This document shows, piece by piece, positions 1 through 64,000 of a stretch of DNA of 64,000 nucleotides. Numbering within the stretch: the stretch's first letter is position 1; the number at the start of each line of letters is the position of its first letter. The stretch lies in NCBI GenBank assembly GCA_976226885.1, contig OZ320313.1, forward strand, positions 164,424,001 to 164,488,000, given 5' to 3'. Position numbers and translations under genes: made by a program. This DNA comes from Iphione sp. A-MEVVRFRX5 (lineage: Eukaryota). Below the pieces are notes generated by a model. That model worked only from the letters and a program-made list of their open reading frames with translations. It did not search any database and was not told the DNA's origin.

Positions 1-60
1 AATACTGAAGTTATTATTGAAGGTCAATGAGAGCTCACTTGAAATTTTAAATTTACTCAG

Positions 61-544
61 AAGTAAAGAAGAAGTCCAGATTGAAGGATCGGATGAAGAG
101 CGAAGGAGCAGAAGAAAGGAGGAAAGAGGGGAGCAATAATGTAGGAGGCAGGACGAGGCAGAGAGACTGAGATGGGGGGATACGAAGGAATGAAATATGA
201 GGGAGAGAGGGATGGATGGCGGGCCAGAGAGAGAACATGAAGAAGGAAGATTGAAGAGAGAAACAAGAGGAGAGAATGGGGCGAGGTGAAAGAGACGAGG
301 GAAGACTACATAAATACGGAATGGGAGAGTAGAAAAGAAGAAACGGAAAGGAAGAAACGAAGAGGGAAAGTCGAGGGAAGAAGGGAGGGAGAAGAAGTGC
401 AGGAAGGGGCAGGCAGAGGGAGCGAGAGAGAGGAAGAATAAAGAAATAGAGAAAGATGGAGAGGCAAGAAAACTGAGGTAGATGATGACATGGTGACAGG
501 GGAAGACAGAAAAGGAGGAAGGAATAAGGAGTGAAACAAAGGGA
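61..544. repeat. Purine-rich (GA/GGA) low-complexity tract abutting N gap 545-694
   Basis: Almost only A/G. Similar tracts flank the other gaps at 6882-7013, 7527-7658 and 26206-26477. Confidence 0.9.
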
Positions 545-784
545 NNNNNNNNNNNNNNNNNNNNNNNNNNNNNNNNNNNNNNNNNNNNNNNNNNNNNNNN
601 NNNNNNNNNNNNNNNNNNNNNNNNNNNNNNNNNNNNNNNNNNNNNNNNNNNNNNNNNNNNNNNNNNNNNNNNNNNNNNNNNNNNNNNNNNNNNNAGCCAA
701 GAAAAATTCAGCAAATGCTACACTTCCATCTCCATGCACCTGCATCTGCAAAATGCACCTCTGCATGTTGTTCACGTGGCTTAC

Positions 785-925
785 CTCACATTCTGGACAC
801 ACCCACGACGAACATGCCTGGTTAATGTCGAGACACTTGAGGTGAAAGCTGCGGGCACAGAGCTCACACCCAACCTGGGAGCCTTCCTTGTGGCACAACC
901 AGCAGAAGGCGTCTTTCTCCTCTTC
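785..925 (-). CDS. PHD finger exon (C4HC3)
   Basis: C-x2-C...C-x2-C...H-x2-C...W-x-C-x2-C. Acceptor cacag at 926 and donor GAG|gtaagc at 784. Closely resembles the ZMYND8/11 PHD (FxCWxCHxEG...WxCPECE). Confidence 0.9.
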
Positions 926-3219
926 CTGTGTTAACAAAGCTCTGTCATTATCTCTTTTTTTTCGGGGAGCAGGGGTTAAAATACAAAGTAAAACCTCAGT
1001 CGTTATCTCGGTTTCTGGGGAGAGGGGGTTAAATCATAAAGTTAAAGAATTGTCATTATCTTTTTTTTCTGAGGGAAGGGGGTTAAAATACAAAGTTAAA
1101 GCTCAGCCATTATCTTTTTTTCTCTGGACGAGGTGGTTAAAATACAAAGTTAGCTTTCTTCCTAGATGAAGATGATACATTAACATATATGTTTGTTCAG
1201 ATTTACATGTAACGTAAAAGATTTTTTTATGTTAAAGTTACATAGTTTTTTTTCATAAAAGTTACATACAGTGATGAAATGGCAATGTCAATTTTGAACA
1301 AGATACATGCAGTATACGCTGCATATGGAGGTCACACTCCCTCAAATAGTGAGAGTATGAGTATGATGTAACAGTTACTCACTTCAAAGAAATTTGCGTT
1401 TTACCATTAGATTCCCTATAGGCTTCCAAGAGAAGACATTCTTAGGTAATCACTCCCAGACCAGCTCAGACTTCAAAGGCTAAACCCCTCCCCCTCTGAG
1501 AACTGCTGTCGGATGCATATAATGGAGGGCACCCCATCTGCTTAACAGAACCCGGAAATCGCAGATGTGCCCTCCAATGATAACCTATCACTCTAGTTAG
1601 TGACAGCAAGTGGTGGGAAAATCCTGGAATCGATTTTTTTTACAGGAATACAGTGCACGGGCGGTATCTTGCACTTACTTCTTTCAATTAAGTCGATTTG
1701 GTCAAGAACATAGGTGTATGACATAAGGCAATAAGGGAAATAATGGTGGTACATGTAATGTTCTTGTATGTTTGCTAAGGATATGACTCAAGGCCAAAAA
1801 AAAAAAGAAAAAAGGACCATGTTTTAAAAAAATAGACAGACAGACAGAGATACTGCACCTGCCCATCATCATCACGTATGACGAGGCGCCGCCTGGTGGA
1901 GGCAGGGAGAGGCTCACGCGTCTCCTCCTGTTGTGACGCTGTTGAACCTGTACTTGTGCTCGGCGGGCGCCGTGGGCGCATGCGCATGCCGGCAGACTTG
2001 ACCTGCTCACTGTCCCCTGGTGACTCTTCCTGTGTCACTGGCTGGCGGGAACGCCATATGACGTATGACTCTGGGGGAAAACACCATGGGAAAATACCCC
2101 GTACAAAACCAGCGAGGAATGCATGTTGACATTTCTTCTATTGGCGGGTCTCAATGTTCCAATAAAGCTATAAAGCTTCCATGATATATCATAAAACTTT
2201 CCGTGATAACTGACTGGTATGGATCTGACACAACTAACCATAAGTACTGACTCCTAAGTGTGTCCCATATAAATACGGCCTCACATATATTCTGAATTCA
2301 GGCAAAGCAAATTCGCTCAAACCCTCTGGTATTTACTGAGTTACTCCATCGTAAATTGCTCACACCATCTGCTCAGTGAAAGAATGCCAAAGTACTACAT
2401 GTCTATATCGGCACTCAGTGAGTTGACCCACACACCTTTTATGGCGCCTATCAGTACTATACAAAACACCTACGCTATACACATACACAAAGAATTATAT
2501 TTTGTATACATGTACATGTACTTAATTTACAGCTGTCATAACAAATGAGGTCACAACCTATGCATTTACTATATACAATGTACATAAATGCTGTCCATTT
2601 ACATGCACGAAAACAACCATCCTAATATATCAGATTTAAAGTTAAACATATGATCACACGAATAACAAAAGTTAATCTTTACACCGAATGGTTGTGCATT
2701 CATCATGGTATATTTCCCTTTCAGTTTCGAGTTAATCTTCACACCAATTGATTATGCATTCATCATGGTATATTTCCCTTTCAGTTTCGAATTAATCTTC
2801 ACACCAACTGATTGTGCATTCATCATGGTATAGTTTCCCTTTCAGTTTCGAGTTAATCTTCACACCGACTGATTGTACATTTATCATGGTATGTTTCGCT
2901 TCCAGTTCTTAATAAGACCGTGTTTTCATGACATGAGATGGTGCCTCACCTGGTTCTTGGTCTAGAATCTCCTCGTCAGAAAGGGCATCTGGCAGTACCC
3001 GCTTCTTCCGTTTACGCCCCGAACTCCGCGGCACGACATCTGATGCCTGTTTGACCTTCGGTGAGGCTGGCACCTTGGGTGTTTGTGGACCAGATGCTGA
3101 CATGGAGCTGTTGGAATCCTCGTTTCCTGCCTCCAGCACTGGAGACTGTGTCGGAGCCGGTGGTGGGGTGGGCTCTGGATCAGGAGCCTTTGGTTCCTTG
3201 ATGGGCGAGTCCTCTTCAG
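785..3219 (-). CDS. Spliced exons of a ZMYND8/ZMYND11-like PHD-finger chromatin reader (gene runs off the left edge)
   Basis: Exons 3219-2950 (phase 1>1, EEDSPIKEPK...GRKRKKR...), 2037-1859 (1>0) and 925-785 (0>0) each have AG/GT ends and join in one open frame. The last encodes DAFCWLCHKEGSQVGCELCARSFHLKCL...WVCPECE. Confidence 0.75.
945..1155. repeat. Degenerate ~54-bp tandem repeat, 4 copies
   Basis: Recurrent ttatctttttt...ggggttaaaatacaaagttaaa units. Confidence 0.8.
2671..2908. repeat. 60-bp tandem repeat, 4 copies
   Basis: gttaatcttcacacc..tgattgtgcattcatcatggtatatttccctttcagtttcga at 2671, 2731, 2791 and 2852, head-to-tail with no spacers. Confidence 0.95.
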
Positions 3220-3766
3220 CTACAAGTGAACAGGGACTGTTTAGAAAAATCTACGATCTTATCCACACTAAGATGTTCAGAATATACATCTAACTATCTT
3301 GGAAGAAAGGAGGATCAAACATATCGACAGCAAGATCCGTCACTATCCCTGCTTTGTTAAATGCATCAAAACACATATTCTTGTCCGCTTGGAGACGAGC
3401 AGAATTCCTAGGAAATATATACGTATATGTCCCCATTAGCTAGTAAGACAGAGTAAACAACGTCCTCTGAATCCATCAGTCACAAGCTTTAATGGTTTCT
3501 TAGATAAAAGACACTGGTAATATAGAATTTGTAAATCTACCACACCTTAATCTAGGCAAGGTTAAAAGCAGGCTGCAACGAAGGAGTATCCAACCGCTAG
3601 GTGACAGGCAGATGAGATCACACCATGGTGCTATTTATCGGTAATCGTCATTGGGGCCACCACAAAGGGGTAAAACCAACATCAGGCAAATGCGAACTAC
3701 ATGACTTTACGACTACTAGCCGTTGATTTTTGTTACCTAGCTGTTGGACCCACCCAGAAATATGCC

Positions 3767-3798
<32 letters not shown>

Positions 3799-4679
3799 GG
3801 GGGGGGGGGGGTATCTACACCTCACTATTCAGCCGTCTGATTACTCCACACATATTATTTTGCAACAGAATGGATTCTTTTAATATCAAAACCTTTCACT
3901 ATTCTAGGTAACACCTTGCTATTGAAGGGAGAGTCATTTGCTCACAAAGAGTGTTGCAACAACGAGGAGGGATTACTCTTGAAATCTTAACCCAGTGATC
4001 AGTAGACTGACGGTCGCATAGGGGGAAGTGGCATTATAACTGGCCGAGCACGCATATCCTAGTCACATTCTGTTCGGAACGTCATTTTGACGTTGTTTAC
4101 ACACGTGACTCCGACAGCTCAGTCATCTGTCTCCGCAAGTAAAAGTTGTGTCCTTCCTACCTGTTTCGCTGAGTGTTTCCTAAGTATATGCGATCGGTCA
4201 AGTGATTGTAATGTAAAAGTGCATCTGTTCAATCAAGCGACAGTGCTAGCCATAAAAGTGTGGCTGTTCGCACATCAATTGTTTAAAACTCCGTGGACTG
4301 GGGGGGGGGGGGGAAAGAGCACTTCAACCAGGTTTTGTTGGAAAAGAAGACTTCCACTAGTGAACAGAACCCGGGCGTGGGCAGAAAAATTACTGGCTGG
4401 AAATCTGCGTGATGGAAAATCTCTTCCTTAAAAAATAAATTTGGACGGTCTGTGACGCCATTTCATCAACCTCCTTACCAGCTGCTAGGTGCCCCGCTAG
4501 GTGCTTCCTGCATGAGACTCAAAAGCCTGATCTCTAAATGTTCCTGAATTTTCCGAAATCCAAACACTTTGCCTTGCAACGAATCGTTTGCCACTCTACG
4601 TAGCTACTCATATAGCCGAAATATGCAATTTCCGAATCCGAATGCTCTTATTTTGTAAAAAAAAAAAAAAAAAAAAGGC

Positions 4680-4910
4680 ATTAAAATAATACTCAAAAAC
4701 TGAATGCTCATGTATTCACGTACTGGCTGCTGTTCGCCGCTCTCCAACCAGTTCGTTATGAATCAAAGGGATAGGTGCTCATTGGTTTAGTTAAAATACA
4801 TTGAAATTTCACTCAAAAACCGAATGCTCAAGTTCCTCATTGAAGATTTCGCTGCTCTCCCACCAGTTCATTATGTATCAAAGGGATAGCTACTCATTGA
4901 AGAGTACGCC
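4680..4910. repeat. Diverged ~115-bp tandem duplication
   Basis: actcaaaaac(t/c)gaatgctca...ccagttc.ttatg.atcaaagggatag..ctcatt occurs twice. Confidence 0.7.
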
Positions 4911-5299
4911 ACTATTCAAAATCCAAAATATCCGAAATCCGAATAATCTTAGCTGAAACGGCGCTCATTCGGTTTTTGAACATCCTCTGTACTCTTCATT
5001 AGGTTCTGGCTGAATTAAGGGGTTGTGTAACTGTAGGCAGGCTTTTTTCCTTATCAATTTCACTGCCAATAACCTTTTATTTAGGTCCCTGCTGTCTCTG
5101 AGAGGCATGTGGAAATCCATTCTTGTGACATTGAGGAAACCAGAGTCCGTCTTCCGGCTGTCCCTGCCCTGAATGTATTTCAGCGGCAACCCACTGCAAC
5201 AGCTTCAAAGATGCTGCAGCTCGAGGGTTGTACAGTTTGGCGGTGTTTAATGCTTTTATAGATGAGTGATTCTCTTCGCCCAGTGAGGAAAACCTGACC

Positions 5300-5690
5300 G
5301 TCCAACAGGTAAATCTGACAGATGCTAACAACAGAGTCCCCTTTCTTGCTCACAATGTCTTCCGTTCCTATGGATAGGCCTACACTTCCCATCCTATTGC
5401 TGGCAACAGTTTACGTGGAGAAAATTTCTCAGACATTGTGCCATGCAATTCTCCGTATCTTCAGGAAAAAGTAAACTAGTTTTTTTTGTCCACTGAGTGC
5501 CAGCGTATATCAAGACAGTCTGCCCTGCATTCCAGGGTGGAACGTTTTTGGGAACTGGCTATACAAAATCAGGATGCACTCATCTTTCCTAAAGATACTG
5601 TTCGACGTGATTTCACGCAGCAGCACCACCAACTTAAATGTGAGATTCCTCCGAGACAACAACAGGTGGTGTCCACTCCTATACTGCATT
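5300..5690 (-). mobile_element. Decayed DIRS-type tyrosine recombinase relic
   Basis: Minus-strand frames read LSRRNLTFKLVVLL...PKTFHPG and FPEDTENCMAQCLRNFL...LSIGT, matching the motif order of DIRS YR; interrupted by stops and frameshifts. Confidence 0.45.
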
Positions 5691-5920
5691 CAACATGAGC
5701 ATCCCAAGTTTCTGTAAATTAGGCTCTCATGGGAATACATGTACTGTTGATAAGGCTAGAATCAAAATGATCCCAATATATGAAAAATGCCAAGTGAAGT
5801 GCATACATGTTTATAGTAAAGGCATGAGTGGTACATGCCAATTCAACTGTGCAAGGAACAGTGTTAAGTTAATGGGACCAGAAGGTCAACCTTTAACCCT
5901 TTGCTTAGAGGGTTTTCCCT

Positions 5921-5995
5921 TTGGCTCAGATGGTTAAGTGTTGGTCTCTCTGGTCTCTCATGCTAAAAGTCTGGGGTTCAATTCTTGGTAGGTGC
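5921..5995 (+). mobile_element. tRNA-derived SINE head
   Basis: A box TGGCTCAGATGG (5922-5933) and B box GGTTCAATTC (5975-5984); no complete cloverleaf. Confidence 0.6.
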
Positions 5996-5999
5996 TAGC

Positions 6000-6700
6000 T
6001 CTCCAAAGACAGGAAGAGTCTTTGTAAATAAAAAGATTTCTTAGTAAAACGTAGATTTCTATGATTCCTATATGTATCAATAATGCAGAGTAAAGGGCTT
6101 AGCATGCCACATACTCTATGTGGCACAATGTATAATGAAGGTAGGTAATGTGAAAGTGTCATACTTGACGAAGAAGTGTTGTTCTGGGACTGATGTTTCC
6201 CATGGATTAAATTAGCTTTCCAACTTAGCCTAACACATACATTAGAAGCCAGTCCCTCTAAGGATATCAGTATCACTAAGGTATTCAACTTCTGACTTTT
6301 CCAAAACTACCACCAAGGAGAATGAGACGGGAATTAAAATACACTAATTCATACTTCGTGCAAAACACTGAAAATCTCTTTCTCCTCGAGGCAGGGTGGC
6401 AGCAAGGTAATCAACTTGAAGCAAATGAAAGTAAAAATGACTAAATGACTAAAAATAGTATGAATGTTACAAATGGCATGTTTCCACCAACGATATACCA
6501 GGGTACTGAGTGATGAATATCCTCGGGCAGCACCATAGTATGATCTCCTCTGCGAGGCACGTAGTAGTTGGTACGGGCGTTAATCTTTGTTCGGACATCA
6601 GAGATGACCAAACAAGAGCAATGAAATATGACTTGGATCTCTAGGGAATAGTCTTGAAAGAACAATAACGGCAAAACATACTTAATGTCACTGAGGTAAA
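6000..6700 (-). mobile_element. Possible highly decayed LINE RT remnant
   Basis: Fragments YGAARGYSSLSTLVY (GVPQGS-like) and LSWKANLI (thumb-like) only; weak. Confidence 0.3.
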
Positions 6701-8176
6701 AACGGTCGAAAGTTTGCAGTGGCAGTATGTGTGAGGTACATCAAGGAGGTATGGTTCTGGTCAGGAAATAAATTTACACTCTCCCCCTCTCTCTGTGTCT
6801 CTCTCCCTCCTCTGTCCCTTTCTCTTTCTCGCTTTCTCTCACCTCTCTCTTGTTCTCTCCCTCTTCCTCATCCCTTCCTCTNNNNNNNNNNNNNNNNNNN
6901 NNNNNNNNNNNNNNNNNNNNNNNNNNNNNNNNNNNNNNNNNNNNNNNNNNNNNNNNNNNNNNNNNNNNNNNNNNNNNNNNNNNNNNNNNNNNNNNNNNNN
7001 NNNNNNNNNNNNNACTAACAAAGCTTATAGTTTTTACTCAGATAAGGCGCACACTATCCTTTCACTATCAATGCAATGCTAAGGCTACTCTTTGCCCAAT
7101 GCAATTACACGAGGTACACGATCATACTGGTTTAAACCAAGGTATCACATATTTCTTGTAACGCTGTTGTAAAAAAAAGTTATTGGTAACTAGCTCTTCG
7201 TCAGAAGTGATGCATATACAATTTTCAATTCATCGCTAGGTCGGGGAGGAAGCGATACAGTGTAAATGTCTGAGAATTGGAGGACCTTTGTTCGACTCAA
7301 GAAAAGATGGGGTAAGAAGCGAGACAGGATAGGTTCCACTGTCCAGGGCACGAGAGAGACAGACTGACAGACAGAGAGAGACAAAAACATAGATGCAGAA
7401 TTTTGCTTCTGAGTGGAGACAATGAGAGAGTAATAGAGAGAGTAATAGAGAGAATGAGAGCATGAGAAAGAGAGAGGGTGAGAAAAAGAGAGGGTGAAAA
7501 AAAGAGAGGAAGAGAAAGATTGAAAGNNNNNNNNNNNNNNNNNNNNNNNNNNNNNNNNNNNNNNNNNNNNNNNNNNNNNNNNNNNNNNNNNNNNNNNNNN
7601 NNNNNNNNNNNNNNNNNNNNNNNNNNNNNNNNNNNNNNNNNNNNNNNNNNNNNNNNNNAGAAAATAGAGCGACAGCACAAAGACATAGTTGTGTGTTTGT
7701 ATGCGACTGTTAAATCGTCTGACATTATTGGTGACTGATGTAAAAGGCGGACAATGCCAGGAGTTTTGAATGTGCACTGCTCAGCAGTTGGATGGCGTAA
7801 TCGCACGCCACAGAAACATATATGGGCTCTCTTATATGGTATTCAAAGATTGGAAGTTTATCCTGAATGTCTCATTTTCTATGATGAGATGTGCTATTGC
7901 TGAAAAGATGACGGGAAAAGAGTGAAATTTATTAGTATGTGGAAAGATACACAAAATGCTGACTCGCCCATAGAGACCCGGAGAATTTCTCTCTATATGC
8001 ACTATGATTTCATATAAATTAATTACTTCTTAGCTGCTGAAGACCCTTTGTCAACAAAAAGAAATCACACTAGGATTGCAAGCCTCTGATACCAGCATCC
8101 TGACAACAATTATGCACCGTCTACAGTACCCTGACCCTGACCTGTAAATGCACCATAGTAATTAACGAATAGCCAG

Positions 8177-8300
8177 ACACTGTTACTACAGATGATTTTT
8201 TTTACTATTTGTGACATCATAATAGAGGTTCCAACAATCAGCTTTCTGTATTTCGACACATTGTCCTAAGTAATGCGAAACACAAGTGTAGTAACAGTGT
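8177..8300. mobile_element. ~125-bp MITE-like element with 14-bp TIR (acactgttactaca); related copies at 29455-29580 and ~10185-10290
   Basis: Inverted ends at 8177-8190 and 8287-8300. The internal ttttactatttgtgacatcataat core is shared by the three loci. Confidence 0.65.
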
Positions 8301-8509
8301 TCTGATTTGCCTAGTGATCCCCTCATTGATGCCATCGCTATCACAGTGACAGAGTGCAGTATAATCATCCTCTAACCTCCTAATGAATGGGTTGGACTGC
8401 ATGGTGGTCTCCACCAAACCTGAATCTCAGCTGACTTAACACATGGAGACAAAGAAAATGGAGCCCTCCAAGGAGCTGAATGCAAACAGTGAGGAGCAGT
8501 TGGTGACAT

Positions 8510-9125
8510 CAACCACCCTGTTCCCCTCCCACTAAAGCCTGTAAATCATCGACCAAACCCCCCCTCCCTGCCCACCATGTTATCCTCCCACTAAGGCCTG
8601 TCAATCATGAACCAACCCACCCCTTCCCCTGACCACCTTGTTATCTTCCCACTAAGGCCTGTCAATCATGAATCAACCCACCCCTTCCCCTGTCTACCTT
8701 GTTATCTTCCCACTAAGGCCTGTCAGTCATCAACCAAATCCCCCTCCCCCACCAACGGTGTTCCCCTCCCATATAGGTCTGTCAGTCATCAACCAACCCC
8801 CCTCCCCCTCCCCTGCCCACCATGTTCCCTCTCCCACCTACAATGTTCCTCTCCCACTAAGGCCTGTCAGTCATCAACCAAAGCTCCCTTCCCCTGCCTG
8901 CCCACCAGGTTCCCCACCCACTAACGCCTGTCAGTCATCAACCAACCCCTCCCTCCCCCACTCACCATGTTCCCTTCCCACTAAGGCCTGTTAGTCATCA
9001 ACCAACCCCCCCCCACCCTCCCCCGCCCACCATGTTCTCCTCCCACTAAGGCCTATCCGGCATTAACCAACCCCCCATTCCCCGCCCACCATGTTCCCCT
9101 CCCACTAAGGCCTGTCAGTCTTCAA
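8510..9125. repeat. C-rich ~65-70-bp minisatellite, about 9 copies
   Basis: cccactaaggcctgtcagtcatcaaccaacccc...cccaccatgttcccct recurs head-to-tail. Confidence 0.95.
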
Positions 9126-11291
9126 CCAGCCCATATATAACAGGATAAGAATAACATCTCGGGCTTCCAAGCACTGACAGAGACTCAAGCATGTGCAACA
9201 GTTGGCGTCAACCCCAAATGATTTAGGCCTGACCTCAATTGAATCCATTTTTATATACATCTCAGTAAGCAAAGAAGCCAGATAAGGAATAAATGGTTAG
9301 CATGACTATTAACTAGGATGGGGGGGGGGGGCTTGACTACAGCAGTCTCTCATGGAGACACCTATTAAACTGTAGCATAAATTTATAAGGATGAAGGAAT
9401 ACATGAGTAAACAGGGTATGCAACAGGAGAATGAAGCTTGGTAAGACTGTTGCTCCTGACCCGGACTGGCACTCTCATATATACAGAACTGCTATGGTCT
9501 AGCCATACAAAACTGTCAGATAGTGTTAATAATGTATGGTGTCTCTAAATGAGCGTTGATATACATGAGTGAGAAAAGGTGTTCAGGAAACTTATGAAGC
9601 ATAACTGTACTACTGGTGGGGGAAGGTATCTACATGAAGAGAGTAAAGACCTGTATGAGTGAACAGGGGGTTCCAACATGCAAACGTGATGGTAGGAGTG
9701 TTGGCTGAAAAATAGTATGTTGATGAAGAATTATGTAATAAACACAAGTACATGAAGTGTGGCATACAAGCAAAGGAACGAATTCAATGATGAAAAAGTT
9801 GAACATTTGACACCAATTGCAGATGAAGATCACTTTGGCCCAGTAAAGATGTTGTCTATAGACAGTTATTAGATAAACAAATAAAATTAGGTAAGTCTGA
9901 ATTTCTATGCACCTTTGTACATTTGCGTTTGTGGTGCACCGTCAAAAGAGAGACTCGTCGTTTCTTTGATTAGTGCCATCTCAAATCAGAGAACCAAGAG
10001 TGAAGGAGCACATCCAGTTTAAATCATCATGTACACAGGCACATAACCTACATGTATACACAAACTTGTCCCTCAACTGGTTATTGGGGAGGATGCAGAA
10101 GAGGCCAAGGTGGTTCGGGATGGGAGGGGGAGTGGAACTAATTAGCTGATCACCAGCAGTTGACGAAACAGGTACTGCCAATATGTTTTTTATCGTTTGT
10201 GACATCATAATCGGAATCAACCAATCAGATTGCAGTATTTAATTTGTGGCAATGTTTTTTTGGTAAACATATACGTAGTAACGGCGTGTCTGTCAGTGTG
10301 GCAATTGGCTCACTGGCAATGAACTGAACAGAACTATCCAACTGTTTGGTTAGTCCTTATTAGAGCCCAACTGTGTACATTAAACCACACAACAGGGGTT
10401 TGTAAAGGCTGCTCACCCTTTGATGCCTCCTCGCTAATAGTTGGTCTGTTAAGCGATTCACCTATAGTTAAGACCCCATTCAAAACTAGACTGTGGTGAA
10501 GACCAAACCATGCAATAGAGAAAATTTGGTCCGAACACAGCAGTATTTCCTATGTGGACAAGAATGTTGACCTACGAGGTCTATTGTCCCCTGCTGTCAA
10601 GTGCCCCTTTGATGCTTGATTGCACTCCATGGGATTCTCCCCTTCCACCCAATTACCTTTAGGATACTTGAATTACTACCAAAATTACCCCCATGGGATG
10701 GGTCCATATATACATAAATATCATATATCAAAAGCAGTTCATTTGACTAAAGAGTTTTAGAGTTATAAGATTCATAAGAGTGTGATGAAAGGTCGGACAG
10801 TCAGCCCCCTCTCTATGAGGCAGAAAAGATACACACGAAAATCCAAACAACAGGGGAGACCAATCCATGGGAGGGACTAAGATTTTTTAGTCTCAAATGA
10901 CCGGTTTCAGTCAGAAAAAGCAACTAAGGACCTCCAAAGTCACACATAGGCTAGGTGAGACCGAAGTGTGACCCAGCTTTGGGTAGATGAAAGGTTGGTA
11001 AGACCTGGCTCAATATTACACAGAAGTCAGCTAGGGCGACCAAACCATGGGAAAGACCAAGACCAACCAGTCCCTAGCTTGGTCATGCCCAAAGGTCTCG
11101 ACTGTATAAGAAAACAGGTAAAATAAACTTAAAAGAATGCTGTCGCTTTGTCTGCATCAATGCCCACTGTACTCCATTGTGTAACTGAATCAACACACCT
11201 ACAAATCCCTTGATTGCAGTGCATTAATGCATACTGAGCAACAAAGTATTAAACAAATTTTTTTTAAACTTGTTTTGAACAAAATAGGCAA

Positions 11292-11640
11292 AAAAGGAAA
11301 TGAGGATATCAAGATGATGTAATGCCTATTGTACGGCGCAGGCGCCCTGCCCATACACCTGTGACTTGTCTTTCTCCTGCAAAGATAAATAACCTAATCA
11401 GCACCAGTCCAAGGTTCTCATTCAGCACCAATGCTCAGTGGAAAGTCAGAGCTGCATCATTTCATGAACCAAAATGAAATGAGTATATAAAAAATGATAT
11501 AATGCCTATTGTATGGTGCAGACGCCCTGCCCATACACCTGGGACATGTCCTTTGCCTGCAAAAGCAAATGACCTAATCAGCACAGGTCCATGATTCTCA
11601 TTCAGCAGTGGAAAGGCAGAGCTGCTTCATTTCATAAAAG
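11292..11640. repeat. 180-bp tandem duplication (each copy holds a candidate 18-nt microexon)
   Basis: aatgcctattgta.gg.gcag.cgccctgcccatacacctg at 180-bp spacing (11341 vs 11521). Confidence 0.9.
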
Positions 11641-11814
11641 CTTTTTCTTTATAGCACAGAACAGCATCACTAGTAACTGATTTTCGGCTGGTCTGCATTG
11701 GGTTGCTATATGATTTTTTAGTTTTAGAGTCTATTTCTACATAGAAATTAGGATCTTTTCAGTTGTGTACAAAGAGTGGGTGGAATAATATCATATGTAC
11801 ATAACCAAGATGGC

Positions 11815-11890
11815 TGACTGTGGTGGCGCCACTGGGCTGTATCTCAGGGAGACACCTAGTGTCCTATGCTGGTACTAAAGTAAATAATGT
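11815..11890 (+). mobile_element. Short dispersed repeat (probable SINE body); copies at ~23735-23790 and ~40495-40570
   Basis: gtggtggcgccactgggctgtatctcagggagacacc.agtg...gtactaaagtaaa is shared by three loci. Confidence 0.6.
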
Positions 11891-13100
11891 CTTTACCATG
11901 GGTAAGGGGACAGACACTAAAATACCAACTCAACTGGAAAACCACAAGAACTACAAAGAAATAAAATTAACTAGTTAAACGAATTTACGAAGTTTTACTA
12001 TAATTAATCTAGTTATATAGGTGATGTCATATCAGGGGATGAGCCATGCATGTTCTTGTCACTATTTGTAAGGTTCTGTGCCAGGACACAGGCCCTAAGT
12101 TCAGGGTTGTGAAGGAAGACTAGGCCTATGAAAATGTGGCCTCAGGCTTCTTTGGCAGGGCTCTTAATATGACGTATACCACGTTATATACCACACATAT
12201 TTGTATACCGTGTCTGTATCCCAACACCTGGACACTTGATTGACTCTCAAAGTGAGGTTCACAAAGCCCGAGTAGCCCCAAGGCTGAGGAGGGAAAAGGG
12301 CAACATCCCCATCCTCCTAGGAAAGAGAATGCAAGTCCCAGGTTCAAGGAACAGGTTCTGAACAGCATGACATCCACTTTACTTTCCATTTCATTCACTA
12401 CAGTATGCCATGAAAATGGAGCAAGCAATGAACAGAGGTAAGTGAAAGAGGAGGAGAGGGACAGGGAAGACGACATAAGGGAAGAAAGAAATCCTGAAGG
12501 AAGCTAAAAGGGACGAAGACGGAGAGAAAAGAGACATGTACATGTATGTACATAGCAGGAAGGGGAAACAATGGGTGAGAGCAGGGAAAGGGGAGAAGAG
12601 AAGGGAAATAGTGAGAGAGATAGTGAGAGCAATTTTATACAACACAATGAGCAGAAACAGATGAAAGATGAGAGCCTCGGAACTACAGAAATACAGTAAA
12701 CAGAATATTGAAACACTAACTGGTAAACAGTACACCACAGAACGCTTGTACAATAATTAATTATTGTAGAAATGTTGGATGTTTTCATCTGCTTGTCCAG
12801 ACCACCGGCACGGTTTCACATATGGTGTGCCAGTGTTCACAATTACACCAGGAGTCACTACAGATATACATATATGCCTGGCACCCGATATTAATGATAA
12901 AAAAACATAATTCCAGGTGTATATAGCGTGAAGTTACAATGGTGCAGTAACGAGTTCAGTGAGGGGTGTCCAGGCTACATAATCAGACTCCTTTATATGC
13001 TCGACAAGCACACAGAACATGAAAAGCACTGCAGGTCCAGTTAAAAGATCGACGGTAACAGAAAGGGGTTCAATTTACAGCAAATAATGTTGTCGCTTAC

Positions 13101-13869
13101 GTGCAGCTGGGGCTGACTGCGTTGATGTTCGGGAGCGGCGGCCTCGCTGAGGAGCAGGAGGACTGTCCTGAGGAAGAAAAACAAAAAACGTATTTTTACA
13201 TTTGAAATTATTAAAATCTGGAATAGCTCTCAAAGTGGCGGTAAGGGTAGGCAATCGTTTGAAATCTATCTCACTGGCGTAGGATATGCAGCACAGCTCG
13301 AGGATTGAACCTGTACAACTATGTGTCATTTGAAACCCTTCAGATTTCAATTTCTCCGTTACAGTTTAAGCCAAAATCTTGGCTCCATAGATATTCACTA
13401 GGACCTGTCCAAAACTGTGTGCGATAGTTTCCCACTAGATGAACTGACATACTCTGAAGAATCCATGCAGGCTTTATCTCTCATCACTAGTATAAATTGA
13501 AAAAAAAACGCTCACAGTATGTTTAGACTTTCGAATATACCTGACAGACACGGGGTTCCTGAAAACTCGCGATTTTAACTGAATTTGTCCCACCTTTCTG
13601 CTGTGACTCACCTCGCCAGTGTGGGGCCCCAGGTTGATGTCTGGCACGGGGTGCTCCGGGGTGGGCCGGCCGTCGCGGAAGTGGCGGGAGCAGACCTTGT
13701 GGAAGTACTTGGGCTCCCAGGGCGTGCCGTCCGAGTTCACGCGGCGCAAGTTGGCCAGCCACTGTTTCTTCGTGGCCAGGTTCTTCTCCGACGGGAACGT
13801 GAAGAAGCGAATGTTTGCCGTCTTTCGACTGTTGGAGCGACAGCCACTTACTGCACAGCACTGCACCAT
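13101..13869 (-). CDS. THAP-domain (C2CH) coding exons; probable 5' end of the minus-strand gene
   Basis: Exon 13869-13612 encodes MVQCCAVSGC...FFTFP...KQWL...VCSRHF...PVPDI, with donor GAG|gtgagt. The next exon, 13167-13101, has a tcag acceptor and a C|gtaagc donor. Confidence 0.85.
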
Positions 13870-14569
13870 GATGTCGACCGGAAGTTTGTCAGTTTTGAAA
13901 GTTACTCTGGAAAGATAACAGAAGTGATTATTATGAATGAGGTCCACAGACTACAATACAAATATGCATATTGTTGTGGAGGGGTGGTGATGTGTGGAGC
14001 ATTTGACAGAGGGTTGGGGGATGTGCAAAGGGTACATGAATGTATAAGTAGTTTTGTTGTTGTTGTTGTTGTTTTGCTTGGGCCTTCTGACTGGGCAGTT
14101 CTGACTGTGCATTGGTGCCGATGGATCTCCTGTCGACGAAGGGTCCTCAGCACCGCACCCTTCTTTGAACCTGTAAACATGTGTTCCTCCCGGCATCTGA
14201 GGTTGCAAACAAAGTATTTTCCTGGCGGCTCTTTTGTGATTCAAATAAACACCTAATCATCCCTTCCTAATGTGAATTTTCTAGCGCCATTTTAATAAAC
14301 ATGTAACGTAGTCTGATTTACCTACGAGTCATAACGACTGGCTAGATATCAAAATTGTCCTGACACAGTTGTCTGTTTATACATTTTCAAATAACTTTCG
14401 ATGATGCAATAACCAACGATGGTCTTCCTCTACAAAACAATGTCACTGAAGCTGAATGTATACCTGCTTAAACCACCCCTGACGTCCTCTTCTCTCTTTG
14501 CTCCTACGATCCCCCGAAGTACATTATTCTAAGTAATTGTACTGTTGTTCTGGACAATCAAGTGTGACT

Positions 14570-14692
14570 CAGGTGAAATCTAGTCAGGCCTGGCCATGGT
14601 GAGGACTGGGTGAGAGTTCGAACCCATGACTTATCCTCTCTGTGTGTTGCCTATGTGAGGGCCAGTGCTCTTATCCATTGCGCCACAGAGAC
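14570..14692 (-). mobile_element. tRNA-derived SINE head
   Basis: A box TGGCGCAATGG (14685-14675) and B box GGTTCGAACTC (14624-14614), with an expanded spacer. Confidence 0.65.
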
Positions 14693-14837
14693 TGAACAAA
14701 GGTTAGACCACAATCCTCTCATTCACTACAGGGTTGAAGTTGAACTATGGTTAGATGTTTCACTTTTATATATATTTGCATGAGTTTAATAATGTCGGGG
14801 GAGACCCTCATCCCTCCTTTCTTTTCAGTCTTTTCAT

Positions 14838-15030
14838 GAATTAAATGCATCTTTGGCATGGTCTTCAGAAATATTTGCCACCTTTTCTTCAATGCATCTT
14901 TAGCTGAACCTCCAGTAAAATTTGTCACTTTTCAGAAATTATATGCATCTTTAGTGCTACCTCTGGAAACATTTGCCACTTTTTCCATGAATTTAATGCA
15001 TCTTCAGCATAGCCTCCAGAAACATTCCTT
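14838..15030. repeat. Degenerate ~50-bp tandem repeat, 4 copies
   Basis: aatgcatctttagc...ctccagaaacatttgccacttt units. Confidence 0.7.
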
Positions 15031-16235
15031 TTTTTCCTTTCTTTAATTAGGGGGGGGGGGGAGACCCCCCACCCACACAGCCTCTCTTCTTTTTCATTTT
15101 TTTTTCTCACAATTATAACAAACTTTAAATGTATGGCCTACTCAGACCCTGACGGCTCAGTTCACATCCTTCACAACACATGTACGGCCTACTGCATCCC
15201 TTCCTCCTTCTCTCTCTAAAATATCAACCAAGGACATGAACACCACCTCGGCTATCACCCTGGTGGACCTAGCCCTGTTGAATGGTCCTCAAATCGCACA
15301 TTGGGGGGGGGGGTGGGTGGGGAGGGATTTAAATCAGATAATGTCCTTGGACAGTACATTATCTACCATATACAGTTGCCTCTGCCTAAAGCGACCACCA
15401 AAGGGACTGTACAAAAGTGGTCGCCTAAGGCGAATGGCCGCCTAAGGCATTGGGTAGGAGGTCAAATCACAATGTCCAGAACTTGCTTTTCTCTCTAAAA
15501 CTGAATTCTAAAATCACACAAGTAAGGTAATGAAAGTATAACAAAATCAGATTATCCTTTCGAGAAAGATTATGCACTTGAAGTTTAGGGGCCCCTCATT
15601 TCGAACACATGTGGCCACCACAGAGACCACACACCTCTCTTTTGACATAAGAGTGTTGTTTACTTTTTGTGCGGGGGGACCCCCTATCCCCCCCCCTTTA
15701 CTTGCAAATTAGATGGGACCACTAAACTTCAACCTACCCAAGATTGTTTTACAGGACTGTATGGATAAAAACACCACCACCAGGATGTTAACAGGTGATC
15801 TCTCACCAACCCTAACCAGCCCTTTCCCCTGGGCAGTACTGGGTCTGACCTGGAGTTCCCACGGTCAAAATAGAGCACATAATGACAGGCACCAAAAGTG
15901 TGTGGCACCTACTGACGCATCCCCCTGTGGGCTCATGCATTGTTTGGAGTTTTTTGTTTTTGTAATTTCAGCACTACTTATTCATAAGATTCGTACCAAA
16001 ACGGCTCCTGATTGCACTTGAGATTCTGCGATGGTAATACCCACCAGTAAAGCAAACGAATTCCACTTACAGTTAATACCGCACGGTAATGGCATGATCA
16101 TCGCACTGTGTCTGTGGGCGAAAATACCTCGTTTCCATACTTTTTTTCCAACAACAAGCTTATAGCTTATGCCAGTGCTAAAACAGCATGTTAATTTTAG
16201 ACGGTCAGTCACGTTTAGCCAGATAAGAAACTTAC

Positions 16236-28713
<12,478 letters not shown>

Positions 28714-30895
28714 GGTCAAAAGGGGGCTCTACAAGACAGCTGATGAAAGATCACAGAAAAATTTTCATTTCAAAAAAACCAAGAAGGGTTATACTCGCTG
28801 GCTGCTGACTTGCTGCCAAGAAATTACCACCTCAGAAAGTAGTTCAGGCCCTCTTCTTTGTTCAGGGTTAGACAAAGGATAGGGAGGAAGTTTATACCCA
28901 TTCAGGGTAGGGAGAGAGTTTCATTAGGGGGGGGGGGCAGGTTGTCAGTTAAGGGCCATCTCTCAAGGCAGGGCACGAGGGCAAGTGGGGGGGGGTTGAT
29001 AAGGGAGGTTATCAGTTTGGAGACAAACCCATTCATGGGCAATCAAGGGCGACCATACATGGGAAAATTGATGAGGCTGGGGGAGTCGGTCTCTGCCTTC
29101 CGCTATGTTGGGTCAGGCGATGGGGAGGGGAATTTTTTCCATCGGGGATGTGGAGGAGAAGTTGATAATGGGAGCAAGGAGAACATCCTGGTAAGAGTCA
29201 ACCACCCACCTCACCTGCACGTCACGAAGGAAGGGACACCGTGGGCATTTTTAGGGAGTTGGTTGTGGGGGGGGGGGAATCAGGGGTTGAACCATCTTCC
29301 CAACACTTCATTGATATTTACCCGCAAAAGTATTAAACATGTCTTTAGTTAAACTGATCACATCTTCCCAAGACCGCTGCCCATGCTGAAGCCACTTATT
29401 GGAATTCTAAATGTGGGCACATTTAGGGAATCGAATCGAATTAAGGGATTGCCACACACCATTACTATGGATGATTTTTTTTTACTCTTTCTGACATCAT
29501 AATAGAGGATCCACCTAATCATTGCTGTATTTCAAGACATTTTCTTAGAAAATAGTAAACATATTTGTAGTAACGGTGTGGAAACCACTTCAGCAATAGG
29601 TTTATTCCATGATCATCCAGAGAGTGAAACGTGAGGCTGCCCGGCTAGGAGTCCGTGTTGTCAAGTTGGGTTTCGATTATTTTCTTGTTTTTAGGCTTGT
29701 TTTTTTTTTCCTGATTTTGTCTCAATTTTCTTGGGTTCAGATACACATAGAATAGACAGAGACAAGTGGGCAACCCTGGCGGTCTTGGATGCACTTGTTA
29801 TATGTTACAAGTCTAATTGGCACTCTGATTTAGCGTAATGTTTTAAGTTCGGTGTCTCTTGATGTTTGCAATGTCCTGAGTTGATTTTTTTAATTTTTTT
29901 TAGAAAATTGATAGTAGCACATGGCCAGGACTCTTTATTTCTTATCGCAGATGCTGTATCTGCAAATTTAGATCTGAGAAAAAATAGAAACTATGCGATT
30001 GTATCAACCACATGATCAGGTGAAGGTGTGATTTTTACTTGACGAATGGTTTAATCTTTCCAGGGATACTTCCGTAAGCATCCCACATCGAAATTGTACT
30101 TAAAAAATTATGTTACCTACCGATGGCTGAGGTTGTGCGCTGTCTGCAGCTTGACCACAGTGTACGATAAAAAGGCTATTTTGATTTCTCGTAATCCGCC
30201 GTGATGCCAAGTAGGATTTATGGTTGGATTTTCCATGTATGAGGAGCCGCGGACGGTGGTGGTTGCAACAAAGTTAACATGTATGATCGGGAAAAGTTCC
30301 CCATGGACGTATAAGCCGAAATATGTGTCCGGTGAGAACGAATTGTCTCAAGCCTTGTGGCCCTTCACAATGAACCAGTAAGAGCTATTTGTGAGTATTG
30401 GTACTACTGTATATCTGTTGCATAGTATGACAAAACACACCAAAAAAGGTTTTCTTTTTGTAAAATGTTCTGGCTGTTAAATATCAATTTGTGAACAGTG
30501 TCGACACGTGATCGAAATGTAGTTGGGTATGTAGTTCGTAAAGACTAAACCTGTTCTCTATGACACTCTATTATTGAAAGGGAATAGTGTTCCCTGTTAG
30601 ATTGTGCTAAGTACATTGAAAAGGGGTATGATTACCGGAACATTGCCAAATCTTTAGGTATGGTAATAATGGCGTTTGTTTCTTTTTATTTTTTTCAAAG
30701 CTTGCCAGATATTTTAGTTTTTTCTGTTATATTGTTAAGCCCCATTCCACACGTGTCAAACAGTGACAGTTCTGCATGCATTAATTTACTGGGGTCATCC
30801 CCTGTATGCTTTATGTACACATATATGCATCTGCTAAACAAATGCTGCATTCTCCTACACACACTCCAGCGCGACCGCTTCCCACCTTCAATATA

Positions 30896-31058
30896 CAGTG
30901 GTCCCCCCTTATCCGATATTTTTGGTTCCCTACAATTTTGTCAGGTATATGAGATTTGTCAGATTCGGAAACATTTTCAATTGATTTTTTTCCATTTGGT
31001 TCCTGGAAACTCTGTCAGATAAGCAGTATTGTCAGTTACGAGGTTACAGGGACCACTG
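30896..31058. mobile_element. Small Tc1/mariner-type MITE
   Basis: TA|CAGTGGTCCC at the left end and GGGACCACTG at the right end. Confidence 0.6.
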
Positions 31059-34000
31059 CAATTATTATATACACAGAACAGCACCTTAAGAATTGTATTA
31101 ACTGGACTATGCTGCCAGTCTAGAAAAAAAAAACTTATCTCCCGAGTCCTACATGTTAAGCCAGTCCATAGGTATTATATTCTGAGCAGCTAAGTGATCT
31201 CGGTTTCTCTCTTTGTCTCTGTGTGTGCATCTCTCGTCTGTCTCTCTGTAAAGAGTAGAGCACTAAGTGGTATGGATGTTAAATCTTCTGTCCATCCCCC
31301 TCGTCTGAGGCCTACCTACTGCTGATAGCTACATGATGTTGAAATTGCAGTCTTAACCTACTGCATGTCCAGTGTTGTTCGTTGCGTGAATCACGGAAGA
31401 TCAACTCTTAATCATTTTGTTTCTTGAGACCGTGCATAGATTTAGACAAGTGGGCTACCTTTTCCCCCCTGTCTTTTATACGCAACATTATTGTTAATCG
31501 ACAAGATTGATGTCTAACCTTTCAATGTGAAAGGCTTGACTGAGGAGGCAACTGTCCGTGGTTTGTTTCTAGAGTTTCAAATGCATAAACCTGAAGTATT
31601 GCTTTCCATTTACTATTACCCTGAACCTTAAGGGCGTGCACATATATTTCTTATGGATTGTCACCAATATGTACTTGTTGCTAACCTTGGACAGACAAGG
31701 AAATCTACTTTGGACGTAAGGCTTTTCTGATTTTAGTTGTGCTTGCTATGTGGAGTATTCGTTTGTGCTTATTACTTGTGCTCGGAGCTTAGGATACTGC
31801 AGAGGCAGTGTATTCCTGTGAATGTTCCATTTATACAGACGGTAGTTTTGTTCGAGATCTAAGGGTTACTAGAATGTCACAAAAATATTTTGATCAGCAG
31901 CCATTTGATTATAACATCATAAAGGGCAAAAGGGATTGCATTGCCGTCAGATGGTTGACGATCTAATGATCCATGAATTATCCCATCACTTGTGTCGGGA
32001 TAAAAGTGCTTAACCATGCCTGAAGCCCATGAAAGAACGCCATTTATGATGTTGAATGGACTTGACTGTCAATTTACTGATTGCGTGTAACTTAGCAGCA
32101 TAATGATGTGACACCTAATTCTGACAGCCCAATCAACTGTCGCCGCAAATGGTAAAATATGCGTCATTATTACCAGTGTATTCGATTGTTTCCAAGATAC
32201 ACGCGGTCTGTCTGTCACCACACTTTAACATTAGTACGTAACCATGATTTAATTGGGACCGGATGGAATGGAATTCATTCAGCAATAGGTTCATTCACCA
32301 CAGGATTCAATGTCTGCGGTCATTCTTACTCCGAGCGACACCAATGCTATGTATATGTACATATGTAGGCTCGAGTGTAGGCTGAGCTTTAATTTCTCGA
32401 GGTTGTTTTTTTTGGTTTATATAGTGCCCCAACTGCTGTGGACAGGAGTGTGTAAATGATGGTGATGGCCGGGGGATGGGACGGGAAGTAATACGAACGG
32501 GAGACTTCACAGTAGCAGACAACGGACGTGTGAATGCAATTCTCAGTGTGGCCTGGGTCATATTCGGGGAACACTCTAATTGACATTTTAAGTCTAAATG
32601 GCAATCACAGAGTTGTTGAGGAGAGAAAATTGCTTGATCATCAGTATACATGTATGTACTGAACACCAACTTTCATTTTCATGTCACACCATAGTATATA
32701 TTCTAGTCTACAGCCTTGGACCTGATTTCCCTGCTGGTGTAGTATACGTGAAGAAATCATTCATAACGGATTTGGTAGGAAGAGAGCAGGGTTGCTTTTG
32801 GAGCATTTACTTCTTTTGTTTATTCATCGGTGAGCATCAGATGAACCCAGGGTTTTTTTTTCTCTCACTGTAAGAGGGAGGTCACACCGTTTGGCTGCGG
32901 TCCCTGTCATGGTAGGGTCTGTTACGTGGGGAGCTGTACATTCTGATGCGTCTGAAAATTGACCTCTTCACTGGTGGACATTCGAAAGAAACAGATACAC
33001 ACGCATGTACATGTATATGGATGATTGTGTAAGCATCTGTATCCATATACATATATGCATGAAATCAAAACGCCTTGACGTAAAGAAGCATACATGTGCA
33101 GTGCATAATAAGTGTGTGCAACATGAGAGCCCAGGTTGGACAAATTTTTTCGCCGTTGGTGAACATGATTGTTAAATGGAAGTGATCTGGAGAAAGAGAT
33201 CGTCTCCTCGGTTGCATCGACAAAATGCATTTTATTTTTTTCTGGCATCGCAATACCCAGGGTTTGTGGTAGAGATGCCTAGGTGAATCTTCTCAGTTTG
33301 AGAAAAGGGAGGGGAAAAAATGATTATTGACGTTCACTTTGTAAATCTGATGATTGCTCACACATTATAAGAATTAATCCGAGAATCAGTTCAGTGCTCT
33401 TATATATGTTGAATCATCAACAGTTTCAAACTACAAACCAAAATCATGCATTGTGTACAAAGCCTTTGCTTTGAGTTTATTTTTTTCCCCACATACCTGG
33501 ATGTAAAGCTCGTATATTAGTAATAGTGTCAAACTGCGAATACAGATTATGTATGTTTATATATGTGTGTGTATGTATACATATGTATACATATAGACAT
33601 GTATATGTGTGTGGCGTTTGTAATGGCCGCATGTTGTCATTTTATTAGAGTAAAATGACATTTTCATTTGCAGCGATGAATATTTTAACCCATTTCCAAA
33701 AATTATCTAGAATGTACTTGAGGTATCCATTTTCGACCTTAAGCAATATTTTCATCCATTATACACAGAACGTTATCATCTGTCGTCATCTACAGTGCTT
33801 TGTTTGAGATGAAGCATTTTTCACTACAGTTTTTTTTTCAAATTAAAAGAAGCCTTTGGGCAGACAACAGAAAAAACTGCTACTTAATAAACATGTAAGG
33901 CAAGGTTCTAAGCTTGGGAAATTGTGTAAGGTTAGGTTGTCATTTGTCACGGCCATTTGGTTCAATACCCCAGGTATTGGGTTTTGTGGATCATATTTGG

Positions 34001-35049
34001 TATTGTATAAAATTTGGTTTTCCATAAACTGTGCCAGCCATGTAGCTAGGGTATGAAACATGTTTGCTTTTATCTACGAATAATAGCTCTGGATGTGTAT
34101 GCCATGTGCTATTGGTACACGCAGCAGTTCTGAGATCCACACAGTTAATTAAGTCTCTGAGGCTTTATGAACCACCCAGGTATTCTTTGTTTTTCGTGAC
34201 CAGTCAGTATTTGCTGACTCAGATCTATGGACGTGTTCACAGGCAACTCCCCAATCTTCCCATGCTGTTGGGGATTAGTATACGTGACCAGATACTACCT
34301 GAAGCTTTGCAGAGAGATCTATGTGGACAGGATTTGTACACTGCTAGGCTGCCATGTAGAGTAAAACCTCATTATTACGATGGCCGTGAGCGGAGCAAAA
34401 AAAAGACCATTTGTGGCGAATTAATTATGAACGTTGAACATCTGATTATGCACCACTTTTCTGTATTCTGGACTCGTCGTACTAAGGAGGTTTTGCTGCT
34501 CATGTACTCTGTAATTGCATGTACACCGCTTACTATTTTATGTCTAGTAAAGAGCATCCATTAAACCCAGCCTGGGTTCTTTTTCCCGGAGATCTTAAAC
34601 TCGTGTGTGTCAGTGCCAAATGCTTGCTGGCAAATGTCATTGGAAACCATGTTGAATCCTGGGATGTGTAAATGACAGCGAGGGGGGCACAGTGGGCTGT
34701 CTCAGTGTGTCCCCAAGTGTCTTAAAATATTCTCTCAACATTTAGATAAGCGCCTGGATTTGAATTAAAGACCACCTATCGACTGTTTACAAATGCCTTG
34801 TGTATTTCATTCGTAACTGTTCTAACATATTGAAGTACATTGACTAAGAGTATATTCATTAAGATACAGAACTGGCAAGTTAAAAACAATACAGCACATT
34901 TTTTTAAAAAACGCATCATAGCCTTGTTACATTGGTGCATATAGCAATCCTTATGGGAAAGCGTCATAATGCAGAGCTGATAGTTCTTAGTCTGTTTTAT
35001 ACCACAAATTGAAAGTCTCTTAGATCCACATGTAGACCTGCCAAGTACC

Positions 35050-35725
35050 CTGTAGCCGTACCTTTGCCAGGAAAACCTAGACACTCTTGACTGACACTTA
35101 TCTCACGTAACAACACTGCTTTTGATAAATGATTTATTTAGGTAGTTCGGCGACAAGCGATGGGAGCTGCACAGTGAAGGTCCGGCATACTTACAATTCT
35201 GAATACAGTTTTGATGGTAGAATCATAAATTTCCCGAGGGCAGTTTTGATGCTATAAATATGGTTTTGATTCTGAACAGACTTTTGACCTTCATCACAAT
35301 TATTCTCACCACATAAACACACACTCCATCGCTCCTAGCACCGCCACAAGAGTGAGTGAGAGTGAGCGTGTGTGCATGCGTGCATGCATACCTGTAGCTG
35401 TACCTTTGCCAGGAAAACCTAGACACTCTTGACTGACATACCTATCTCGCGTAACAACACTGCTTTTGATAAATGATTTATTCAGGTAGTTCGGCGACAA
35501 GCGATGGGAGCTGCACAGTGAAGGTCCGGCATACTTACAATTCTGAATACAGTTTTGATGGTAGAATCATAAATGTCCCGAAGGCAGTTTTGATGCTATA
35601 AATATGGTTTTGATTCTGAACAGACTTTTGACCTTCATCACAATTATTCTCACCACATAAACACACACTCCATCGCTCCTAGCACCACCACAAGAGTGAG
35701 TGAGAGTGAGCTTGCGTGCATACGT
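35050..35725. repeat. Near-identical 342-bp tandem duplication
   Basis: ctgtag.cgtacctttgccaggaaaacctagacactcttgactgac at 35050 and 35392. Confidence 0.95.
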
Positions 35726-35727
35726 GT

Positions 35728-35965
35728 GTGCTGATCAGAAGGAATTCCAGCCAACTCTGTGTAAAAGACATGTTCTTTGTGCTGTCAGAAGGAGTTGCAA
35801 CCAAATCTGTGTAAATGTATTATTAGTGCTTATCAAAAGGAATTCCACCCAAATCTGTGAAAATAGCACATTTTTTTGTGCTGATTGGAAGAAATTCCAC
35901 CCAAATCTGTGAAAATAGCACGTTTTTTTTGGTGCTGATCGGAAGGAATTCCGACCAAATTTGCA
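35728..35965. repeat. Degenerate ~50-bp tandem repeat
   Basis: gtgctgat...aaggaattcca.ccaaatctgtg recurs 4-5 times. Confidence 0.75.
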
Positions 35966-36574
35966 CAAATGATGTTTTTTCAATGCAAATTCAGACAAAT
36001 GATTTAACATGAACTAACATATGTTGGACTGCATTTCTCCTGCTTTAAATTCTCATTTCCCTAGCCTACTCGTCTGTGTAGGTGCCCAGAGTCGAGAGAA
36101 ATTTATGGACCTTGTTCCTTTTTGGTCTCCAGATGCCTCCAGACGCTGGACTCCTATCACATACAAATGGAACACCACCAGTTAGATGGCCATAGATCAT
36201 TTTGTGTACGTGGAATCCTGCGAAAAAAATCTGTACACATGGAAAGCATGCCGAAGTAAAGGGATGGTGGTGACAATAGCAGTGAGCGAGTTGGCAGAAT
36301 GGCCAGACAGCTAGCACCCTAGTCCCTCAAAGTCAGACCTGTAAGTCATCCTCCAACCTCCTACACTCCACAAATAGGATAACAAATGTACTGAAGGAGT
36401 GTTCATGTGGATGGTTCTCTCTCCCCCAACGTACCTATGACCTACTGGTTGTTGTGAGGTAGTACAGTAAAATACCAGCTCAGACTTAAACTAGCAGAAG
36501 AAACAGCTCTGATCTGCAGTATGACAAGGAACTTTCAAGCTCAAGGAGCAACTCCCCCCCCCCCACCTTTTGAA

Positions 36575-36925
36575 TGACCCTACCCACTCCCCTCCCCTCT
36601 CCAGTGACCCTACCCCCCTCCCCTCACCTCTTCAGTGACCCTTCCCCTCCCCTCACCTTTCCAGTGATCCTACCCTCTCCCCTCACCTCTTCAGTGACCC
36701 TACCACCTCCCCTCACCTCTCCAGTGATCCTACCCTCTCCCCTCACCTCTTCAGTGACCCTATCCCCTCCCCTCACCTCTCCAGTGATCCTACCCTCTCC
36801 CCTCACCTCTTCAGTGACCCTACCACCTCCCCTCACCTCTCCAGTGATCCTACCCTCTCCCCTCACCTCTTCAGCAACCCTATCCCCTCCCCTCACCTCT
36901 CCAGTGATCCTACCCTCTCCTCTTG
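36575..36925. repeat. C-rich 30-bp minisatellite
   Basis: cccctcacctct(c/t)cagtga(t/c)cctaccc.ct units at 30-bp spacing. Confidence 0.9.
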
Positions 36926-37093
36926 CCTCTCAAGTGCTCCTCCTCCCCCTCCCCTTGCCTTCTGTATTTTTAATCGTAGTGACCGGTACATCACACTATT
37001 GTAAAATCAGGCCCCTGGGTGGCAGGAATAATAATTCCCAAACCAATGTTGTCACGGTAAATACAATTGCATGGAGTACCATTTAAGGATATA

Positions 37094-37711
37094 CAGGAGA
37101 ACCTTACTTTGCGACCTCATCACTTTACGACCAAACCGACCATTGCAACCATTTTGGGTCAGAACGGAAATATTCTCAATACATATTCTATATGAGTGTC
37201 TTACTTTGTGTCCAAATTCACCATACGACCACTCATCTTAGGGTCGTTTTCTGTATATTTTACTATTGCTTTGCGACCATCTCTGATATTCTCTCACCCT
37301 GGAGAGGGTGGCAGGAGTGGTCGTGGGCGTCAACTGCGACTTCTCTGATGTTCCTCACACCTTGGAGAGGGTGGCGGGAGTGGTCGCGGGCGTCAACCGT
37401 GACGTCTTTAATGGTCTCTCACCCTGGAGAGGGTGGCAGAAGTGGTCGCGGGCGTCAACTGCGACTTCTCTGTTCCTCACACCTTGGAGAGGGTGGCGGG
37501 AGTGGTCGTCTCTGATGTTCTCTTACCTCTTTGAGTCACTTTTAGTCATCAAATTCAGCACTTTTTTGACTTAAAGTCATCAAATTCGGCACTTTTTGGA
37601 CGTTTCAGAGAGAATCCACATGTAAGTAGTAATTATTGCTTTGCGACCATATTCACTATCATGACCATTTTGGGCCAACCCAACTGGTGGTCGCAAAGTA
37701 AGTTTCTCCTG
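37094..37711. mobile_element. Tc1/mariner-type MITE with TA TSD and an internal ~62-bp tandem repeat (37291-37520)
   Basis: TA|CAGGAGAACCTTACTTTGCGACC ... GGTCGCAAAGTAAGTTTCTCCTG|TA (one mismatch). Confidence 0.85.
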
Positions 37712-38670
37712 TATATCCAATAACAGGCAACACGCATATGTATAATGATAAGAGGTGAGAGCCAAAGTCCACATACGTATACATCAGCGACACCTGTTCA
37801 AGGACACACACTCTGGTAAGGCTTGGAGACGGGCGGCTGTCACAACACATGTACAAGTGACACTGTATAAGATATGTATGTGTATGGGGGAAGGGTCAGA
37901 ATACACAGTTTGACTGCAGTTCAATATAGACACCCCACACAAAATGAGGTCATCTTAGCCTGTGGTCGCATTCTTCTAGACAGCAAGATATACAACATCC
38001 ATCAGAATTACAGTCAACCTTGACACAGCAACTCCATTTTCAATGTTTTCTTTTGGAAACATGTCGTTCCATTTATTCAGTCTGATTTCAGTAAAATAAA
38101 ATATGCATTTTGAAGTCCATGATAAATATTGTCTATTCAATGCTAGCTTCTCTATCAAAAATTGATCCTGAAACAGGTTTCTTCAAATTACTATGCATGA
38201 TCCAAGTGAAGAAACTAACAGCTGACGAGTCAACGGGCTATTGTCAGTTTGGTTGGGACTGAAATTAATTTGTCTAATTTAGAATAAAATAGAATTACTA
38301 TATATATAACTTGTTACTTCTGAGTATGCTAAGTTTTGTGTTATTCAAATCATATTAAAAAAAGGTCTGGAGAAAGAAATATGTGCTTATGTGGGGCTGG
38401 AAATCAGCCTCGGCTGATGCTCACATTTTTCGGAGATTCTCGAAATAAAAAAAAATGGGGGAACAACGTAGCTTTATTAAATGACCAATATTTACAGGAG
38501 AATAGAAAAAATAAAAACGTTTTTAATAGAATTTAAACATTGATCATTACCTATAACTCACTATAGCCATTTATAATCCAATCAAAGGCAGTTCTCTACT
38601 AATAACCCCACTCACTACTGGCCAAGGATGAAATTACATGAATCAACATTTATTGAGTCCTTTTAGCAAT

Positions 38671-38890
38671 GCCTACAGTGGAGGTCTGGTGCCATCACTT
38701 CAGGAATTCAGGCCTCACTCAGCAATCCATACCTCCACTTACCAATGCCTACAGTGGGGTTCTAGTGCCATCACTTCAGGAATTCAGGCCTTACTCAGGA
38801 ATCCAGACCTCCACTGACCAAAGCCTACAGTGAAGGTCTGGTGCCATCACTTCAGGAATCCAGACCTCACTCAGGAATCCATACCTCCGC
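38671..38890. repeat. ~75-bp tandem repeat, 3 copies
   Basis: gcctacagtgga.gtctggtgccatcacttcaggaat.caggcctcactcag.aatcca.acctcc units. Confidence 0.9.
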
Positions 38891-40285
38891 TGGCAAAATA
38901 AATTTCGGTGGCAACCCATTGAACAGGCAACTCGACTAGGCGACCATCTTGCAGTTGCAAACACTTTTATCTAGTCCCAATGATAGCTTTAGTATATAAA
39001 ATGCATTCAGAATTATGACCATCTCACGGACGCGACCACTTTTATCTTGTCCCTTAAGTGGTCACATTGGCGAGTTGCTACTATACTTCATTTTTCGTCA
39101 TGGTAATACATAATAGCTCATGAACAAGGCTTTACCAAATAAGAGTGGCATGTATTAAAAATCCGTGCCAGAATCGTCATAACTGTAAAACATATCTTTA
39201 CTAAAACACTATTTATTTAGTGACGTTCTGTGAGAAATGGAAATTTTGTATAAAATACGATTTAAGAGAAAAATAAGATCAATAATCGTTATCATATTTC
39301 CAAGATACTCTCATTTACGTAAAATATACATACTAAACAAAAATATAACCGATTTTAGCGATGAGGATGACCTGAAATGAAAGAATGGGAGGAACATTTG
39401 CCAATGGATTACAAACAAAACCCATGGATTATATGTCAAATTCCTCCGTCTTCAATCACGTCCATGTATAGTATGGTATGGCATAGTACTTATTCATAGT
39501 GAAAGAATCGACGATACATTGATTTTCACCTAACACTGATATGTTATTGGTTTAATATTTCTATTATCACATAGATTCCTGTTATTTACTAATCATAATT
39601 CTCTGTTCTAAAGAGTCTTTTTACAGTGAGACAGTATGATTATAGAACATTTTTTATACTATTACTCATTTTCCCCAAACCACTGTTTGTAATACATTTT
39701 GAAATTATCTATTTATAACCCCACATTTGGTTAACTTTTGTGGTTGCTCCATTCGTTTTTTTACGTTTAATCGGTATATCTTTCTTTTGAGTTTCTTGTT
39801 TAAATTTATCCATATCACCTTGTCTAGCATAAACTGTCACATCCTTTTTTACATGCTGTTGCTTTATAATGGTGGTAAATAGCCCCTAATACATGTGAAG
39901 ACATTGATAGGACCGAGACACATGCACCAATCTTATTTTACTGTTAACTTAATGAATCCATGCAATTACAAGAGCTTGTGTATCATACATATGTCCACTA
40001 AAACGTTTGGTATGTATCTACAAATCCTACCTTGCTTACAGCATTAAGAAACTGCTTGGGGAGGTGTGGTAGGGATGATGTTTTCTGGTCCTTCCCCTTG
40101 ATTAAAACAGAAAATATTCTTACTACAAAGTGTGTACTTTATAAGATCAGGACGACGGCCACAACCGCCATCTATGTAATACAACCATGACCTAGATTGG
40201 TAGAGTGATCTATATTTCAAATTACCTTCATGTATGATTGTTATAAGGTGGGTTAAGTAGCGTTCTATGAATTGCAACTTGTACC

Positions 40286-40440
40286 GGAGGGAGGGAGGCA
40301 GGCAGGCAGGCAGGCACATGCAGGGAGGGAGGGAGGCAGGCAGGCAGGCAGTGAGGGAGGCAGGGAGGGAGACAGGGAGGGAGACAGAAAGGCAGGCATA
40401 GAGGCAGGCAGGGAGGCGGGGAGGCAGGCAGGGAGGCAGG
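40286..40440. repeat. (GGCA/GGGA)n microsatellite
   Basis: Read directly. Confidence 0.9.
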
Positions 40441-40909
40441 GATTCCACGAAAACATTGCTGATATCATGGTATAAACGTGGCTGTGGAATATGCTGTCGC
40501 GGTGGCGCCACCGGTACTATTGTCAGGGAGACACCCAGTGTGCAATGAAAGTACTAAAGTAAAAAATTATTAGACTATTAGAATTATTTTTAGGATAGCT
40601 TCGTATAAACCAAATGTATAGCTACACGGATATTGAACAGGGACATGCAGGCAAAACATAAAGAACAATGTATAAAGACAGGGTTCTAAAGGCAAGGACA
40701 CGAGCATAGGTACTGGGGGGACACGAGCATAGGTACTGGGGAAGTAAGCTTTAGGAGCAGGGGTAGAGGTGTAAGGACTGGGGTACAGGGCAGATGAGCA
40801 GGGCAGGGGTCAAGGAATGATGGTACAGGGGCCATGGTACAAGGACATAGGTGTGCGGCCAAGGGAATGGGGTTGATGGAGAATATGAGCGTTGGGTATA
40901 GCGGAGGAG

Positions 40910-40914
<5 letters not shown>

Positions 40915-40992
<78 letters not shown>
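40915..40992. repeat. (GA)n microsatellite
   Basis: About 38 perfect GA units. Confidence 0.97.
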
Positions 40993-40996
<4 letters not shown>

Positions 40997-41053
40997 GGGT
41001 GGATGCAGGGGCCAAGCCAGGATTATACAGAGAGCCCCCATCCCCCTACTGTT

Positions 41054-44000
41054 TCAAGGACATCTATTCGCCAAACCGCTACTGCTACCAGTGAAGAGTT
41101 CCACATGGTATGCATTACTTCCTGTTGCACCTAAACTCTATGCATAACTGTGACTTTTTATTGAAAAGTTTACATGTCTGGAAGATGATTTTATTTCATA
41201 TGACAGAATTATGATAAATATATAGGTGAAACTACCTTTAGATCAAGTGCTTACATCTAAACTCTTCTTAGTTTCTTTATAGCAAGCCTAAAATTCTGAA
41301 AGGAATATGTGCTAACTCCCCTATTATCACTCATTCTTCACCTGCATAGTATTCTTACAAAATAAACAACTTAAGAGAGGATTTAGATTTCATGCTTGAA
41401 TATTTCTCTTTAGTTAATTAATTAAGGAATGAAATAAAGATAAAAGATATAATTGCCACAGTTCATAAATGTATAAAATCAGCCTTGACACTCCTTTGTT
41501 TAGCCTAGATACGGAAGTGTTGCATACCATGTACTGCTGCACCCTGGGATAGTACTGGTTTGGTCTATAAGGAACGGATCACGCACAGACATCAACATTA
41601 TGCGAGGTTAGTGTGGCTCAGCTGACGACTCAAAATAATTCACCGTTTTGCCACATTCTCAACATTTAGTGGAAAAACAATGAAAAACGTCATATTGCAA
41701 AACAGTGCTTTTTAGCCAGCCAGTAATAGCTCGACTCAGACTTCCCCTCATCAGGATACACTCACCGGGTGTGTGTTGTTGACTGCTGCTGATAATACAC
41801 TTATCCTGGTCTTCTGTTCTCGTACGGCCGGGGACTGAAATCATGGCAATAGTATTTACTCTGTTAGAAAGACACTTTTCTGCAGCTAGCATAAGATAAG
41901 ATAATAAGAAACAATTTATTCCTTCCACAATTTGCCTCTTTGAGACATTCTTCAGACAGGGATGTTTGTCAAAGGGATTTGAGTATAAGAGAGTTCTTCC
42001 GAGGCTCCTGTTGGACTCGTCCACGCTGACGCCGATGCTGTAGTGTGACACTGTGAAGAATAAAGGCTGCTAATCGAACCTAGCATAAGTGTGGACATGA
42101 TACAAAGACAAATAGGAAAAAAGTGATGGAGACTGATGCACTGGCTTTGGCTTCAATGTCGGTCGGGTAATGAACTTCAGGTGAAAAGATTTGATAAGGT
42201 CTTCTATATAATCTCGGGGGACAACACCATCCCCCACCACCACCCAGCTACTTCCCGCATAACTGGCACTACCCCATTTAGTGTGGAAACAACAATTGTG
42301 ACCACTTTAATGGTCATACTGGCCTCATGAACCCAAAACCCAAAAGCCTGTAAATTGTATGCATCCGTGATTCACTAAAAGCCAAGCTCTGTTATCCGAC
42401 TGGTTTCTGGCTATTTTCAAAAACATTTTGAATGATTTAATAATTAGTTCTGTAGTATTAACTTACCACCAACACCACCAGGAGCTTTCAAAGCCAGACC
42501 TAGAAGGCCTCGTCCTCGTCCCCGTTGAGGGGGCTGCGAATTCGTCTCTCTCAAACTTTCTGCCACTTTGTTCACATGTATAGATGTTCCTACGGAGGCA
42601 GAGAGTATGTGGTTCTGAACTTCACAACATGTGCATGTGTCATTGAGAGCACTTCCTTAGTCTTGTTCTATACAACAACTAATTGTTAGTGATGACATGC
42701 AAAATATGCATTAAATATAATCAAGTGAGATAGAAATTTCTTTTCCTTTACTGCTATGCTGGAAGTTACGAACACTTGTGGAAGGACTAATTTGTGCTCC
42801 ACTTGTAAACTGTATTAGGTTGGTGACATACGCGAAGGTTAAGTTACCTTCAGTTCTCTTTGATGGCCCACTCTGGGTTTCCTGGATATCGAGTCCACCT
42901 GGTCGTGTCTCTGTACATGTATATCAAACTTTATTAGTTGTTAAGTAGGCGATGAGTGACTGCAAAATAGAGGTCTTGTGCAGTGTAATACAAACACACA
43001 CACACACAGACAATCACTCACAAACTACAGACTCACTCACCCATCCACCCCCACACCCACACCCCCACCACCACCCCCATTTTCTCCAGTGTAGGGGGAA
43101 CATGACAGATATATGATGTTATCCCAGCTCCCAAATGCTATCAGATCCAAATCTTGTGCTCCTTAAGTCACTCCTCATATCTTTGCATGGAAAACCTCCT
43201 TGATAACGGACTGTTCGAAAATCCATTTATTGACAGTGAAATAAGTTAAAATCTATCCTCAATATCTGGTGCTCTACTATTTACGGTTGTCACATCAAAA
43301 ACCAGAATAAAAATATATCCCATTCTTAAAATAGACTGATTGCCGAATCGTGTCTTTACGAAGCAAATGACATTTTTACCTGTGGTGAAAAAGTGCAATT
43401 TTTACAAGTCCACAGTGGATTTTACGTGGCATGCATAGAATACTCCATAATGGTCTTTCAGAGACATGCTATGGCATATTTTCATTAGGTTCTCATCTTT
43501 CAAATGGACTTTGTTGTATCACGATCGGACAACTAGAAAAGGGTGTTTCTGTCTTGAGAAGACACAGTCTACGTAATTATAAACCAGCAGAATCTAAATA
43601 CTGTCATAGGCTGACTGCGGTCATTTGTGACCTTTGGTAAACAAAAAAATGTCATCACTACCTGTTACACCCATTGTTTTAGCATTGTTCTGTGCTCTAT
43701 GACGTTTTTTGGCGATCGGTTTATTATCTGTTTGAAGAGATTAACATTACCGGTCAAACAATGATCTAGGCATACACAGCACATGTACATATATTTTGTC
43801 TTATCCTAGCATCTGTTTCCTTACCTTTGGCAGAAAGGCTGGCCCCACGACCAAGGCCTGCTAGAATCAGCGGACGTCTGCGATGCACACTAGGCGGCAG
43901 CACGATACCGTTGGGTGACCTCTGAACGGGGGATTTTGACACACTTTCTGTTACGGACTGTGGGGACTGAGGCCGTGCTTTTTGGTGAATATGTGGCTGT

Positions 44001-47000
44001 GTTTGTGGTTGAGGGTTTGACTGAGGCTGTGTGCATATTTGTGGCTGAGACTGCTTCGGTGAATGTGTGTCCTGTGTTCCTGTCTCTGTCTGAGTGGTGA
44101 CTTGAAGTTGGGTGTCTAGATGCATCTGGGGCTGTGTCTGCCAGGATGTCTTGGACTCTGCTTCTTGCTGTGTAGGTGAGTGTCTTTGGGTCCGGATAAG
44201 CAGCGGTGGGCCCGCTGAAGAGGCGCCATCCATAGAGTGTGGGTACGCTGTCCTGAGCATCTGAGCCAGCTGACCTTCAGGTGCTTGTGCCAAATCATCC
44301 ACAACATTTCTATCAGTCTCAATGGCTTCCCGCATGTGGTGCTCTGGTGCAGGGGACATTTCGCATTCAGCTCCTGTCTCTCTTATTGCCCTCTCTTTGC
44401 TGGCGTACTGTCTACTCTGTGTCATCAGTTTTGGTAGGCTCTTAGGCAGGCGAAGTACTTCTGATCTATGGAGGGGCATTGTGTCAAGGTTGTAAAACGA
44501 CTAATGAATTAAATGAAAGGTATTTCTTTCAATTCACCATCTTTGTCATTTCATCTTCATTAATATATATATATGGTGCCAGAATCTATTCGCTGTTACA
44601 AGTGGCAAGTACAAAGGTTCAACATGTCTTTCAGCATCTACACAGTATTCCTCATATGTTAAGATTCACCCCTGATAAATGCAAAAATACAAGAAAATGT
44701 ATAAGTAACGTATGGGTGAGGTTCATGCAGCTGGCAGTGCAGACATTGTATAAAAAGCATGCATGGAGGAAACTAATAGCTCGCTAACTCACTGAGCAGT
44801 TAACTTTCTAGGGCGCGGCTGAGCAAGTGGTAATGCAGGCACCGAGTCCCTGAAACACACAAACCAGTGAAGAATTTATGTCCACCACATTCAGGAAAAG
44901 TACACCCGGAATCTTCCCTCGTATGCAAACACTTGTCAGAGCTACATGGCAGGTAAAAATGACGGAGATGGAGAAAAAACAAAGAGGCAAAGTACTGTTT
45001 CACATTCCACACGCCAGGCCCAGCCTTACCCCATGGGGTGGTGTGAGGCAACATCAAGAATAATGCAAGAGAACCGGCACCGGCAGAGAGAAACCTAGGG
45101 CACTGGTGTTAGGGCACAGACACAGCAGACAGAGAGAAATTACATGTCATAGGCAAAAAACTAGTGCTTTTTGCAATGCACTTTATAACAGATTACAATG
45201 GTGCCCGAGAGTAACACAGAGAAATGTTAGGTCTCCATGTGTAACACGGCCAAGTACACTTAGCAGAGATGCAGCCTTGACCCGATTCGGAATTGAACGA
45301 GGTTATGAAAACATCTTTATAGTTTGGTTGTATAATAGCAATTTTCATTTATCTATCAGAGCAACTTCGGCGAGGATCTTTACAATTTATCAAAGCTCTT
45401 TGTATACTTTGAACATTCATAATTTTGTTAAATATTGAATAAAGATTCTTTTCCTGTACAATTCACCGTTGCTGTGAGTGACATGACAGTTGAACTGGCC
45501 AATCAGAGTGCAGCTTTCAAAGAGGGCAGGAATTTGAGCCATAGACAAAGAAAGCTAGATGTCTAGCATTGAAGTGAATGACACCTCTCAGTATCTTTTT
45601 AGAAATTAGAGATAGAAATCTGAAAATATATATATATATGCAAGTATACAGAGAATACACATCAAGGGTCACATGTGATAATTTTGGTTGAACTATATCC
45701 AATATTTCTTAAGTTCTGAAGGCAAAAGATGACTATCGAAGACTTAAAGAACCTAGAGCTTGTCTATGAAGGAAGCACATCCGTAACTTTTTGGAGTGGG
45801 TGGAGCTTTAGCCCCAAAAGCGATCCGTCAATAACGTACTTCTCATCTTCTACGAACTCCTCCATGTCCACTTCATCTTCTTCATCTACAAACACAGTAC
45901 ATGTACATGTCTTGTATAAAATTGTTGCAGTCGGACCTCAGAAACGGGAGGACTCCACCCCGTGCGGAGCATGGCAACACACAACAATATAACACTCTTA
46001 AAACTGATATTGTCATTTTTAAAAAATCTGTCATGGAATTATAGACACATATAAATTGGCTATTATCTCTACTTTCAGTTAATGTATGGTTTTTTAATTT
46101 GTATGTCTGTAATGACCATTGATAACAAGTGATGCCCAGTTAGTTCATTTGAACAGAGGATTATCCATGGATTTTCCACGGGTTCATTCTTGTACTGTTC
46201 CTTAACGTACATGCCGCCGACTATTTATGTTAGTAATGACAATTTAAAAAGAAATACCATCGGCCTCCGCCTACCAGACCCCTCCATTCCGGAATATCGT
46301 CATAACCGGACGGTATTATAATTCCCAATTGTTTCTCTATATTAAGTACACTATTTAACCGGAGACCCCTTTTCCGTATTCGGACGAAATTTAGCTACAT
46401 TTTTGAGCATTTAACATAGGAAATACATTCAGTTAACCGGACTGGAGAGAACAAAGAAAACGTCAGGCCAGACCCTCCTAAAGGAAGAAACAACAGAGCG
46501 CTGAGAACAAAGAAATTTGAAGTTTTCTTGACATTTTCTCCATGGAATATGCCTCAATCTCCATGAATTTTGCCGTTTTTTGTCACATTCTCCTTGAAAT
46601 TTGCCGTTTTTGACACTTTCTCCATGGAATATGCCTCCCATACTTATAATTATAACATTTAAAATCAATATAGATCAATAACCAACAATCTGATTGAGTA
46701 TTCATTACCCTCCCATACTTAACCATTATGACAGTTTTCCCCACCAGGAGACGCATGGTATTTGTGTCGCCACTCCGGACCCCCTCCCATCCGGACATTT
46801 TTTTGCATTCTGGTACCCCTCCGGTTAAGGCTGGCCAACGGTACCACTAATAATATAATACAAGTTCCTGATAACCACTTTCTGAACTGATGGCACCTGG
46901 TATGACGTGTACATATGAACAACAGCCCTGACTCAAGGATGATTGATCATATCATTTAGATAATGATAGCCTAGTCATGATTAATATTTGGCGTTTGTTC

Positions 47001-48611
47001 CAGAGATGCCCAGCTGGAAATTCGTCGGCATAATGAAGAGCATATTATATATTTTGACTACTGAAAAGCTTAAGCTCAACCTTTAGACATTTTGGTTTAC
47101 AGCAAATGTGGTGCACATATCGGCATAGTCCTGCCATGGCAAAACCGACGGCTTATATGATGAAACAAAGAAAATTGAGTTATGGTAAATCTGCTGCAAA
47201 GAGTTCAACCATACGGTGAGAGGGAAAAGGAATACACTGACCTGTGAGCCACTGCTCCGATGACTTAGGAAGATCAACTTTGTTGTGGGATACTCTAATG
47301 TTGCCGGTTTTCAATTGGCCATCCTCTTTCAATTGTGCTAGAAGAGACGAAAAACAACAATACTTGTTCTAAAACTGGTACATAAAAACACTTTCAACAT
47401 ATTAGTCTCATGAAGGGAGAGAACTACTTTGAAATCATCAGTTAACAATATACTTCGGATACATCTTCATTTATACAGTTACTGTGATGTAATTAACCGC
47501 CATGGCAGTAAATGATATTCTGAATGCTGTTTAAATGGAACTTTTCTCTTGTGAACGTTATCCTGAAGGAGGGCTTGGTGGTGTTTACTTAGATAAATCT
47601 CCTGTTCCAGTGGCTCCCGGAAAGGACACTTGGCAATGTGTTTCTGGAACTCCGACGGACGCAGCAGATGACAGGCATTGAACGGGCACGTCTTGAACTC
47701 CTCATCCATATGATTCTGATACAAAATAAAAAGAATTTATTAAAGACATGTATGTGACCTGTATGGGTATAGAACATGAGCTCATCTTAATGAGCCTTTG
47801 TGTAGAAATAAGAAGAAAGCAACTTTTCATGGATAGACAAGGTGTGAGCATTATTATCATTGATAAGAGACAGGAGTCAGTTAACAAACCACAAAGTGTG
47901 TTATCTTGTAGCACTTAGTAACCAGACAGAAGGCACACTCCTGCAAATGGTCTATTGAATCTCTCTTCCTCTTCAACAGGTAGTTTCACACTATTTAGAT
48001 ACAGTCCAGTTCAAGGAAAAATGTCTTTACCACAGTCATCAAAAGTTCCTTTACATTATCAGCAGCCTATACCCTTCTATAATGGGCCCCTCTGTGTGTG
48101 GGCAGCCCAAAGCCTAGAGATGCATGAGTAAAAACTCCCTCCCCTGTTCCGGGCGGCAAGTATACCTCTTAAAGAGCTTAGGGTCATTACAGCGGGTCAA
48201 CACCCATTAATTTCAACATTCGACTCATCCAATGTTCAACTAAGCTAACAACGTAAAGTGTGCATGGTCGTTACGCAAATGGCAGGAGGGGGGTACATGC
48301 GCTAAGTGTCAGATCCAAAAGACTATGGAAGAACATGATGTAAATGTTGATGCGAAGAATACCAGCGCTCTTTATGATATCCAAAGTTCCAGGGTTTAAA
48401 TATCGAAATTTTGGAACATTATTAGTGTCCACGGTGCTTGTGTAGTACCGTAAAAAATAATCAAGTACTATGATGGCTACATACAATGCAATACCATGAA
48501 TGAAGGCCAAATTACCTTTCTGCACTTGATGATGTGATACTGAAGACGTCCGGCCTTGACCAAATGAAGTTTGTCAAATGGACAAGTCACCAATTCGTTT
48601 CTCCCACTCAT
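41054..48611 (-). CDS. GTSF1: Gametocyte-specific factor 1 / Asterix-like protein (two CHHC zinc fingers) with a long disordered C-terminus
   Basis: Exons 48611-48516 (CPFDKLH...HIIKC), 47715-47589 (CPFNACH...HIAKC), 47337-47242, possibly 46846-46724, 45885-45840, 44849-44793, 44465-43825, 42910-42848 and 42589-42467. Less certain: ~42050, 41834-41766 and 41130-41054. All are phase compatible. The LRLPKSLP motif recalls the GTSF1 C-terminal VPKSLP. The 3' exons are tentative. Confidence 0.85.
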
Positions 48612-50001
48612 AGTGATGTTTCTTTGCTGCACACCATTGACGTATCTACGACAGTTCAACGTATACATTATCAATGAAACTGTTTAATGCATGTGAAAGT
48701 TTTATTCGATTCATTTTTCACTGAGAAGTAATGAAATCTGAGTCCTCTTATCGATATAAGCATGTCACTATATATTTACATCCTTAAGGCTTAGATCCTT
48801 AGATCAATTTTAACTATGCACATGATGAACTAACGATGGGAAACTACACCAAAAAAATAATCCACGGTAGGTAGTCGTTGGGTTTTTTAGTTTGTCAATT
48901 TGTCTCACTCTTAATATCTACCAGTCCACACATTCCACTTCCTATAGTCAATATGTACTGGTCCTTCGTCCATATTCCAATCTACTTAGTCAGTGGACGT
49001 ATTTCTCAGTTGTTAAAAGACTTTTATGATGACCAGCAAAGTTTGTTGCAGTTACTGCAGGCTAAGCCTGCAACTGTCTGTAAACATTGATTCCACTCTG
49101 TTGTCTGCACTCTCTCTTTACTTCCCACTGGTCTTCTCTTTCTCTCACTCAACTCAACATTGGCCTTCTACAGTAGAACCTGGAAAATGTCGTGACCCAC
49201 CATTTAGGGCAAAAGTGGCCGCAATGGCCTGTTGACAGATTCCTGATCATTTTCAAACTTAAATCCCCATGTCCCCACCAGTTTGTTTCCCTTGTAGTTC
49301 TAATGATTTTGCATTGTGTCTGGGAATGCCGCTAGTTTTATATGCCTTACACAAGAGTTACGGCCGACTCAAGTCACTGAGCAACCGTCCGATAACCCTA
49401 TCTTTCCTCTTTTTAATGATTTCATGTTTATTAACTAGTTTACACATAGCTATTTCTTTAGTTTGGGAGCATGAAGCAGGCCAATAGACAGGCACCGTGG
49501 ATCAAGAATTTGCCTTGAACAGCCGAGCTAACAATACATACTTGGCGTGCGCGATTTCAACAGAACATACACAACAAATTGACGATCGAAGAGTAGCAAT
49601 CAACCAAGACTGTGGCTCAAAGTCAAATCAAGTATGATGTCTTCAATCTCTTAGTTGATGCATCCCGCTCTGAAGTTAATGTATCATCACTAGAGCTTAG
49701 ACTAGCAGATGACACAGCTACGAGCTGCACTGTGGAGATCAGAGCACCAGGGGCATTATACTAGTGGCAGATGCTGAAATTGTGGCAAATGTGCATTTTT
49801 TTCCCAAAAAAAATTCTGAAATTTTGGGAAAATGTTTCTTTTCCTACAAATGTCCAAAATGTTTTCAACTGTGTGATTTCAATGCAAATGACACAGTTTT
49901 TTTTCTGCATGAAATAATATGTTATATGCTCTTCCTTCACGTATCCTATCCCTTGTAGCTGTCCGTTGGCCAGCAGGGAGCGGGATGGGTGGCCAAGGTG
50001 A

Positions 50002-50145
50002 AATGAGCCAATCGTCAACGGCTGAAGAAATGGGTACTGCAAACAAGATGTTTACTAATTGTGACACAGTCTCATTATGATATCCCGATTAGTAACAATT
50101 ATGTCTGCAGTACCCGTTTCTTCAACTGCTGATGATTGGCTCATT
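50002..50145. repeat. Imperfect ~144-bp palindrome related to the repeat at ~10.1-10.2 kb
   Basis: aatgagccaatc...ggtactgca ... tgcagtacc...gattggctcatt; similar ggccaaggtg...ggtactgcc sequence near 10105-10180. Confidence 0.8.
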
Positions 50146-51099
50146 CTGTTAGGTGCTCTCCACTCATGTACCCCTTCCCTTGTAGCCACCTGCCATCCAA
50201 CCAGGAGGTGGACAAGTGCATGCTTACCAGCACAGACTTCACACGGCCTCTTCTCAGTCTTATCAGACAATGACATCAGTAGGAACTTCTTGCCGGCTGA
50301 GAACTTTACATAACTTCTTCTCTACTATCTCTACTGATTTTGAACACTGCCTTCAGTGGATAGCGGGCTCCCCATTCACTGATTAACTCCCATAGAGGAC
50401 CTGCTCTCCACTAATAACTGATGCCAGTTGATAGCATCTACATATCTTGAAATTTAACCAGCAAGCCAGTATGCAATCAATAGCCAACAGTGAAAGTAGC
50501 GGACAGGCGCGCCCCACGAGGAAGCCCCTGCAAAAGCCAAGCATGACCCTTTCTTTAAAGCTAGTGATAGCACCTCCATACCTACAATGCCACACACCGG
50601 GGCTGCCCTCAAGCAAAAGGAAACGAAAACTTGAGAAAAGTTCTACACATTAGGGTCCCTCAGCTAAACGTGTAGCTTTATTTTATGTAAAAACAAATCA
50701 ATAATGGGAGAGAAATATAGGATATGAGTAGCAACTATGAAGAACGGTTTAATTCATCTTATTGCTGCTAACAACATAGCCAGTGAAGCTTAATAACAAG
50801 CTTTTCAGGTGGTACCACCTCTTCATCCGGTGAAGCAATAAGAAAAAACATTCTGGACAGTGTCCTTAGTGGGCTGTCTAGCACATATTCATCAGAACCC
50901 ATGACGTTGGAACCAATGACTAAGTTCCAAGTTCCTAATAGGCTCCCGATGAATAAAACAATCGTTGATTGGTTTCAACAAATACATGCTAGACAGTGGT
51001 GGTTTATAGCCAAAGGTATCCAGGATGCTATGAGGTGGCAACAAACCAAACTAAGGTATGTGAATGGTTGTTCTCCTAGCTGAGACTAAGGTTTAATTT

Positions 51100-51500
51100 T
51101 TTAGACGCATGTTTTCAGAGCTGTGACTGTATTTTGGGGGTCGTTTTTTAAAATTATGCTTATAACAAGGAGTATTTCCTGGTGTACGTGTAGCCTAGAC
51201 TGTTCTGTGTAGCATGTCACCATCGAGCATATTTTTGGGGGGAAGGTTCTCAATTATCATGGCCATATATGGATGTTTCATATGTTTTGAATGGGAACTA
51301 TTCTAATCACAGGAGTGATACAAGGGTCCATATATTGTTTCTAATTCTATCTTATTGCTATGGATAGGAACACAGTGTCAACTTTTCATGGCAGTGCACC
51401 AGTGAAAACATGCTACATGTACACACAATTACCACGTGCTGATTAAGCCTTATGCCCTCCTTGGGTCAATTTCGTTTATGGGAGACTGCCCAAGAAAAAA
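51100..51500 (+). mobile_element. Decayed LINE RT remnant
   Basis: GVIQG...IAMD-like fragment near 51310; a LADDT-like fragment near 49705 suggests similar debris upstream. Confidence 0.35.
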
Positions 51501-51682
51501 ACGAAGTGGTTTTGTCAGTTTTCTCTGTGTGTTCTGTGGGTCTAACCACTGAGTAGAAGGCAAAGGTGTTTAAACCTAAAGAACCTACTTTACCTCTGTT
51601 ATACACCTAGCTGACCTCTGTTCTATACAAAAACCTACTAAACTTCTAACACCAAGAAAACATTACATTTTACCAATATGTT

Positions 51683-52812
51683 CGGCCTTATCACACCCCT
51701 CTACTGAGTGTGTTTATAACTACACCAAGAGAAAATAGTCCCAAATCCTTTCAGTAAAAATATTAGGAGGGTGTGGGTCCCCCCCCCCAACAGATATAAA
51801 AGTGTTTCAATAAAAATCCAAGAGGGGGGGTGTGGGGGGTCTCCCCCCACAATTTTGAACTAGCGATTTTACTTTAGGGTTAGGGTAAGGGTTAGGGTTA
51901 GGGTTAGCCACACATTCCATACACATTCATAAATAAATACTCACAGAGCTTTCCCCACAATTACTGGCAATGTTACTTAGGGTTGGGGTTAGGGTTAGGG
52001 TTAGGGATAGCCACACATTCCCTACACATTCATATATAAACACAGAGTTTCTCCCCTGACAATCCAAGGGGTCAAGGTCGCATTGAAAGAAGTCCGGTCG
52101 GGACCGATAAACTAGAATTTTACCTGAATGTTTGTATGGGATATATGTCGGTAACCGACATTGCACGTAGCCATCACTGGCATCAATCATAAGCCGACAT
52201 ATTTTCACAGCAACAAGTGCGACGTACAGGTCCACGGTGCTCTCGTTGGGGCTTTAACGATCTTGGTGGTGGTAGTTATTAGCTGTTCTAGCCCTTGGGC
52301 TGTGCACTTTCCCATAGGCATAAAAGACCACGCCCTGCTCATAGAGACAATGCATTTCATTGTTTTTTTGGTAAAATTCTAGTTTATCGGTCCCGACCGG
52401 ACTACTTTCAATGCTACCTTGACCCCTTGGATTGTCAGGGGAGAAACTCTGTGTTTATATATGAATGTGTAGGGAATGTGTGGCTATCCCTAACCCTAAC
52501 CCTAACCCCAACCCTAAGTAACATTGCCAGTAATTGTGGGGAAAGCTCTGTGAGTATTTATTTATGAATGTGTATGGAATGTGTGGCTAACCCTAACCCT
52601 AACCCTTACCCTAACCCTAAAGTAAAATCGCTAGTTCAAAATTGTGGGGGGAGACCCCCCACACCCCCCCTCTTGGATTTTTATTGAAACACTTTTATAT
52701 CTGTTGGGGGGGGGGGACCCACACCCTCCTAATATTTTTACTGAAAGGATTTGGGACTATTTTCTCTTGGTGTAGTTATAAACACACTCAGTAGAGGGGT
52801 GTGATAAGGCCG
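51683..52812. mobile_element. Fold-back element: ~442-bp near-perfect inverted arms with (TTAGGG)n cassettes around a 245-bp spacer
   Basis: Arm 51683-52124 is the reverse complement of 52370-52812 apart from a few substitutions and homopolymer length differences. Confidence 0.9.
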
Positions 52813-52967
52813 GCGTAGTAATTAGCGGCGGGACCGGTAAAGTAGAATGGAGTGAACATTCATACATGTATTACATACATATTAAGTGTTGGATGACAGC
52901 GACTGCAAGTGATTTCGTGGCTGTCTGTACAGCAGTACAGTGCGCCGCCCAATGAGCGATATTATAG

Positions 52968-54264
52968 TTGAGTTTGAGTTTTATAGGCACACTTGCCTCG
53001 TTTATTGCTGAACAACATCGTACAATCATGTCATAGTGCGCTTTTTTTTTTTTTTTTTTTTTTTTTAACAATAAAGAACATTAACAATCTGGAGAAGGAT
53101 ATATTGGTGATGACAGGTGAGAGGATGGAAAATGTAAGAACAAATTAACCCCTAAATATAACAAGAGGGTAGGACAATTATTGTGATAGTGGAAGTAGTT
53201 ATGTATGACTACAAAGATTCGTATACTTTTTTCCATAAAACTGCAACCTTAGGTTTACATAGAAGAGAATACAGGTAAGCTGTGTGTCTTATATCATTTC
53301 TCCATGAATCCCAATGTAAATTACCAGAGTGATACCTTTTCTGTTTTAGTATATAAAACTTCGTACAAATAAGGAGTGCATTAAATAGAGGCTTGTAACG
53401 CATCGGTGTGAAGATACCAAAGAGTATTTCCGCCTCTGACAAGAAGGAGATATCAACGTGTGCAAACCATGACCACCAAGATATAATACTTTCCCATAAA
53501 CGCACAGTGTTGTCACAATATACAAAAAAGTGTTGGAGCGTGTCTGTTTCAGAACAGAAAGAACATTGTGGTGAGGAGGCTACCTTAATCTGGTGTAAAT
53601 AATGTTGACAAGGAATCAACCTGTGGATTAACCTATACTGAAAGGACTGATATTTGGTGGATGGAAGTACTGTAAAGGGTAACCTAAATACTCGTGACCA
53701 TTCAAATCCTTCAGCAATAGGAGTAACTCCAATAGTATCCCACTTCAGGATAGCTTTCGGTTGTACAGATTGCTCATGGATCAGAGCCCAATAAATATTT
53801 TTTGCCGTAAGTACACTAATATCATAGTCAGAGTCAAAGGTTGAAAAATATAAAGCCATTGGCATCAATGAACCAGAACTCACATTCAAAATGTTTATAT
53901 AGTATTCAGGGATTCTCTGACAAATGACTAGATAGTCAGCAGAGGTTAAATCCAAAGCATAAGTTGTATTTACTGCATTTAACGACCGAAATGATCCATC
54001 TAGATTACATACATGACCCACTAGGTAAAGACCCTTCTGTTTACATTGGTTTCGGAGTCGAGTAGAGATGACCCCAAGCATAAACTTGTTATTCCATAGA
54101 TCATCTGCCAAGATCGCGGAGGGAGTTTTTGCTTTAATCGTATGCATTTTAAACCAGAGGTTACATAATTCACGGTAATAAGGATGTTTAATACTTGAAA
54201 CTCTTACAACTCTCTTACTTCTGAAAAAGCTGTGTACATCTACAACCCCTAAGGCATATTGCAC
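52968..54264 (-). mobile_element. 5'-truncated L1/Tx1-type LINE insertion with poly(A), extra 3' segment and 14-bp TSD
   Basis: Direct repeat gagcgatattatag at 52954-52967 and 54265-54278; T25 at 53042-53066. Confidence 0.85.
53209..54264 (-). pseudogene. C-terminal part of LINE ORF2 (zf-RVT and CCHC), open for about 350 codons
   Basis: WSRVFRLPF...KYQSFQYRLIHRLIPC...CSFCSETDTLQHFFVYC...LWESI; lacks the EN and RT domains. Confidence 0.85.
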
Positions 54265-55043
54265 GAGCGATATTATAGGTAGGGACACGGACTAAGAATG
54301 TATCTCTAATTAAACTCGTTTTGAAACTGCTACAAAATTTGAGACATTTAACAAGTGGAATGTGAAGCAGCTGATAAGCATTTCTGTTATATATTCAAAG
54401 ATGTGAGCAGTGTAAACTCTTACCCGAGGTCTTTCGCGTCTCTGCTTCGACAATGTGATCCGGATAACAACAAATGCAGAAAGTGCTAGTAGTGAATGCG
54501 CCGTTCACGAAACACTCCTTTGGCTACACCCCTCCCGCGCGCCACCACTTACAAGTTACAGAGCTGGGTACCCAAAGAAAATTTGTCACATATTTTAACC
54601 TCTCTGTCGTAAAAATACAATCAGTTCAGCACTAAACCAGTAAACAATGCAAGAGGGTTTTCGCATTCAGTAATGTCTCTGTCGCATAATTCTTTTTTTT
54701 TAAAAGGCACTTGCCTGTTCTTTATTTCTGAGGAAGTTGACACGAAATAACAATACAGTGCCTGTTTTTTGTGTTTTTTTACACGAGTAAAAATAATACA
54801 TCAAGATTAGACACACTTAAGAGGTGGATGTACCCGCTTATAGATGTACTTAGGCCTATATATGGAGATCAGAGGGGAAAGCACTGCCCCCCCCCCTCCT
54901 TCCCCACCTACACCCATGGAATAAGTGTATTCCATGCTCCAACACTCGTATTGTTGTGTTTTGTTGTTCCCCCATTATTGTTTTTTCAGCAGCTTTGGTA
55001 TGATTCCAAAATGTCAATGGAACGTAACCTTGAATTATGACTA

Positions 55044-55282
55044 TGTATGACACTCTCAGGATATTGTTCGCCCCGATCGAAGAGACATAACGAACTGCTA
55101 TATTTTTAGAGATTTATTCCTTAACATGCAGGAAGTGAATGACAATGAAGGCTCCACCCGGCTCTTATTTATACATAAGTGTAACTCCGGGCGGAGCCTA
55201 ATGAGATCGGAAGAAATCCGGCACCACAACACTCCGCTCAGGGCGGAATACGTACGACACAATCCCCGGGTGGAGCCCAACA
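55044..55282 (-). repeat. Gypsy 3' LTR (239 bp), preceded by PPT AGAGGGGGCAG (55293-55283)
   Basis: On the minus strand it starts TGTTGG and ends ATACA, with TATAAATA near 55150 and AATAAA near 55115. Confidence 0.75.
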
Positions 55283-55386
55283 CTGCCCCCTCTAAGAAGG
55301 CTCAGTCCCTGAGCAACATGCAAAAATGTAACATGCAACAGAAGGTAACACCAAGAAAAAAAGGTTGCTAAACAGCTAGGGGACCT

Positions 55387-57730
55387 CTACTGGTCCCCAG
55401 TTGGCCTCTCTACAGAGACCTGGAATTCCTCGTCGAGGGATAAGTCCAACTGATAGCTAGTCTCCTGCATCTGAGCAGTCAGTTCAGATAACACCCATAC
55501 TGGGCGTACCCGGGGCTCCTTCCACCCGTGCCCTTGCAGCCACTCACTCGGGGACCCTGCTGCAGCTGGGTCTGTGGCGCGAAGGCGAAGCTGCACCCCC
55601 TGTCAGATCTGCACCAAGGTGCTGTTCGTTTGGGGAGTGACCGTCGCCGTCCCTCGTGCAGAGAGCAGCCGCCATCCGACAGGGGGGACCGAAAGGGGGG
55701 TGACCACCCAGGCCTGAGCCCAGCGAACTATCAGCCCGGGCACCTCTGTTGACTCCAGCCGCAGCTGTCGGCAGGCGACAGGCCTAGTACCAGCCCGTCT
55801 CACTAAGTCTCCAGCCGACCTTTGCCCTATCCCGGGGCGGAGAGGTCCAGCCGGGACCGGGGTGCTAGTGGCCAGGAGCGGAACTGACTGGTCTCACCAT
55901 AACAGTCCAGCCCTAAACCCTGGGCGTCATTCTACCATCATGGAATGGGTGGCCTCTCTTCCCGTAGGGGCGCCGGTCGACCCCTCTCTTTCCTCCTCTC
56001 GTCGTCCCGGGAGTGCCGGGGGGAAGACCTCCTGGTCCGCCGAGGTAGTGGACTGCACTTCCTCCTTCTCTCGTTGTCCCGGGAGTGCCGGGGGGAGGAC
56101 CTCCTGGTCTGGCGGAGGGGGAATCGGCTGCTCTGCCTCCTCATCTTATCGTCCCGGGGGTGCCGGGGGGAGGACCTCCAGGTCCGTCGGAGGAGGGGCC
56201 GGCTGCTCCCCCTCCTCCTCTCGTTGTCCTGGGAGAGCCGGGGGGGGGGAACCCCTTGGTCCACTGGCGGGGGAACCGACGGCTGCCCTTCCTTAGCCAA
56301 AGGAGCGACCTCTTGGTGCGACGGGGGGCCGGTTGGCCCCTCTCTTTCCTCCTCTCGTCGTCCTGGGAGTGCCGGGGGGAGGACCTCCTGGTCCGGCGGA
56401 GGGGGAACCGGCTGCTCCACCTCCTCATCTCGTCGTCCCAGGAGTGCCGGGGGGAGGACCTCCAGGTCCGTCAGAGGAGGGGCCGGCTGTTCCCCCTCCT
56501 CCTCTCATCATCCCGGGAGTGCCGGGGGGAGGACCTCCCGGTCCGTCGGAGGTAGAATCGGCTGCTCTGCCTCCTCGTCTCATCGTCCCGGGAGTGCCGG
56601 GGGGGTAATCTCCTGATCCATGGGAGGAGAGTCCGACTGCTGGCTCTCCTCCCCTCGTCGTCCCAGGAGTGCCGGGGGGATAACAGGTTTCAGTGCCCTT
56701 GTTGAGTCGCAGGTGCTGGGGCCAGGCTGTGGTTCCACCTCGCCCCGCCGACCAAGGGACACCGGGGGAACTCCGCCCTGGCTGGATTCCGCCAGCTCAC
56801 TCCGTCCCTGCCAGGGGGTGCCGAGGTCCAGCCATGGCTCTAACTCTGCCTCGAAGGCGGATGAACCCTCGCCGAGCTCCGCCAGTGTAGCTGCAGCCTC
56901 CTCCTCTGTAGGTAAATCCTCCTCTGGTTCTTCCTCGATGACTCCCCCGGTCATCTCGAGTCGAGCGTTACGTACCCGACCGTAAGTTCCTTCAGGACTA
57001 TGGCTCAACTCGGTGGCCAGGGTGCTGGAAGCGACCGTCTCTTCCTGGCCTCCGACTCCCTCATCGTCCGAGTCTGGATCGGACCCTATGACTACAATGT
57101 CACGGGGCTGCTCGGACCTCTCCACATTCTCCCAGCCCTCACCCAAGCGCTCGTCCAGTTCCTTCGCCGCAGTGCTATATGAGGAGGAACCTGCGGAGCC
57201 TGGGGTGGACTGGGGGGTAAAGCCCTGGCCTTTAATGCCTGACGTAACCAGGGCCCGGTGCAGCGGGGACATTGTCGACGAAGCAGCACCCTTCTTCGCT
57301 GGCGAAGGTAGGCTGGCAGGGGTAATAGGGCTGGTCTGCGGTTGGTACTTCCTCTTCCCCCTGGCCTCCTCTCTCATGGCGGCCAGGTCCCAGCCATGAT
57401 CAGGGGTAAGCGGGTCGTCCTCTTCCGGCGGTGACATCGTTCTGGCCCGTCCCCTCGCCAATCCCCTGACTCGATCCGCCCCGGGGGTAGAGGGAAGGGC
57501 CGGCACAATGGAGCGTGTGGAAGTAGAGGGGGACGGTCCCCATCACCAAATCCCTCGTCCAATCCCACGTAGGGGAGCCCCAGGGGACACGTCCAGTCCG
57601 TAGAGCTGAGCCTCGATGGAATCTGTGGATACAGGGGTGGCGGGGGTCCCTGATCCCCCAGGCGTGGACACCGTGGAGGAGACCTGGGCGCCCCTTCCCG
57701 TCCGAGGCCGAAGCTGGCGAGTCTCCACTA

Positions 57731-57761
<31 letters not shown>

Positions 57762-59112
57762 AGAATCCGAGTCCCCGGGTGGTAGGGCTCCGGCAGCAGC
57801 GGACGGCCCCGCAGGAGGGAGGTGGCCCAGCTTGGGCCGGGTGGGGAGGGTCTCCCCCTGGCTCATGGCCAACTCCTTGGTCCTCTCGTAGGCCTTGACT
57901 TTGCGTTGGCGCTGGTACTCCGCTTCCTTCTCGGGCGGCACGGGGATGATCTCCCTCTTAGTAAGGTCCATGTAGACCACGTCTACTGACTGACCCAGTT
58001 CCAGCGGTCGCTCAGCCTCCTGGGCGTGCTGCTTCTCCAGGTGCCGCCGGAAGTCATCCCGATGGCCAAAATGCGCCCCTCGGCAGCGAGGAACGGCATA
58101 TCCTTACGAACCCCTTCCTAGCATGCTTCTTCTTGTAGCACTTGAAGTTTGATGTGTTCTCGGTTGTGTAGCCGCAGATCCGACATAGGCGGGCCTCGTC
58201 CCGCGGCATCTTGACCTCCACCTGGGCTTCAGCAGGGCGGACTCCGGAGGCTTGGGCGAACTCCGGTAGGTTCCGACAGGGGTGACTAGCGGACTCCGGC
58301 AATCCAGGTGAGTTCCGTAAGGAACTCCCAGCGTGCTCCAGTAGCAGCGCGGTGCAGTTCCTGCCGTTGGACAGCGGATGATTTGGAACGTACTCCGGTG
58401 AAGCCCAGTAGAAACTCCGCTGACGAGGCAGAGCGCGGCGTTGAACAGTACGAACGGCCTCCTGCAGCGCCGCCTCCTTATATCCCCGAGCCCAGTACTC
58501 CGCCCACCTCTGATTGGCCCAGCGTTCCCGCGCCTGGCATTGATTGGTCGACGCTGAGCGGAGTGCGGCAATATTCCCGCCCGGAGCCAACTGTCGAGGC
58601 GGATTCCGCTGACTGCGGGGGAAATCCGGGTGGAGTCTAGGGCGGACTCCGCCGACCGTGCGCCTCTTCCAGCTTGGATGTCGCCGCTCTCCTAACTTCC
58701 TCCACAGGACCTGGACCAAATGGTTAGTGGCCTGGCGCCCATAACGCTGCTGCAATTTCCTCCGCGGTCCTAGCAGCCTTTTCATGGCTCTACAGAACCC
58801 TAGGACTGGACCGGCCAGCCCCCCCATCACGTGTGGCGGTCGCTGGAGGTAGAGGGGTTGGAGAGCTCGGCAGGTCCGGTCACTCAGGATACGAAGTTCC
58901 ATGGCCACCAAATCCACCCACCCTTGGGGAATCTGTACGACCGGAGAGGGCCACGGGGCAGGAGACAGAGCAGTTTGGAAGGGATGCGGCGGCGCCGTCC
59001 GGTTGGGTCTGGAACTCTGTCCTTGAGGCCGCCTGTACCAGCGGGGAGGGGGTACCGGAAATTGGTCCTGAACTCCTTCCTGGCCCCCTTGGTCCGGCTT
59101 CCCTTGCAGCAT
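55387..59112 (-). pseudogene. Large extra Gypsy ORF after pol: two C2H2-like zinc fingers, acidic/Pro-rich region, 24-25-aa repeats and a C-terminal globular segment
   Basis: ATG lies 6 nt after the pol stop. Track ORFs 58054-59112, 57543-57980, 56580-57506, 55938-56420, 55603-55803 and 55387-55596 chain together through TGA stops and two frameshifts. Confidence 0.7.
55980..56770 (-). repeat. 72-75-bp coding tandem repeat, about 9 units (EQPxPPPxDQEVLPPALPGRREEE)
   Basis: gtcccgggagtgccggggggaggacctcc at 56004, 56076, 56151, 56226, 56360, 56435, 56510, 56585 and 56660. Confidence 0.9.
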
Positions 59113-59118
59113 TCTAAC

Positions 59119-61201
59119 TCATCCGAGTACCCCCGCATCCTCGTTCTCTACCTGCCCCATGGCCTTCTTTAAGAGATCGGCGTGCACTACCCTGTGACGC
59201 TGTCCTCGCTTGATCCGGTAGACCACGGCGCTCAGCCTGGTTTGGACCTCCCAAGTTCCTTGCCAGCAGCTTTGCAGTTTAGGGGAACGTCCTTTCTTCT
59301 TTACTGGACTGTAGAGCCACACCCGATCTCCGACGTCGAACTCCTGGGCCCTAACTTTCTTATCGTACCAGTCCTTGTGACGCTCCGCGGCCTTCTGTAG
59401 GTGCCTCTGCACTGTCCGATGGGCTTCTACAAAACGGTGGTGGACCTCCTCTACGTATTCAGTCACCGACCAACGTTCCACCCTCGGGGATCCTACCATC
59501 AACTCAATGGGTAGGGTTGTCTCACGTTGCAGGGTGAGCCAGTTTGGAGAGAACCCCGTCGTACGGTGGGGGGTGGCTCAGTAGGCGGCGAGGACAAACG
59601 GAATCTTCTCGTCCCAGTCAGACTGATCCTCCTGCACGACTTTGGCCAGCATGCCGAGAAGGGTCCTGTTAAACCTCTCTACCACCCCGTCGCTCTGGGG
59701 GTGGTATGGGGTCGTCCGAGACCGCTGAATCCTAAGGAGCTGCAGCAGCTCCTGGACAACTGCTGCTTCAAAGTTTCTTCCTTGATCCGAGTGGAGAACC
59801 CAGGGGGGACCGAATCGGCAGATGATTTTTCGTAACAGAATCTGAGCCGTGGCCGTCACTGTTACTTCCTTGGCAGGGAAAGCCTCAGTCCACTTAGTAA
59901 AATGGTCCACCACTACAAGGATGTACTTGTTCCCCCTAGCCGTCTCGGGGAAAGGGCCACACACATCCACTGCCACAAACTCCAGGGAGCCGGAGCTACC
60001 CGAAGCTGCAATGGGGCCCGATGCCGCCGGACGGGGTCCTGTCTCTTCTGGCAGGGGAAGCACGCCCACCCCCACTGCTGGACATCACGGGCCAACCCGG
60101 GCCAACAGTACTTGCGCTGTAAGGCCCCTTCAGTCTTCTCGGGGCCAAGGTGTCCTCCCAGGGCACCGGCATGGACCTCCTGCCAGACGCGGAATCGATG
60201 TCCTTCAGGGACGTAGACCTGGTACCAGGTGGCCCCTTCCTCGGTCTCCCATCAGCGACACAAGAGGCCTCCTCTTACTTCCAACCTGGGCATCTCTCCT
60301 TTCAACCAACATTCCTCTCGTTCTTCTCCTCCACCTAGCAGGGGGATTGTTTCTCCGGACTCGAGAGCCTGCAGTATGGGCCCCGCCCTGACATCCTGCT
60401 TCTGGGCATAGCTCAGGGTGTCCTCTTCTGCCGGTACTACTGACACAGCCGCCACCTGTCCCAGCTCTTCCATCTCCATAGGCTCTCTCCCGCACTGTGG
60501 ACACTTCTGCCTCGAGAGACCATCCGCATTACCATGCTTCCTACCTGGTCAGTGAATAATCTCCAGATCGTAGCAATGTACCTCTTCTAGCCAGCGTGCG
60601 AGCTGGCCTTCTGGGGCCTTGAAGTGCCACAGCCAACGCCACGAGCTATGGTCTGTACGGATCACCAGCTTTTGGCCTCCCACGTACGAGCGGAACTTGC
60701 GTAGACCAAACACCACCACCAATAGCTCCTTCCTGGTCACGCAATAATTACGCTCCAGGCGAGAGAGGCTCCGGCTCGCGTAGGCCAAAACACATTCCCT
60801 CCCGCCTTGTTCCTGTGAGAGCACCGCCCCCAGCCCTGCAGCAGAGGCGTCAGTGTCCAATGTCATCTGTCCTTCCGGCCGGGGGTAGGCCAACACTGGA
60901 GCGGAGACAAGCTTTGTTTTTAAAGTGACGAATGCCTGCTGACAGTCCGGTGTCCAGCAATACTCTTTGCCTTTCTCCAACAACTCGTGTAAAGGGGCAG
61001 CCACCGCAGCGAATCCTTCGACGAAGCTACGGTAATAAGAGCAAAGGCCAACGAAACTCTGAAGCTCGGTGATGCAGCGGGGGACTGGCCAAGCTTGCAC
61101 AGACGCGATCTTCTCGGGGTCCAGTCCCACTCCTTCGGCAGACACCTGGTGTCCCAAATATGCCACCTTCTTCTGGAACAACTGGCACTTCTGTGGTTTA
61201 A
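59119..61201 (-). pseudogene. Gypsy pol (RT thumb, RNase H, HHCC and DDE integrase), disrupted
   Basis: KPQKC...YLGH, DTDAS, YCVTRKELL, RTDH, GGHLG, VAVDVCGP, HSDQG, YHPQSDGVVERFNRT. TGA stops at 60549, 60252 and 59578, plus two frameshifts. Confidence 0.95.
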
Positions 61202-64000
61202 CCCATTCCAGGCGGCCGATGCCCAGAGGCACTCCCGGGCGTAATACTGAGAATGCCTATAAGCACTCCCGTACAAAAGACGGAAGATGCCTTGAGGCAT
61301 CTTTTTAGTGTTTATTATTTGAAATAAAGATTATCAATAGAAATAGTTGTTGGAATTTCGTGTTTTTTGGAGAATATTTAGGAAAGACATTAAAGTTTAT
61401 TATATGTTAATTCCAACGAGAAATAACGAGATTTGAAAATTGTTTTGGGCGTTCCAAACTATGAAACTCACTCTTTGTTGACATAGGCAGCGAGCAGCTC
61501 TGACTTCATTCATTGAGCTAGTCACAAAGAAGAGTCCATTGAACGATTATGACAGATCAATTCTCCGATTCAGATGAGGAATGGGAAGATGATTTTCCTC
61601 TGTCGACAATTAGGATATTGGATAGAATGGAAAATTGTTTGGGCACAGATCATTGTGAAGAGAGTAATTCTTCAGGAGAATCGGAGGACGATGAGACGAC
61701 AGCGCCCAGTGACCAGCAGACGACAACGGGAGAGCGTAAATGGGTACGCGTTAATGAAAACCTCAGAAAGACCCCAGAATTGAAGGAATTTGATGAAACA
61801 GAGTGTGGAATCCAATCAGTTGTGGATAGGGACAAGACAAAGTCAGTTTGTGATTATTTTAAATTATTTTTCACTATCGAATTCATTACTGATCTGGTCA
61901 AACGAACCAATGCCTATGCTCAACGACAGCGTGAAGCGCAACCAACCGGGCATAAAGGGCGTTGGGCGCCGACAACAATTGAAGAGATGACTCGCTTCTT
62001 AGGCCTAACGTTCATCATGGGCATCATCAGAAAACCAGACTTGAAGGGATATTGGACCACAATTGAGGAATTTGCAACTCCCTTTTTCAATAAAGTCATT
62101 CCACGAGACCGCTTCATCCAAATCCTACGGTGAGTACAAAAAATACAAAAAATACACCCAACAATAACGACAAAATCATTATTATATGGGTTGAATGCTA
62201 ATTCCTAGATCTAATCTTTTTCTTTTTTTATCATATCTAATTTAAATTTTGTACTTCCCAGCTATATCAACTTTGCCTCTCCAATCAACGAGAACGACCA
62301 ACAACAACCTGGAACATCTGCAGATGAACCTCCAAGCCCAGCGACTGGCCCCATGAGCAAAGTCAGTTGGTTGATCGAATCATTCAACAAGGTTGCATCT
62401 ACCGTTTACAGACCTAGGAGGGATGTAGCGATCGATGAATCAATGGTCAAACATAAAGGAAGATGTCGATTCCTCCAGTACATGCCCAAAAAACCTTCTA
62501 AGTGGGGGTTGAAGTGTTGGCTACTAGCAGAAAGCAGAACTGGTGAGTCCCGTTACTTTTTTGGCAGTGAATTGACTTCATAGTGGTTAGGGGTATTGAC
62601 ATTGTGTAAAAAAATAGCAACTGGTGACCTGTTGAATCCACTTCCATTTTTCCCTAATTCTTTCCTAAAACTAAAAAAAACCAACAATTTCTTCTTATTA
62701 GGATATGTCCTTCGCCTGGATCCCTATTTTGGCAGAGAAGACAGAGGTGGCCAGTCATTGTATGAGCATGTTGTGATGAAGCTACTCCGGGGTGCCAATA
62801 TCCTAGGCAAATGTCATCGTTTATATGTAGACAACTATTACACATCAGTGTCTATGTTTGAAAAACTAGCTGCATTTGGGACATTCTGCTGTGGTACACT
62901 TCGTCTGAATAGAGTAGGATTACCAAAATCTCTTATGGTAAAAAAGCATCAATCACTAAAACGTAGAGGAGAATGTATTTTCTCCAAGTGTGGTCAGCTG
63001 ATGTTATGTGTTTGGAAAGACAGGAAACTGGTTCATTTGTTATCTTCAATACATGGCACTGTCATGTCTACAGTAAAACGTGTGGTACAACAACCTGACA
63101 GTGGTAAATTTGCAAAGAGTGATGTCCCCTGCCCTGTATCTATCAAAGATTATTCTAAAAATATGGGAGCAGTGGACTTAGCGGATCAAATGTACCAGTA
63201 TTATTGTTTCGGACGAAAGAGTAAAAAATGGACCAAAAAGATTTTCTGGTTCATTTTAGAGATCATGAAGCTCAATGCATTTGTAATGTATAATTCTGTT
63301 GCATGCAAAAAAATTACTCTGCTGGAATTTTCATATAAGCTTGTCACTTCATTGATGTCTGTACCAGACCTATCCCTCAGAAGTGAGAAAATTGTGAAAT
63401 CAGATAAGTACAGGTTGACTAATCGTTGCATGCCAGCTGACTTACATAGAAAATCTTTCTGTAGAGTCTGTTACCACCGTGTAAGAGTTGGCACTCAAGC
63501 CACCAGAAAACAGACACGATATGGATGTAAGAGCTGTAATGTGCATCTTTGCATGCCCACCTGTTTCACAGTATATCACACTGTAGACGACTACACGGTA
63601 AACCAATGCGAGGAGTAAATATCACTGAAAGATCTACATGGAAAAGCTGAAAATACACTGAAAGTATCATATCAATATAATAAACACTTTGAACTGAATA
63701 TCTCACCTTGTTGTCCATTGATTCCTGTATTGTAGTCCATTTTAATATAAATTCCCATAGCGTAACACATGCTACGCCTATTACGTAATAGGTTATCCGC
63801 TCAGTAATAATCCTGAATGTGAGAGAAATACGAATAATTCCACTTAAATCCATAGCAAGATGAAATCTATAATTCCTTCTGAATAATTAATTCACAATGT
63901 CTAAAGATGACATATCCAAAATAATTCCGTTTCCAGAGAAATATCGAGTCTGGTGACGCTCCGCGATTACCATAACGTAATAGTAAAGTTTGGGTGCCGC
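61202..64000 (+). mobile_element. piggyBac DNA transposon (right end beyond the window)
   Basis: TTAA (61198-61201) is followed by CCCATTCCAGGC, exactly where the Gypsy RT homology breaks; the transposase gene follows. Confidence 0.92.
61549..63618 (+). CDS. piggyBac transposase (PGBD4-like), 3 exons, 592 aa, apparently intact
   Basis: Exons 61549-62129, 62262-62542 and 62702-63618 (GT-AG, 1779 nt, no stops). Catalytic motifs AIDESM, VDNYYTS and GAVDLADQ; C-terminal CRVC...CKSCNVHLC...CF..YH; AATAAA at 63679. Confidence 0.93.

Follow-up and report, generated by a model that had tools for sequence, protein, structure and literature searches.

The Gypsy retrotransposon on the minus strand of the DNA analysed here (the window, 64,000 nucleotides) may well encode a regulator of its own. 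In the family to which this element belongs, the pol frame continues 1,250-1,430 residues beyond the integrase into a tail with two C2H2 zinc fingers; as judged from substitutions among copies, the finger region is real and under purifying selection, and the finger pair is predicted to read GCG-GAN, matching the element's own repeated motif. With slightly better than even confidence, we propose that the two-finger tail is a self-encoded transcription factor that would be made from an internal promoter, would bind the element's own arrays and would work like the Tas protein of foamy viruses.

The element and its decayed copy in the window

The element is a Ty3/Gypsy (Metaviridae) member by its pol order of protease, RT, RNase H and integrase (Pfam on L030), and it has LTRs with TG...CA ends, a primer-binding site that we take to match tRNA-Leu, a polypurine tract (PPT) and a short target duplication. 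The gag gene contains a capsid-like region and a CCHC knuckle and overlaps pol in another frame; the nearest public integrases are 42-46% identical. Neither a Pfam env family nor a membrane helix, as expected for an errantivirus-type env, was found in the tails (highest 19-residue hydropathy 0.72-1.21 in seven tails and 0.79 in an unbroken copy), which agrees with the first-pass annotation of this DNA. Pfam matched no chromodomain, the chromovirus trait, behind the integrase, and no homology to foamy-virus Tas/Bel-1.

The copy in the window is decayed (Table 1). Its 3' LTR is ~95.5% identical to the 5' LTR, located ~3 kb beyond the window end, and holds three intact [GC]CGGAG motifs, or five if CpG-decayed forms are counted. 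Pfam recognised the Gypsy RH-IN upstream of the tail. The tail itself has seven more internal stops (57545, 56582, 56510, 56507, 56148, 55929 and 55896), another at 55605 and a second frameshift near 56240-56295, and it terminates with a TAG at 55389-55387, ~90 nt ahead of the PPT. The TGA stops and two frameshifts that had been noticed in a frame reaching close to the PPT were thus located on the minus strand, and so were the poly-E tract and the roughly nine Pro/Glu repeats, the latter as 75-nt units whose number varies from copy to copy and which are broken by a frameshift and stops in the window copy.

Table 1. Features of the Gypsy element and its surroundings in the window
Feature	Position	Strand	Remark
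Target-site duplication ATAT	55061..55064		partner beyond window
3' LTR	55065..55282	-	218 bp, TG...CA ends, TATA box near 55168
Polypurine tract (PPT)	55283..55300	-	
C-terminal domain, ~120 aa	55387..55780	-	one stop within, window copy
Pro/Glu repeat array, 75-nt (25-aa) units	55984..56680	-	~8-9 units in window copy (3.5 + 4.5)
Short conserved block LD.RLG.[GS]W, then hydrophobic, then acidic stretch	57060..57165	-	
Poly-Glu tract	57723..57761	-	
Conserved block behind fingers	57852..58025	-	omega 0.14
C2H2 finger 2, C-x4-C-x13-H-x4-H	58026..58098	-	frameshift near 58094 in window copy
C2H2 finger 1, C-x2-C-x12-H-x3-H	58123..58185	-	first His missing in window copy
Conserved ATG adjoining finger 1	58207..58209	-	likely start of finger protein
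[GC]CGGAG motif cluster within reading frame	58210..58780		
TATA box of likely internal promoter	58477..58482	-	
Two CCAAT boxes, 30 nt apart	58513..58547	-	58547-58543 and 58517-58513
Integrase-end motif (R..R.P..W.D type) and basic, predicted helical block	58663..58950	-	omega 0.17
Premature stop TGA	59119..59121	-	taken for the pol stop in the first-pass annotation
pol: RT end, RNase H, integrase (H2C2, rve, SH3-like)	59122..61197	-	stops and one frameshift in window copy
piggyBac-type DNA transposon, ~2.9 kb	61198..64000	+	inserted into pol at TTAA; end just past window

The tail continues the pol frame

According to the first-pass annotation, an additional ORF opens 6 nt past the pol stop. 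For the window's family this is wrong, as the tail shares the pol frame: protease to tail end forms a single frame of 2,531-2,633 aa that is read unbroken in 8 natural copies, which answers the proposed check for an intact frame in other copies. What stands of the original description is a genuine, selected coding region, but one that belongs to pol instead of forming an ORF of its own. In only 4 of the 36 copies with letters there is the supposed pol stop really a stop; the other 32 have a sense codon. The idea of a sub-lineage whose pol truly ends behind the integrase was rejected because the four stop-bearing copies are scattered on the tree (4 changes vs a shuffled mean of 3.9). The ATG at 59112, the start proposed earlier, is kept in 37/37 copies but is absent in the nearest sister family, and the ATG at 58209 is better supported. 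It is kept in all 39 copies with letters, no ATG lies between the TATA box and it in 32/43, and it is the likely start, by sequence, of a finger protein of ~940-1,120 aa.

Other reading frames were rejected because stops fall in them, and so was an antisense gene, the signal being echoed on that strand in no frame but the one that shares third positions. The integrase-end motif and basic block make up a Pol-only extension upstream of the likely internal promoter: relatives without fingers stop at this motif, and the block has a homologue, P0218, at 48%, which was also the one non-finger homologue among the 19 hits of the tail query. No protein of 693-2,207 aa was found with the tail as query.

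Selection was assessed in 40 copies by comparing shared with single-copy changes, with CpG sites left out. The fingers have 4 nonsynonymous and 29 synonymous shared changes vs 32 and 21 in single copies (omega 0.09, p=1e-5), and the pair is as constrained as the integrase (0.10), a result in favour of the regulator suggested by the first-pass annotation. The segment with the LD.RLG.[GS]W block gave an omega of 0.14, and the C-terminal segment 0.21.

Zinc fingers and motif arrays

Both C2H2 fingers reported earlier, the second after a frameshift, were found. All eight zinc ligands, whose conservation among copies had been named as a check, are present in 32/39 copies and invariant in 10 rows from 7 families, with C2H2 spacing and hydrophobic core residues in place; finger 1 of the window's family scores 22.1 bits vs the Pfam zf-C2H2 cut-off of 25.2, and three sister loci reach 28.4-35.7 bits. 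The helix of finger 1 has N+3 and R+6, for which the C2H2 code predicts GAN, and that of finger 2 has R-1, D+3 and R+6, for which GCG is predicted; D+3 is kept in 10/10 rows and R-1 and R+6 in 9/10, at 27-84% identity between rows. The code tables give RSDDLVR=GCG and RSDNLVR=GAG (PMC7317221, PMC5260015). The fingers share ligand spacing and canonical recognition residues with host C2H2 transcription factors, but there are only two of them, and the linker between them differs from the usual one. The nearest solved structure is ZNF692 (2d9h, E=0.005), and searches for a host donor gave only generic multi-finger proteins.

The motif [GC]CGGAG, noticed in the window's family before the finger code was read, peaks in three places: LTR, leader and likely internal promoter. 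Counts per 200 nt are 4-9 in the LTRs, at the leader/gag start, between 5618 and 6217 of L070 and in one further interval at 7618; elsewhere they are 0-3. The cluster within the reading frame has 11 intact motifs (19 per kb vs 2-3 per kb in pol and tail) and shows low synonymous variation. Among 6-mers in the LTR, CGGAGT ranks first (5 vs 0.11 expected, bearing in mind that tandem amplification inflates motif counts relative to shuffles), and LTR motif positions vary at 4/30 vs 79/151 other positions (p=9e-5). An RNA-hairpin role of the motif is unlikely, as the motif copies of two sister LTRs (10 in one, 6 in the other) each keep to a single strand.

A putative internal promoter

The arrangement CCAAT-CCAAT-TATA in the coding DNA ahead of the finger Met is likely an internal promoter, to judge from its conservation; a full promoter signature would then be written within a reading frame. 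Each CCAAT box is present in 43/43 copies and TATAA in 42/43, and the CCAAT boxes are kept despite a Thr/Ala switch (22/21 copies). Fewer 4-fold sites are variable inside the promoter than outside (43/90 vs 565/748, p=1.4e-7), and the xCG-GAG spelling is used in 8/9 such dipeptides inside vs 8/43 outside. CCAAT followed by TATAA[AG] within 25-75 nt ahead of finger 1, a pattern defined after being seen, occurs in 6/14 loci (5/9 families) in two codon phases and in 0/110 control windows. It is absent in 4/9 families and in distant elements with a separate ORF.

Sister families and relatives

The tail is common to eight more families in the same genome, nine in all, and is in frame with the integrase in all nine and in 16/120 long relatives. 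In related elements elsewhere, the C2H2 gene is a separate third ORF in 36/62 loci; the finger gene need not be part of the integrase, because distant relatives carry it as an ORF of its own.

A motif prediction for the families was written beforehand and matched fully in 3/7, with a miss in 4/7. For Gln at -1, the discriminating prediction, GCGGAA was expected, and GCGGCT, GCGGCA and GCGGAG were observed. Sister families with near-canonical helices have GCGGAG as top motif (16 vs 1.2 and 7 vs 0.6), and the sole family whose finger 1 is without N+3 and R+6 has GCG-TCG instead (10-16 vs 1.2-2). However, GCGGAG may simply be inherited, as the three fully matching families form one clade (100/100).

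On the tree, each of the three lineages with fingers has good support, yet they do not group, and a single origin of the finger gene does not emerge from it; in a larger quick tree, all 17 finger rows fall within one 39-row group (support 92). More tentatively, and with somewhat less than even confidence, we suggest that an undescribed, widespread "complex" class of invertebrate Gypsy elements captured a C2H2 factor and evolved a foamy-virus circuit independently, the finger and the motif changing together by family and the factor being encoded by its own third ORF in one lineage and fused to Pol in three.

Proposed function and its alternatives

In the mechanism that we favour, the last 940-1,120 residues of the pol frame would also be made alone from the internal promoter, and the two-finger factor would bind GCGGAG-type repeats, as the published C2H2 code suggests. 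Because these predicted binding sites lie in the LTR, leader and internal promoter, the factor would likely switch the element on, possibly through its acidic, Pro-rich disordered body, and a feed-forward loop from internal promoter to factor to LTR could operate as in foamy viruses. Particles would also package the Pol-fused form, which could then work on the newly made DNA copy.

Alternatively, the arrays could be sites of host factors of the Sp/KLF, EGR or ETS type in CpG-rich promoters, and the fingers would bind otherwise or compete with the host factor. CCAAT, GC box and TATA are a common make-up of host promoters, GGGCGGAGT presumably fits an Sp1 box too, GGGCGG is enriched in the window's family (8 vs 1.15) and in two sisters, and the missed code predictions point the same way. 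However, GGGCGG is little or not enriched in 6/9 families (0-4 vs 0-2.2 expected), five of which nevertheless have GCG-led arrays, and finger 2 hardly varies at the residues that contact DNA. Moreover, such arrays are missing from 12 further LTR families of this host: their densest GCG-led hexamer reaches at most 4 per 700 nt in 11/12, the twelfth being a flanking finger-family element, vs 7-16 in 9/9 finger families, although the latter are richer in G+C (0.58-0.64 vs 0.37-0.53 in the control LTR families). We consider host-factor sites unlikely, although this is the strongest of the alternatives.

Somewhat less probable is an anti-silencing factor like plant VANC, which would bind the arrays and remove or block CpG methylation over the element. 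A CpG-bearing short motif in dense arrays and tandem repeats and variable peptide repeats are found in VANC as well (PMC5735166), and the copies decay 3-5 times faster at CpG than at other sites and are therefore methylated. Yet in 24 older copies the CpG decay of the promoter cluster is not lower than that of pol (0.064 vs 0.066, p=0.74), nor is it lower in LTR or leader, a measure that is indirect and blind to brief or tissue-limited effects; the anti-silencing role raised in the first-pass annotation is not borne out as lasting anti-methylation.

Next, and a shade more doubtful, the tail could act solely within Pol as an integrase accessory, holding the integration complex on target DNA or on the DNA ends of the element itself. 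The shared frame with the integrase and a motif ~8 bp from the LTR tip would suit this role, which chromodomains play in other Gypsy lineages (PMC9289625). Against it, insertion sites are AT-rich (ATAT in 19/35) and 13.4 kb of insertion flank holds 3 motifs, below host background, and the targeting role suggested earlier gains no support; relatives with a third ORF of their own, as well as the signature of an internal promoter, also point towards a product made without integrase. Least probable of all is an autorepressor with the same binding and the opposite sign, curbing the element's expression via SUMO-linked co-repressors: the conserved hydrophobic-then-acidic stretch at 57060..57165, which we take to resemble a SUMO-interacting motif, and one motif that falls past the LTR TATA box but short of the likely start site would allow it. 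On the other hand, most sites precede TATA boxes in the manner of enhancer sites, the protein body is rich in Pro and acidic residues, and the family is abundant and recently active.

Autoregulation by a self-encoded factor thus appears to fit best among the three roles offered at first. The core guess of a DNA-binding regulator encoded by a retrotransposon gained support from the finger selection, the ligand conservation and the matching motif in the element's own promoters; its separate-ORF form did not.

Comparison with known systems

Foamy-virus Tas (Bel-1) has its promoter within the upstream gene, and the product binds the internal promoter and the LTR (PMC12789967). The Gypsy tail is likewise an accessory gene near the 3' LTR with a likely promoter inside the upstream gene, its binding being predicted; it differs in belonging to an element without env, in its C2H2 fingers and pol-fused frame, and in showing no sequence match. 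The Oikopleura LTR retrotransposons Tor3b/4b have an internal promoter for their third gene, and in Tor3b its transcription begins within pol (PMC4402516), but theirs is a membrane Env, and the Gypsy tail has no membrane helix and carries fingers of the DNA-binding type. With VANDAL VANC and other DNA-transposon regulators it shares an element-encoded protein, dense short-motif arrays in the own element, family-specific motif change and peptide repeats (PMC5735166, bioRxiv 10.64898/2026.08.24.746577); those are plant DNA transposons with other folds, and no lasting protection from CpG decay was seen in the Gypsy family. Add-ons of Gypsy-type integrases (chromodomain; OTU/Ulp1/PHD in Ginger) are also extra domains behind the integrase (PMC9289625, PMC2836005), but the present tail is far longer and has a C2H2 pair, its own promoter signature and matching motif arrays.

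Our literature search found no description of such a Gypsy finger tail. LTR retrotransposons are commonly regarded as dependent on host factors for their transcription, and C2H2 fingers are known as a host weapon against retroelements; if our reading is true, they would serve the element itself, and in Pol-fused lineages an activator would travel in the particle to the new copy. Complex retroviruses and plant DNA transposons do make DNA-binding regulators of their own (PMC12789967, PMC5735166, bioRxiv 10.64898/2026.08.24.746577). A Gypsy clade with its own factor, a finger pair readable by the code and nine diverged families in one genome would allow tests of finger-motif co-evolution and of the way in which such elements escape the host's control. 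Host genes could also come under the factor, given its 6-bp site and the hundreds of copies, and copies risk being mis-called as host zinc-finger genes or env-like ORFs.

Other segments of the tail

The C-terminal domain is conserved across the 7 families compared, with three invariant Trp, and is predicted to be beta-rich; its earlier description as W-rich reflects decay, since only these three Trp are common to other copies and families. Its alignment retrieved nothing in Pfam or PDB sequence searches and fits no known family. AlphaFold models of two tail segments were of low confidence (mean pLDDT 46.7 and 46.4), a fold search with the C-terminal model gave no clear match (best Z 7.0), and the ESM Atlas gave no usable hit for two segments. 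A test for two copies of the domain reached 0.30 vs a mark of 0.32. The block behind the fingers is predicted, at low confidence, as strand-turn-strand followed by a helix, and the LD.RLG.[GS]W block is present in 6/8 sister-family loci scanned. A scan of conserved AG/GT sites found no outstanding splice donor (best 5/7 matches); a T-rich AG lies ~90 nt ahead of the finger ATG in 38/42 copies, a possible lead to splicing.

Continuity of the tail with pol

The first-pass annotation had described a separate ORF of about 1200 aa, starting 6 nt after a pol stop (Table). We compared the frame in the window copy and 39 other fetched copies (40 rows), and that position holds a sense codon in 32 of the 36 rows with letters there and a stop in 4. 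On a tree built from the pol part, with one overly short row omitted, the four stop rows are scattered (4 changes against a shuffled mean of 3.9), and a stop of shared descent was rejected. Integrase and fingers lie in a single frame in all of 20 further copies picked for long frames, eight of which run from protease to the end of the tail in one frame of 2,531-2,633 codons. Most relatives without fingers terminate at an R..R.P.W..DY-type motif; as a similar motif occurs about 65 residues beyond the window's stop, the tail is attached behind the usual integrase end. What looked like an independent ORF in the decayed window copy belongs to a gene fused to Pol, which likely also has its own promoter.

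The tail is a real, selected feature across the clade. Omega was estimated in 40 copies, with CpG transitions excluded, by setting changes that three or more copies share, taken as inheritance from active elements, against single-copy changes attributed to decay. The fingers scored 0.09 (p=1e-5) and integrase 0.10. The block following the fingers gave 0.14, the acidic and Ser/Thr/Pro body 0.14-0.24, the last 212 codons 0.21 (p=2e-11), and the stretch of 303 codons from integrase to fingers 0.40; three short linkers were unconstrained (0.77-0.90) in this test, which covered regions outside the repeat array. Of 39 copies, 32 retain the full set of eight zinc ligands; the window copy lacks one His and carries a frameshift within finger 2. 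Three blocks recur in the seven tails compared. The first comprises the fingers plus the 50 residues after them, a shorter stretch in one family; the second, absent from one branch, is a short LD.RLG.[GS]W followed by a stretch that we take to resemble a SUMO-interacting motif; the third is a C-terminal domain of some 120 residues matching no known family.

A candidate promoter inside the coding frame

Four-fold sites vary at 43/90 positions in the 450 nt upstream of the fingers versus 565/748 elsewhere (p=1.4e-7; 43 copies). This quiet stretch contains two CCAAT boxes 30 nt apart, each in 43/43 copies, and 35 nt beyond them a TATA box (42/43). Half of the copies have a Thr/Ala switch at the second CCAAT, yet the box is kept. 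An ATG about 250 nt downstream, directly ahead of finger 1, is found in 39/39 copies. The arrangement is retained in subfamilies at about 70% nucleotide identity, and the matching peptides in the distant homologue P0218. CCAAT followed 25-75 nt on by TATAA[AG], ahead of finger 1, was found at 6 of 14 loci, in five of nine families and two codon phases, and in none of 110 control windows, the pattern having been defined after it was seen; it is absent from the other 4/9 families. The Pol-fused finger gene thus likely has its own internal promoter, judging from these sequence patterns. In five related proteins (P0012, P0029, P0030, P0043 and P0048), a short Ser/Cys/Arg stretch and then Met lie immediately behind the integrase-end motif and ahead of the finger region; this stretch, read at the protein level, could correspond to a splice acceptor in the DNA.

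Motif arrays and the finger code

CGGAGT is the top enriched 6-mer of the LTR (5 versus 0.11 expected; any 6-mer reached a count of at least 5 in 3/2,000 shuffles). Per 200 nt, [GC]CGGAG occurs 4-9 times in the LTRs, in the leader and the start of gag, at the internal promoter and in a single window ahead of the repeat array, and 0-3 times in the remaining windows of the element. LTR motif positions are variable at 4/30 versus 79/151 other sites (p=9e-5; 48 LTRs), or 8/35 versus 65/133 with another reference copy (p=0.007). Finger 2 has R-1, D+2, D+3 and R+6 in its helix, and finger 1 has N+3 and R+6. In the tables consulted (PMC7317221, table 1; PMC5260015), RSDDLVR is assigned to GCG, RSDNLVR to GAG and QSSNLVR to GAA, by which the two fingers together should recognise GCG-GAN; this agreement is weak alone, because the motif was noticed ahead of reading the code.

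Searches of the same genome added 40 loci from eight further families, whose integrases are 56-77% identical; each locus has the finger pair, which continues the pol frame unless that frame is broken. Motif predictions were written from the sister-family helices before 6-mers were counted in the LTR plus 500 nt. GCGGAG appeared as predicted in three families (8 versus 0.76, 16 versus 1.18 and 7 versus 0.62 expected), and a half match came from the family with neither N+3 nor R+6 in finger 1, which keeps GCG but continues with TCG (10-16 versus 1.2-2). The predicted GCGGAA was not seen in two families with Gln at -1, which had GCGGCT, GCGGCA and some GCGGAG instead; two further predictions failed, with GCCGGA in one family and GCGGAG in place of GAG-GAN in another. 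Full predictions were thus matched in 3/7 cases; as the families all fall in a single clade (100/100), the hits are not independent. Enrichment of a GCG-led hexamer was seen in 7/8 sister families. The Sp1-type core GGGCGG showed little or no enrichment in 6/9 families. Among 35 control loci from 13 other LTR families, none of the 12 families scanned had a comparable finger pair. In 11/12 of these, no GCG-led hexamer was denser than 4 per 700 nt, and the signal of the twelfth came from an adjacent finger-family element; the finger families, which are however richer in G+C, had 7-16 at their densest. In three sister families (loci L212, L230 and L208), the array at the gag start consists of tandem repeats (12-, 21- and 27-nt-type units) within the gag frame, where the same sequence encodes protein and carries the motif.

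Possible roles of the finger protein

From sequence, we consider it quite probable that the tail is a self-binding regulator, of whichever sign. With a slighter preference, we favour an activator, presumably made from the internal promoter and predicted to bind [GC]CGGAG in the LTR, leader and that promoter; it would then act like foamy-virus Tas as described in PMC12789967. Passages on Tor elements (PMC4402516) and VANC (PMC5735166) offer precedents for an internal promoter within pol and for self-targeted motif arrays, respectively. Lasting demethylation is opposed, indirectly, by equal CpG decay in the motif cluster and pol (0.064 versus 0.066; 24 older copies). Targeting of integration is opposed by AT-rich duplications (ATAT in 19/35 copies) and by only 3 motifs in 13.4 kb of flank, below background. 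As to an Env, a search of the tails for a membrane helix found none.

Full-text literature searches, with subscription journals, Repbase, Dfam and GyDB outside their scope, brought up no publication describing a C2H2 gene encoded by a Gypsy element. In term searches of the main text, PMC6431247, PMC8556966, PMC13524379 and bioRxiv 10.64898/2026.08.24.746577 mentioned neither C2H2 nor such zinc fingers; PMC9289625 and PMC2836005 were also consulted. Element sequences in the supplements of PMC8556966 may cover the finger-bearing clade, and the fingers may already be noted in repeat libraries.

Distribution in other genomes

A C2H2 pattern occurs in the tail of 16 of the best 120 of 738 long integrase-related proteins (most at 42-46% identity). 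Three C2H2-tailed Gypsy Pols (P0020, P0029 and P0048) have an added C-terminal finger pair, presumably akin to Ikaros/Hunchback dimerisation fingers and possibly a captured host module. Other related polyproteins (P0063, P0064, P0082, P0099, P0106 and P0118) carry add-ons of PF00628, PF02037, PF02338, PF00385 and PF12796, and the tail of P0089 has, to our eye, a macro-domain-like look.

A metagenome scan kept 79 sister-clade loci, of which 17 with <900 nt downstream were dropped. A finger was found on the sense strand in 36 of the 62 examined and on the antisense strand in none, here as a separate ORF. Met precedes the first Cys by 3-16 residues in 21/27 distinct fingers, and 15/20 complete ORFs span 400-513 aa. 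Some separate-ORF elements carry motif arrays of their own, among them L105 (CGGAAG, 28 versus 0.9 expected) and L120 (GCGGAC, 12 versus 0.25; its finger has D+3). Many others lack arrays, and the CCAAT-TATA pair was found in no element of this group.

The element, its copies and surroundings

Every feature tested agrees on a Gypsy identity. The 5' LTR of the window copy lies about 3 kb past the end of the window; the two LTRs share 95.5% identity.

Features in and around the window copy
Feature	Position	Strand	Remarks
RNase H and integrase domains	61.2-59.1 kb	minus	Gypsy element
Annotated pol stop	59121-59119		
LTR, 218 bp	55282-55065	minus	with PPT and ATAT duplication
piggyBac-type transposon, ~2.9 kb	61198-64000, ~80 nt beyond		interrupts pol at 61198; TTAA duplication, terminal repeats
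Inverted repeat, 1.1 kb	51683-52812		arms 99-100% complementary
Piece of this repeat, 62 nt	18437		
LINE 3' end	53209-54291	minus	zf-RVT match; poly-A tail near 53040

In the genome of 1.18 Gb, a finger-region DNA search scored at least 40 copies among 524 candidates, namely the window copy and 39 more with identities of 82-94%, and a protein search at least 150 among 2,927 (83-100%). LTR pairs of eight protease-to-tail copies are 98.5-100% identical, and the family has been active very recently. Several other Gypsy families exceed 10 kb (L261-L274, L286, L291-L295; the LTR pair exceeded one stretch) and may hold additional extra genes. In a young BEL/Pao family (L281-L284) the LTRs have lost most of their CpG (observed/expected 0.12), quite unlike the finger families, whose pol has 0.67-0.88. 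The piggyBac-type transposon is nested in the Gypsy pol, its transposase gene seemingly split by two introns. The near-perfect inverted repeat contains TTAGGG telomere-like runs and is likely a young fold-back element.
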